Shown here: piece after piece, positions 1-64,000 of the stretch
Layout: every line of letters starts with the position of its first letter
Position numbering within the stretch: position 1 is the stretch's first letter
From: Styela clava
Lineage: Eukaryota
Reading direction: 5' to 3'
Assembly: GCF_964204865.1 (NCBI RefSeq)
Contig: NC_135263.1
Coordinates: 13,268,001 to 13,332,000, forward strand
Length of the DNA stretch: 64,000 nt
Notes under the pieces: model-generated
The model's input: the letters and a program-made list of their open reading frames with translations, nothing else
Told to the model about the DNA's origin: nothing
Database searches by the model: none
Position numbers and translations under genes: made by a program

Positions 1-63
1 GCATAAGATTCGTGAAAACTTGAAAAAATGCAGGTTTATTTCAGAAGAAACTACATATTATAC

Positions 64-653
64 CTTGTCATCTTTCAGACAACTTGATCTTTTAGATTCA
101 GAATATATAAACTTGATTTCAAATTCAAATTCAAGTACATGCGATGCAAAATCATCCAAGTATTTCAAAAAATGGCTGGAAATTATGCTGTTAGCAAGGC
201 AAAATTGATCGGTTTTAACCGCTGTTGCTTGTTCTTGGAGTAAGTCGAATAGTTATATAATGAACTAATAAAGATCTAAAGATAATGGTATGTGCGAATT
301 AATTTTTGTCAGGAGAATTTGCATTGGAAATAAGGAATCCTATCTCAGATAACAGTTAACGATTTTATATAACATCCAATGAACCATAATGAAAAAAGTT
401 TTCAATACCAAAATTTTTGCAATATGATATTTATTTTCAACAATGCAATAGGAGAAAAATGGGAAATTAAAACAAAATATGACTCAATATCATCTTTCAT
501 GCTTCTATTTTGAAAAAAAAAGTCTGCATACCAGAATGCATTATTATTGGTTAGCTTTAATGTGGTTATTACAGCCAAGTTGGAATTTCATATACGCAAC
601 TTATCTTCATATCAATTGTAGAGAATTCTACTAGGGACAGCCAAACTTGACAT
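64..653 (-). pseudogene. Possible decayed INPP4-like coding exons downstream of the PH gene
   Basis: AG/GT-bounded 64-275 reads LY*FII*LFDLLQEQ...SKRSSCLKDDK; 653 downward reads MSSLAVPSRILYN*YEDKLRI*. Weak resemblance from memory to INPP4 segments, with in-frame stops. Confidence 0.25.
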
Positions 654-1030
654 CTTTACTATTACCAATATGTTATATAAAAACATAAATATAAAATATT
701 TGCTGAATACTGAACATCAAAATTTGTATAAATCATTGTATATTGACAGATATCAGAAAAAATGATGCAGAAAAAAACTATTGTTTCAACTTTCAGGTAA
801 TCTTTAACAATTACATTTTAATTAAGAAAAAGAATTTTTAATATCGATTTTAACATATCCTAATTATGGGTCTATTTCGCCTATCTATCTGATGTTAAAA
901 TATACTTTTATACACAAGAAACGAATAATTATTTTTGAAATCACAGAATTAAATACCTCAGAATGCATTCCATTACCCGATCCATTTTCAGTATCCCTCA
1001 ATGCAGCTTTTTTAAAGTATTATTGATTAA

Positions 1031-3154
1031 TTATTGGTCTATTTTGAGTACTACCGGTAAGTTGCAGTGTCTAATTGTGCTAAAAAATCCAGGCTGAAAA
1101 TAGAATTAGTCACACAGAGTTCATGCACCATCAAGGTGTTTCAACTTTCTACAGCATGCTTGTTCATTTGCAATACATTACATGTAAGCTCACAGGAGAT
1201 AAAACGACGTTTTTACGGCGATTCTTCACTTTCATTTTCTTTTTCTTAGTTTCTGTACCCACTTCAACATCGGAAAGCGTCATGTTGTAATCCTTAGGAA
1301 TTAATTTCCGTCGTGACAGCATTGGTGAACTCTTGAATCAGTTTTGATGATTTTTATTTCAATAAATATACCAGAGCGAATGAAAATTTGACTGAACACT
1401 AGGAAAGGAAATATAAACTCACATTTGCTGATCTTGTTTCTTTTATGATTGTTTGTGGCATTGATGATGGCGGCTGAAGATTTTGTTGAGAACTCTAGGA
1501 AACATAGAAAAAAAAAGGACTGGAGAATGTTGCAAAAATTCAAGATTCAAGAGCAATGTGACAATTTCGAAACAAAAATAAAAATGTTCATGGTTTTTTA
1601 TAGAATTTTAGTTTGTAAAATTTAGCGACATCATTATTTTATTAAAAAGAGGACATTTTTGATCAATTGAAATTTAGATGAGTCACAAGGTAAATTTCTT
1701 AAACAGCAAACTATCGGACATAAAAAAAAACTTGATAGGTATACAATCTAACCTGATATCTAAAATATGAATATAAACCAAAGGCATATAAACAAAAGTT
1801 GATTGAAAAATAAGGTGAAATTCACAAAAGTAGTCAAGTAAATCAAGATAATACCATACATATCATACCTCTCCCAACATATTTTGTTGTTTCATTAACA
1901 TTTCATATTTTTCCTTCAGTTTTGTATAATTGGCATCTTCTAATGCCTTTATCCATTGTTTCGCTTCCGCTGGTTCACTTGCAAGAAAGTAAGTACTTCT
2001 ATTATCTCCATCAAATTCTGAAAACAATTCAAGGTTGACGAAGAGTTTAAAAAATAGAACTATAAAAAGGGGATTTCAAATAATATACAAAATTTTATTT
2101 CATTTACCCAAAATAAAGGCACATTCTTGTGTTGAATCTGACACTGGCCTGACATGTGATCCTTCTAATACAAATACACCATGAGGATCCGAGCCCTAGT
2201 TATGAAAAAACACAACATTTTGATTATTGTTAGTTTTACCATATAAAAAGTAATCATAGTCTTAAACAGTTGCTTTACTGTTATGAATAATTTTGTTTGT
2301 GATAAAAAATTAAAGAAATGTCAAAGCAGTAAAATTTGGAAAGAAATGAATTTTTTACCAAGTCGATTTCTAACTTTTAATTCAAACGATCGCTTGATTT
2401 TTCAAAATTAGCTATTAATTTAATTTCAAAGCAGAATTATTTAATATCGCCTATATATCTTATATACCTAGTATCCAGCAAACTAGAAGTCAAGCGAGAA
2501 GCGACACATTAGCATATTCACAAAGTATATTTGGCATCATTATGCTGAATAGTATGTTTTCTTACTGAGATTTAACCAGAGTAAGGCCAATGCACTCACT
2601 CAGAAGATATGTGTTCATGTTATGCCGAAGCTGAATCAAAAAGAATCTCACCATATCTTTTGTCTTGAAATAGAAGAATAAATTATCCACCAGTCTGCAC
2701 CAACGTTCTGTCAGAACTAAAATAATAATACAAGAAACTCTCATTAAATATACTGTCATAAAGAAGACTTGTTGGTGGGAGCGTACTAAAACTAGAATTG
2801 ATTTGAGGAAAAGGAAAATGAGAACAAGATAAAAAAAAATTCTCAACATTTTAAATATGTAATGTGGCCCCAATTTTTTGGAATCAATAACTTAAATTAT
2901 TTTTATTCAACATGATCGAATTAAGAATGTGCTAAATATTGCACACTCGAAAACATTATTTTAGAATGTATTCAGAAAGGTGACCCATCTGTCACCGGAT
3001 GTCACCGATTAATACAGCATTATTATGGTTGCTTACCATCAGTTTTGTTCCATAATTTCCCTTCCTTTTCTCTCAAGCTTAGCACCCCTTCTTTAGCGCA
3101 TAACTTTGCCGATGTTATTGCCATTTGCTTTAGTTCACTGGCATTGTAACGCAT
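1031..3154 (-). CDS. PLEKHJ1: PH-domain protein, PLEKHJ1-like / N-terminal PH domain of invertebrate INPP4 type (~230 aa as modelled)
   Basis: Phase-consistent GT-AG exons 3037-3154, 2652-2716, 2108-2195, 1869-2017, 1423-1494, 1194-1331, 1031-1093. Translation MRYNASELKQ...KEGVLSLREK...ERWCRLVDNLFFYFKTKD...DPHGVFVLE...QWIKALEDANY is a PH domain. The last three exons are less certain (weak acceptor at 1332-1333). Confidence 0.7.
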
Positions 3155-3280
3155 TGTTAACTAAATCCAAGAATCTGCTTTGAATAAAACAAAGAGATAA
3201 AATGTGTGTTCATCCAGTCATTACAGCATTACTGATTTGAAATGAAACCGAAACATCAATCACTACAAGTACAGATCAGA

Positions 3281-3637
3281 AGGATTTACATGTTTATTCT
3301 GGGGGAGAGAAAAGTCGATAACACGGTTTATTAATTATATGGCGAACCACGGCCTCTCGTCCCTGCGTCCCGTTTCCAGTCTACGTTGGATATGGGATTA
3401 GTTAGCCAGTTATTTGTTTTCGGAAGAATGAACTCGATGGTGAAGGAAGCCATAGCCGACCAGCTGTTACGTGAACCACCCTACGTCGGAGAGAAGTCCA
3501 GCAATCCTCTCGCACATAACTATCCGTCTATCCTCGCACAGGATTCGAATCTGCAAACCCACTGACCCATGCATAGTAATCAGAGGTGCGGGGGCGAGCG
3601 TGTTCCTAATGCTCAGCACGATGCACCACACCACCAG
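3281..3637 (-). mobile_element. tRNA-derived SINE
   Basis: GC-richer ~355-bp block; on the minus strand an A-box-like TGGTGCATCGTG (3628-3617) and B-box GATTCGAATCC (3551-3541), followed by a non-tRNA body; no cloverleaf. Confidence 0.65.
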
Positions 3638-5118
3638 TAGACTAAGCGAGAAATGACATCCCAACATTGTATAGTTAACATACAGACATAAACAATCTGT
3701 GTGGGATAACACATAAAGTATACCGTCTCTATTAGCTAAGATTTTATTTAATGCCTGAATGTAGACATGTTAGAACTTACATTACAATTTAATTTACAGT
3801 AGCCTACCGTACGGTACCAGCAGTAACGGTACTGTAACCTCCATATCATGGGACGTGGACAACTCGACAAATAGCCTACAAACATCTTCAAATGCTACAC
3901 ACAAATGCACAGGCCAATATCCAGATATCGCCGATAGATTTTAATGCGGCGACCCACCCACCGATGTCTCAAAGAATGATAAGTCTCCGGAGTCTGAATA
4001 GGTATATAAATATCGTCTCACTGTTGCCCCCTAACGACCAAAGAAATAAAAGATAATAACATCGTCTATTTTCTGTAACCGCAGTAAAATTGTACCTTAT
4101 ACTTCATCATTGTGAATTTTGTTTTCGCGTGTTGTCGTTTGCAACCTGGTTTAGTTGTCAAAAATTATCATTTGCTTTAAAAGTGGTCAAGCATAAAAAG
4201 TACTGAAGCAGTTGAACAAATTTTAATAGTTAAGTCACAGTGCTTGTCACGTACACTGCTGGGGAACCACCGCCGCTTTGCCGCTTACCGGTCCCAAATA
4301 TTTTGTTTGATGTTCAGTTCTCTGTCGTCTGAATGGTTTAGTTCGGTTATAAGTTTCTGTCAACTCGAAAGAAATAGGAACAGCTTTTAAATCGATTTAA
4401 AATAAACTGGACGATCTTGGAAAAATAGAAAGTAGAGCGTAGGCCTACTTACTGCTATATTAATGTATTATGATATCCCGCTTGAATCGTAATACCGTAC
4501 GGTACCGGTACCGGTACCACTAAATTCACAATCGCCTGGTTAACATTATAAAGTTATACCGGTAGCCTATGTCACGGGCTACCGGTACCTGTGTCTTTAG
4601 TTTGCTGCTAACTTAGCTTGTCAAATTCTATGTATGTGTTTCTTGGTAACTTTATTTCTTGATCTGTTGATGGAGATAATAGTCTACTGTTATAACCGCA
4701 TTAACAATATTACAAACTAATTGTTCATCGTGCATTCTAGCTCGGGTAAAAGCACATTAATGTGACAAACTACGCCCATCACTCTTTACCAGTGTAGGTC
4801 GGGTATGAATGGCAATAGCTAGTAAACTCTCCAGAATTGATTTTATGCGAGGAACTCTATGAATTATCATCACAGCGAATATATATTTACCTTTGTTTCA
4901 CAACAACAGCTACATAAACATATAACGATGCAATCTCTTATCAGAGATTGTTTCATTGTGAGTGTGGATTTGTGACCTCACACTCGCTATAGCGATTTAA
5001 CCAGTTGTATGTATCATCGAGCTTGTGGTTGCTAGGATATCCATGGTATATGAAAAAAATTTGGTCTTTTCTAATTTAGTGTTCAACTAGTAGCCTATTA
5101 AACAAAAATTCTAGTAAA

Positions 5119-6483
5119 ATGCTCAACGGAGTATTTCTAATTAATTCACTTGGTGATGTATTGGCATGTAAAAACTTATCTGCCGCGAAATATACATGGA
5201 GTCCAAAAATATTTTTTCAACGAGGATTGCAGAAATTTATCAATAAAGTTTTACCACCATGTATAGAAATTGACAACGTATTCTATACCCATGCTTCCAG
5301 CGATGAAATTTTTGTTGTAGCTGTATCTGATTCTGAGGAGATATCTCCTATATTGATGATGATAAGTTTACAGAATTTCATCAAAGAATGTGCTGATTTA
5401 ATTGGAGATATGAAAAGTGAGAATGTACTTTTACACAGTGCTGTTGTATATGAGTTACTTATACAAACATTTGGCTTGTCCCATCCTGACAATATATCAC
5501 AACATGCCATTAATGAGTGCAAGCAAATGGGAAATACTGGATACACAGAGGCTGGTATGTTCCCTTTTATGCCAGAAAACTTATTTGGAGTATCACCTTC
5601 AAAAGAAGAGAAATATATGAAAGAAAGTAGTGCTTCAAAAGCACCTCTAGCATCTCAACAAGAAAAGAAAAATGAAATATTTGTCGATCTGATTGAATAT
5701 CTTATTGCGATAATTGATAAAGATGGTCAAGTTATTCATGCTGATATAAAGGGATCATTGAGCACTAAGAGTTACCTCACAAACACTGTCAGTGTTCAAA
5801 TCGCTTTGCCAGATAAAATCATTGAGGAGAATCCTACAGACACAAGTGATACTGACAAAATATTTATCACAGCGAAGCGTTTCAGATGCAAAAAATCATC
5901 GAAAGAAACACAAAATGAATTTCCACTTGTAAAACACTTGTCAGGCCCTGGTCTTAATCCGATAATGGATTACAATGTTGCATCAGACAACCTTAAACTT
6001 CCATTTACAATGTATCACAACTTTTCAAAGACCAATAAAGGCAGTATGATTGAGTTAGCATTAACCTGCAAAATTTTTTGTGCTCTACCACTTGGAATTT
6101 CTCCGATAAACTGGTCTGCATCATTTCCACTGCCATCAAAACTTATCTCTGTAAGCGGGACATCTTCTCTGAAAAGTATCCATTTTACACAAAGTAAAGA
6201 TAAAAGGACATTGCATATGCAAAGTCCTGTGTTCCCTGCCCAGTCACATCACTCCATCACGTTAATTTTACTATTATCTGAGATTTTGCCATTTATGGTT
6301 TATGAAATGCCTCATTTAAATATTAAATTTGAGGTACCAAATCTTTGTATCTCAAATATGAGGATACAAAGTCTCAAAGTTCAAAATATTAACTCAAACA
6401 CTTCCTCCACTGTTACCAAGTGGGCCAGATGTGTTACACATAGCAATGACTACACATTTGAATTAAAGTATGATTGGATTTAA
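5119..6483 (+). CDS. AP4M1: AP-4 complex subunit mu (adaptor medium chain), intronless CDS, 454 aa
   Basis: Longin-like N-terminus (VFLINSLGDVL), mu-homology start KKNEIFVDLIEYL, FEVPNLCISNMRIQSL, C-terminal KWARCVTHSNDY as in mu4. Acceptor-like ctaatttag ending at 5079 suggests a 5'UTR intron. Confidence 0.85.
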   Translation: MLNGVFLINSLGDVLACKNLSAAKYTWSPKIFFQRGLQKFINKVLPPCIEIDNVFYTHASSDEIFVVAVSDSEEISPILMMISLQNFIKECADLIGDMKSENVLLHSAVVYELLIQTFGLSHPDNISQHAINECKQMGNTGYTEAGMFPFMPENLFGVSPSKEEKYMKESSASKAPLASQQEKKNEIFVDLIEYLIAIIDKDGQVIHADIKGSLSTKSYLTNTVSVQIALPDKIIEENPTDTSDTDKIFITAKRFRCKKSSKETQNEFPLVKHLSGPGLNPIMDYNVASDNLKLPFTMYHNFSKTNKGSMIELALTCKIFCALPLGISPINWSASFPLPSKLISVSGTSSLKSIHFTQSKDKRTLHMQSPVFPAQSHHSITLILLLSEILPFMVYEMPHLNIKFEVPNLCISNMRIQSLKVQNINSNTSSTVTKWARCVTHSNDYTFELKYDWI

Positions 6484-6736
6484 TGTGTCTCTATCACCTT
6501 GTATTATACTATCTTTCATAAAAAAATGCTTATAATATGGCAGGCCATAACCCTTTGTTCAGCATGGGCCGTGCCTAAATTTTCCTCATGGGATTGTTTA
6601 CATGCACAGGCTAATCAGTCAGGTCAGACTAGTAAGTGAACTAGGAGAAAGGACTTGCAGTTAAGTACACAATATCCTAGAACGGTACCGTACCATAATT
6701 ATACACAATCATAAAAATAACGGATTCATATCGAAA

Positions 6737-8747
6737 TTAGACCTTTTTCATACATGCTACGCCGAAATAGTTTGATGGGCACAGGCAGACACATTTTCTA
6801 CCTTGATCCAGTATGACAAATTTCCCACCATTCCTGCAAAATCCAAGACTGCACCGATTGGGATCATAACGATCAAAAAGCTCGGACAATGCTCGTTCTG
6901 TGTTTTTTCTGATATGGCCTGAAGGAACCAGATCAGAAATTGGGGCGAGTTTAAAATCTATAATGGCCGGATTGTGCTTTATGCTGTCAACCCATTGCTG
7001 GTATTTTCCGTGATCTGTGTCCTCCCCAAGGAGCGTCAACACCGCGGCCGCTTTAGAGCTTCCTCCTACAACACTTGATGTCGTTTTAGAAGCCGAGTGC
7101 AAGAAAGTTCGTTCACTAGAGCTCGAGGAACCACTGCCTGCACAATTTTTTGTTGACAAGGATGGTTTTATGCCATAAATTGTCACAGCTGCTTCAGTCG
7201 TTATGCAGCTTTTCTGTTCCTCATCTGTTAGTTTTGTGCGTGAAATCAGACTTTTGGCGTACTGAAATACAACTTTAAATACACCTCCCACAACGCCAGA
7301 GGAGTAATAATGTGTCCCGAAATCACGAATTAAGTCCATGTACTTCGCGTAGTCGTATTCGATAGGCAGTTCTCCAATACGCTGTCGGAATTGTGAAGAC
7401 AACTTCAAGCCCTTGCGATTTATATTGAATTGTCCTATGCGAACTCTACTAGTTAGAATAAAATACTTGTAGTCTGTTTCTATGCTGGATTCAATGATTT
7501 TCTTCCATACGGTCTCCTCCGATTTTGCTGCCTTTGCTCCGTATGTAACGATGTCGTCGTAGGCAAACGAGATTTCCGCAGAAATCTTATACTCGTAATC
7601 TTTGTTCTTTTTCTCATTCAGCTCCATCGTATTTCTGTATGAACTCACCCGCAATGTGGTGTGCACTTCTGCGGAAGAACGGTAGCTTTGGATATTATAT
7701 GGCTTCCTGAATCTTTTTTGAAATTCGCCCAAATACACGGTGTCACACGTTCCACCATACTTGTTATTATCAAGTACGTGGCCCATGCTTTCAGCTTTTA
7801 AAATGTCATACCCGGCTCCGATATTCCCTATATTTGGGATTGATTTGTAGACGACCCCGCCACAAGGATTTCTGGCTGTCGTACAATTACGTTCGTCTGA
7901 TGTATCTTCGCAATCGGCATCTCCGTTGCATTTCAACCAAGATGCGATACAATGACTGTCGCTGTCACATCTCAAGGGCTGTGATTTCGAACACTGCTGG
8001 GTTAGCATGCTGCAATTTCCAGTTATTGTGCAGTTGTAGTCGATCCCCGCGTCACTCCCCTCGCATCTTTGGCCACCATATAGTGAAGGGAAAGCTACTT
8101 TTCGGTACCTTGAACGTAACCCTCCTCCACATTTATCACACGAACTCCATTCACCCCAAGTCCCCCAGCGGCATATCACGGGACAGGGTTTCACAAAACA
8201 GAGGTTTGTTTGTCTGTAAATAGGAAATATCGGGAATTATATTCCATAATATCCGTATCCATAGACATTGCCTATTTCAAAATGAATTAATTCTGCCTTT
8301 CGATCATCGACCATTTTTGTTCGAAAATTCTGAGTCCAAGTTATGTATACTATACTGATTGATTACTGCTTTTGTATAAGATAATTATATATATATATAT
8401 TAATTGAATAATAATATAAATTGTTCTGACTCTAATGATGGACATCTTTGGCCATTGTGTTGATGCATCACCGTTATATTTCTCGTACGGTATGTCAGCC
8501 CTTGTCCGCAAAGTTTACTGCAAGTGGACCAAGGTCCTCACGCCGTCACCTGTGAACAAGAATATCAAAATTGCTATGAGACTAATTCTGCTGTGAAGGC
8601 TTTTCGATTTTGATAATTCTACAAACTAGATATACATTTTGAAGTCATAACTACCTGACAATCTTCATCGTGCTTTCCCCACCATAGATGACCATCAGTC
8701 ACCGCAAAACAAGCCAACATATACACATAACAAAGAAGAATCCTCAT
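6737..8747 (-). CDS. Complement C6-like terminal component (signal peptide-TSP1-TSP1-LDLa-MACPF-EGF), 562 codons with in-frame TGA at codon 35 (nonsense allele, pseudogene or recoded)
   Basis: Exons 8655-8747 (MRILLCYVYMLACFAVTDG...DCQ), 8431-8549 (VTA*GPWSTCSKLCGQG..RTR..CPSL), 6737-8213 (WGTWGEWSSC; CNGDADCEDTSDERNC; MACPF YMDLIRDFGTHYYSSGVVGG; EGF CRNGG...CLCPSNYFGVAC). Phases match. Confidence 0.85.
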
Positions 8748-9010
8748 AACTTAACAAATAGGGAATCACTCAGGCCAGTTATTGTTATATCAAAAAACTG
8801 TATATATACATGCCCTGCGGTCAACATTTTATCGCCCATTGCAACGTTTATCCCACACTGAATGATAACATCTGTCCATTGATGCGTCACGCAATATAAT
8901 GCCACAATACTAAGGCATATCGGAACTGATGCAACAATGTAATACCGGTAGATAGATTTATTGATTTGTCAACCGAAATTATTTGATTGATTGAAAAAAA
9001 TACTGTAAAT

Positions 9011-9075
9011 CAGGGGTGTGCAACATTTCTTATTGGCCGGCCATATAACTTTATACATCCATAGCTGGGCCATGT
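9011..9075. mobile_element. hAT-type MITE 5' end fragment
   Basis: CAGGGGTGTGCAAC...GGCCGGCCATATAA terminus typical of hAT/Charlie MITEs; matching end not identified. Confidence 0.35.
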
Positions 9076-10538
9076 AAAAAAATAGTTTTTCCATGTACAG
9101 AACGAATTATAAAATTCTCACAACTATCGCTTAGCCTTACAGTAAAAAGGCATCGGGCAAAATGACGAAAGGTTTAACGCAGTGACAAGAGCAAAAAAAT
9201 GTATGGATTTTTTTACCCACGTGAGCCACCCAAAAATCGTGATCAACAGAAGCCCATTTTCTCTCTTGCTACGTTGTCGATTTCATTCAGAGTATCATAG
9301 TGTCGACCGTCTATGAAGAATTACAACGGTTCTAAGTTGTTATAGGCGGCGTACGCAAAGTGCGTCAAATCATCGTAATACGATTTTTTTGATTTGTCAC
9401 GGGCGACCTTCGTTTTCTGACCGCAGTTCAAGGTACTAAACAACTTGCCACCGATCGCATTCCGGAGTTGTGTGTATTTCAGACATACAAGATCATATCA
9501 CCAGCTAGCACAGGGCCCAGTTGGTCTGTCACAGCAATAATATGACACAGGTACGGTACATTTTTATATTTGACGGGATAAGAGTCACGCTGGGATACAA
9601 TCATGCGTACCCCACGGCGTGGTTAGTCGCGTGATACTGCGAGACACCGCCCTAATTTGAAAACTAGACCTGCTTTCTTTACCCAAAGGCAAATCTCTTC
9701 CACTTGCATAGTTAAAGATGGAAGTTGAACACTCAAAGTTAAGTAAAATCATTTATTCTTAGTGATGCTAAAAAGCTTTCCATGAAGATTAGGGAAGCCA
9801 TAAAATTACAACGAAACATTCGAAAAGCAACTAAAATAACAAGAACGTAGAATTTGGTAAACAGGAATGTAGGTGCAGAAACAAATACCAAGGAGAAAAA
9901 TCCAAGGGACAAGAGGAAGTGTTCATAAGTCCAGTCAGTACACAACGAATTAGACGAAAAACATGGTTTATTTTGACAAGACCAAAACAGAACTCTTTTC
10001 TTCAAAGGCGAAAAGGGCCAAAGAACTTCGAAACAATTTGAAGAACAAGTGTTGCGGATTTTGAGAACTTTTACATATAGACATGATTTGTTTTTGTTTC
10101 AAGTTATTCACATAATTTCAGATTTTTTTTTGCTTTTTGAAACGCTGTTGAAACCAACGCCCTACTGCTAGAAAACAGCTGGTTATATAAAACTTAGTAA
10201 AATTTGTTTAAAAACTTAAAAAAAAAATTGAAGTGGCAGTGATAAGAATTGTGGAAAAGTAGTCCCAGACAGACCAATAAATTATCTACCATTATAAAAT
10301 TATGTAGCATTAGTGAAATAGCACGTAGCACAAAGACACTTTTAGGGAGCATTACTGGGCTAACAGCCATTTCGTTTTTATCCGAGCACTACTTTTATGT
10401 ACATTTGACGTTTGATTTGGGATCCTACATAGTCCTCGCATGGCGTAAAACTTTACCCAAGGACTTTGACCTGCTTGAAAAACTAGATTTCCATGGAAAA
10501 TTGTTTTCCATTTTCCAAAACCAGCCTCTTCACGACCA

Positions 10539-13500
10539 TCACTGCAATTCTTCAAACGGAAGACTGGCCGGCATTTTTAACAATGATACGCACTCCATTC
10601 TAAAAAAAAAATATTGTACAAATTGAGAAATTTATAGAAGCAAGATATATAATTGTGTGAGTGTGTGAATTGTTACGAATATACACGCTTAACTTGTACA
10701 AAGCTGTAACAATTGGCAGTATCTTGGAACACAAAAAAGTGTCAAACTATTTCACTCACTCAAGTTTGGCGGGCAATATAAAATCGTTGCGCGGACCGTA
10801 ACTGACTCGCAGTTTGGGAACCAGTTGTAGCGCAACAAATATGCTTTGGCAACAGGCCACCAGAGTCATGGTCCCCTATATCAATAAGGTCTTGTATATG
10901 ATTAAAAATTGTAACAGGAAGAACTTTCAGGGATGGATAAAGAATTTTTAGGACACCACCCGATCATACATTTCAAGTAGAATTACTCACTTTGCTTCCT
11001 TGTATTTGTCTCTTGCAGCCTGTTGTGGGTTGCCAGGTGCAGCATTGAATAAATTATATAACTTAGATATGCATGGTGCAAGTTCGTCTAAGTTGTACTG
11101 CATGTAGTGTTGCATTGTTTCATCCTGGAAGGCAAAATGTAGGTTATAAACTTTATTTGCAGTGCAGTCCACAAAGAAATACGAGCATCTACTTACCCAT
11201 ATTTTACCAGAAACTGCATAGCTCGCCAGACACACCGCTGAAGCAGCTACAAAAGATGGCAGAAAAGCAACCATTTCACAGTCATTGAGTGCAAGTTCAC
11301 ATAGGTACTGAAAGGAAATAGAATTGATAATGATTGAAGAAACTAAGAAACCATCAGATTCATTCATTTTAAAAGTGCGGGGAATCAATGACTAGAATAA
11401 ATCGACAGCAGCTGTGGAGTAAACATGGCAGTTGCTATACGAATTTTTATAACATAGTTGATACCGCATTATCATATGTATACTTGTTTCATTTATATTA
11501 TTACAAATATGAACAATATTGAGAAAATGTTCAGTTTTCCTTTTCTACAGCCATTCATTACTCAAGGCTTATCAATATCAAAAGTCTAATATTAATAATG
11601 TAATATTTGTGAATAGGTTAGAAAGTTGATAACATATGAGAGTAAGAATTAGTTGTTTGTACTGATTACAAATTACACATGTTTGATTTAATGATAGAGT
11701 CTTACCGAAGCAAGCATTTCCGTTTTTCTGTCAGCACAGGCAGCTTTTAAAAACCTAGGTAAAAATTGATTTGAGGTTGGGACGGCAACATCGAAGCTGA
11801 GCACTTTAAGAATGAGATGCTCCATTCTCAGAACTTGTTTCTTTGTGTAAGTATCATCAGTAATGTAGACAAATTCACCGACATCTGGTGGGTAAATCTC
11901 TTCAAATTTTCTGAAATATGTAATAAATAATAATTTAACCTAATATATATAAAGAAACAATTATAGAGGATTAATGATCACATTTTTATTGAAATTAAAA
12001 AGTATTTATTTAATGACCGACTCAATAACTCTTCAAAACCACTCTTAGCACAGTTCCACAACAAATATCCTTATAGGTTCCATTACATTTGAACCCACGT
12101 ACATTTGAACCCATGACAATTGCACCTGTATGCTATTGCACCTATGGAATTTTTTTTGTTTTTCGGATAGTTGAACCCATACTAACCCTAACCCATGGGT
12201 TTTAGCACCCGCATATAGATTGAACCCGTGGATATACGCATGGGTTCAAATGTACGTGGGTTCAAATGTACGGTCACCATCCTTATATACTCACGCGGCG
12301 AGAAACATTGCTGCGGTCCCGACAAGCTGAAGCTTCGCTCTCATAACAGCCATATGGGAAAGAAATCTGTCGATGTAATTGACTGCAAGATGTGTAGTTT
12401 CTGTGTGTAATTTATATTCTTCTGAAACCTCAATGAGCCAATCTACTAATATGGATCTCATGCTTGCTGTGATGTCTTGCTGTTTTCTCATATAATTTGC
12501 TTTCGGGCGATTTCTTGTCTGTATAAATTTTTTTTTAATTTGAAATCTTATTAAATTAATTAATATTAAATAAATTCGAAATAACCCGATCAATTCGTGG
12601 CACATCGAAGCAAACTAATTTAATGTGAAGCAAGATCATGAATAATTTTAGTACAGATTCTACTTTTAATGAAGCTATTAGTTTATTGATAATTTTGAAT
12701 AAAAAAATTAAGTGAAAAGTTTAAGAGTGAAAACAATTCCAATACCATGCTTTGTGTTCCTTAGTTCACAAGTAAAAATGTCCTGTATAATTGTCAAGTC
12801 TGGATTTGCCATAGGTTGTAGGCAACTTACCTCAGCTTGTCTTAGGTGTTCAAAAATTTCAGTTGCATATTCGGAGACTCCATAAACACTGGATTCTGCA
12901 TCAATATCGGATATACTAGATCTGTCTGAAGAATTTAGTGTTGTATCCAAGACCATAGGAGATTCTATAAAAATGAATTGTTGAGGTAATTGTTACAAGT
13001 ACAGTTCACAAGCCATTTCTAAGATACCTAACGAAAATACTCTCATTATGACATTTATGATACATAACAAACATATCAGAAATATTGGAGTTCCCTAATT
13101 GAAGCCCAATTGAAGTTTTTTTACAATTCCTTACCATGTTGTTCTGGAACTGGTAAACTTGTTAAAGGTGCCCTTGATATTGAAGGTAAAGCTGTTAACG
13201 CAGCAGGCAAACTGGATTTATCTAATGTTGACTGTCTGGTGACTGGCTTCGTGCTTTCAGCAACACTAACTGCACAAGCAGTTTCATCAAATATCTGTAT
13301 GAAATCAGGCGATGATTACAGTCCGTTCGGTTGCTAGACCATGTAGTTATGAAGCATAACAAGAGGGAACTTAATTTTTTTTTTTCAGGAAGAAAACTTA
13401 ATAAAATACTAGCAGTAGAAAAAATGTAATGTAAAATTATATTATAAATTTCATTCCATGTTACAAAAAAATTTTAAGTTCACAATTCAAAGAAATGAAC

Positions 13501-13892
13501 AAAGATCAAATGAGGTAGAAATTTCATACACAAGACTTGAAGAAAATCTTACCTTGAAACCGTCGTTTGATGCAGATGCAGGCTTGTTTCCTCCAAGCGA
13601 TGTGAAGAAACCCTCTGTCGTGGCATTCTAAAAAAGAGAAAATTATAATTACCGTACATTTGTGAATTTGCATGGTTCATCAACTGGTCAATAGTAAAGT
13701 GCAGAAATTTTTACTACGAAAAACCTTTGAATGTCAAACCTGTTTTGCTGCTCTGAATGGTTGCACCCTGCCACCAATTGTATTCTGATTTAGTTCTCCT
13801 AAAACAGCCCTTTGCCTTGTATTTTCATCTCTTTTCCCAAGCATTTGGTGCTGCTGGTTAGGATTTTCTGTGTTAGCTTGTGAAGCAAACAT
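10539..13892 (-). CDS. CCNA: Cyclin A (418 aa)
   Basis: Nine phase-consistent exons: 13740-13892, 13553-13627, 13135-13294, 12831-12964, 12295-12518, 11706-11910, 11197-11307, 10991-11124, 10539-10599. D-box [10 protein letters not shown]; cyclin box [57 protein letters not shown]. Confidence 0.96.
12076..12278. mobile_element. MITE with GG...CC termini and 9-bp TSD (Merlin- or Mutator-like), family A copy 1
   Basis: Subterminal inverted arrays ACATTTGAACCC / GGGTTCAAATGT; exact TSD ATCCTTATA at 12067-12075 and 12279-12287; second copy at 37401-37607. Confidence 0.85.
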
Positions 13893-14859
13893 GTTGAAAG
13901 GTCGAATGAGACTGTTGTCTATATCCGCCTGGAGAATATTTTTTTTTTTTTGATTAGTAAATACCTAGGAGCAAAACCAACTAAACTTATATAAAGTAAA
14001 TGACGTTAGCCCTAAAATGATTTGACCAAATAACAATGTAAGAAGGGGCAAACGACAGAGAATTACATCCACTTACTTAGAGAAAAATTGGGCGATCTGG
14101 TTCAATTAATTGAATGCAGAGATGGCTGTACCAACCATTTTACCAGATGTCCGAGAATGATTCAATATACAAATTTGTCTAATTGGCAAATTTTATATAC
14201 CCTTAAAGACTAGAACTGACACTACCGTAATCATAAATCAAGAATTAAGTTCAGAAACTCAGCTTATCCAGCTACCAATCACATTTGCACACGCTTAATG
14301 TTATTTACATTGCCTTTCTGCAGTGTGAAGTTCCCAGTCATCACAAAATTAGGCTAGCAGAATGGCAGATGAAGTATGGTAACAATTAGGACTGTAGGTA
14401 CGGTAGTCTATTGAAGTAGACTGCTGGGCCTTGCTTAATTCTGCAATTCATCACTGCATTAAGACTCAAGAAATTTTAGTTTCACTGCTATAACTGTATA
14501 GCAACATTTACTGAATAATCTGATAACTGGATAATGGAGAATTCCAAGGTTTATCATCCATCAGCTCACCTTTCAGATATCCTTGTCAATATTCTTCTTT
14601 TGTGTAGGCTGTAAATGCTGACTTATGATTGAATTAAATTTCCAAATGCCAAGGTTAAAATATCATCTCTATTCAAATAGAGTAATAAAATTCTTTCTAC
14701 TCAAAAAGTCTTGTTTTGTAGAAGGCTGTGTCGGACGTTCTTGAAGCAATTAAAATGATAAAAGCTGAAAATAGTTAACGCAAATGACAACGTGTCAACG
14801 ATTCAGAAATCCAAGCAGTACGATTCCAAAACCTTCTTTCCGTCGGCGCTTTGGCAATC

Positions 14860-15375
14860 AATTTAAATAATCTTGATTGGGGATTGCGCGTTTTTCGGAT
14901 TAAACAATTATTACGTCACGGCCTGCAGTTCCAACCCCACGATATCAAAATGCCTTCAGATATCCATGCAGTTTCCACTTCCCAGTCCACCTCTGCTTGA
15001 AATATCGGCTGAATGACTAGTTCTATCTACCAACGCCGCCTCCAATCTGTAAATGTACAAAAAATCAAAATTGACGCTAAAAGTCATGTCAAAACAAACA
15101 TTAAATGCAATCTCCACAACAATTACGCTTTCCTTTTGTGTATATTATACCCCGCAACAAAACGCACGATGCCTGGTTACGGACGCCAAGCCCATTTTGT
15201 TTCCCTAGTGAAACGACAAATAGCATCCTACGTAACAGCTTTAGTTTACAGTGTATACTTTTGTCCGAGCCATAAGCTGGCTTGGTGTCGCTTCGCAAGT
15301 GTTTCCCGTTTGAATTTTGTATTTTAAATGACCCGCGATGCTCACAGCCAATCATCGCTCGCGTTTACCACGTGA
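14860..15375 (-). promoter_or_regulatory. Cyclin A promoter region with CHR, CCAAT, CRE and E-box motifs
   Basis: TTTAAA 14862-14867, ATTGG 14876-14880, TTACGTCA 14911-14918; second cluster TTTCCCG-TTTGAA 15302-15314, CCAAT 15348-15352, CACGTG 15369-15374; upstream of donor-like sites at 14564-14569 and 14071-14076. Confidence 0.5.
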
Positions 15376-15779
15376 CGGCTTTGTGTTGAAAAGCTTGAGT
15401 AACGCGCACTTCGTCTCGTAGTAAAATTCTCTCTCGCGTTCCTTTTGTTTGGACTATGACCCGTTACAGTACTGTAAATCGATTAGATTTATTATGTTCG
15501 CCGACTCGACGCGTCCTTTCGATTTGTCCTGTCATCTGGAAAGGAGAAAGATCAATGAAACAATATCACCGTGGGCCATTCATAACTATTGCGATAGAAG
15601 GTTGACTATATCACAGTTGGTTTACATCTGTATAGAATATTTACGAACCTTTCAAGTGCCCGCTTTGCCGTCGCTGGAAACAGCCAACGGATCACGCATA
15701 TTATACCACACCCAGTGTTATAGAGTTTCAACTCTGCGTTGGCGATTATCTATCACACCCAGTGTAATAGATTTTTAAC

Positions 15780-15946
15780 CAGTGGTCGGATTCAGGTTCT
15801 ATAGAACCGTCTCACGGAATTTTGTGAGATCAGCGAACCGGTTAACATTACTGGTTACTGTCAATGTTCTGTTTGTAGTAGAACCAGCTGAAAAAAATGT
15901 CCTTTGTGAAAGAACCCGCTGACAAAAAATTTAAATCGCACCACTG
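15780..15946. mobile_element. Short hAT-like MITE
   Basis: Termini CAGTGGTCGGATT...AATCGCACCACTG with internal GAACC repeats. Confidence 0.45.
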
Positions 15947-17490
15947 GTTGTAACCCCACATTTTCGACTCGGACACATCGATATCCGATGGTTTTGAATG
16001 AACGGAGCCCCCCACCCACTTGACAATAAATTATTTGTCGAATTTGTGTTTGTCGGGTGCTAGGAAATGCGAGATTCACGTCGGTGTTGCGATTTCACCT
16101 AAAATATGAAACAGAAAAGGGTAAAATTATGATTATATCTTATCCAAAACCGCAACGGTCCATGATCCAACCGATATTTAAATCAAATGATGTTAAATCA
16201 TTCAAAATCACCAACTTCACGCATTGTGAATATAGCTCTATGAAAACATAATGAAACTGAGGGAAATGAAAAATTTGCAGGTGTGCATTTTTCAATAATT
16301 AATACCTGACAATCATAAGTACTCCTCACCTTATCACGAGTATTTATGTCGGATATCCACATATTACGTTACGGGATAGGGGATTTAAATCGGTGGAATC
16401 TTTTTGCAACCACGCGACCACGAATGTATGAATAAAACAAAGGCTTTGTTATTGTTAACGAATATACTCGTTTCTAATTCGAATTTCGTATCCTCGGGCT
16501 TTGTTTCATTCCATAACAACAGTGTGGGGTCGTTAATTTCGACAATACAATGGAATCATGCCGACGGTTCTGTGGCGGGAAATTCAATTTATCTCAGTCG
16601 TAATGCGCAAAAGCATCCTTAAATGTGCCCGGAAATACCTTCCAGTTAATTAATCACGATAAATGCGATTAATACGAGTCGTTGCATATTCTTAAATAAC
16701 GAAGGTCTCGGTTTATATTTCAATAAGTTTGGTACAATATTGTATAATATTCATTTTTTTCGATACGAAATATGATTTCAAAATTCATTACTACCGGTAG
16801 CTGTGTATTTCGCTGACTTCGAAAGAATTCAGATAAACATGGCAGATTTTGATTTTTAAATAAACAAAAATGTTATTGTTTGACAAGGAATATGTCTGTA
16901 GTATATCCTTTCATTACAATATTTAGAATTTAATCCTCTTTACATTGGTCCAGTTCAATGCTTTCATGGATGCAGGATGTGGTTTGTGTGAAACCGCATT
17001 ACAGAAACAATAATTATAAATTTCTCATCCTTAGGAAACAGCAAACTTGGAGTCAAGTCGTTTTTAAGTTTTTTTCCTATCGGTGTGAAAGTTGTTTTTT
17101 TCTACTAAAATGGTTGGCATTGCTCATGGAGAACAAGGAGTTCCAATTACTGAAGAACTTGAAACCATCGCAAATGTTACCATTAAATTATCTTTATCAA
17201 ATATTGGAAACATTCCCCCCAGCTCTCGGCATATTTTTGTCCGCATTCTAGGATAGAGATGTTAGATGGCTCATAGGGAATAAAATAACCTTCAAAAAAT
17301 TCAAAGACCAAATCGTAAGGATGGAATATCTAGAGGGGGGTGTCATATAGGCTGCCCCGGGCAGCACGTTTTAGGGGGTGGGGTTCGTTGCTCTGTTTGA
17401 TGATTTAAATTTTAAATGAAAATAATACAAACATTTCATTCTTATCCTAAGTGATTCAAGAGTCTTGCTGCACACTAACACAAATATATT

Positions 17491-17534
17491 TCTGTAACGT
17501 TTCGTCTGACCAAGGTCAGACTTCTTCAGACATA
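17491..17534 (-). ncRNA. Minimal type I hammerhead ribozyme (inverted copy)
   Basis: Exact reverse complement of the 17597-17640 motif, in the left arm of the inverted repeat. Confidence 0.8.
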
Positions 17535-17596
17535 CATATTTAAACATGTTGAAAAAATATGCATGTGACTGCTTTTCGTGTTGTAGTTGAATTATG

Positions 17597-17640
17597 TATG
17601 TCTGAAGAAGTCTGACCTTGGTCAGACGAAACGTTACAGA
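17597..17640 (+). ncRNA. Minimal type I hammerhead ribozyme
   Basis: UGU-CUGAAGA(17602-17608)-A-stem II GUCUGACC/UU/GGUCAGAC-GAAA-C-GUU|ACA: intact core, palindromic ACGU stem III, stem I UGU/ACA, predicted cleavage after 17635. Confidence 0.8.
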
Positions 17641-18899
17641 AATATATTTGTGTTAGTATGCAGCAAGACTCTTGAATCACTTAGGATTGTTATCTCTACT
17701 CTTGCTACAGCATCCTTGCAATATATGCATACGGATCCACCGGCACAAAAGCATAGAATAAGGATAAGTAGTTAGTCTCGCAGAAACCAAATAATCAGCG
17801 CAAGATTTCATTCTTACTTGACCTTCAATTCTTTTCCTCATGTATAAGGACATCTATAATTTGTTTAGCCCCAAATTATATTCGAAGTTAGGTATAAGAA
17901 GCGTCCTTATAAAAAAATCGCTCCGGGCACTCGGGCAGCAGAAAAATATGACACGCCCTGTACATATCCCTCCATCAGGCCCTCCTTGCTACGTCTATGC
18001 TTCGTATACGGCTCAAATATATAGTGTAAATTCATTCAGTCGATTTTATGCACTCGATGAGATGTTCGACAAAGTCATTTGTATTTGATTCCTTTGTTAA
18101 TCATATGTAGTGTGTATTGCGCGATCTTGGTTGTTTAACTATCAATTAGATGGTTCAACTACCGAAGTCCGCCCATGAATAAAAACAGTGCTTCAAAAAT
18201 CAAGTTGCTGAAACTTGCTAATGTTTATTTAGATACTTGAACCTTGGGTGTCGCTGCTTGATAACCAGCTTTGGCTCCCCGCGGCGTCCCTCCCCAGTCA
18301 AATGTGTTTTCAATATTATTCGTCTGAATATTGCATGTTAACTTTTTTTTTACTGGATAGAAAGAATAAACTTGACTATGACTTTTTTTTTTAATTTTTC
18401 AGTTGCCTTAAAAGTTTTCAGCAGTTAAAACAGCTTCAAATATACGATTACATGTTTCGGTGTGATTCGAACACTTTTATTAGATCCGTTAAAATCGGAC
18501 AGAAATATTATTGTGGCTTGCTCTCTGTGAAACAGGCGTTTGGGCTCAACCATTTCACTGCTAGGAACCCTTGTGGATCCGGGATCCGTGTTGTGAATCA
18601 GGGAATTTAGCGTGTTTAAACTGGAGTATGAGTTGTATTTTCAATCTCCCCGTAGTCAGAATTCCGAATTCCCTTCAATTAGCGGCCGGAGCCGGAATTT
18701 CAGACTTTGAGATTACTAAGCATTGTCAACAATCCGTTATATGTATTTCCTAACAAAGTGTCGGTGTCAAAATTTTTCACCTCGGATTGGGGAGTCGATT
18801 GCAAATTTTTTCCAAATCCCCTAATTGCGGACTCCTTTTAATAAAACCAATGACTAAAGTAATGTATAGTCTACGAGTGATATCTAGTGAATACAATGC

Positions 18900-19200
18900 C
18901 TCTCATCAAACCTGATTACAGAAGCCGCATAAAACTTGTAGGATGCTATACGATGGGCTTTGCCGGAAGCCACCCGCATGGATGAACTGCCCAAAAACAA
19001 ACAGGTTCAAGCGACCCGTTGAACTGGATCAAATGGCAACTCGAAAATTTTCCGATAAGAGTAAGCTTGCTCATTGAAATGAGCATGATTCATCATGTCA
19101 ACTCTGTAGATTGTATACGGAGGTTTAGTTGGTTGCCTCGCGGGTCTAGAAACCACGACATCCTGAAAGTCTCACATCGCCACGCTAATAACCGAATTGC
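18900..19200 (+). mobile_element. Degenerate RTE-like non-LTR retrotransposon 3' fragment
   Basis: Frameshifted traces (MLYDGL...PK..RFK.DP, then a C..C..R..GL.NH-like segment) recall the RTE ORF C-terminus. Confidence 0.3.
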
Positions 19201-19683
19201 GTAAGTCATTTTTAGCAGTTTTGAGAAAAACGTAAAAAACTTCCTAATAATATTGTTATGTCATTGAGAGTCAATAATTTGCCATGGTTCAATTTTTTGA
19301 TCGTATCCGGATTTAAGTTAATTTGTATGACGCAGTTAAGTGACTTCATAATGGCGCACTGTGGCTTAGGCAGAAATGTGTCTATGACTTGGGGACATAC
19401 GCAATTTTGCAACTTTACTATATGCACCAGTCCTTAAAACTAAACATTCCAAAAACGAATGTAATTCTCAGTATCTACAATGTTCAATCCCCAAAATAGG
19501 TAATCAGTTTCAATTACATTATTTTTTATGTTTAAAATATATATTTCATCAATATAACATGCAACCCACCGAAATAAAGACTAAGATCAAATATAAAGAA
19601 TAAAACAGCAATGCACCCAATATAAAAGCCAACCAAGGTGAATTGGACTCGGACAGTGAATATCACAAATGCACGTCTTCTTA

Positions 19684-21812
19684 TTGGACACGTTTAGTAG
19701 ACATAACGATCGTTTTGTTGTTATGTTGTTGGACACGTTTAGTGGCCATAACGATCGTTTCAATATTATGTTGTTGTTGTTGTTCTTTGACACGTTTTTT
19801 AAAAATCGCTTTTCTCTTCGAATACTGGACCAATTGCTTTGAAATTTTCAGTGGTTAAAGATTAATTTCTTCGCTAGAAGGCTATTACTTTTATTTATTT
19901 CAAAATTTTGCGTGAATTCTATGAAATTTGATATTTCGTCTAAAATTTTGCTGTATTATTTTTTATCCATGGGAACACGGATTTTAGTCAGTGTCATGAC
20001 TGGCTGTATGTTTTGATTCTGCAAAATTCTTGCTACTGAAAAATCAGAACTTTTTTGAGGGTACCGGTAGCGTCAAAGGTACCGGTAAAGACTGATTCGC
20101 TCTGGTCTAACGTGTCCATATATTTGTGCGTAGCTCTCTTGTACTTGTTGTTCTTTGACACTTTTTGGACACCTAGTGGAAATATTAAAAAACCGCTTTT
20201 CTCTCTGATCACTGGATCAATTGTTTTGAAATTTTTAGTGGTGAAAGATGAAATTTTTCTCCAGAAGGCTATTACTTTTATTTATTTCAAATAGTTCTGT
20301 TATCTGTGTGAGATTTGTTTTTGTTTGCTATGACGTCACCGAACGTTCTGCGCACATCGGACGCCATTTGGTGTCCTACTGTACTGCTTCGCTTGGTGTG
20401 AATATATTTGTAGACTGTGATCTGACGGTACGGTAAACCGTACTGCGAACAGACGTGTCCATATATTTGGACGTAGATCTCTTGTACTGTAGTATAAATT
20501 CAAACAAGAGAGCTATGCTCAAATATATAGACACGTATAGTCACATAATTTTGATGACGTCATAGCGAAAAAAAAAGAAATAGCCTTCTGAAGAAAATTT
20601 TCATCTTTAACCACTGAAAATTTCAAAGCAATTGGTCCCGTATTCGAAGAGAAAAGCGATTTCTTCAAAACGTGTTGACGTAGACAAATAATAACAATAC
20701 CAACAACATTTTGAAACGATCGTTATGTTCACTACGTGTCTAATTAATACGCACTAAGCTAGAATCCGAGATGCAAAAACTCGAAAATATATCGCCGAGG
20801 TTATTTTGCCTTTGTGACGCCACAATAGTCCTGCGTTAACAATGATAATTCTTTATGACGAAACAATTGCACAAACGTGCATGTCATACTAAATTGCTAA
20901 AAATGACATACGCAATTCGGATATTAGCGTGAAGACATGTTAATCAGAAGGAACTAAATTTTGACCTCGATACTTCACTGTTATTGACGATGGTTGTGTA
21001 CAATGCTTGCGCAAATGGTACGGGGTGTGCATCCACTCATGCATTATAGCGGATCTCCTTATTACAAACGTTATAACGTCGCTCATCCTATAGTTTCTGC
21101 TTTTAAGCTTGTTATTAGCTCTGAGCACAATTTTGTTGCATTTAGCGAAAGTTTTCGTGTTTTTATATTTCGGCAGGCGATTGAACGTAATAAACGCTAT
21201 TTTAAAAAGATATTGATAACCCCTTTTTAATTCATGTTATAACAATTGTTCTGAAAGTATATCAATCAGGAGCGGATAATTACTCGTGGTAGATTTTTTA
21301 TTTTATTTTGCGATCAACCCTGAAACACACAAATATTCTGCACCAACAAAAACTTTCCGATCATCGGAAAGTTATTTTCGGAAGATCACATAAAAAACAA
21401 GAGAGCTACGCACAAATATATGGACACGTTAGACCAGAGCGAATAAGTCTTTACCGGTACCTTTGACGCTACCGGTACGGTACCCTCAAAAAAGTTCTGA
21501 ATTTCCAGTAGCAAGAATTTTGCAGAATCAAAACGTACAGCCAGTCATGACACTGACTAAAATGTGTGTTCCCATGGATAAAAAATAACACAGCAGAATT
21601 TTAGACGAAATATCAAATTTCATAGAATTCACGCAGAATTTTGAAATAAATAAAAGTAATAGCCTTCTAGCGAAGAAATTAATCTTTAACCCCTGAAAAT
21701 TTCAAAGCAATTGGTCCAGTATTCGAAGAGAAAAGCGATTTTTCAAAAACGTGTCAAAGAACAAGAACAACATAATATTGAAACGATCGTTATGGCCACT
21801 AAACGTGTCCAA
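19684..21812. mobile_element. Cluster of at least four DINE-1/Helentron-like non-autonomous elements
   Basis: Copies 19729-20142 (-), ~20145-20485 (-), 20504-20743 (+), 21397-21812 (+). Each starts ACAAGAGA...ATATRGACACGT; the complete copies end AACGATCGTT...ACGTGTCYAA (subterminal inverted repeat plus 3' palindrome). Confidence 0.7.
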
Positions 21813-22767
21813 TAAATAGATGCTTCATCAGCACATTGATAGACCACTAATGGGGTTTTATGGTTAGTGACAAATAAAGTGAAATGTCCAACAAGAACTC
21901 AATTTTGAGTGCTACAAACGCGTGGTATTGATTCGAATCCAAATCCGTTTTAGAATCTCCTCGGCTCATCCTCATTGAATTGAGAAGCATTCGCTATACC
22001 GAAGCTGTTACCAGATTTCATGTAGACATGCGGGAGTAAAAAATATTTTTTCTAGAATAATAAAAAGTGAAGTAAGTTAGTAAGTCTTCCACACTTCTGA
22101 GTCAATACATATGATATTGTTTGAATCAAGTAATAGTATAGATAGGCTATATAAGATAAAACTCTCTTCGCAGTGCAGCATTTTCTGGACGACTTCAGTC
22201 ATTTTTTGGAATCGCGTTTCCAAATTACATTTTTCATAAATAAAAAATATAGTTGAAATTTGCAGAGCTATGGTTTCCGAAGTTTAACTTTATAGCACAT
22301 GATTCGGACCTCCTGAAGTATTCTGAAAACAAAACTTCTGCCAGCAATGAGCTCTGGGACAGATATTCAAATGAGGTCATGGCGATAATCTGGGTTCTGA
22401 GCTGTAGTCGGAGTATATTTTTTACGACCCGGACTCACAATTATACACGGTGACACATCGCAAATGTTTTCTTAATCCGGAGTGGGAGTCAATTTCCAAT
22501 ATTTCCGGACTTCAATTTCCCGACTGGGAAAGAACCTGTGCATACGCTTGAGTTCGGTAGGATTTATCCGTGTACCCACTCTCGTTTTTGTTGGACCATA
22601 CTCGGGCTGTTGGTGTAACTGGGCAGAGGTTGGTACCGCATTTGTGTGGGATGTATCAGCTAGGCCTATGGCCTATCTCTATATATTACTGACGTGATAT
22701 GCAGCTACACGTTAAGTCCATCATTCATTCATATTTGCAGTATTCAGATATTCCATATTGGGCGCAT

Positions 22768-23678
22768 GTTCACTAAACGACGAAAGTACCGGTACTTCTA
22801 GTTGGCGTGGCACAAACATTTTTGCATATGTCATTCCTGGGTGTCATGTCGTTTCGTACCTAACGTACGGTACTTCTAGTAGGCGTAGCATAACAATTTT
22901 TTCACGTGTTAATTCTAACCCCCACTTGACCACACCATCCAAAAATTACGTCACAGTGACGTAATAGAACTTTTCAGACTATGTCATCCATGTCCTATGT
23001 CATCGAACTGTCATCCAAGACGCGCAGACGAGAAATCGAACAGCCATTTCTCTCGTTTTCTCGTCGCAGCGATCCCGATAAGAGAGAGATTGCTGACGTT
23101 AGTCAGTTCTTTATCGTCGGCGCCGATGCCATTTCGGGCGATCGTACGAGTATTCGGCAAGCTCTATGACGTGATTGTGATGTCGTAGTGACGTAATTTT
23201 TGGATGACGTAGTCAGGTGAGGGTTAGGATTGACATGTCGAAAAATTGTTATGCTACGCCTACTAGAAGTACGGTATGTACGAAACTATACGAGACCCTT
23301 ATTCCTCACCTGGCTTCGTCATCCGAAAATTACCCCATTTTTACGTCACAAACACGTCATAGAGCTTCCAAAGAAAAGCTATGATGGCCGAAATGACATC
23401 TCTGCTGAAGACAACGAACACGCTAACGCTAGCTATCTCTCTGATATTGGAATCGTTACGACGAGGAAACGAAAGAAATAGCTTGCTTGATTTCGGGTGA
23501 TCGTCTGCGCTTTTTGGACGACGATTCGTATACTTTGACGGGTCATATTTCGTAATTGTTACGCTGTAGTGACGTAATTTTTGGATGACGTAGTCAGGTG
23601 GTGGATAGATATCATTATGACATATGTGAAAATGGTCATGCCACGCCAACTAAAAGTACTTGACAGCGTTTAGTGAAC
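22768..23678. mobile_element. Nested MITEs (family GTACTTCTAGT)
   Basis: Inner copy 22870-23272 with 32-bp perfect TIR; outer copy 22792-23659; outermost IR GTTCACTAAACG 22768-22779 / 23667-23678; relative at ~50925-51103. Confidence 0.75.
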
Positions 23679-23809
23679 TAGCTTCCAGTATTTCATGTAT
23701 TGGATTTAGCTTTCTATAAGATTATAATACTGTAATATGTGAAATTTACAGATTTATTTCACCAGATCAAAGTTATATAACCTAATACTGTAATAGTTGA
23801 GCAACTGGC

Positions 23810-24715
23810 ATGGATTATGTTCCACCAACTATTGGAGACACAATTGAATTATTATGGTTTATTATGATATTCCTCCTTGTTCTACTTCTCGTCGCTCTTT
23901 GCACCTTTAATAAAGAAAATGGCGGAGTTCTGTGGCAGCTGATGACAATAGCTTCTCAATATGGCAAACTTAATTCTGGAAAAGCCATTAAGTTTTTCAA
24001 TTTACCAAAGAAGATATTCACACATTTTTATGCTATTTCTGTACTATGGAATTTGATATTCATCGCAGATTTGAGCATAATATTTTGGTTTTCTGATACG
24101 CAAAAAGGTTTGATCATTAAGTACATTGTTCCTGAATCGAGTACAACTCGAAATTTGATAACAAAGAAGTCGTTATTGCTTGCTTTTACACTTATACTTA
24201 TTCAAGGTTGTCGAAGATTATATGAATGTTTATATGTTAGCAAATTTTCCAAGCAAGCTACTATAAATTTATTCCATTACTTTCTTGGTGTTTTTTTCTA
24301 TATTTTTGAGCCTTTAACTATTGTTTCAAAAATTGGTGCAATTGAAAAATTACCTTCTGGTGATATCGAACTGAGACATTTTGTTGGAATAATTCTCTTT
24401 GTTGTGGCCTCATATTATCAAAATCAAAGTTTTCATATATTTGCTAAGTTGAGAAAAATTTCTGATAAATCTGAATATAAAATCCCCACTGGTGATCTCT
24501 TTGAATTTGTGTCCTGTCCTCATTATTTTACTGAAATATTGATCTACACTGCTCTGACATTCATAGTAGGATTTTCGCACTATTCTTGGAGATATGCTAT
24601 TGTTTTTGTCATTGTGATACATATTGGAATGGCTAAAATGTCCCATGAATGGTATTTATCAACATTCAAACAATATCCAAAGCATAGAAGAGCACTGATT
24701 CCTTTTGTATACTGA
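23810..24715 (+). CDS. SRD5A3: Polyprenol (polyprenal) reductase / steroid 5-alpha-reductase 3, intronless CDS, 301 aa
   Basis: QYGKL, LPKKIFTHFY, QGCRRLYECLYVS, HYFLGVFFY, IPTGDLFEFVSCPHYFTEILIY, SHEWYLSTFKQYPKHRRALIPFVY are characteristic of SRD5A3/DFG10. Confidence 0.93.
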   Translation: MDYVPPTIGDTIELLWFIMIFLLVLLLVALCTFNKENGGVLWQLMTIASQYGKLNSGKAIKFFNLPKKIFTHFYAISVLWNLIFIADLSIIFWFSDTQKGLIIKYIVPESSTTRNLITKKSLLLAFTLILIQGCRRLYECLYVSKFSKQATINLFHYFLGVFFYIFEPLTIVSKIGAIEKLPSGDIELRHFVGIILFVVASYYQNQSFHIFAKLRKISDKSEYKIPTGDLFEFVSCPHYFTEILIYTALTFIVGFSHYSWRYAIVFVIVIHIGMAKMSHEWYLSTFKQYPKHRRALIPFVY

Positions 24716-24852
24716 GAGAGAACACAATCTTCTCCTACCCCAGTCAAAGTATCATGTGCAATAAGTCCCAACCTGGATTTGAAATTTGTCCCCGAATCGG
24801 ATTAATGCAACTCAGCAGGTATTTAGTTGATATGCTCAGTTTATGTAACATA

Positions 24853-25060
24853 CAGAGTGTCCAAAAAGTTCCGCCCGATTTCATAGCATTACCAATTGCA
24901 AATTTGAATAAATTTGGTTCTATGATAAATAGGGACTATAACATTCAACATCTATAACATCCAATTAGAAAGAGGTTGACTATAAATCATTTTTAAAAGA
25001 AAAAAAATAACATTTGATTATAAAGACTTTATAATCGGACGAAACTTTTTGGACACCCTG
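24853..25060. mobile_element. Tc1/mariner-type MITE in the SRD5A3 3' region
   Basis: TIRs CAGAGTGTCCAAAAAGTT...AACTTTTTGGACACCCTG flanked by TA on both sides. Confidence 0.8.
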
Positions 25061-25673
25061 TATATTCATTTTTACCCATGGCTTTTGCTTGGTCAAAATT
25101 TTGTTAGCAAAAGCATGTTCAATCTATTTTGTCAAATTTAAGTTGTATTAAACACTTATCTATGCATATATACAATACTTATCTTGTTTTTTTAGCAAAT
25201 TTTCGGTCAATATTTTATTAAAATAGAAAATTGTGGCATTATTCATCCCTGTTGTATGTTTTCAAAGAGCAATTTTCTTTTTTCCTATTTTCTCAAACAC
25301 TAAATTGTTATTGTACATGCTACTGTAGGCAAGTTGAGAACAAGGATTTGTCGGCATAGGCCCAAACCTGCTCGTTTGTTGGTACTCATCTTGTCCTGAG
25401 ATATTTATTTTCCCTGTTACTGATAACAGAAGTCATTTTTAATCCAATTCATAGGAGATTAATTGAATCATGGTATTAACATATTTGGCTCTGTATTGTA
25501 GAGAAATGCATTTAGTGTTCTCATTGCTCGAAATTTAATATAGGCCTACAATTTGAAATTATCATCTTGGTTCTTTAAGTTATATTTTATCAGCAAATTG
25601 AGCTAATTGAAATTTTCTAATTTTTTAGATATTCAAATTTTTTTTAATTCCACCTTTATACAAGTCTAGTTTA

Positions 25674-28600
25674 ATGGGAAAATCGAGTAAAGACAAGCGT
25701 GATATTTATTACCGATTAGCAAAAGAAGAAGGATGGAGAGCACGCAGTGCATTCAAATTATTACATTTAGATGAAGAGTTCAAATTTTTGAACAAAAGTG
25801 TTGAACGAGTGGTTGACCTTTGTGCTGCACCAGGCAGTTGGAGCCAAGTTTTGACAAGAACATTAAGGTGAATAATCAAGGTTTTTTTGTCATGGCATTA
25901 ATACTGGAATATAACATTTTATTTTCTTGACTGAAGGATTCTTAAATCCAAGAAGTTTAATAAACTAAGTTCTTCTGGTTGCATGTATGTTATACAAAGT
26001 CTTATATGCTACTACAAATAAACATTGTTTTCTGAAGATTCAATTTCTGTTCCCTTGCATTTTCACACTTGTTAACTTGTAGAAAAAAATATTTCAGAGG
26101 GCCCACTGGACAAGAGAATCCAAATGTAAAGATTGTAGCAGTAGATTTGCAGGCAATGGCTCCACTACCTGGTGTTATACAAATACAAGGAGATATCACA
26201 AAGGCAAGATGTTGTTTTAAAAAAAATTTAACTCATGAGTCATGACTTTATTTCTCGTGTGACCTAGTTTTTTTAGAATATTCATTTTCAAGTTTTTATT
26301 CTTCAATAATGTTAGGGCCTACTACTCAGAGAATCAGGGAGCATGGTTGGTCTTAAATGAATAGTCACATCAAAATTGGAGTGCCAATATCAAAATAGCA
26401 TCGTAATTGTAAATCTCAATCATAAAGTTGAATGGTGTCAGATTAGACTAGATCAGGGGCGGGCAACCTTTTTCGACTCGTGTGCCAAATTCCAAAATCG
26501 GCTAAGTTGATCGACAAAATTGTTCCGCGTGCCAACCAAAATCAAAAACCATGCTTTACCACTCTTGAGGCAGAGATACACAATATTAAACCTTTCAAAC
26601 ACGTACGGACAGATACACTAATCGGTGTAATATCAGTCCGACAAATAGATTCGAATAACGTATTGTTTACAAACGATAATGAATAAACGAACACCTCGTT
26701 TCATCAGATAATTCATAGTCTTGAAGCTTTTTATCTGAAGTAGAATGATCTCGTTCCCGAAGCCTCCCTCGCGTGCCGGATAAATGGGCCTGCGTGCCAA
26801 GTTTGGCACGCGTGCCAGGGGTTGCCCACCCCTGGACTAGATCAATATGTAATATTGTAAACTCATTTTGAATTTCTGTGGGTCTGAATAATGAAAATAT
26901 CAACATGCAATTGTCATTTGGACACACTCCAATTACAAAAGTCTACTTCATATTATGCTATGTATATATCATCACACAGATTTTTAGATGTATAATTTGT
27001 GCATTTGAATTACCATATGTTTTCATTTGTAATCCATTCGTACACCATAGGTTTCAACAGCAGAAAGTATTGTTGATCATTTCAAGGGCGAACCTGCAGA
27101 TTTGGTTGTTTGTGATGGGGCACCGGATGGTAAGTTTCTTTCTTACTGTTTAATCCTGACCTATGACCTATTGCTTTTATCTTTTTTAAGGGCATCATAT
27201 GAAAAAATGATAAATAACCAACAAATTTGTATATTTTGAATTAAGTATTACAGGTAAGTAATGATTTCATGACAGTACAGGAGAACTCAAATATATTGAC
27301 ACAAAGTCAAATCTTGAGACAGTGTTCCTTCTATTTAGAATAAAACAGCAAAATTTGGTTTTAAATATCGGACCCCATATGCATCATAAAAAAAATTGAA
27401 AATATATTAAAGTTATAGACTTTCATCGACTTCTTTCATCTGCAAGATTTAAAATTTGCAATCGGTTGGTCCATTAGTTCTTCACAACAACAACTACCAC
27501 AGCAATTCTGACAACATAAATTAGGAGAACAACTCATAAGTACACTTCATATCCAAAATGTAATCTTCATTGTGAAGACAATAAGTTTGATTAATCCACA
27601 TGAGTGATTATGAACCAGTCAAGATTCAAATTGGCCAAGGTGGGAATGGAAAGACCAAGCTTTATTCTGATAATTATAGAGAATCAAGATTTTGCAGGTT
27701 ACCGTACCTATTTTAGATTTATTTCAGAGTTACATCTCATCATAATATAAATTTCTCATTTGTTTTTAGTTACTGGACTTCATGACATTGACGAGTATAT
27801 TCAAGCTCAATTACTTTTAGCTGTAAGTTACAATTTTACTCTTTTATATTTGTAGATTGTTATCTTGTGTACTGTTGCATTTTATACCAATCACAGGTTG
27901 ATATTTTGTTACTTACATGTTATATACAGTATAGACAATGACTGATTATCAGTGTTGAATATATAACAAATTAACTATTCTTCTTGTCAGGCATTGAATA
28001 TAACAACTCATGTACTGAAGAAGGGAGGAACATTCATTGCAAAAATATTCAGAGGTATATTTGAATATTTTTTTTTCAGAATTTAATCCATAATTTATCA
28101 GTTTATAAATTCTGCCACAGAGCCAAGATCATCTGTAGCGACATTCTACGTTGACTGGTGTTATGTATATATTATACAAGGCCAACGTCAACAATTAGGT
28201 ATCTCTGTGCCCAAATAAATTTTGCTCAGAACAAGGCTCTGTACAACCATTCACTGATATCTAGAGAGCTACAATTTTTGGAGAGACCGGAATCTTTTTA
28301 GTTTAGCATTAACCAATTTATGTCTCAAGTGAGTTGGTGGTCATGGAATTTGAACTAGTGGTCTTTAATTCGCTGTGTCAATTCGCTGCATAGTCAAGCC
28401 AAGATTTCTGCGAAATAGAGTAATTGGTCATTACTTGAATAAGGCATTGCTATTAGTGAATAATTTTTCACTATGTTTCTGGACTCTGGCATTGAATTTA
28501 CCACACATGAAAAAACATTCATATTTCTTATTTTCTCCATATAACTGTATGTAAGCCTACTATTTCATTTTAGGAAAAGACGTTTCTCTTCTTTTCTCTC

Positions 28601-29753
28601 AGTTGAAGATGTTCTTTAAAGAAGTAACTTGTGCAAAACCTCGAAGTAGTAGAAATTCAAGCATAGGTAAGTTATTGAGTTTAATATTATAAATCAGAAG
28701 TCTTCAAACTGCTAAAAAATTTATTTCTGCCCACCAAACTCACTCTTAATGCATAAAAACCAAAATTGTTCTTAGATTTAATATTATCGGTGCACTATTT
28801 CATGTTGTAACAATCGGTGTATAAGCGAAAGCACATACCAGTTGTGCCAACTTGTATGTCGTCTACTTGTCTAACATTAGTTGGCAGTTCCCTATAATTT
28901 AAAGCTATTTTTTTTGTTGCGGAGCACCGGTAAATTAATCTGGCCCGCTTGCTATCGGATATGTGCATATTTTTACCCAGCAATAAGTAAAGTTTGCCGA
29001 CCACTGTTATAAATGAACATACATACTTAGCAACTGATTTTGTAGGCTCATTGATAGCTCAACCTCAGCTAGGAGGCGAACAGCTTATTTTAGGTGTAGC
29101 GTATCATTACTGTTTTGTATTACAGAAGCCTTCATGGTTTGTCAAGAATACAACCCTCCTGAAGGTTTCAAGCCATCCATGGCGAATCCTTTGTTAAATC
29201 ATGATTACGATGATTATTCAAATCAACTTGTTGGTGCAAACAGATGTATTTTACCATTCTTAGCATGTGGAGATTTAAGCGGATTTGATTCAGATCGTAC
29301 TTATCCGCTACAAGTGAGAGGGCTTATTTACTCATCATTTACGGTGCAATTCAAAATTTTCATATGGAGATAGATGAGTTAGATTCCCCTGGTATTCATG
29401 TTGTATGATGACCAGGTAAATGTAATTCATTCCTGACTCAACCGACTCGGTAACTGTACAGTTAGCGCAAATAGGCAACAAACTGTTTGTTGTATACTAG
29501 AATTCATAACTCGCCCATTCATTTTGTTCTAATCCATTTTTATTGAACAACATCCTTGAATTTTTGTGATATCTATACAGTAATTTTCTTGAATATTCTT
29601 CTCATCTTACTTCATATTTTATCCTTTATTTAGTTGGAAGATGGTAAAGAGTATGTTTATCATTCACCTACACAACCACCTATTGATCCACCATATAAAG
29701 AAGCTTGCAAGTTGAAAGCTGATAACAAACTTGCTAAAGAATCAAAATCATGA
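25674..29753 (+). CDS. FTSJ1: tRNA (cytidine32/guanosine34-2'-O)-methyltransferase TRM7/FTSJ1 (~303 aa)
   Basis: Exons 25674-25867, 26083(or 26098)-26203, 27051-27129, 27770-27822, 27991-28054, 28574-28666, 29126-29313, 29634-29753. Motifs [86 protein letters not shown]. Confidence 0.96.
26454..26834. mobile_element. hAT (Charlie-like) MITE in FTSJ1 intron 2
   Basis: TIRs CAGGGGCGGGCAACC / GGTTGCCCACCCCTG; exact 8-bp TSD GACTAGAT at 26446-26453 and 26835-26842. Confidence 0.9.
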
Positions 29754-29899
29754 TACAGGACAGGATATTCAAGGTAGGTTCTATTACCGTATTTCCTGGC
29801 GAATAAGTCTACCTGGTAAATAAGACGAGGCCTGTTTTTAAGCCTGAAAAAATGAATTTTTGCATATAACCTCCCAGTTAGACGGGCAGTAAAATCGGA

Positions 29900-30980
29900 A
29901 TCTCAAATTACCGTGCAACATCTCCTGAGAGGTGTTTGCACATTCGTTAAAATAACCCATAATGACTTTTTCTTGTAGCGTAATATTCAACCCATGACAA
30001 CTACGAGAATTTAAACTGTCTTTTAATTTTAATCTAATTGTGCTCGACGTAACACGGCAATCTGTGGACATAATAATGTGAGATAAACTACCTGATTATA
30101 TTTAGTTTTGATACATATTTTTGCGCTCTTGCGAATTCGTTATCGCCATTATAAAAATCCCAAGATCTGCTATAAAATCATTGAAAGTGCAATTTAATTA
30201 AGGCCAATAAATATACATATAAAGTGTAATATCAAACATACATACGGTAATCATCATCTCGAAGTCTCCAGAAACGATATGTGTTGCTTCATTAATTTAA
30301 TTGTGATCAATTTAATCTGCGATTGTGACAATATAAATAGTATCTTTGCTCTAAAATACCAACGCAATCAGTGGACATAAACATGTACGATTGATTATAT
30401 GTTGCTTTGATTCGTATTTTTGCAAATTAAAAAACATATCTGCGCTGTTGCTGCAACACTTATTCCGCTCCATCGCAATGCTGTCACTCCTTAGTTTAAG
30501 GATATCACCGTAAGAAAAAAACCTCAAGTCAGCGATAATATCACTCTGTGATAAAGATGGAAAATTTGTTAGTCTGCAATAAGCCTGCCGTAACACTGCC
30601 TCTTCCTGGTTTTTGACACTGACACCATTGTTTAATATTCCATATATTTACCTGCGGATTTGTTAATGCTGATCAAATATTTATTGAACAATTTTATACA
30701 ATAATAGTATGAGTTAAAGAAAGCAGTTGTGCAACATATTTACCATACAAAAGATGGAAAAAATAACATGTGCAAAGAAATATGTAGTTACAATATTAAA
30801 AGGTATTGCAATCGAAATTGATGTTAATGGCAATTGTAAGCGATACTTGGAAAGAGATTTCATAATTTGCTCATTATTTTCAATAATAACCTTTAGGAAT
30901 ATGCTTTTCAGAGCACTGGCATTTATTTCTGTCGTAACGTTTTGCAAGTTGAAATTCGATCAGGGATGATTGTGTGCTAG
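29900..30980 (-). mobile_element. Decayed hAT (ZMYM1-like) transposase fossil
   Basis: Broken frames read ASALKSIF...IMKSLSKY.LQ..SISIAI and GIFIMAITNS...SKLNII...MSTD, resembling the hAT core and C-terminal dimerisation motif; Tc2/pogo-like end TACCGTATTTCC...ATAAGACG at 29785-29830. Confidence 0.45.
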
Positions 30981-31486
30981 ATGATTTCTGTATTCCATGT
31001 TACATGGCAGTTCATGTATTCAGTTATAGTTTATGGTTTCATCTATCTTCCACGGTCCCAACTTTTGGTATATACAAAATATTCTGTTTTTTCTTTTTAG
31101 ACTCTTTCTATGAATGAGCGCCGATGATGGAAAAGAAATATTGTGTCATGTTGCCAATGGGCCATTATTTCTGGGGGAAATGGTTGAAAATACTGTAATA
31201 TGATCATGCAAAACTGTATGAAGGTCCAACATATGTCATATGTAGAGAGTAATTTATCCGAAGCTTGGTTTTAATACACTTGGTTGCTTTGTGCCAATAG
31301 TATCAATTTTTGTGAAATATGGCTATGTAAAAATTTGCTCTATTGCTGTAGAAATGCTCTTCCGATCCCGAAAATAAAAATACCACTTTACCACTTTAAA
31401 ATTTCAATAAACACCTAGTAATAAGAAGAATTGTTGTGGCTTGTGTTTGGTATTATTACTATTACGGTACCTTAGTGAATTGCTGC

Positions 31487-31883
31487 CAGTGTTGGGCACA
31501 AGTTCAAAAAACCCAAGTCACCATACGGGGTCAGTCGATTTGTGAATTTTAAAGCTGAGATCCTAAGTTCAAGTAATTCATAGTAGATTTCTAATGTAAT
31601 AGTGAAATGGTTAGATATGATTTAATTGAACAATCAGACTCCAGTTAAATCAAAGTTAATCTGAAAATCGAGCAAGGATCTTATCATATTGATGACGTCC
31701 GTCTAGTAGGCATCCATCAGTCTGATTTCCAATTATTATTTAAAAACTAGAGAGTTTCTGTTTTTTTTTTATAACAGCATTACTCACTAGATTATTTTTG
31801 CAATTTCAAAGACTTGCCGGCAGTAACTCATTTTTAAATTGTTGGAGTATCTGAACACCTTGAATGGAGTCTCCCAAACACTG
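31487..31883. mobile_element. hAT-type MITE
   Basis: CAGTGTTGGG...CCCAAACACTG termini; 7/8 TSD ATTGCTGC / GTTGCTGC. Confidence 0.65.
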
Positions 31884-32191
31884 GTTGCTGCAGCGTTCGG
31901 TCTTTAAGGAGAGACCAGATCTACCGTAGTTTGGTTACAGTTTTTGTGTCAACAATTTATACAAAAAAGGCATTCATGAAACAGAAAATATAGAATAATG
32001 GAATACGTGTTGTTGTTTTTTCGTGAAAAAAAAAAGTTTATATATGCAATATCTCCTAATTTCCAGTGCGTAAAGATGAAAAAAGCCGTTAAAAGGAAAT
32101 TAGTTTCCTTCCGCCAAGCTTGTCCGCCATTTCTCAGCAAACACGGCGCTCAGCTTACTTGCTTAGGGCCTTTGTGACCACATGACGCGTT

Positions 32192-32300
32192 GGACCTCCG
32201 GAAGTATGTGTACCAAGATGGCGCACAACATTAACAAGAATGTGTACCAGGTTAGGGTTCAGGTTGTGCGCCATGTTGGTGCGCATACTTCGGGAGCGCC
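32192..32300. mobile_element. ~105-bp palindromic MITE, family B copy 1
   Basis: GGACCTCCGGAAGTAT...CAAGATGGCGCACAAC / GTTGTGCGCCATGTTGG...ATACTTCGGGAGCGCC; similar to 33452-33555 and 36520-36632. Confidence 0.8.
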
Positions 32301-32711
32301 CTACGTTGATGTTGTGGGTGAAACATCTTGTGTTCGCTCCCATGAGTAACATCCCCTTGGGTAGGTAACGCTGAACCGAAAAGATTTCGTTCTCTTGCTC
32401 GGAGTGAATACGTCCATACACAATTGGAGATGTTTACGAATAAAAATGGTGGTTCTATAAAGAAATGATGCCTTTTGCATGATTGTTATCGATATGATAT
32501 TCATAATTTTCTTGTGAAATAAGGTTAAAATTTCATTCCTTGTATTCTGGATGAATTTTAAACCAGTGCGTCGTGATGTCCAGGTCCAAGTTATATTTGC
32601 TGATAAGTCTTACACATTTCCGGCTTTTCATTGAAGCCGGCAGTTGTTGATTGTTGTCAACAGTCGAAAAGGTAAACAATGCTAGGCGAAACATACTTTG
32701 CCGTCCCACTA

Positions 32712-35700
32712 TCAAACAGTTGTCTGGTCCGCTTTAATCTTCAGTGGCACGTCTTTAAAAAATTTGGAATATAAAGATAGTTGAAATCAAGCATCGTGCA
32801 TAGATTATATGTTAGTATTTTTCCTTCAGATAAAAATTATGAACAAAGAAGTGGTCCATGGGTGGTCCAACAAAGCAGCTGAACTGCTGAAATTTATTTT
32901 GGCTAATTATTATTAATAGGATAAAATCGAGGTGAGAGAGGTGGAATTTTCATTTAAATAGGCGAATAATTTAATACATAGTGCTAAGATTACCTTCACT
33001 ATGCGGTGCGCTCCCGTTCCTCTGTTTTCTTGATTTTAATTCGTCGCTGGACATCTGGGATGTTCCTTTCCCACTCACTACTATTTTTGTTAACCGCGTG
33101 CCAGTGAACAAAGATCGAGTTCTTTCGTGAGATCTGATTTGTCTGTAGAATATTAATTATTTGTCGTTTACTAAATTGTTTTGACACCAGCGGGTTGTAA
33201 ATCTCAAGTCCAGGTTTAACAGCAGTGAAATCGTGTCAATTACATTATATATATATACAGTGTCTTTAAGAATCTTCTAGGAGTGAAAATATTTTATCTT
33301 CCCTCGATGATACATGTGCTCGCGGAAGTGAAACAACTAATGTGTATATATATATGTAACTTTTCGGTCGAAGACTCACAAACTGGGAAGACTTTTCTTT
33401 GACCGCAAAGTAACTTCGCTATTGAATATTTATTGAATATTTAGAAAATTGGGACCTCCTGAAGTATGCGCACCAAGATGTCGCACAACCTGAACATAGT
33501 ATGTGTACCAGGTTAAGGTTGTGCGACATGTTGGTGCGCATACTTCAGAAGCACCGAAAATTGTTTATACTTACTTCAGTCTTTTTCTAAAAGATCCAAG
33601 AAAATTGTACATAAAAGGATTTAGAGCAGAATTAGCGTATGCTAGAGTGAGAAACACAACAAAAGCAGAGTTGCAGAAATTCTAAAAAAAAAAGAATTTA
33701 ATGACATGATAATAATTACTAATCAGTAATAATCTATTACCCAAATATTTAAACTTGTTGACTAGTTGTTATCTAAAGGGAATAGGGATATCCGTATAGA
33801 TCAGAGTTCCCCAACCTTTTATGGCTCGTGGCCGCCTTTCGGAGGCTTTCGGCACTCACGACCCCCTGTTTATTATTCCAGTGGTATTTTGATTGGAAGA
33901 CTCCGAATCCCATTATGTTCAAACAATTGATCAGCAGAGTAAAAACATCCTATGGAAATAACTTTATCAAGCAATGAAACTAGGAAAAACGGGGCGTTTT
34001 TTTATAAAGTGAAAAGTAAAATCAGTTTTGCGCCTAGCATTGTGAACCCCTCCCAACTGCTCTTGGGGGGGGGGGGGGGGGGGGGGGGGGCAGGGGTTCC
34101 CGTTTGGGAACCGATGGTTTAAATTAAGGTATTAAAGATGAACATAGCCATGTTATCAGCAAAAGTTCTTTTGCTTGTAACGATGAACCGATTGGTTAGG
34201 TAATATTCTAGAGATATTGTAGGCTAGTTTATTTTAGTTGTTCAAGCTTATGATTTGCAATGTGTTTAAGCATTAATTAATAGACTATTCCCACAATCTA
34301 CACGGACTGGGCACCGACTAATGGCAGTGTTTGCTATAAGATTAGGCCGCGTTCAAGCCTACCTATCAATGGTGATAAATATGATAAATCTATCCTTTCC
34401 AGTAAATGTAAAACAGAACAGTTTTAGAGCTTACCATTCGTGATTCACACATATATTATTTTGGAATGAGTCTCAAATACTATTTATAACACGATAATAA
34501 ATGAAGGCAATTTGAAAAGAACATTAAGAAAATATTTGTACCGGATATGGAGTCGAGAATCCGTCAATCATTGCCAACATCATCGAATGGTACGGTAGCC
34601 AGCATACAACAAATACCACCACCAAAATAGCGCAGAGCATAGTGATTCTCTTTTTATCTTTCTGTGATCGACCCGTTGATGAGATAGAAGAGGATTTCCT
34701 GGATTTGAAAATTCCCCTTTTCGCTTTAGAGTTATGTTCTTCAGTATGTGAATCACTTGTCATCATTTTGCTTCTCAGTTGAAAAACGATTAAACCGTAA
34801 CAAATCGTAATAACCTGAAAATAGATATTTTAACAGTAATATTTTATTACAATAGTATTAGTAGCATTAAGAATCAAAAACTATTTCTATTGAAGTCCCC
34901 TTTGGCCCTGCTCCTGTCAATGTCACTTAGCTCCGCGTTAAGGGTGAAATAAGTTGTGCATTTTGCTCTAATTATTGTAGGCTATACCCAATTAGAGGAT
35001 TTATTGTAAATAGGGTATTGTTTTATAGCTATTTATTATTTTCCAGTAGAAAGTTCCTAAATACAGTAAATAAAAGCCTATACTTACAACAAGCGGAACA
35101 ACAAAAAACGCTATAAAGTTGGCCAGAACAAAAGGTGTCATTCCAGGCTGGAGTGAAGTATGCTTGCAGTGAAATTCTGTTTGCTCTTCGTTTCTATAAT
35201 TAAAAATGACTTTTTTTAAAATTGACAGCATTTTCAATAGGATTTCATTCCAGCGCAAACTTAACCACTTCGTTAAGCGCGTCGCTAAAGAATCTAACCA
35301 TGTTTTAAAGACACGGAATGCGCTTGTGTTGGTAATAGCCTACAACAGTATTTATCACTACTGTTCTTCAAAAGCTTAGTTACTTCAAGTTCATGGATCG
35401 TGGGGTGGTATACTTTATCAGTATAGCAATACAAAATATGCTTTTAATGGGGATTGTCTGCTACATTTTTGAACTATTATTTTCATATTATTTTTTCAGT
35501 TGGGTAATTCGAACAAAGTATCTTTAACTAGACAAATTACTCACTCAGTTTCGCCTATCTCTTCTCCGGAGAACCCAGAATAGTCACCATATTCAGGATA
35601 ATCATATTCCGAGGAGTTCCCCATATCAATCGGCTGTGTTATCGTTGGTGTTGATATTTCAGCAGACTTACATGTTGGCGGTTTGTATCTTAAGATGAAC

Positions 35701-38700
35701 GTCGTGTTCAGGCACTCATTCACATCGTTTCTTGGATCAAACTTTTCACACCAGTTTACAGGACTTTCTGGAAATACTAATCTGAAATACGGGGATATTT
35801 TAATAAAGTTGAGACAGTCGTGCCACGAACAATAAATCTTCTTAATAACACACACAAAATATATATGCGAAAGAGTCTCCATATATATATATAGCGTGTG
35901 TGGTTTCAATATGAAAGCTGTTTTATCTTTCAAACAGTGCACGTTTTTGTCCTTAAATATAATCGCATCTTCAAAAAAGTGTGTCGGTTCTTTAGACGAA
36001 GAGAATATAAACTTTGGTAAAATTTGAATGCATTTTATCTGGTTATGAAAAGCGGATTATACAGGGTGTGCATAAAGTCTCTTCACAATTTAATAAATTT
36101 TTCCTTCGACGTTACCTTTTATATTATTCCTTTGCAAATGCAAATGATAAGAAATTATCGCAATTTCAATGAAAATGATGGAAATAAATATATATAAAAA
36201 ATACGAAAAAAATCTAACCTGCATCTGCAATGTGGCTCTAACCCAGTTGTTCTGGTATATAACATGAGTGGAATGCAGAGGACTAAGCAGAGTATCCAAG
36301 TACAAAGAGTGATCATATTGCATTTTTTATTTGATCTCAAGTTTTGTACAAATTGCTTTTGGCCATGGCAAACTGCAAGGTATCGGTCGATTGCCATGAT
36401 CTAAAAAATTATAGTTTCAGGTTATTATTCAATACACACTTTCCACTTGACTAGAGCATTTGCGAAATACATGCTGGATATGAAAATACACAGGTGCCGA
36501 TTGGAATACAACTAATCTTGGCGCTCCGGAAGTATTCGTACCAAGATGACGCACAACCGGAACAACGCTAACCTGGTTCACATACTATGTTCAGGTTGTG
36601 CGCCATCTTGGTATGAATACTTCGGGAGTACCTTAATCCTAATTGTTCTCAATTGTGAGAATAAAAGATACGATTTCCAGTGGTTTCCAACCTTATTTTC
36701 GAGTGACCCAATTTTTTTTTAAATAAATTTTGTAAAATCTCGCAGGACAAGCTCAAATACTAAACGACAACTTTGATGACTAATATAACACAATCATTTT
36801 TACATAAGATTTATTATCCCAAAAATGACCCCAAACTGGGAAGGCAGCGAATAATGGGAGGGAGTAAGTTTATTTCTATACATTTTGCACACAACCTAGA
36901 ATACATTGCCAATTGTGACCATATAGCAAATTGCAACGTTGCGCAATAGTTGTTAGCGCCACTTTTTCATATTTTACTTACAGAACACATGGAATAAACA
37001 GTATATATAGAAAATTGAGTGGATAAATTTAATTTTAGAAGTTTGCCAAGTGGTAAACGAGAAGAGGAAGGTTGAGACCCATTCTCTGGATTTAGTAATA
37101 TATATATATTTTATTTTATTTTTTTTTTTAATTTTTATCGAACCTCAAAATTTAGCAACTCTATATACGGAACAATTTGGATTATTTTACGGTTGAACTA
37201 ATTTCTTCGCCGAAACAGAAGATCGCCAATTTTGTGAAGTTTATGGCGAGCAGTCGTAGATAGTGTTAATATGCTCTACAGTGGCTTGGCCAAATTGGCC
37301 TTGCTGCATATTGCACGTTCTGATGGAAAAATTCGATATTCCATACAAATGCATGTGCTTTCTATACGCTTGAAATTTCCGTTGTGTATTTGGTAACCAC
37401 GGTTCCATTACATTTGAACCCGTAATTTGAACCCACGACAATTGCACCTGCATACTATTGCACCTATAAAAATTTGCACCTACGGATATTTGAACCCATA
37501 CTAACCATAACCCATGGATTTTAGAACCCACATATAGATTTAACCCGTGGATATACGGGTGCAAATGTATGGGCTCAAATGTACGTAGGTTCAAATGTGC
37601 TGTCACCGGTAACCACCATTGACAATTGTTGCATTTGCTTCATTGACGCAGAAATGTTTCAATGGCTTGTTATATTGATATCGGTTTTAGGTTTCAAATT
37701 CCATGCACTCGTGCATTGAATCAATCTCTTACTCATGGGAGCAGACACATTCAATTCCAGTGGAAGTCGGGGAAAGCCGGTCAAAATAAGGGCATGAAAT
37801 ATTTGATAATCATGCCTTATTACGTAAGGATTTGAAATTTGAATCCCATCTTATACAACATATGTACAACAGAGCCGTATTCTTCTATGTTGAAAATGGA
37901 TTAGTTTTGTACTAAAAATCATAGTATGAACTGCGTGTCGGGTGTTTTCAGGAAAGTAAGATATCCTATACTGTGGGCCTTTTCCGCCATACTTCAAGTT
38001 TCTCTTTACAAATTTTCTTTTTTTTTTGTATAATATCGTTATCTCGAATTTTTTTTCAAACTTTATTTAATCTATGTTTATAACCAAATCACCTGTTTGC
38101 CCACCAAGTAAATGCATAGATTCGCTAATGCATTTGCTAGTCGTGACATAGGGTAATTCTCACTCCACCAAACATAAGGGACGTCGCAAATTTACGACAT
38201 TTCATCCAGTATATTAGACACATGCAAGGCAAATAGTGCCACAAAAAATTTTCTTTCTATTTTATATGAAAATCACTAACAACTAATTTAATTTGAAATT
38301 ATAACTTACCATTAAAAACAAGATGGATGAAAAGTAATTGAAATACAATATTGCATAACACACGGTGCAAAACCACGACCCAAACGCCCATCCTTTATGT
38401 AGCAATTGAGTCACCCAAAACGGAACTGTTTGCAAAAATAATAGATCAGCGAGCGCCAGTTGCAGAACGTACCTGAAAAATAAATAAATAATGCATAACT
38501 TCCTGGTTAGATTTCCCGATATATTTAAATCACTTCCTCCTGAGAAACCCAACATATATGTCAAGAGCATAATTTTGCAATCATATTTTAACAGAACGTT
38601 TTAACTCAAGTGAGACATTTTTCAGAGAATCATTAATAGTTTTCTCAGAATACAAAATATACTGGAGTAGTTTGACTTTTGCGTATATAAAACCTTGCGC

Positions 38701-41169
38701 TACAAAAATACCGCCATTTTGAAACGTTGTCTTAGGTGTACAACATGCACTCACGTTTTTCATATTCCCCATAATGAATAAATCAATAAATAATTGCACA
38801 ACACTGATTAAAGTTTTTCTATAAAGCGATTTGGTAATTATTGATCAATATAATTAGGGTAAATGGTTCTCTTGCATCATGACTGTGGTATTTTTTCAAT
38901 GATAGACTTTTATAACTGTTAAATATACCCTTATTTTTTGCAACATGTATGTGAACAAAAACAGTCTATATTTGGCTTATAAATCTTAATCGATACGATT
39001 CAATACTAATACATGTAGTTACGGGATATCCTGCTGCAGTTTTGTGACAAGGGCGCGGGGAAATTTTACCAAAAGCCAAGCAATCAAAATTATTGTCAAA
39101 AAGATTTAGCCTCGTCCTAATTGTTAGTTGCATAATGATTTGATAGAGTTGCAATAAAACATTTGAGGCCAGTCTAAACAATAACATTAGTACAGTCTCA
39201 CAATTGAACGAACCCTTCTTTATTATAAATATGTATAAGTGATTCTAGGTTAGTTTGATTAGTTCTCTATATACGTTTTATATTTATGAAACACTTAAGC
39301 AACAATATCGATAAATAGTTAGTTTTTCGTTTCCTAAATGAGTAAAACTTTATACCTTATCGTTTAAATCTGACAACACTAGAAGATTATATATTACGCA
39401 TCATCGGAAAACGTATTTCTCGCACAAAGTTTTTATCTGAGAATATTAGACTGAAAAAAAACAAGAAAAGGGTGTGGAAACTAATTGTATTTTTTTTTCA
39501 AATTTTAATTGCAATACGACACAAATATGCTTGCTTTTTGTTAAGTGAGTGTAATACAATGTATTGTATTAGTTTTATAAAATATAATTTTGTAAAATTA
39601 AGAACTCAATATATCACGATTAGAAACTTGCACAATAATAAAGTACATAGACTCTGGTACATAGCTCATTTTTCGATTCCTATAATAAATAATATACGGT
39701 TTCGATATTTTTGCTTCTATGAAATTAATCATATCTCGTGCAAATACCAATCCAACGATTACATCACTTACATAATATTAAGTATAATTTAAATTCTATT
39801 TAATACATGAATAGTATTTTCATAATATTAAGGGGTGCATTTTTATTAATATTGTAGTACTGGTATATATATTTGTCAGTTATTCAAATGGTATTTTCCG
39901 TTGCAGGAAAATGCCAGCATGTTCTATGTCGAAATGTCTCAATTTTGAACCTTGGCAGTGATACTGTGACACAATTTTATCACGTTGTTTACGAAATGAT
40001 TGAAAACGTTTGTTAAATTTTACTTATTTTTATTCATAAGCAAGTTATGGCACAAAACCGCTTCTTTTGCTCCGGTTTTGTGAAGTAAAAATGCTTTTAA
40101 TTTAAATATGACCCTTTGTCTCAGTTGACACAATATCAATGGCATAATGTTTAAGTCATCCGTTTTTTGCATGGATTCATATACATTTCTAAATAATAAT
40201 ACCATTTAGAGGTTGATCACGGGAAGCATTTATAGCGCCATTGTGAATTTACTTCCTTGAATAACCTCATTTGTGCTCTGCGTTTTTTTTTATCACACCG
40301 TTCATATGAAAATTCAATCTATGGCAAGAATCTCAAGATAAGATTTGTCAAAATCTGCAGAATTTTCTGTTCCAAAACAATATAAATATTTTATATCAAG
40401 TGCATATACTATCGACATTAGGTCATGTGTTTTTGATTTTGACTTTGAGAAAGACCATTCCATCTTGAAATTTAAGCATATGAGCATATGATTTGCAAAT
40501 TAATTCCAAATGTTGTGTTCCTGTATTCTACTGTGAATCTAGGATAAAAAGCTTTCAAAATTAGGTTTTCAAAAACATTGCTAATCATCTAAATATGATG
40601 CATATAATGATATATATGTAGCACTGTGGTGTGAAAAAACAAGGAAGTAATTCTTAAATATATGCAGACGAAACTTGCGCATCCCAATGGTAGGGTAAAG
40701 GCCTCAGCTGGGCACGGTGTTTGCTGAAAATATCGGCGGACAATCGTGACGGATTAGGGTGTTACGTTCAACCACATTTAAATACTGAAAATAAATTTGG
40801 AATTAATTGTTCCCGATAGTTGCGGAGAAAAGCACACAACAACAACAAACCAAGAACGACTACTGCCTTTTTTCAAAACTACTCATATAGGTACATTTCA
40901 AGGCCAAAAAGCGCCTTTTTTACGAGAAAGACGAAAACATCAGGTTTTACATGAGACACCTCGGGTTCACATCGGCAAATATATTACTATTTGGAATACA
41001 TGTGCGGATATAATTTTTACAATAGCAATTCTTACCAATGCGTTATTTTCTTGTATTCTCCCAGAAACAAAATAACGAAGATAACGATAAGGTTTCCAAC
41101 GGTTCCGATTACATAAGTAAGCAATCTGACAACTGCTTCCGCTATTTCTCCGGAAGTATTCCCATCCAT
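32712..41169 (-). CDS. Class A peptide/chemoattractant-type GPCR (somatostatin/opioid/C3aR-like) with giant ECL2, 463 aa
   Basis: Exons 41036-41169, 38310-38472, 36219-36400, 35545-35781, 35088-35193, 34542-34814, 33575-33681, 32994-33142, 32712-32752, all phase-consistent. TM1 GTVGNLIV, TM2 QLALADLL, WAFGSWFC, DRY, TM5 FFVVP..ICY, TM6 FVVCWLPYH, TM7 YANSALNPFMY. Confidence 0.92.
33452..33555. mobile_element. ~105-bp palindromic MITE, family B copy 2 (Merlin-like)
   Basis: GG...CC ends; exact 8-bp TSD GAAAATTG at 33444-33451 and 33556-33563. Confidence 0.85.
33802..34116. mobile_element. hAT-type MITE containing a poly-G run
   Basis: CAGAGTTCCCCAACCTTTT...TTTGGGAACCGATG termini; G run 34065-34090. 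Confidence 0.55.
36520..36632. mobile_element. ~110-bp palindromic MITE, family B copy 3
   Basis: Same TIRs as other family B copies; degenerate 8-bp TSD CTAATCTT / TTAATCCT. Confidence 0.8.
37401..37607. mobile_element. MITE family A copy 2
   Basis: Homologous to 12076-12278; exact 9-bp TSD GGTAACCAC at 37392-37400 and 37608-37616. Confidence 0.85.
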
Positions 41170-41333
41170 CACGACCAGACAGTTGTACTATATAACCTAG
41201 CAAAGTGTTGAATGAATAAAACAGGTAAAGACAAAACGCACATTCAGTAAGGATTTTAAATATAAAAATGAAAGTTAGAAATCTTGTGCTGCATATATTA
41301 TATATCTATTGAAAGCTGTATAACTGGCAATAC

Positions 41334-41795
41334 ATACTATTAGTTTCGCATTTAGTTTCGCATTTACTTTTTGTTTTGTCTCTAATTGGGTCCTTTCTAT
41401 CTTTACAGAAAATATATACATAGTATTCATATGAATCAACTGTACAAACTACGTCAACGTAATAAACTTCGACGTTATAATACAACCCATGACATCACAA
41501 TTTCCATACATTTGCTGACTGAACTTTCATCTGCCTGAAATCGCCATTGTCAAGGCTATTGTAGTTGAAACGAGTATAACAGACTATAATACTATTAGTT
41601 TCGCATTTACACTTTCTGTTTTGAATCTCATTGAGTCCTTCCTATCTTTACAGAAAATATATACAGTATTCATATGAACCAACCGTACAAACTTTACGTC
41701 AGCGTCTTTAACTTTGACGTTATAATACAACTTATGACATCACAATACATTTGAGAAATGAGGTTATGGTCATGATTTAACTGAACTTTCATCTG
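41334..41795. repeat. Diverged tandem duplication (~200-bp unit, 255-bp offset)
   Basis: 41334-41533 and 41589-41795 share ATACTATTAGTTTCGCATTTA, CTATCTTTACAGAAAATATATACA, GACGTTATAATACAAC, ACTGAACTTTCATCTG. Confidence 0.85.
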
Positions 41796-43193
41796 ACTAG
41801 TTGCAATTCTACTATTTATATCTTACTACGTTATCATTCAATAGCCAACTTTAGCGATATGTCTGGAACTTATAAAACAATCACAACTTACTCGTTTCTA
41901 TGCAATTGTTTGATTGATTACCTTGACTTAGAATTTGATTCCAAACGTCCAAAATCAATTTTCCAGTTCAAAATTGTGACGCTACTAATTGAAATTTCAA
42001 TTTGAAGCTGTTTCGAAATGTTAAAATATCAAACAAACTGTGGCCTGCGTTACAGGGATTAGTGCCGTTTGTGAGATAACCAGCCGCGCAAATTAAGTAA
42101 ATATAAATGGTCCATAACTACCGACTATATCTTATAAAGCGACCGCTTCTATCTTTGCTTTTTCTTTATATGTACTAACTATAGATATTTGTATACCTGA
42201 GGTGAAAGCAGCAAAATTTCTACTCATTTTCGACGTAACAATTTATAGGTATCATTTTATTTATGCCATCATAATAACTTGTTATCCTAACATTTTCCCA
42301 GAAAAATGACACTGATTCCCATTCCCAAAATTAGTGGAGCTTTCAAAGTTACATTTGCGCGTCCAAAAGTCAACAATTTTTTTTTATGAATTAAATAAAT
42401 TTTCGTTACCAATAAATGATTACGGACGATGCCAGTTATTTATCGCAATTGAATTTAAAAGTAGCTCATACAACTCAGAATTGCCATGTAAAACTAAATA
42501 ATACGGGCCCTATACTACATCGTGTGGCTCCATCAACGTTCAATACTCGAACTGACTGTGCACCATCATGTATTTTTCCGACTGATACATAGAAGAGGTC
42601 ATATTCGCAGAAATTAAATACACCCGTTTGTTAGTTTTACAATTGATGAGCGTTTTCCATCGTTTCCTGGGATTCAAATCAATTTACCTGATAGATATCG
42701 TGTAGTGACACACCAGGAAGACTATTTTCTCGGTAACCTGTAAACCTATGTGAGTCAGCTGATGATGCTAGCTAAATAGAATTTAAAAACCATCCATCGA
42801 TGTTTCTTTCAGAAATATGTTGGTCCGATATATAGAATGGAAACAAAGTCTTGTACCATGATTCAGGGAAATGTATACAGATATTTGCGTATGTATGTTC
42901 TGCTTAGTACAATAACGTACGGCACATAATTCGTCAGCATTTATTGTACAACGTTTGTGACGTTTGGTGACATTTTCAGAAAGGCTCTAAATTTGTTAGA
43001 ATAATTACTTCATGTAATTCGATTCGTCTTTCCTACGTCGTTCCATTTCAGAATTAACGACAGGCCCAATTCAGAAACTATTTATTCAGGAGTCTTAATA
43101 GCTTGGCCGGCCCGACAATCTATGCGCTGTGTATATTGGGTATACTGAACTGTTAAGTTTGTCTCAAACTGAATATTAACTCCCACATATAAA

Positions 43194-43723
43194 TAAGGAT
43201 GCCAAGTATGAGTACTTACAAGTATTCGATTCTTTTCCGATTCCTAAATTTTCGATTCCGATTCTCGATTCCGAATCTCGATTCCTCGACATATTACCGA
43301 AAAAATATACCCACCCAAGCAATACCATATGAAATCAAGCAAGACAGCGATGTTCAAATTCTGGACGGACAAGAAGGCCGAAACTAAGTAGTATGGGTAT
43401 CCAATCTGCCACAAGAGACAAAACCGCACAAAAAAAAAACGAATCTCTCAGAACCCACAGAGATTTTTAAAATAAATAAACGTTAAAGCCTACTAGCGAT
43501 ATTTATAATATATATATTATACATAGTGAAGTTTGCGGTGTCGTAGCAACTCAACATAGCAGTGAAGCAGTTTATACATATAAATTGCCACAAAACGTTA
43601 CACATTGTTTGCAATCCAAGTTTCAAACTCGAGAATCGATTCCGGTGCATCGGAATCGATTCTAGTCGATTCCGCGAAGAATCGATTCTGTGATCGAATC
43701 CGGACTCGATTCCACCATCCCTA
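43194..43723. mobile_element. hAT (Ac-like) non-autonomous element
   Basis: TAAGGATG...CATCCCTA termini, subterminal CGATTC arrays at both ends, exact 8-bp TSD CATATAAA at 43186-43193 and 43724-43731. Confidence 0.85.
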
Positions 43724-46700
43724 CATATAAATGACTTTTCTAGTTCCTTTTCGGAGCGAGTATGTGAACCACCTCATGAGTCAAACGTCTGAACTAAATT
43801 CAAATATTTCTGTACGGCAAGCCAAATACTGAATGAGACGGTTATTTTTATAGAAATCGTGCGATCTTAACGTACTGGGAGAAATATCTAATCCTGGTCT
43901 TTTTACATTCTGCAATTATTTAAACTTACAAGATGTTTTATCGCTTCCCTGAAAAGCGAGGGTTACATTCGTATCTCTGCTTTTCATGCCACGCTAACTG
44001 TGGTTTTTTAAACGTGTCTATGTACAAATAGTCGTTAATTGACAACCTAATCATTTCTATGACTTTATCGAAGCAGATCGCATGAAATATTAATTAGTAT
44101 CACTTGCATGCGGGATCAACGGAATAAATAGGAAGCTCAAAAATGTGTATTCATTTAGAAACTTTATCATTTTTTGATTTAAATTTATTAATATAAATTA
44201 TTCTTGGCAAATGGAAGTGTTTAAAAAAAATCTAAAGACTAATCATTACTAGAATAAATCAACTTATTCCTAATATAATTTTTCTTCTCTTACAAAATTA
44301 ACTGAAACTGTTACTTTAAATGTAATAAACACATCAGCAAACTATAAAGCTATCTAAACCAAACACTTGTAGCGATATATTACAAATGCTCTTTTCATCA
44401 AGTGTTCGCGTAATATAAGACCATTTATTGTAATATATTTTAAAATGCGAAGATAAAACGCGTTTTCTTTTTTATATTGCAAATTGTTAAACCAATTCAG
44501 TTTATTCATAAATTAAGGGATTTTTATATGTTCGAATGTCATAGAAACTTAACATAAAATATGTTCTTTGAACATTATTAAAAATAGGTTTAAAAATATA
44601 TGTGTATTATAACTGTTATTGTTACGTAACAGAGACTATCGATAACCACGTAATGCAAGTATAATAAACTATATCAATAAACGCAAATGTCGCCATTTTA
44701 ATATTAATACCATTTTATCTCCGTGCATACTTGAATTCAGTTGATATCGAACGTGAACGTGCGTTATGTTGAACGTGCTTACGTAAAACTATTTGACGTT
44801 TTTATTGGGTGTGAAGATTAATTACCCTTAGTGCCATTATTGCTCGAAATGAAAAATCAATACCTTTTTATAATTATAGTAAAAATCTCAGAAAGTGATT
44901 ATACTTCAATGGTCCTTATATAGTATACAACATCATCACGACTTGAGTTTCTAAGCAGACTGTTGCATTATTAAACTGCATTAATGTGTCAATTGACTTT
45001 TTCTAGATTTTTATTATTTTTCTAAACTTTCGAATCGTAGTATCGACTGAAAATTTTTGATTAAGTCATTATCGGACTTTAGTTGTCGATAGACTCTGAT
45101 ATAGCTATCAAACAGGGTTCATATAATGTGATTGCTAAATTGGCGGGTATAAAAAGGAAGATTCTTAAATCCCTTCTAGCTTCTGGGAAGTGGGAATTTC
45201 CCCCTATTATATTGCTGATAACCTTTCACCTCTGGGCATCTAAAAATAATTTTGTTAACAAAATCCTAATATTACCTCAAAGTTGCCAGGTATTGAACAA
45301 ACAAAAAACAATGGAAAATTGTTTTGAGCTCATTGAAAACTAAACCTTTGACTATTATGAATCATTCTATCCCCTTTGGAGATTAAGCATTATTTATTTT
45401 CAGTGGTGAAACACATTCCTTGAGCAATTCAAATCTGCGATATATTGATTTACTGCCTCATACAGCACGTAAACCCAGTTATGATCTGTCCTCAAATATA
45501 GTGTGGATGAGTGGGTGCTATACGACGGGAAATGAAACAAAAACATCGAATGAAAAGCTAAGTGATCGCACAAAACTACTTTGATAGAGATTTATACCGG
45601 TGATTTTCTCAATTTTAAATATTTTTAAATATTTAAATATTTAGGTAAAAATATGCATAATATAAAGTATTCGGCATACAAATACTGACTCGAACTCAAT
45701 TAAACTGTGATTAATTGCAATTCACTTAAGAGAGGAAGTAACGAAAAGTTACTTCCTGTGAGCCACCTGTTATATATTACCTGTCTGATTTATTACTGTT
45801 TGCACACTTAAACTAGTCGAGTTCATAGGTTATAGGTCACAGTTAAAGTTCGATGCAAAATGAAACATGACATGCTGATGTTACAGAATATGATAATGTA
45901 TTCAAGTATAGCCTTTTCAAATGGTTTTATTCATTCCATTTTTTACTATACTTTGTAAGTATCAGTGACTATCATAAATATGAAATGCATTGTATGTATT
46001 CATGTTACTGCCAACGCATCAATCAAGCTAACACTATTCATAACACGTTACGTTATTCATCTTAGATGGATTCATTCAAATATGTACATAAGCTCCAAGA
46101 ATTTATTAGATATGAGACTAAAAAATGCCATAAATGCCAATCTTGGTACTGAATGAAATGTCAATTTACGATCATACAAATTGTACCGAAAATTTTCACG
46201 TGTTCATAACTGTTGGTTCGTTTCCAACCTTAGAGACAATCTTCGGATATTACGATCGTGCGCACATCAAGATATTTTTTTTATCTAGAAGGTCACCGAA
46301 AAGGGCTTAATTTCGGTTAATTGTTCCGATAATAAATAATTTATCCGCAATGAAAATGTTGTAAGATTTAAATGAGTTCGTTTTACTTACACCCTTAATT
46401 ATTATTGATGAAATTTAACAAATGTTGCCAATTCTGAATAGATACGCCACTTTCTTTAAAAAAATAGAAATGCGCAAATTGATCCGAAGTTGAAGTATTG
46501 TGATAAAGTTTCCACTCAAATCATTTCTTATTTTCGCGAAAAAGGAATTTAATAGAAATATGTCGTTATACTTTATTGTACTATAGATTTGGAGTAGTGT
46601 TTGTAATAAACTGAGAAATCTTGAGTAAGACAGAAATTCCCTTGATAATTGTTTGATAAAATGTAAAACCTAGCGAATAAATTTTTATACTGATTTTAAT

Positions 46701-48928
46701 TTAAATTTGAGGTTGATTATACATGTTTACTCGGTTACAAAATTCTAGTATAAAACATGCTAGCATTCAACTAAACAAAATAAATATTAATTCATTTCAA
46801 TCATCGCATTGCATCATAATTAGGGAAAACGAGAAAATAAATATATAATTTTATATTACAATATATATCTGTATAAAAAAATGTTAATACATGATCGTTG
46901 CCTTATCATTTGCATGTGATAAATTTTGATTTTACTAAAGAAGATATGTCAAAATGAGCAGGCTGGCGAATAACTATCGAACTTCCATGCTCTATAATAT
47001 TTTTATTTTCGGCAATTTTTCCTCAAGTAATGATCCAATCAATTTCGAATTTCCATTATTTAAAGAAGTCGCAAGAAGACTATTACTATTTAGTTTCCTT
47101 GGACCATAGAGATCCCTATATTTTGCCTACTAAAATGAATTGATAAAAAAAAAAAAAAACTATAACACAACTGAAAATGTTATAAATATGGCTAACATAC
47201 TTATGAATTCTGAAATATACAGTATTCAAGATCAGTGGTTTCCTATATATACCACCGTTGGACCTATTTTTCTGCCATCGTAAACGCCTGGCTACCGAAA
47301 CACGCGAAATTTTGTTGTGCAATCAGGTTTGTCTTCTGTCGGTAAATTGTGTGTTTATTGAGTACGTAATTGTCATCCGGCGACCGGGCTTTGGACTTTC
47401 CAGGCTCCTACAAGTGCGATTATTTTTTTTCATATTACCGCATTGATTACCCTTTTTTAAATGAAGAATTCCAGACCACCGTCAACAACAGTAAAAAAAT
47501 CGCTAAATATTTTTTGATTTATATTTTCATTTTCCAATAATATCTACAACGAACAAATATAATTATTATATTGAGATTTCTCACATCATAAACTGTTTCC
47601 AGGATTACGAGATTGATTTTTTTAGTCTTTCAATCTACCAATCTCCTGTTGCTTAAAATGAAGGAAAGAATTTACATTCCACCTATAATACAATAGTGAG
47701 TCTACATATGCCGTTTTAAAGAAATGTATAATCTAATTTTGAGGTATTTTACATGTTAACTCGGGACAGCCCTAATAGCCGCGTAGAGGCTACTGCAATT
47801 TTTGAAAAACGCGAATTGCTTCATTTTCTTTATCAATGACGTACGTGTGAAGAAAGTGGTGGTCTTAAACTGGACATGAGTTCAACCAGACATTGAAAAC
47901 GATAAATCTTGTCTGGGATGCAAATTTACTAAGAGACTGTTGTACAAGCGACTAACAAGAAGAACATCAAGCTCATTATCGTTACACAAGATCAATTTGA
48001 ATAATTATTCAGCTAATGACTTTTATGCAAAAGTACTCGGCAAAGAGTAACAATCTAATCAAACTTTATATATTATTCATTTCTGAGCCCATTAAAGTTC
48101 AATACTTCTCTACAACATGACAAGTCAATTATTTAGTTGTTTGATAAAGTTGATCAGATTTAGTGATGTTTTAAACTATATTACAAGGATTATAGCCTTT
48201 TCTGGAAGACATATTTGTTTCCCGTTTCAAAATTGAAAGATACGAGTTGGATAAACTAAACAAATATATATTATATACATGAATTCTAGATTGTAAATGA
48301 ATGGGAGCACAAGAATCAAAATAGTTTTTTAGTTATAATGGTATTATAAACAAAAAAGTTTCGCTCAAAATGAAAGTGGACTGTTCATCTAAAAAATCAA
48401 ATTATCAGACAGTAACGGGGGATACGTGTGCAACGATAATTTTTCAGTCATTGACTTGATGCCGGTATGAATGTCAAAAAATTTCACTCATTTTCACAAC
48501 TCAACTAGTCGCTTTAGAGACCACTTTAAAGTACTTATGCGTATAACAAGCCAATAGTTATACTGTTAAAAAAGTTGTTTATTTTTCAATTTCGTAGAAT
48601 TTATAAAAATTACATTGATAAAGACAACTATACATACTAATCCGACCTATTTTGCCTGGGTATATGATAGGTATTCTAGCTACATCTGATTTGCCACATA
48701 TACACAAGTCGATATGTATGATTTACATAATTTCGTGTTTGCTAATTGACTCCAATGTATGTTAATTTACTGTTTGTTGTTAACAGCACAATTGGGAATC
48801 GATACAACGAGTTTATGATATGTACGTGGTCATCGATTGGCTTATCAGGACTTTAAAGTGGTGCATTGTTCTTAACTATTCTAGGAGAGAACATTGCTTG
48901 CTTTTATAATCTAGTTTTTATTAGAAAA

Positions 48929-49698
48929 ATGCAGCTAAAAGAAGTCAGCAGAAGAACTTTGTTAGAAAAAGAAAATCTTGTTCTAATTTTTATACTTTTT
49001 GCTATTGTCTGTATGATTATTCACGGGGAAACTCTAATACAGATTCCAAGGTTTGTATTTTGTTAAATATGATTGAAATGAGAAAACTTAAATGATCTAT
49101 TAATAAAATAATATCAAAATTATGAATATGTATTAAATTCAATGTAGTTAACGCATTGAATACTTTTAAGGAAGAATGTGAAGAAAGAAAAAATGTTGCT
49201 ATATCATCTACTAAATTTTTATTACCTCATTCATAAAAACTATATCTTAGATTGCCGAACTCACTTTCTTTTTCACGGTAGAGTATGGTAGAGGTATGAA
49301 TCCGTTACAGGCCACCTTCTGTTTTCAGGTATTACACCATTGAAATTACTGACAACAACGGAATAACAAAATGGATTTTCGTTAAAGAAGAAAATCGTTT
49401 TGATAGTTTTGCTAAAGGCGAAGACAACAAGTTTTGGGAACCTCCTTGCGTAGCTGAAGATCAAAGTGATGTAGTTACTGCACCAATTGAAATTATGGAG
49501 GCATACGATGAAGATGTCCCTGGATCGTATGATTACCCCCCTCCATTGAAAGATATTTTTAATGACTCAACTAATTATGAGGAAAATGACACTGAGTTAT
49601 TCAATATTAAAGACATTTTAATCCCCCGCGACACTACGAAAAGAGAGCCGAATGTACTCAATGACCAAGGTACTGTTTCAAAAGACGATGATGCATAA
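48929..49698 (+). CDS. Candidate orphan secreted or signal-anchored acidic protein (163 aa, two coding exons)
   Basis: Exon 48929-49050 (MQLK...LVLIFILFAIVCMIIHG, hydrophobic) ends AG|GTTTGT in phase 2 and joins in frame to ttctgttttcag|49329-49698, a 123-codon open frame in very AT-rich DNA. Confidence 0.5.

Positions 49699-64000: not shown

Follow-up and report, generated by a model that had tools for sequence, protein, structure and literature searches.

Two complete hammerhead ribozyme cores lie head to head within a short insert in the Styela clava genome (NC_135263.1, positions 13,268,001 to 13,332,000; this 64,000-nt stretch is the window), raising the question of whether the pair is a mobile unit in its own right, an RNA kept for a function, or the remnant of something larger. 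A sequence-only reading of the window had described a 360-bp insert between 12-bp direct repeats, with a 95-bp near-perfect inverted repeat and the core pattern CUGAAGA-A-stem II-GAAAC-GUU in each arm. This architecture was confirmed: the insert occupies 17445-17804, its target-site duplication is exact over 12 bp on each side, and its inverted arms (17444-17545 and 17586-17687) span 102 nt with 3 mismatches, only 1 of which falls within the outer 95 nt. Stem II, previously given as 8 bp, forms 7 pairs closed by a 4-nt loop, which an eighth pair would shrink to 2 nt. With the predicted cut (17635) set to 0 in element numbering, pLTR standing for pseudo-LTR, and S1 and S2 denoting two classes of arm 3' end, the parts are as follows.

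17433..17444, no strand: left target-site duplication, 12 bp, exact repeat
17445..17545, minus: short inverted pLTR arm, about -42 to +52, outer end at S1 (blastn against a full-length copy)
17496..17529, minus: minimal type I hammerhead core, cut predicted between 17496 and 17495 (pattern and fold)
17546..17554, no strand: filler at the arm-arm junction, unique in the genome; alignments of other copies begin at query position 10
17555..17804, plus: direct arm, pLTR -80 to +169, outer end at S2
17583..17585, plus: 5'-end hot spot of the family (-52 to -50), a likely pLTR transcription start
17599-17601 with 17636-17638, plus: stem I, contiguous part 3 bp
17602..17635, plus: minimal type I hammerhead core, cut predicted after 17635 (GUU; pattern and fold)
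17610-17616 with 17621-17627, plus: stem II, 7 bp, 4-nt loop
17631-17634, plus: palindromic stem III
17688..17804, plus: 'tail' from S1 to S2, about 115 nt, on one arm only (two-class 3'-end histogram)
17805..17816, no strand: right target-site duplication, 12 bp, exact repeat

The two ends of the insert thus belong to different classes, S1 (+52) and S2 (+169); 117 nt lie outside the inverted repeat, which does not extend to both ends, and seven inner bases of the short arm are altered relative to the element (blastn against a full-length copy). As the sequence-only reading had it, no ATG-led coding frame exists within the 360 bp. A 13-nt inverted pair (17336-17348 and 17946-17958, about 600 bp apart) brackets the insert and may mark the termini of an older small element that was used as target. 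No empty-site allele was found among the matches listed (15 of 100 joints); contigs that cross the right junction were also listed.

A genome search with the direct arm yielded 3030 candidates, 40 of which were scored, at 92-100% identity, and reverse-transcriptase and endonuclease frames were found in the flanks of such matches. One locus, L031, is a complete pLTR-ORF-pLTR element with a 12-bp duplication and a 940-codon open frame; a second, L032, carries another intact 940-codon frame that is identical to the first at 910/927 positions (98%). The proposed search for a Penelope RT/GIY-YIG element sharing the pLTR was therefore successful. Pfam recognized RVT_1 in the ORF (E=8e-10) and GIY-YIG (E=1.4e-4) at 22.5 bits, 0.1 bit below the curated cut-off of 22.6. 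The ORF contains DKG, motif A, QGxAMG and FIDD, and a C-x4-C-x2-C Zn-finger linker at residue ~793, between the RT and GIY-YIG domains; we take its endonuclease pattern to be 'Neptune-like'. The best database match of the ORF protein, at 99% identity, is labelled as coming from Styela clava, and none of the named proteins among the 120 matches listed carries a clade label. The family has the single ORF, with RT and C-terminal GIY-YIG, that defines EN+ Penelope-like elements (PLEs), and it displays direct and/or inverted pLTRs, partial tandems and 5' truncation. The direct arm of the insert matches the 5' pLTRs of L031 and L032 at 243/250 and 244/250 positions and ends ~33 nt upstream of the element ATG (+202); the hammerhead, S1 and S2 are all upstream of this codon. 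With 97-98% identity to full-length copies, the insert is young. We regard a Penelope origin as virtually certain: the insert derives from the pLTR of a retrotransposon of this type, with RT, Zn-finger linker and GIY-YIG. The sequence-only reading had noted that a match to a catalogued Penelope pLTR would remove its claim of novelty, and in substance a match to a Penelope pLTR is what we found.

Separately, ~2.2 kb of other sequence (L032:2459-4654) splits the 3' UTR of the second element, between the intact ORF and the 3' pLTR. The genome also holds at least three further Penelope-like families with long open frames, at ~76%, 62% and 47% protein identity (L240, L241, L246, L247, L253 and L254; L242-L252). 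The 76% and 62% families have open frames of 960-977 codons and both direct and inverted pLTRs; in the 47% family, UUGAAGA mostly replaces CUGAAGA, with CUC as the cut triplet. Inverted hammerhead pairs are present in other Penelope families too.

Are the motifs hammerheads? A loose core pattern had 1214 genome matches compared with 94 for a reversed control, and a single arm folded with z=-3.4, arguing against chance. The CUGANGA and GAAA boxes, the bulged base, the G10.1-C11.1 pair and an NUH triplet are all present. Pattern, fold and identity to full-length element pLTRs agree with the minimal type I, Penelope-pLTR assignment made earlier. The same hammerhead occurs in both L031 pLTRs and in pLTRs of three other families, and C3 is U in 2/7 aligned rows. 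A search with hammerhead models, suggested as a check, did not bear this out: an Rfam scan of the window gave no hammerhead family up to E=5 and only weak miRNA-like hairpin matches; minimal motifs fall outside those models. Across 7 pLTR hammerheads from 4 Penelope families, 95.6% of modelled pairing cells were kept (slid controls, 24-40%) and 4/13 pairs had changed on both sides, with a shuffle count for such pairs of 32/500. The double changes fall in helices I and II and in the palindrome of helix III, which is kept as a palindrome (ACGU to AGCU). Core conservation and stem covariation among copies, the absence of which would have counted against the ribozyme, were thus both found. Compensatory changes across four Penelope families support the predicted hammerhead fold; as the independent events are few and the sequences related, they back the fold rather than activity. 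A further hammerhead type, at L126, L143, L149 and other pattern matches, has CUGAUGA, a 4-bp G/C-rich stem I and a GUC triplet, and also occurs as opposite-strand pairs. The three numbered loci were excluded from the covariation count because no PLE coding sequence lies within 1.5 kb of them.

The excerpts of PMC4209133 that deal with metazoan PLE type I hammerheads describe the same helix II of 7-8 bp, bulged base before G10.1, G10.1-C11.1 pair, palindromic 15.2-16.2 and absent loop 3, and the same prevalence of dispersed truncated copies. Helix I differs, with 3 contiguous bp here compared with a typical 4-5 (2 in D. virilis), as does the cut triplet, here GUU. According to the same excerpts, monomers of minimal hammerheads show no cleavage and dimers little (PMC4209133). 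In the genome, 319 exact copies continue across the predicted cut site, and the 5' ends of 56 matches listed, some of which are point variants of intact copies, show no peak there (0/+1, n=7; -1/-2, n=7; +2/+3, n=11), indicating that integrated templates were mostly uncut. A hint of cleavage in vivo, from 4 copies, was dropped.

If the inverted pair was a mobile unit, its inner junction should recur. We examined 172 loci, comprising the best-scoring direct-arm matches, the first 100 listed of 153 genome matches to the exact 34-base core, and 62 picked among the first 100 listed of 444 matches to a downstream 25-mer. Ten were dropped as shared-flank duplications (5 by pairwise blastn and 5 by shared upstream sequence), and an arm could be scored at 155 loci. 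Of these independent loci, 73 had an inverted partner, which is not a genome-wide rate because the choice of loci followed best score or exact pattern on first-listed contigs and favours two-armed loci. Short two-hammerhead inserts of 300-390 bp, similar to that in the window, occupied 14/155 loci; these, together with the compactness of the window insert and its target duplication, speak for a MITE-like or retrozyme-like non-autonomous element that is copied whole, as does the recurrence of a few junctions (L074/L162/L194; L089-L091). However, inner junctions vary between loci and nearly all are private; that of the window has a single genome match, itself. The copies with recurrent junctions share flanks over 1-3 kb, so they were copied with host DNA or inside another repeat. 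The inverted repeats do not extend to both ends of the insert, and its 12-bp duplication is the one typical of the PLE: a target duplication of at least 7 bp was detected at 69/157 loci (a set that included 3 later-dropped duplicates) compared with 37/471 mismatched-flank controls, 45/69 detected duplications measured 11-13 bp with a family mode of 12 bp, and the duplications were 80% AT.

Nor does the insert form the tandem array of a retrozyme. Non-LTR retrozymes, in the excerpts of their descriptions used here (bioRxiv 10.64898/2026.07.22.740005; PMC7229834), are likewise short, non-coding and related to PLE pLTRs, with a type I hammerhead, but they form head-to-tail tandem arrays, whereas the window insert stands alone, with its arms head to head and a junction of its own; retrozyme identity was rejected on this ground. 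Copying of the unit as a whole is thus largely refuted, and we give it almost no credence. The window locus is one of hundreds of truncated copies, with a private junction and sequence drawn from the pLTR of an autonomous element, and not a member of the dispersed non-autonomous family that had been proposed.

Several loci show hammerhead sequence in other settings. A solo pLTR piece (-42 to +165) has one upstream flank at six loci (L043, L053, L061, L102, L103 and L110, on contigs C17, C1, C2, C9, C9 and C10 of G000); the alignment of L043 with L053 runs for 870 bp at 96%, and this hammerhead stub thus travels inside another repeat. At L074, L162 and L194 (C4, C1 and C3), one inverted insert with an identical junction has flanks of 1.2-1.6 kb at 95% identity and is carried within a larger repeat or duplication. 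Five hammerhead units ~580 bp apart, 3 on one strand and 2 on the other, lie at G000:C1:6694424-6696822, possibly a short tandem array of retrozyme type.

How, then, did the inversion form? With so long a tail, the two start sites can be distinguished in every arm, which turns a question still described as open for Penelope-like elements into a count. Arm 3' ends fell into two classes, S1 at ~+40 to +60 and S2 at ~+145 to +180, with windows set after the histogram was seen and blastn ends that overrun by chance by up to ~10 nt; the 242 ends comprised 128 S1, 102 S2 and 12 others. Inverted pairs nearly always combined one of each: 63 of the 73 were S1+S2, 4 were S1+S1, none was S2+S2 and 6 had an unclassified end (63/67 classed pairs, binomial p=1e-14). 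Relative to the S2 arm, the S1 arm was nested in 21 of the 63 pairs, equal in 13 and extended further 5' in 19, and in 10 the arms did not overlap. At polymorphic sites the two arms of one insert agreed in 55/60 comparisons against 32 expected at random, indicating that both came from one source; several comparisons can come from one insert, and later arm-to-arm conversion could inflate this agreement. Neither the tail (z=0.23) nor the two end sites (z=0.57 and -0.24) showed a stable fold.

We propose that the window insert is a dead, 5'-truncated and 5'-inverted pLTR copy that likely arose by twin priming, a reading we hold with high confidence, weighted towards identity more than route; as the main route of inversion, twin priming is probable. 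The endonuclease would cut both strands of an AT-rich target ~12 bp apart, and each 3' end would then prime reverse transcription at one internal RNA site, S1 near +50 and S2 near +165. Both short cDNAs would stop early and be joined head to head with few filler bases between them; we infer both the two primers and the order of these events. This route is favoured by the fixed end sites ~115 nt apart, by the 29/63 pairs in which the S1 arm is not nested (19 and 10) and which are therefore incompatible with fold-back of one S2-primed cDNA, and by a pile-up of 5' ends described below. Because arms overlap in 53/63 pairs, unlike in classical twin priming on one RNA, it must assume displacement or two RNAs of one source.

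The main rival keeps the Penelope origin and attributes the inversion to self-priming, in which cDNA or antisense RNA snaps back at a palindrome or microhomology. Such self-priming was proposed in PMC3846280, which interprets junctions in palindromes this way, and it may explain the fold-back copies at the +1..+18 palindrome: L188, L189, L196 and L206 have perfect or near-perfect fold-back junctions there, and two further pairs have junctions in element palindromes. The 34/63 nested or equal pairs fit fold-back equally well, and the alleles shared between arms are also as expected. A single fold-back, however, leaves the stop at the other fixed site in 63/67 classed pairs unexplained, the non-nested pairs speak against it, and the window junction consists of filler with no shared palindrome. 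We consider self-priming unlikely as the origin of the inversion, while giving it appreciable weight.

The 5' ends of the arms are consistent with twin priming on a transcript that starts within the pLTR. Ends at -54..-49 accounted for 40/217, compared with 2 and 3 in the neighbouring 6-nt bins upstream and 10 and 15 in those downstream. At -53, where the element has T, G was present in 10/36 anchored hot-spot arms versus 25/288 arms that extend further upstream (p=0.002). An extra 5' G derived from caps occurs in other retroelements, and the pile-up is likely a capped pLTR transcription start with a cap-templated G, as judged from these genomic copies. The direct arm of the window reaches -80, beyond this likely start, which means that a longer, read-through RNA served as its template. 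An acceptor-like site ending at -49 suggested that the -52 hot spot might mark a trans-spliced leader or an exon; this was rejected, as the upstream bases are not common among copies.

We give roughly even chances to the proposition that both nicked target strands prime the same source RNA at two sites ~115 nt apart and that this is unreported. If true, the cDNAs pass the uncut hammerhead, often run off the capped 5' end of a pLTR-initiated transcript, which leaves an additional G, and undergo head-to-head joining; a single mechanism, other than self-priming, would then explain the inverted pLTR, the tail on one side and the many tiny hammerhead inserts. The intact ORF and wide site spacing would make this mechanism directly testable.

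Could the two-ribozyme hairpin instead have been retained for a function, either as a source of dsRNA or small RNAs that silence the family or as an RNA switch? A transcript reading through the insert is predicted to form a hairpin of ~100 bp (-194 kcal/mol), and its computed stem II probability is ~3e-18, versus 0.99 in non-inverted RNA; as the sequence-only reading had anticipated, the hairpin is predicted to trap both cores. RNA-mediated silencing of Penelope families has been reported in a rotifer (PMC3846280), and such silencing would be a plausible by-product at the level of the whole family. Against retention of this particular hairpin, the insert is young and one of many random products, and no host gene was found to span it: none of the 10 frames scanned between 13 and 23.5 kb (28/96 long frames were scanned in the window) had a Pfam match. 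We judge a retained function very unlikely; the two hammerheads are passengers, and the inverted pair has no demonstrated function.

The inverted layout, which had been regarded as unusual, is typical of Penelope in the excerpts consulted. These describe, as the typical structure, direct pLTRs adjoined by an inverted one, with one arm bearing a tail, together with a duplication of 8-10 bp (PMC3846280), a typical layout with an inverted copy and hammerheads sited in pLTRs (PMC8557442), and dual minimal hammerheads on opposite strands 100-700 bp apart, as in this family (PMC4209133). Our element shares with the EN+ PLEs of the Neptune and Nematis clades, as presented in excerpts of PMC8557442, one ORF with RT followed by GIY-YIG, direct pLTRs, 5' truncation, partial tandems, an adjacent inverted 5'-truncated copy, a tail at one end and a pLTR hammerhead. 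A CX2-5CxxC Zn-finger linker marks these two clades (PMC8557442), and the C-x4-C-x2-C motif places our element within that definition, at the level of the predicted protein. It differs in its tail of ~115 nt rather than the published 30-40, in the clear duplications of 11-13 bp that it leaves in ordinary AT-rich DNA, and in the position of the hammerhead and both end sites ahead of the ATG (PMC8557442).

Excerpts on the Poseidon element PAc of Anolis (PMC11167929) offer a parallel to the proposed mechanism: a Poseidon PLE assayed in vitro cleaved both target strands and extended both, starting reverse transcription at two internal sites on either side of the tail. PAc also shares two fixed 3' end sites, AT-rich targets and a hammerhead that leaves integrated templates uncut; its sites lie within the ORF (PMC11167929), whereas those of our element are in the 5' UTR, and our tail has no stable predicted stem-loop. 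A word search of the PMC11167929 text available found 'inverted' in a methods sense only. Within the main texts of the open-access literature, we found no twin-priming account of Penelope inversions and no description of this family in Styela clava or ascidians. Published work already covers inverted pLTRs, one-sided tails and hammerhead pairs that lie 100-700 bp apart on opposite strands; less ordinary here are the two fixed end sites ~115 nt apart, the non-nested pairs and the 5' ends piled at a likely start. Inverted hammerhead pairs in animal genomes should be read first as Penelope insertion scars. The locus itself matters little and the family somewhat more, since a young family with intact ORFs provides material for a bench test.

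The window holds two older relatives of the insert. At 61.7 kb, the inverted head-to-head layout that had been reported was upheld, but a core, itself decayed, was found in one arm only; the further fragment noted at 62.6 kb was also recovered.

61662..61914, no strand: older relative, 10-bp duplication at 61662 and 61905
61674-61826, minus: S2-type arm of the older relative
61844-61903, plus: short arm of the older relative, decayed core
62570..62709, minus: fragment of an older pLTR copy with an incomplete core, covering element -7 to +137 at 77% identity

Outside the 13-23.5 kb interval around the insert, the window contains the following candidate host genes, recognized by Pfam.

5080-6483, plus: adaptor complex medium subunit, long uninterrupted frame
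6737-8236, minus: TSP1, LDLa and MAC/perforin, long uninterrupted frame, presumably a complement C6-like layout
10987-12614, minus: cyclin N and C domains
23801-24715, plus: steroid 5-alpha reductase family, long uninterrupted frame

Long hairpins at 33458-33549 and 50957-51066 gave weak Rfam miRNA-family matches, far below gathering scores.
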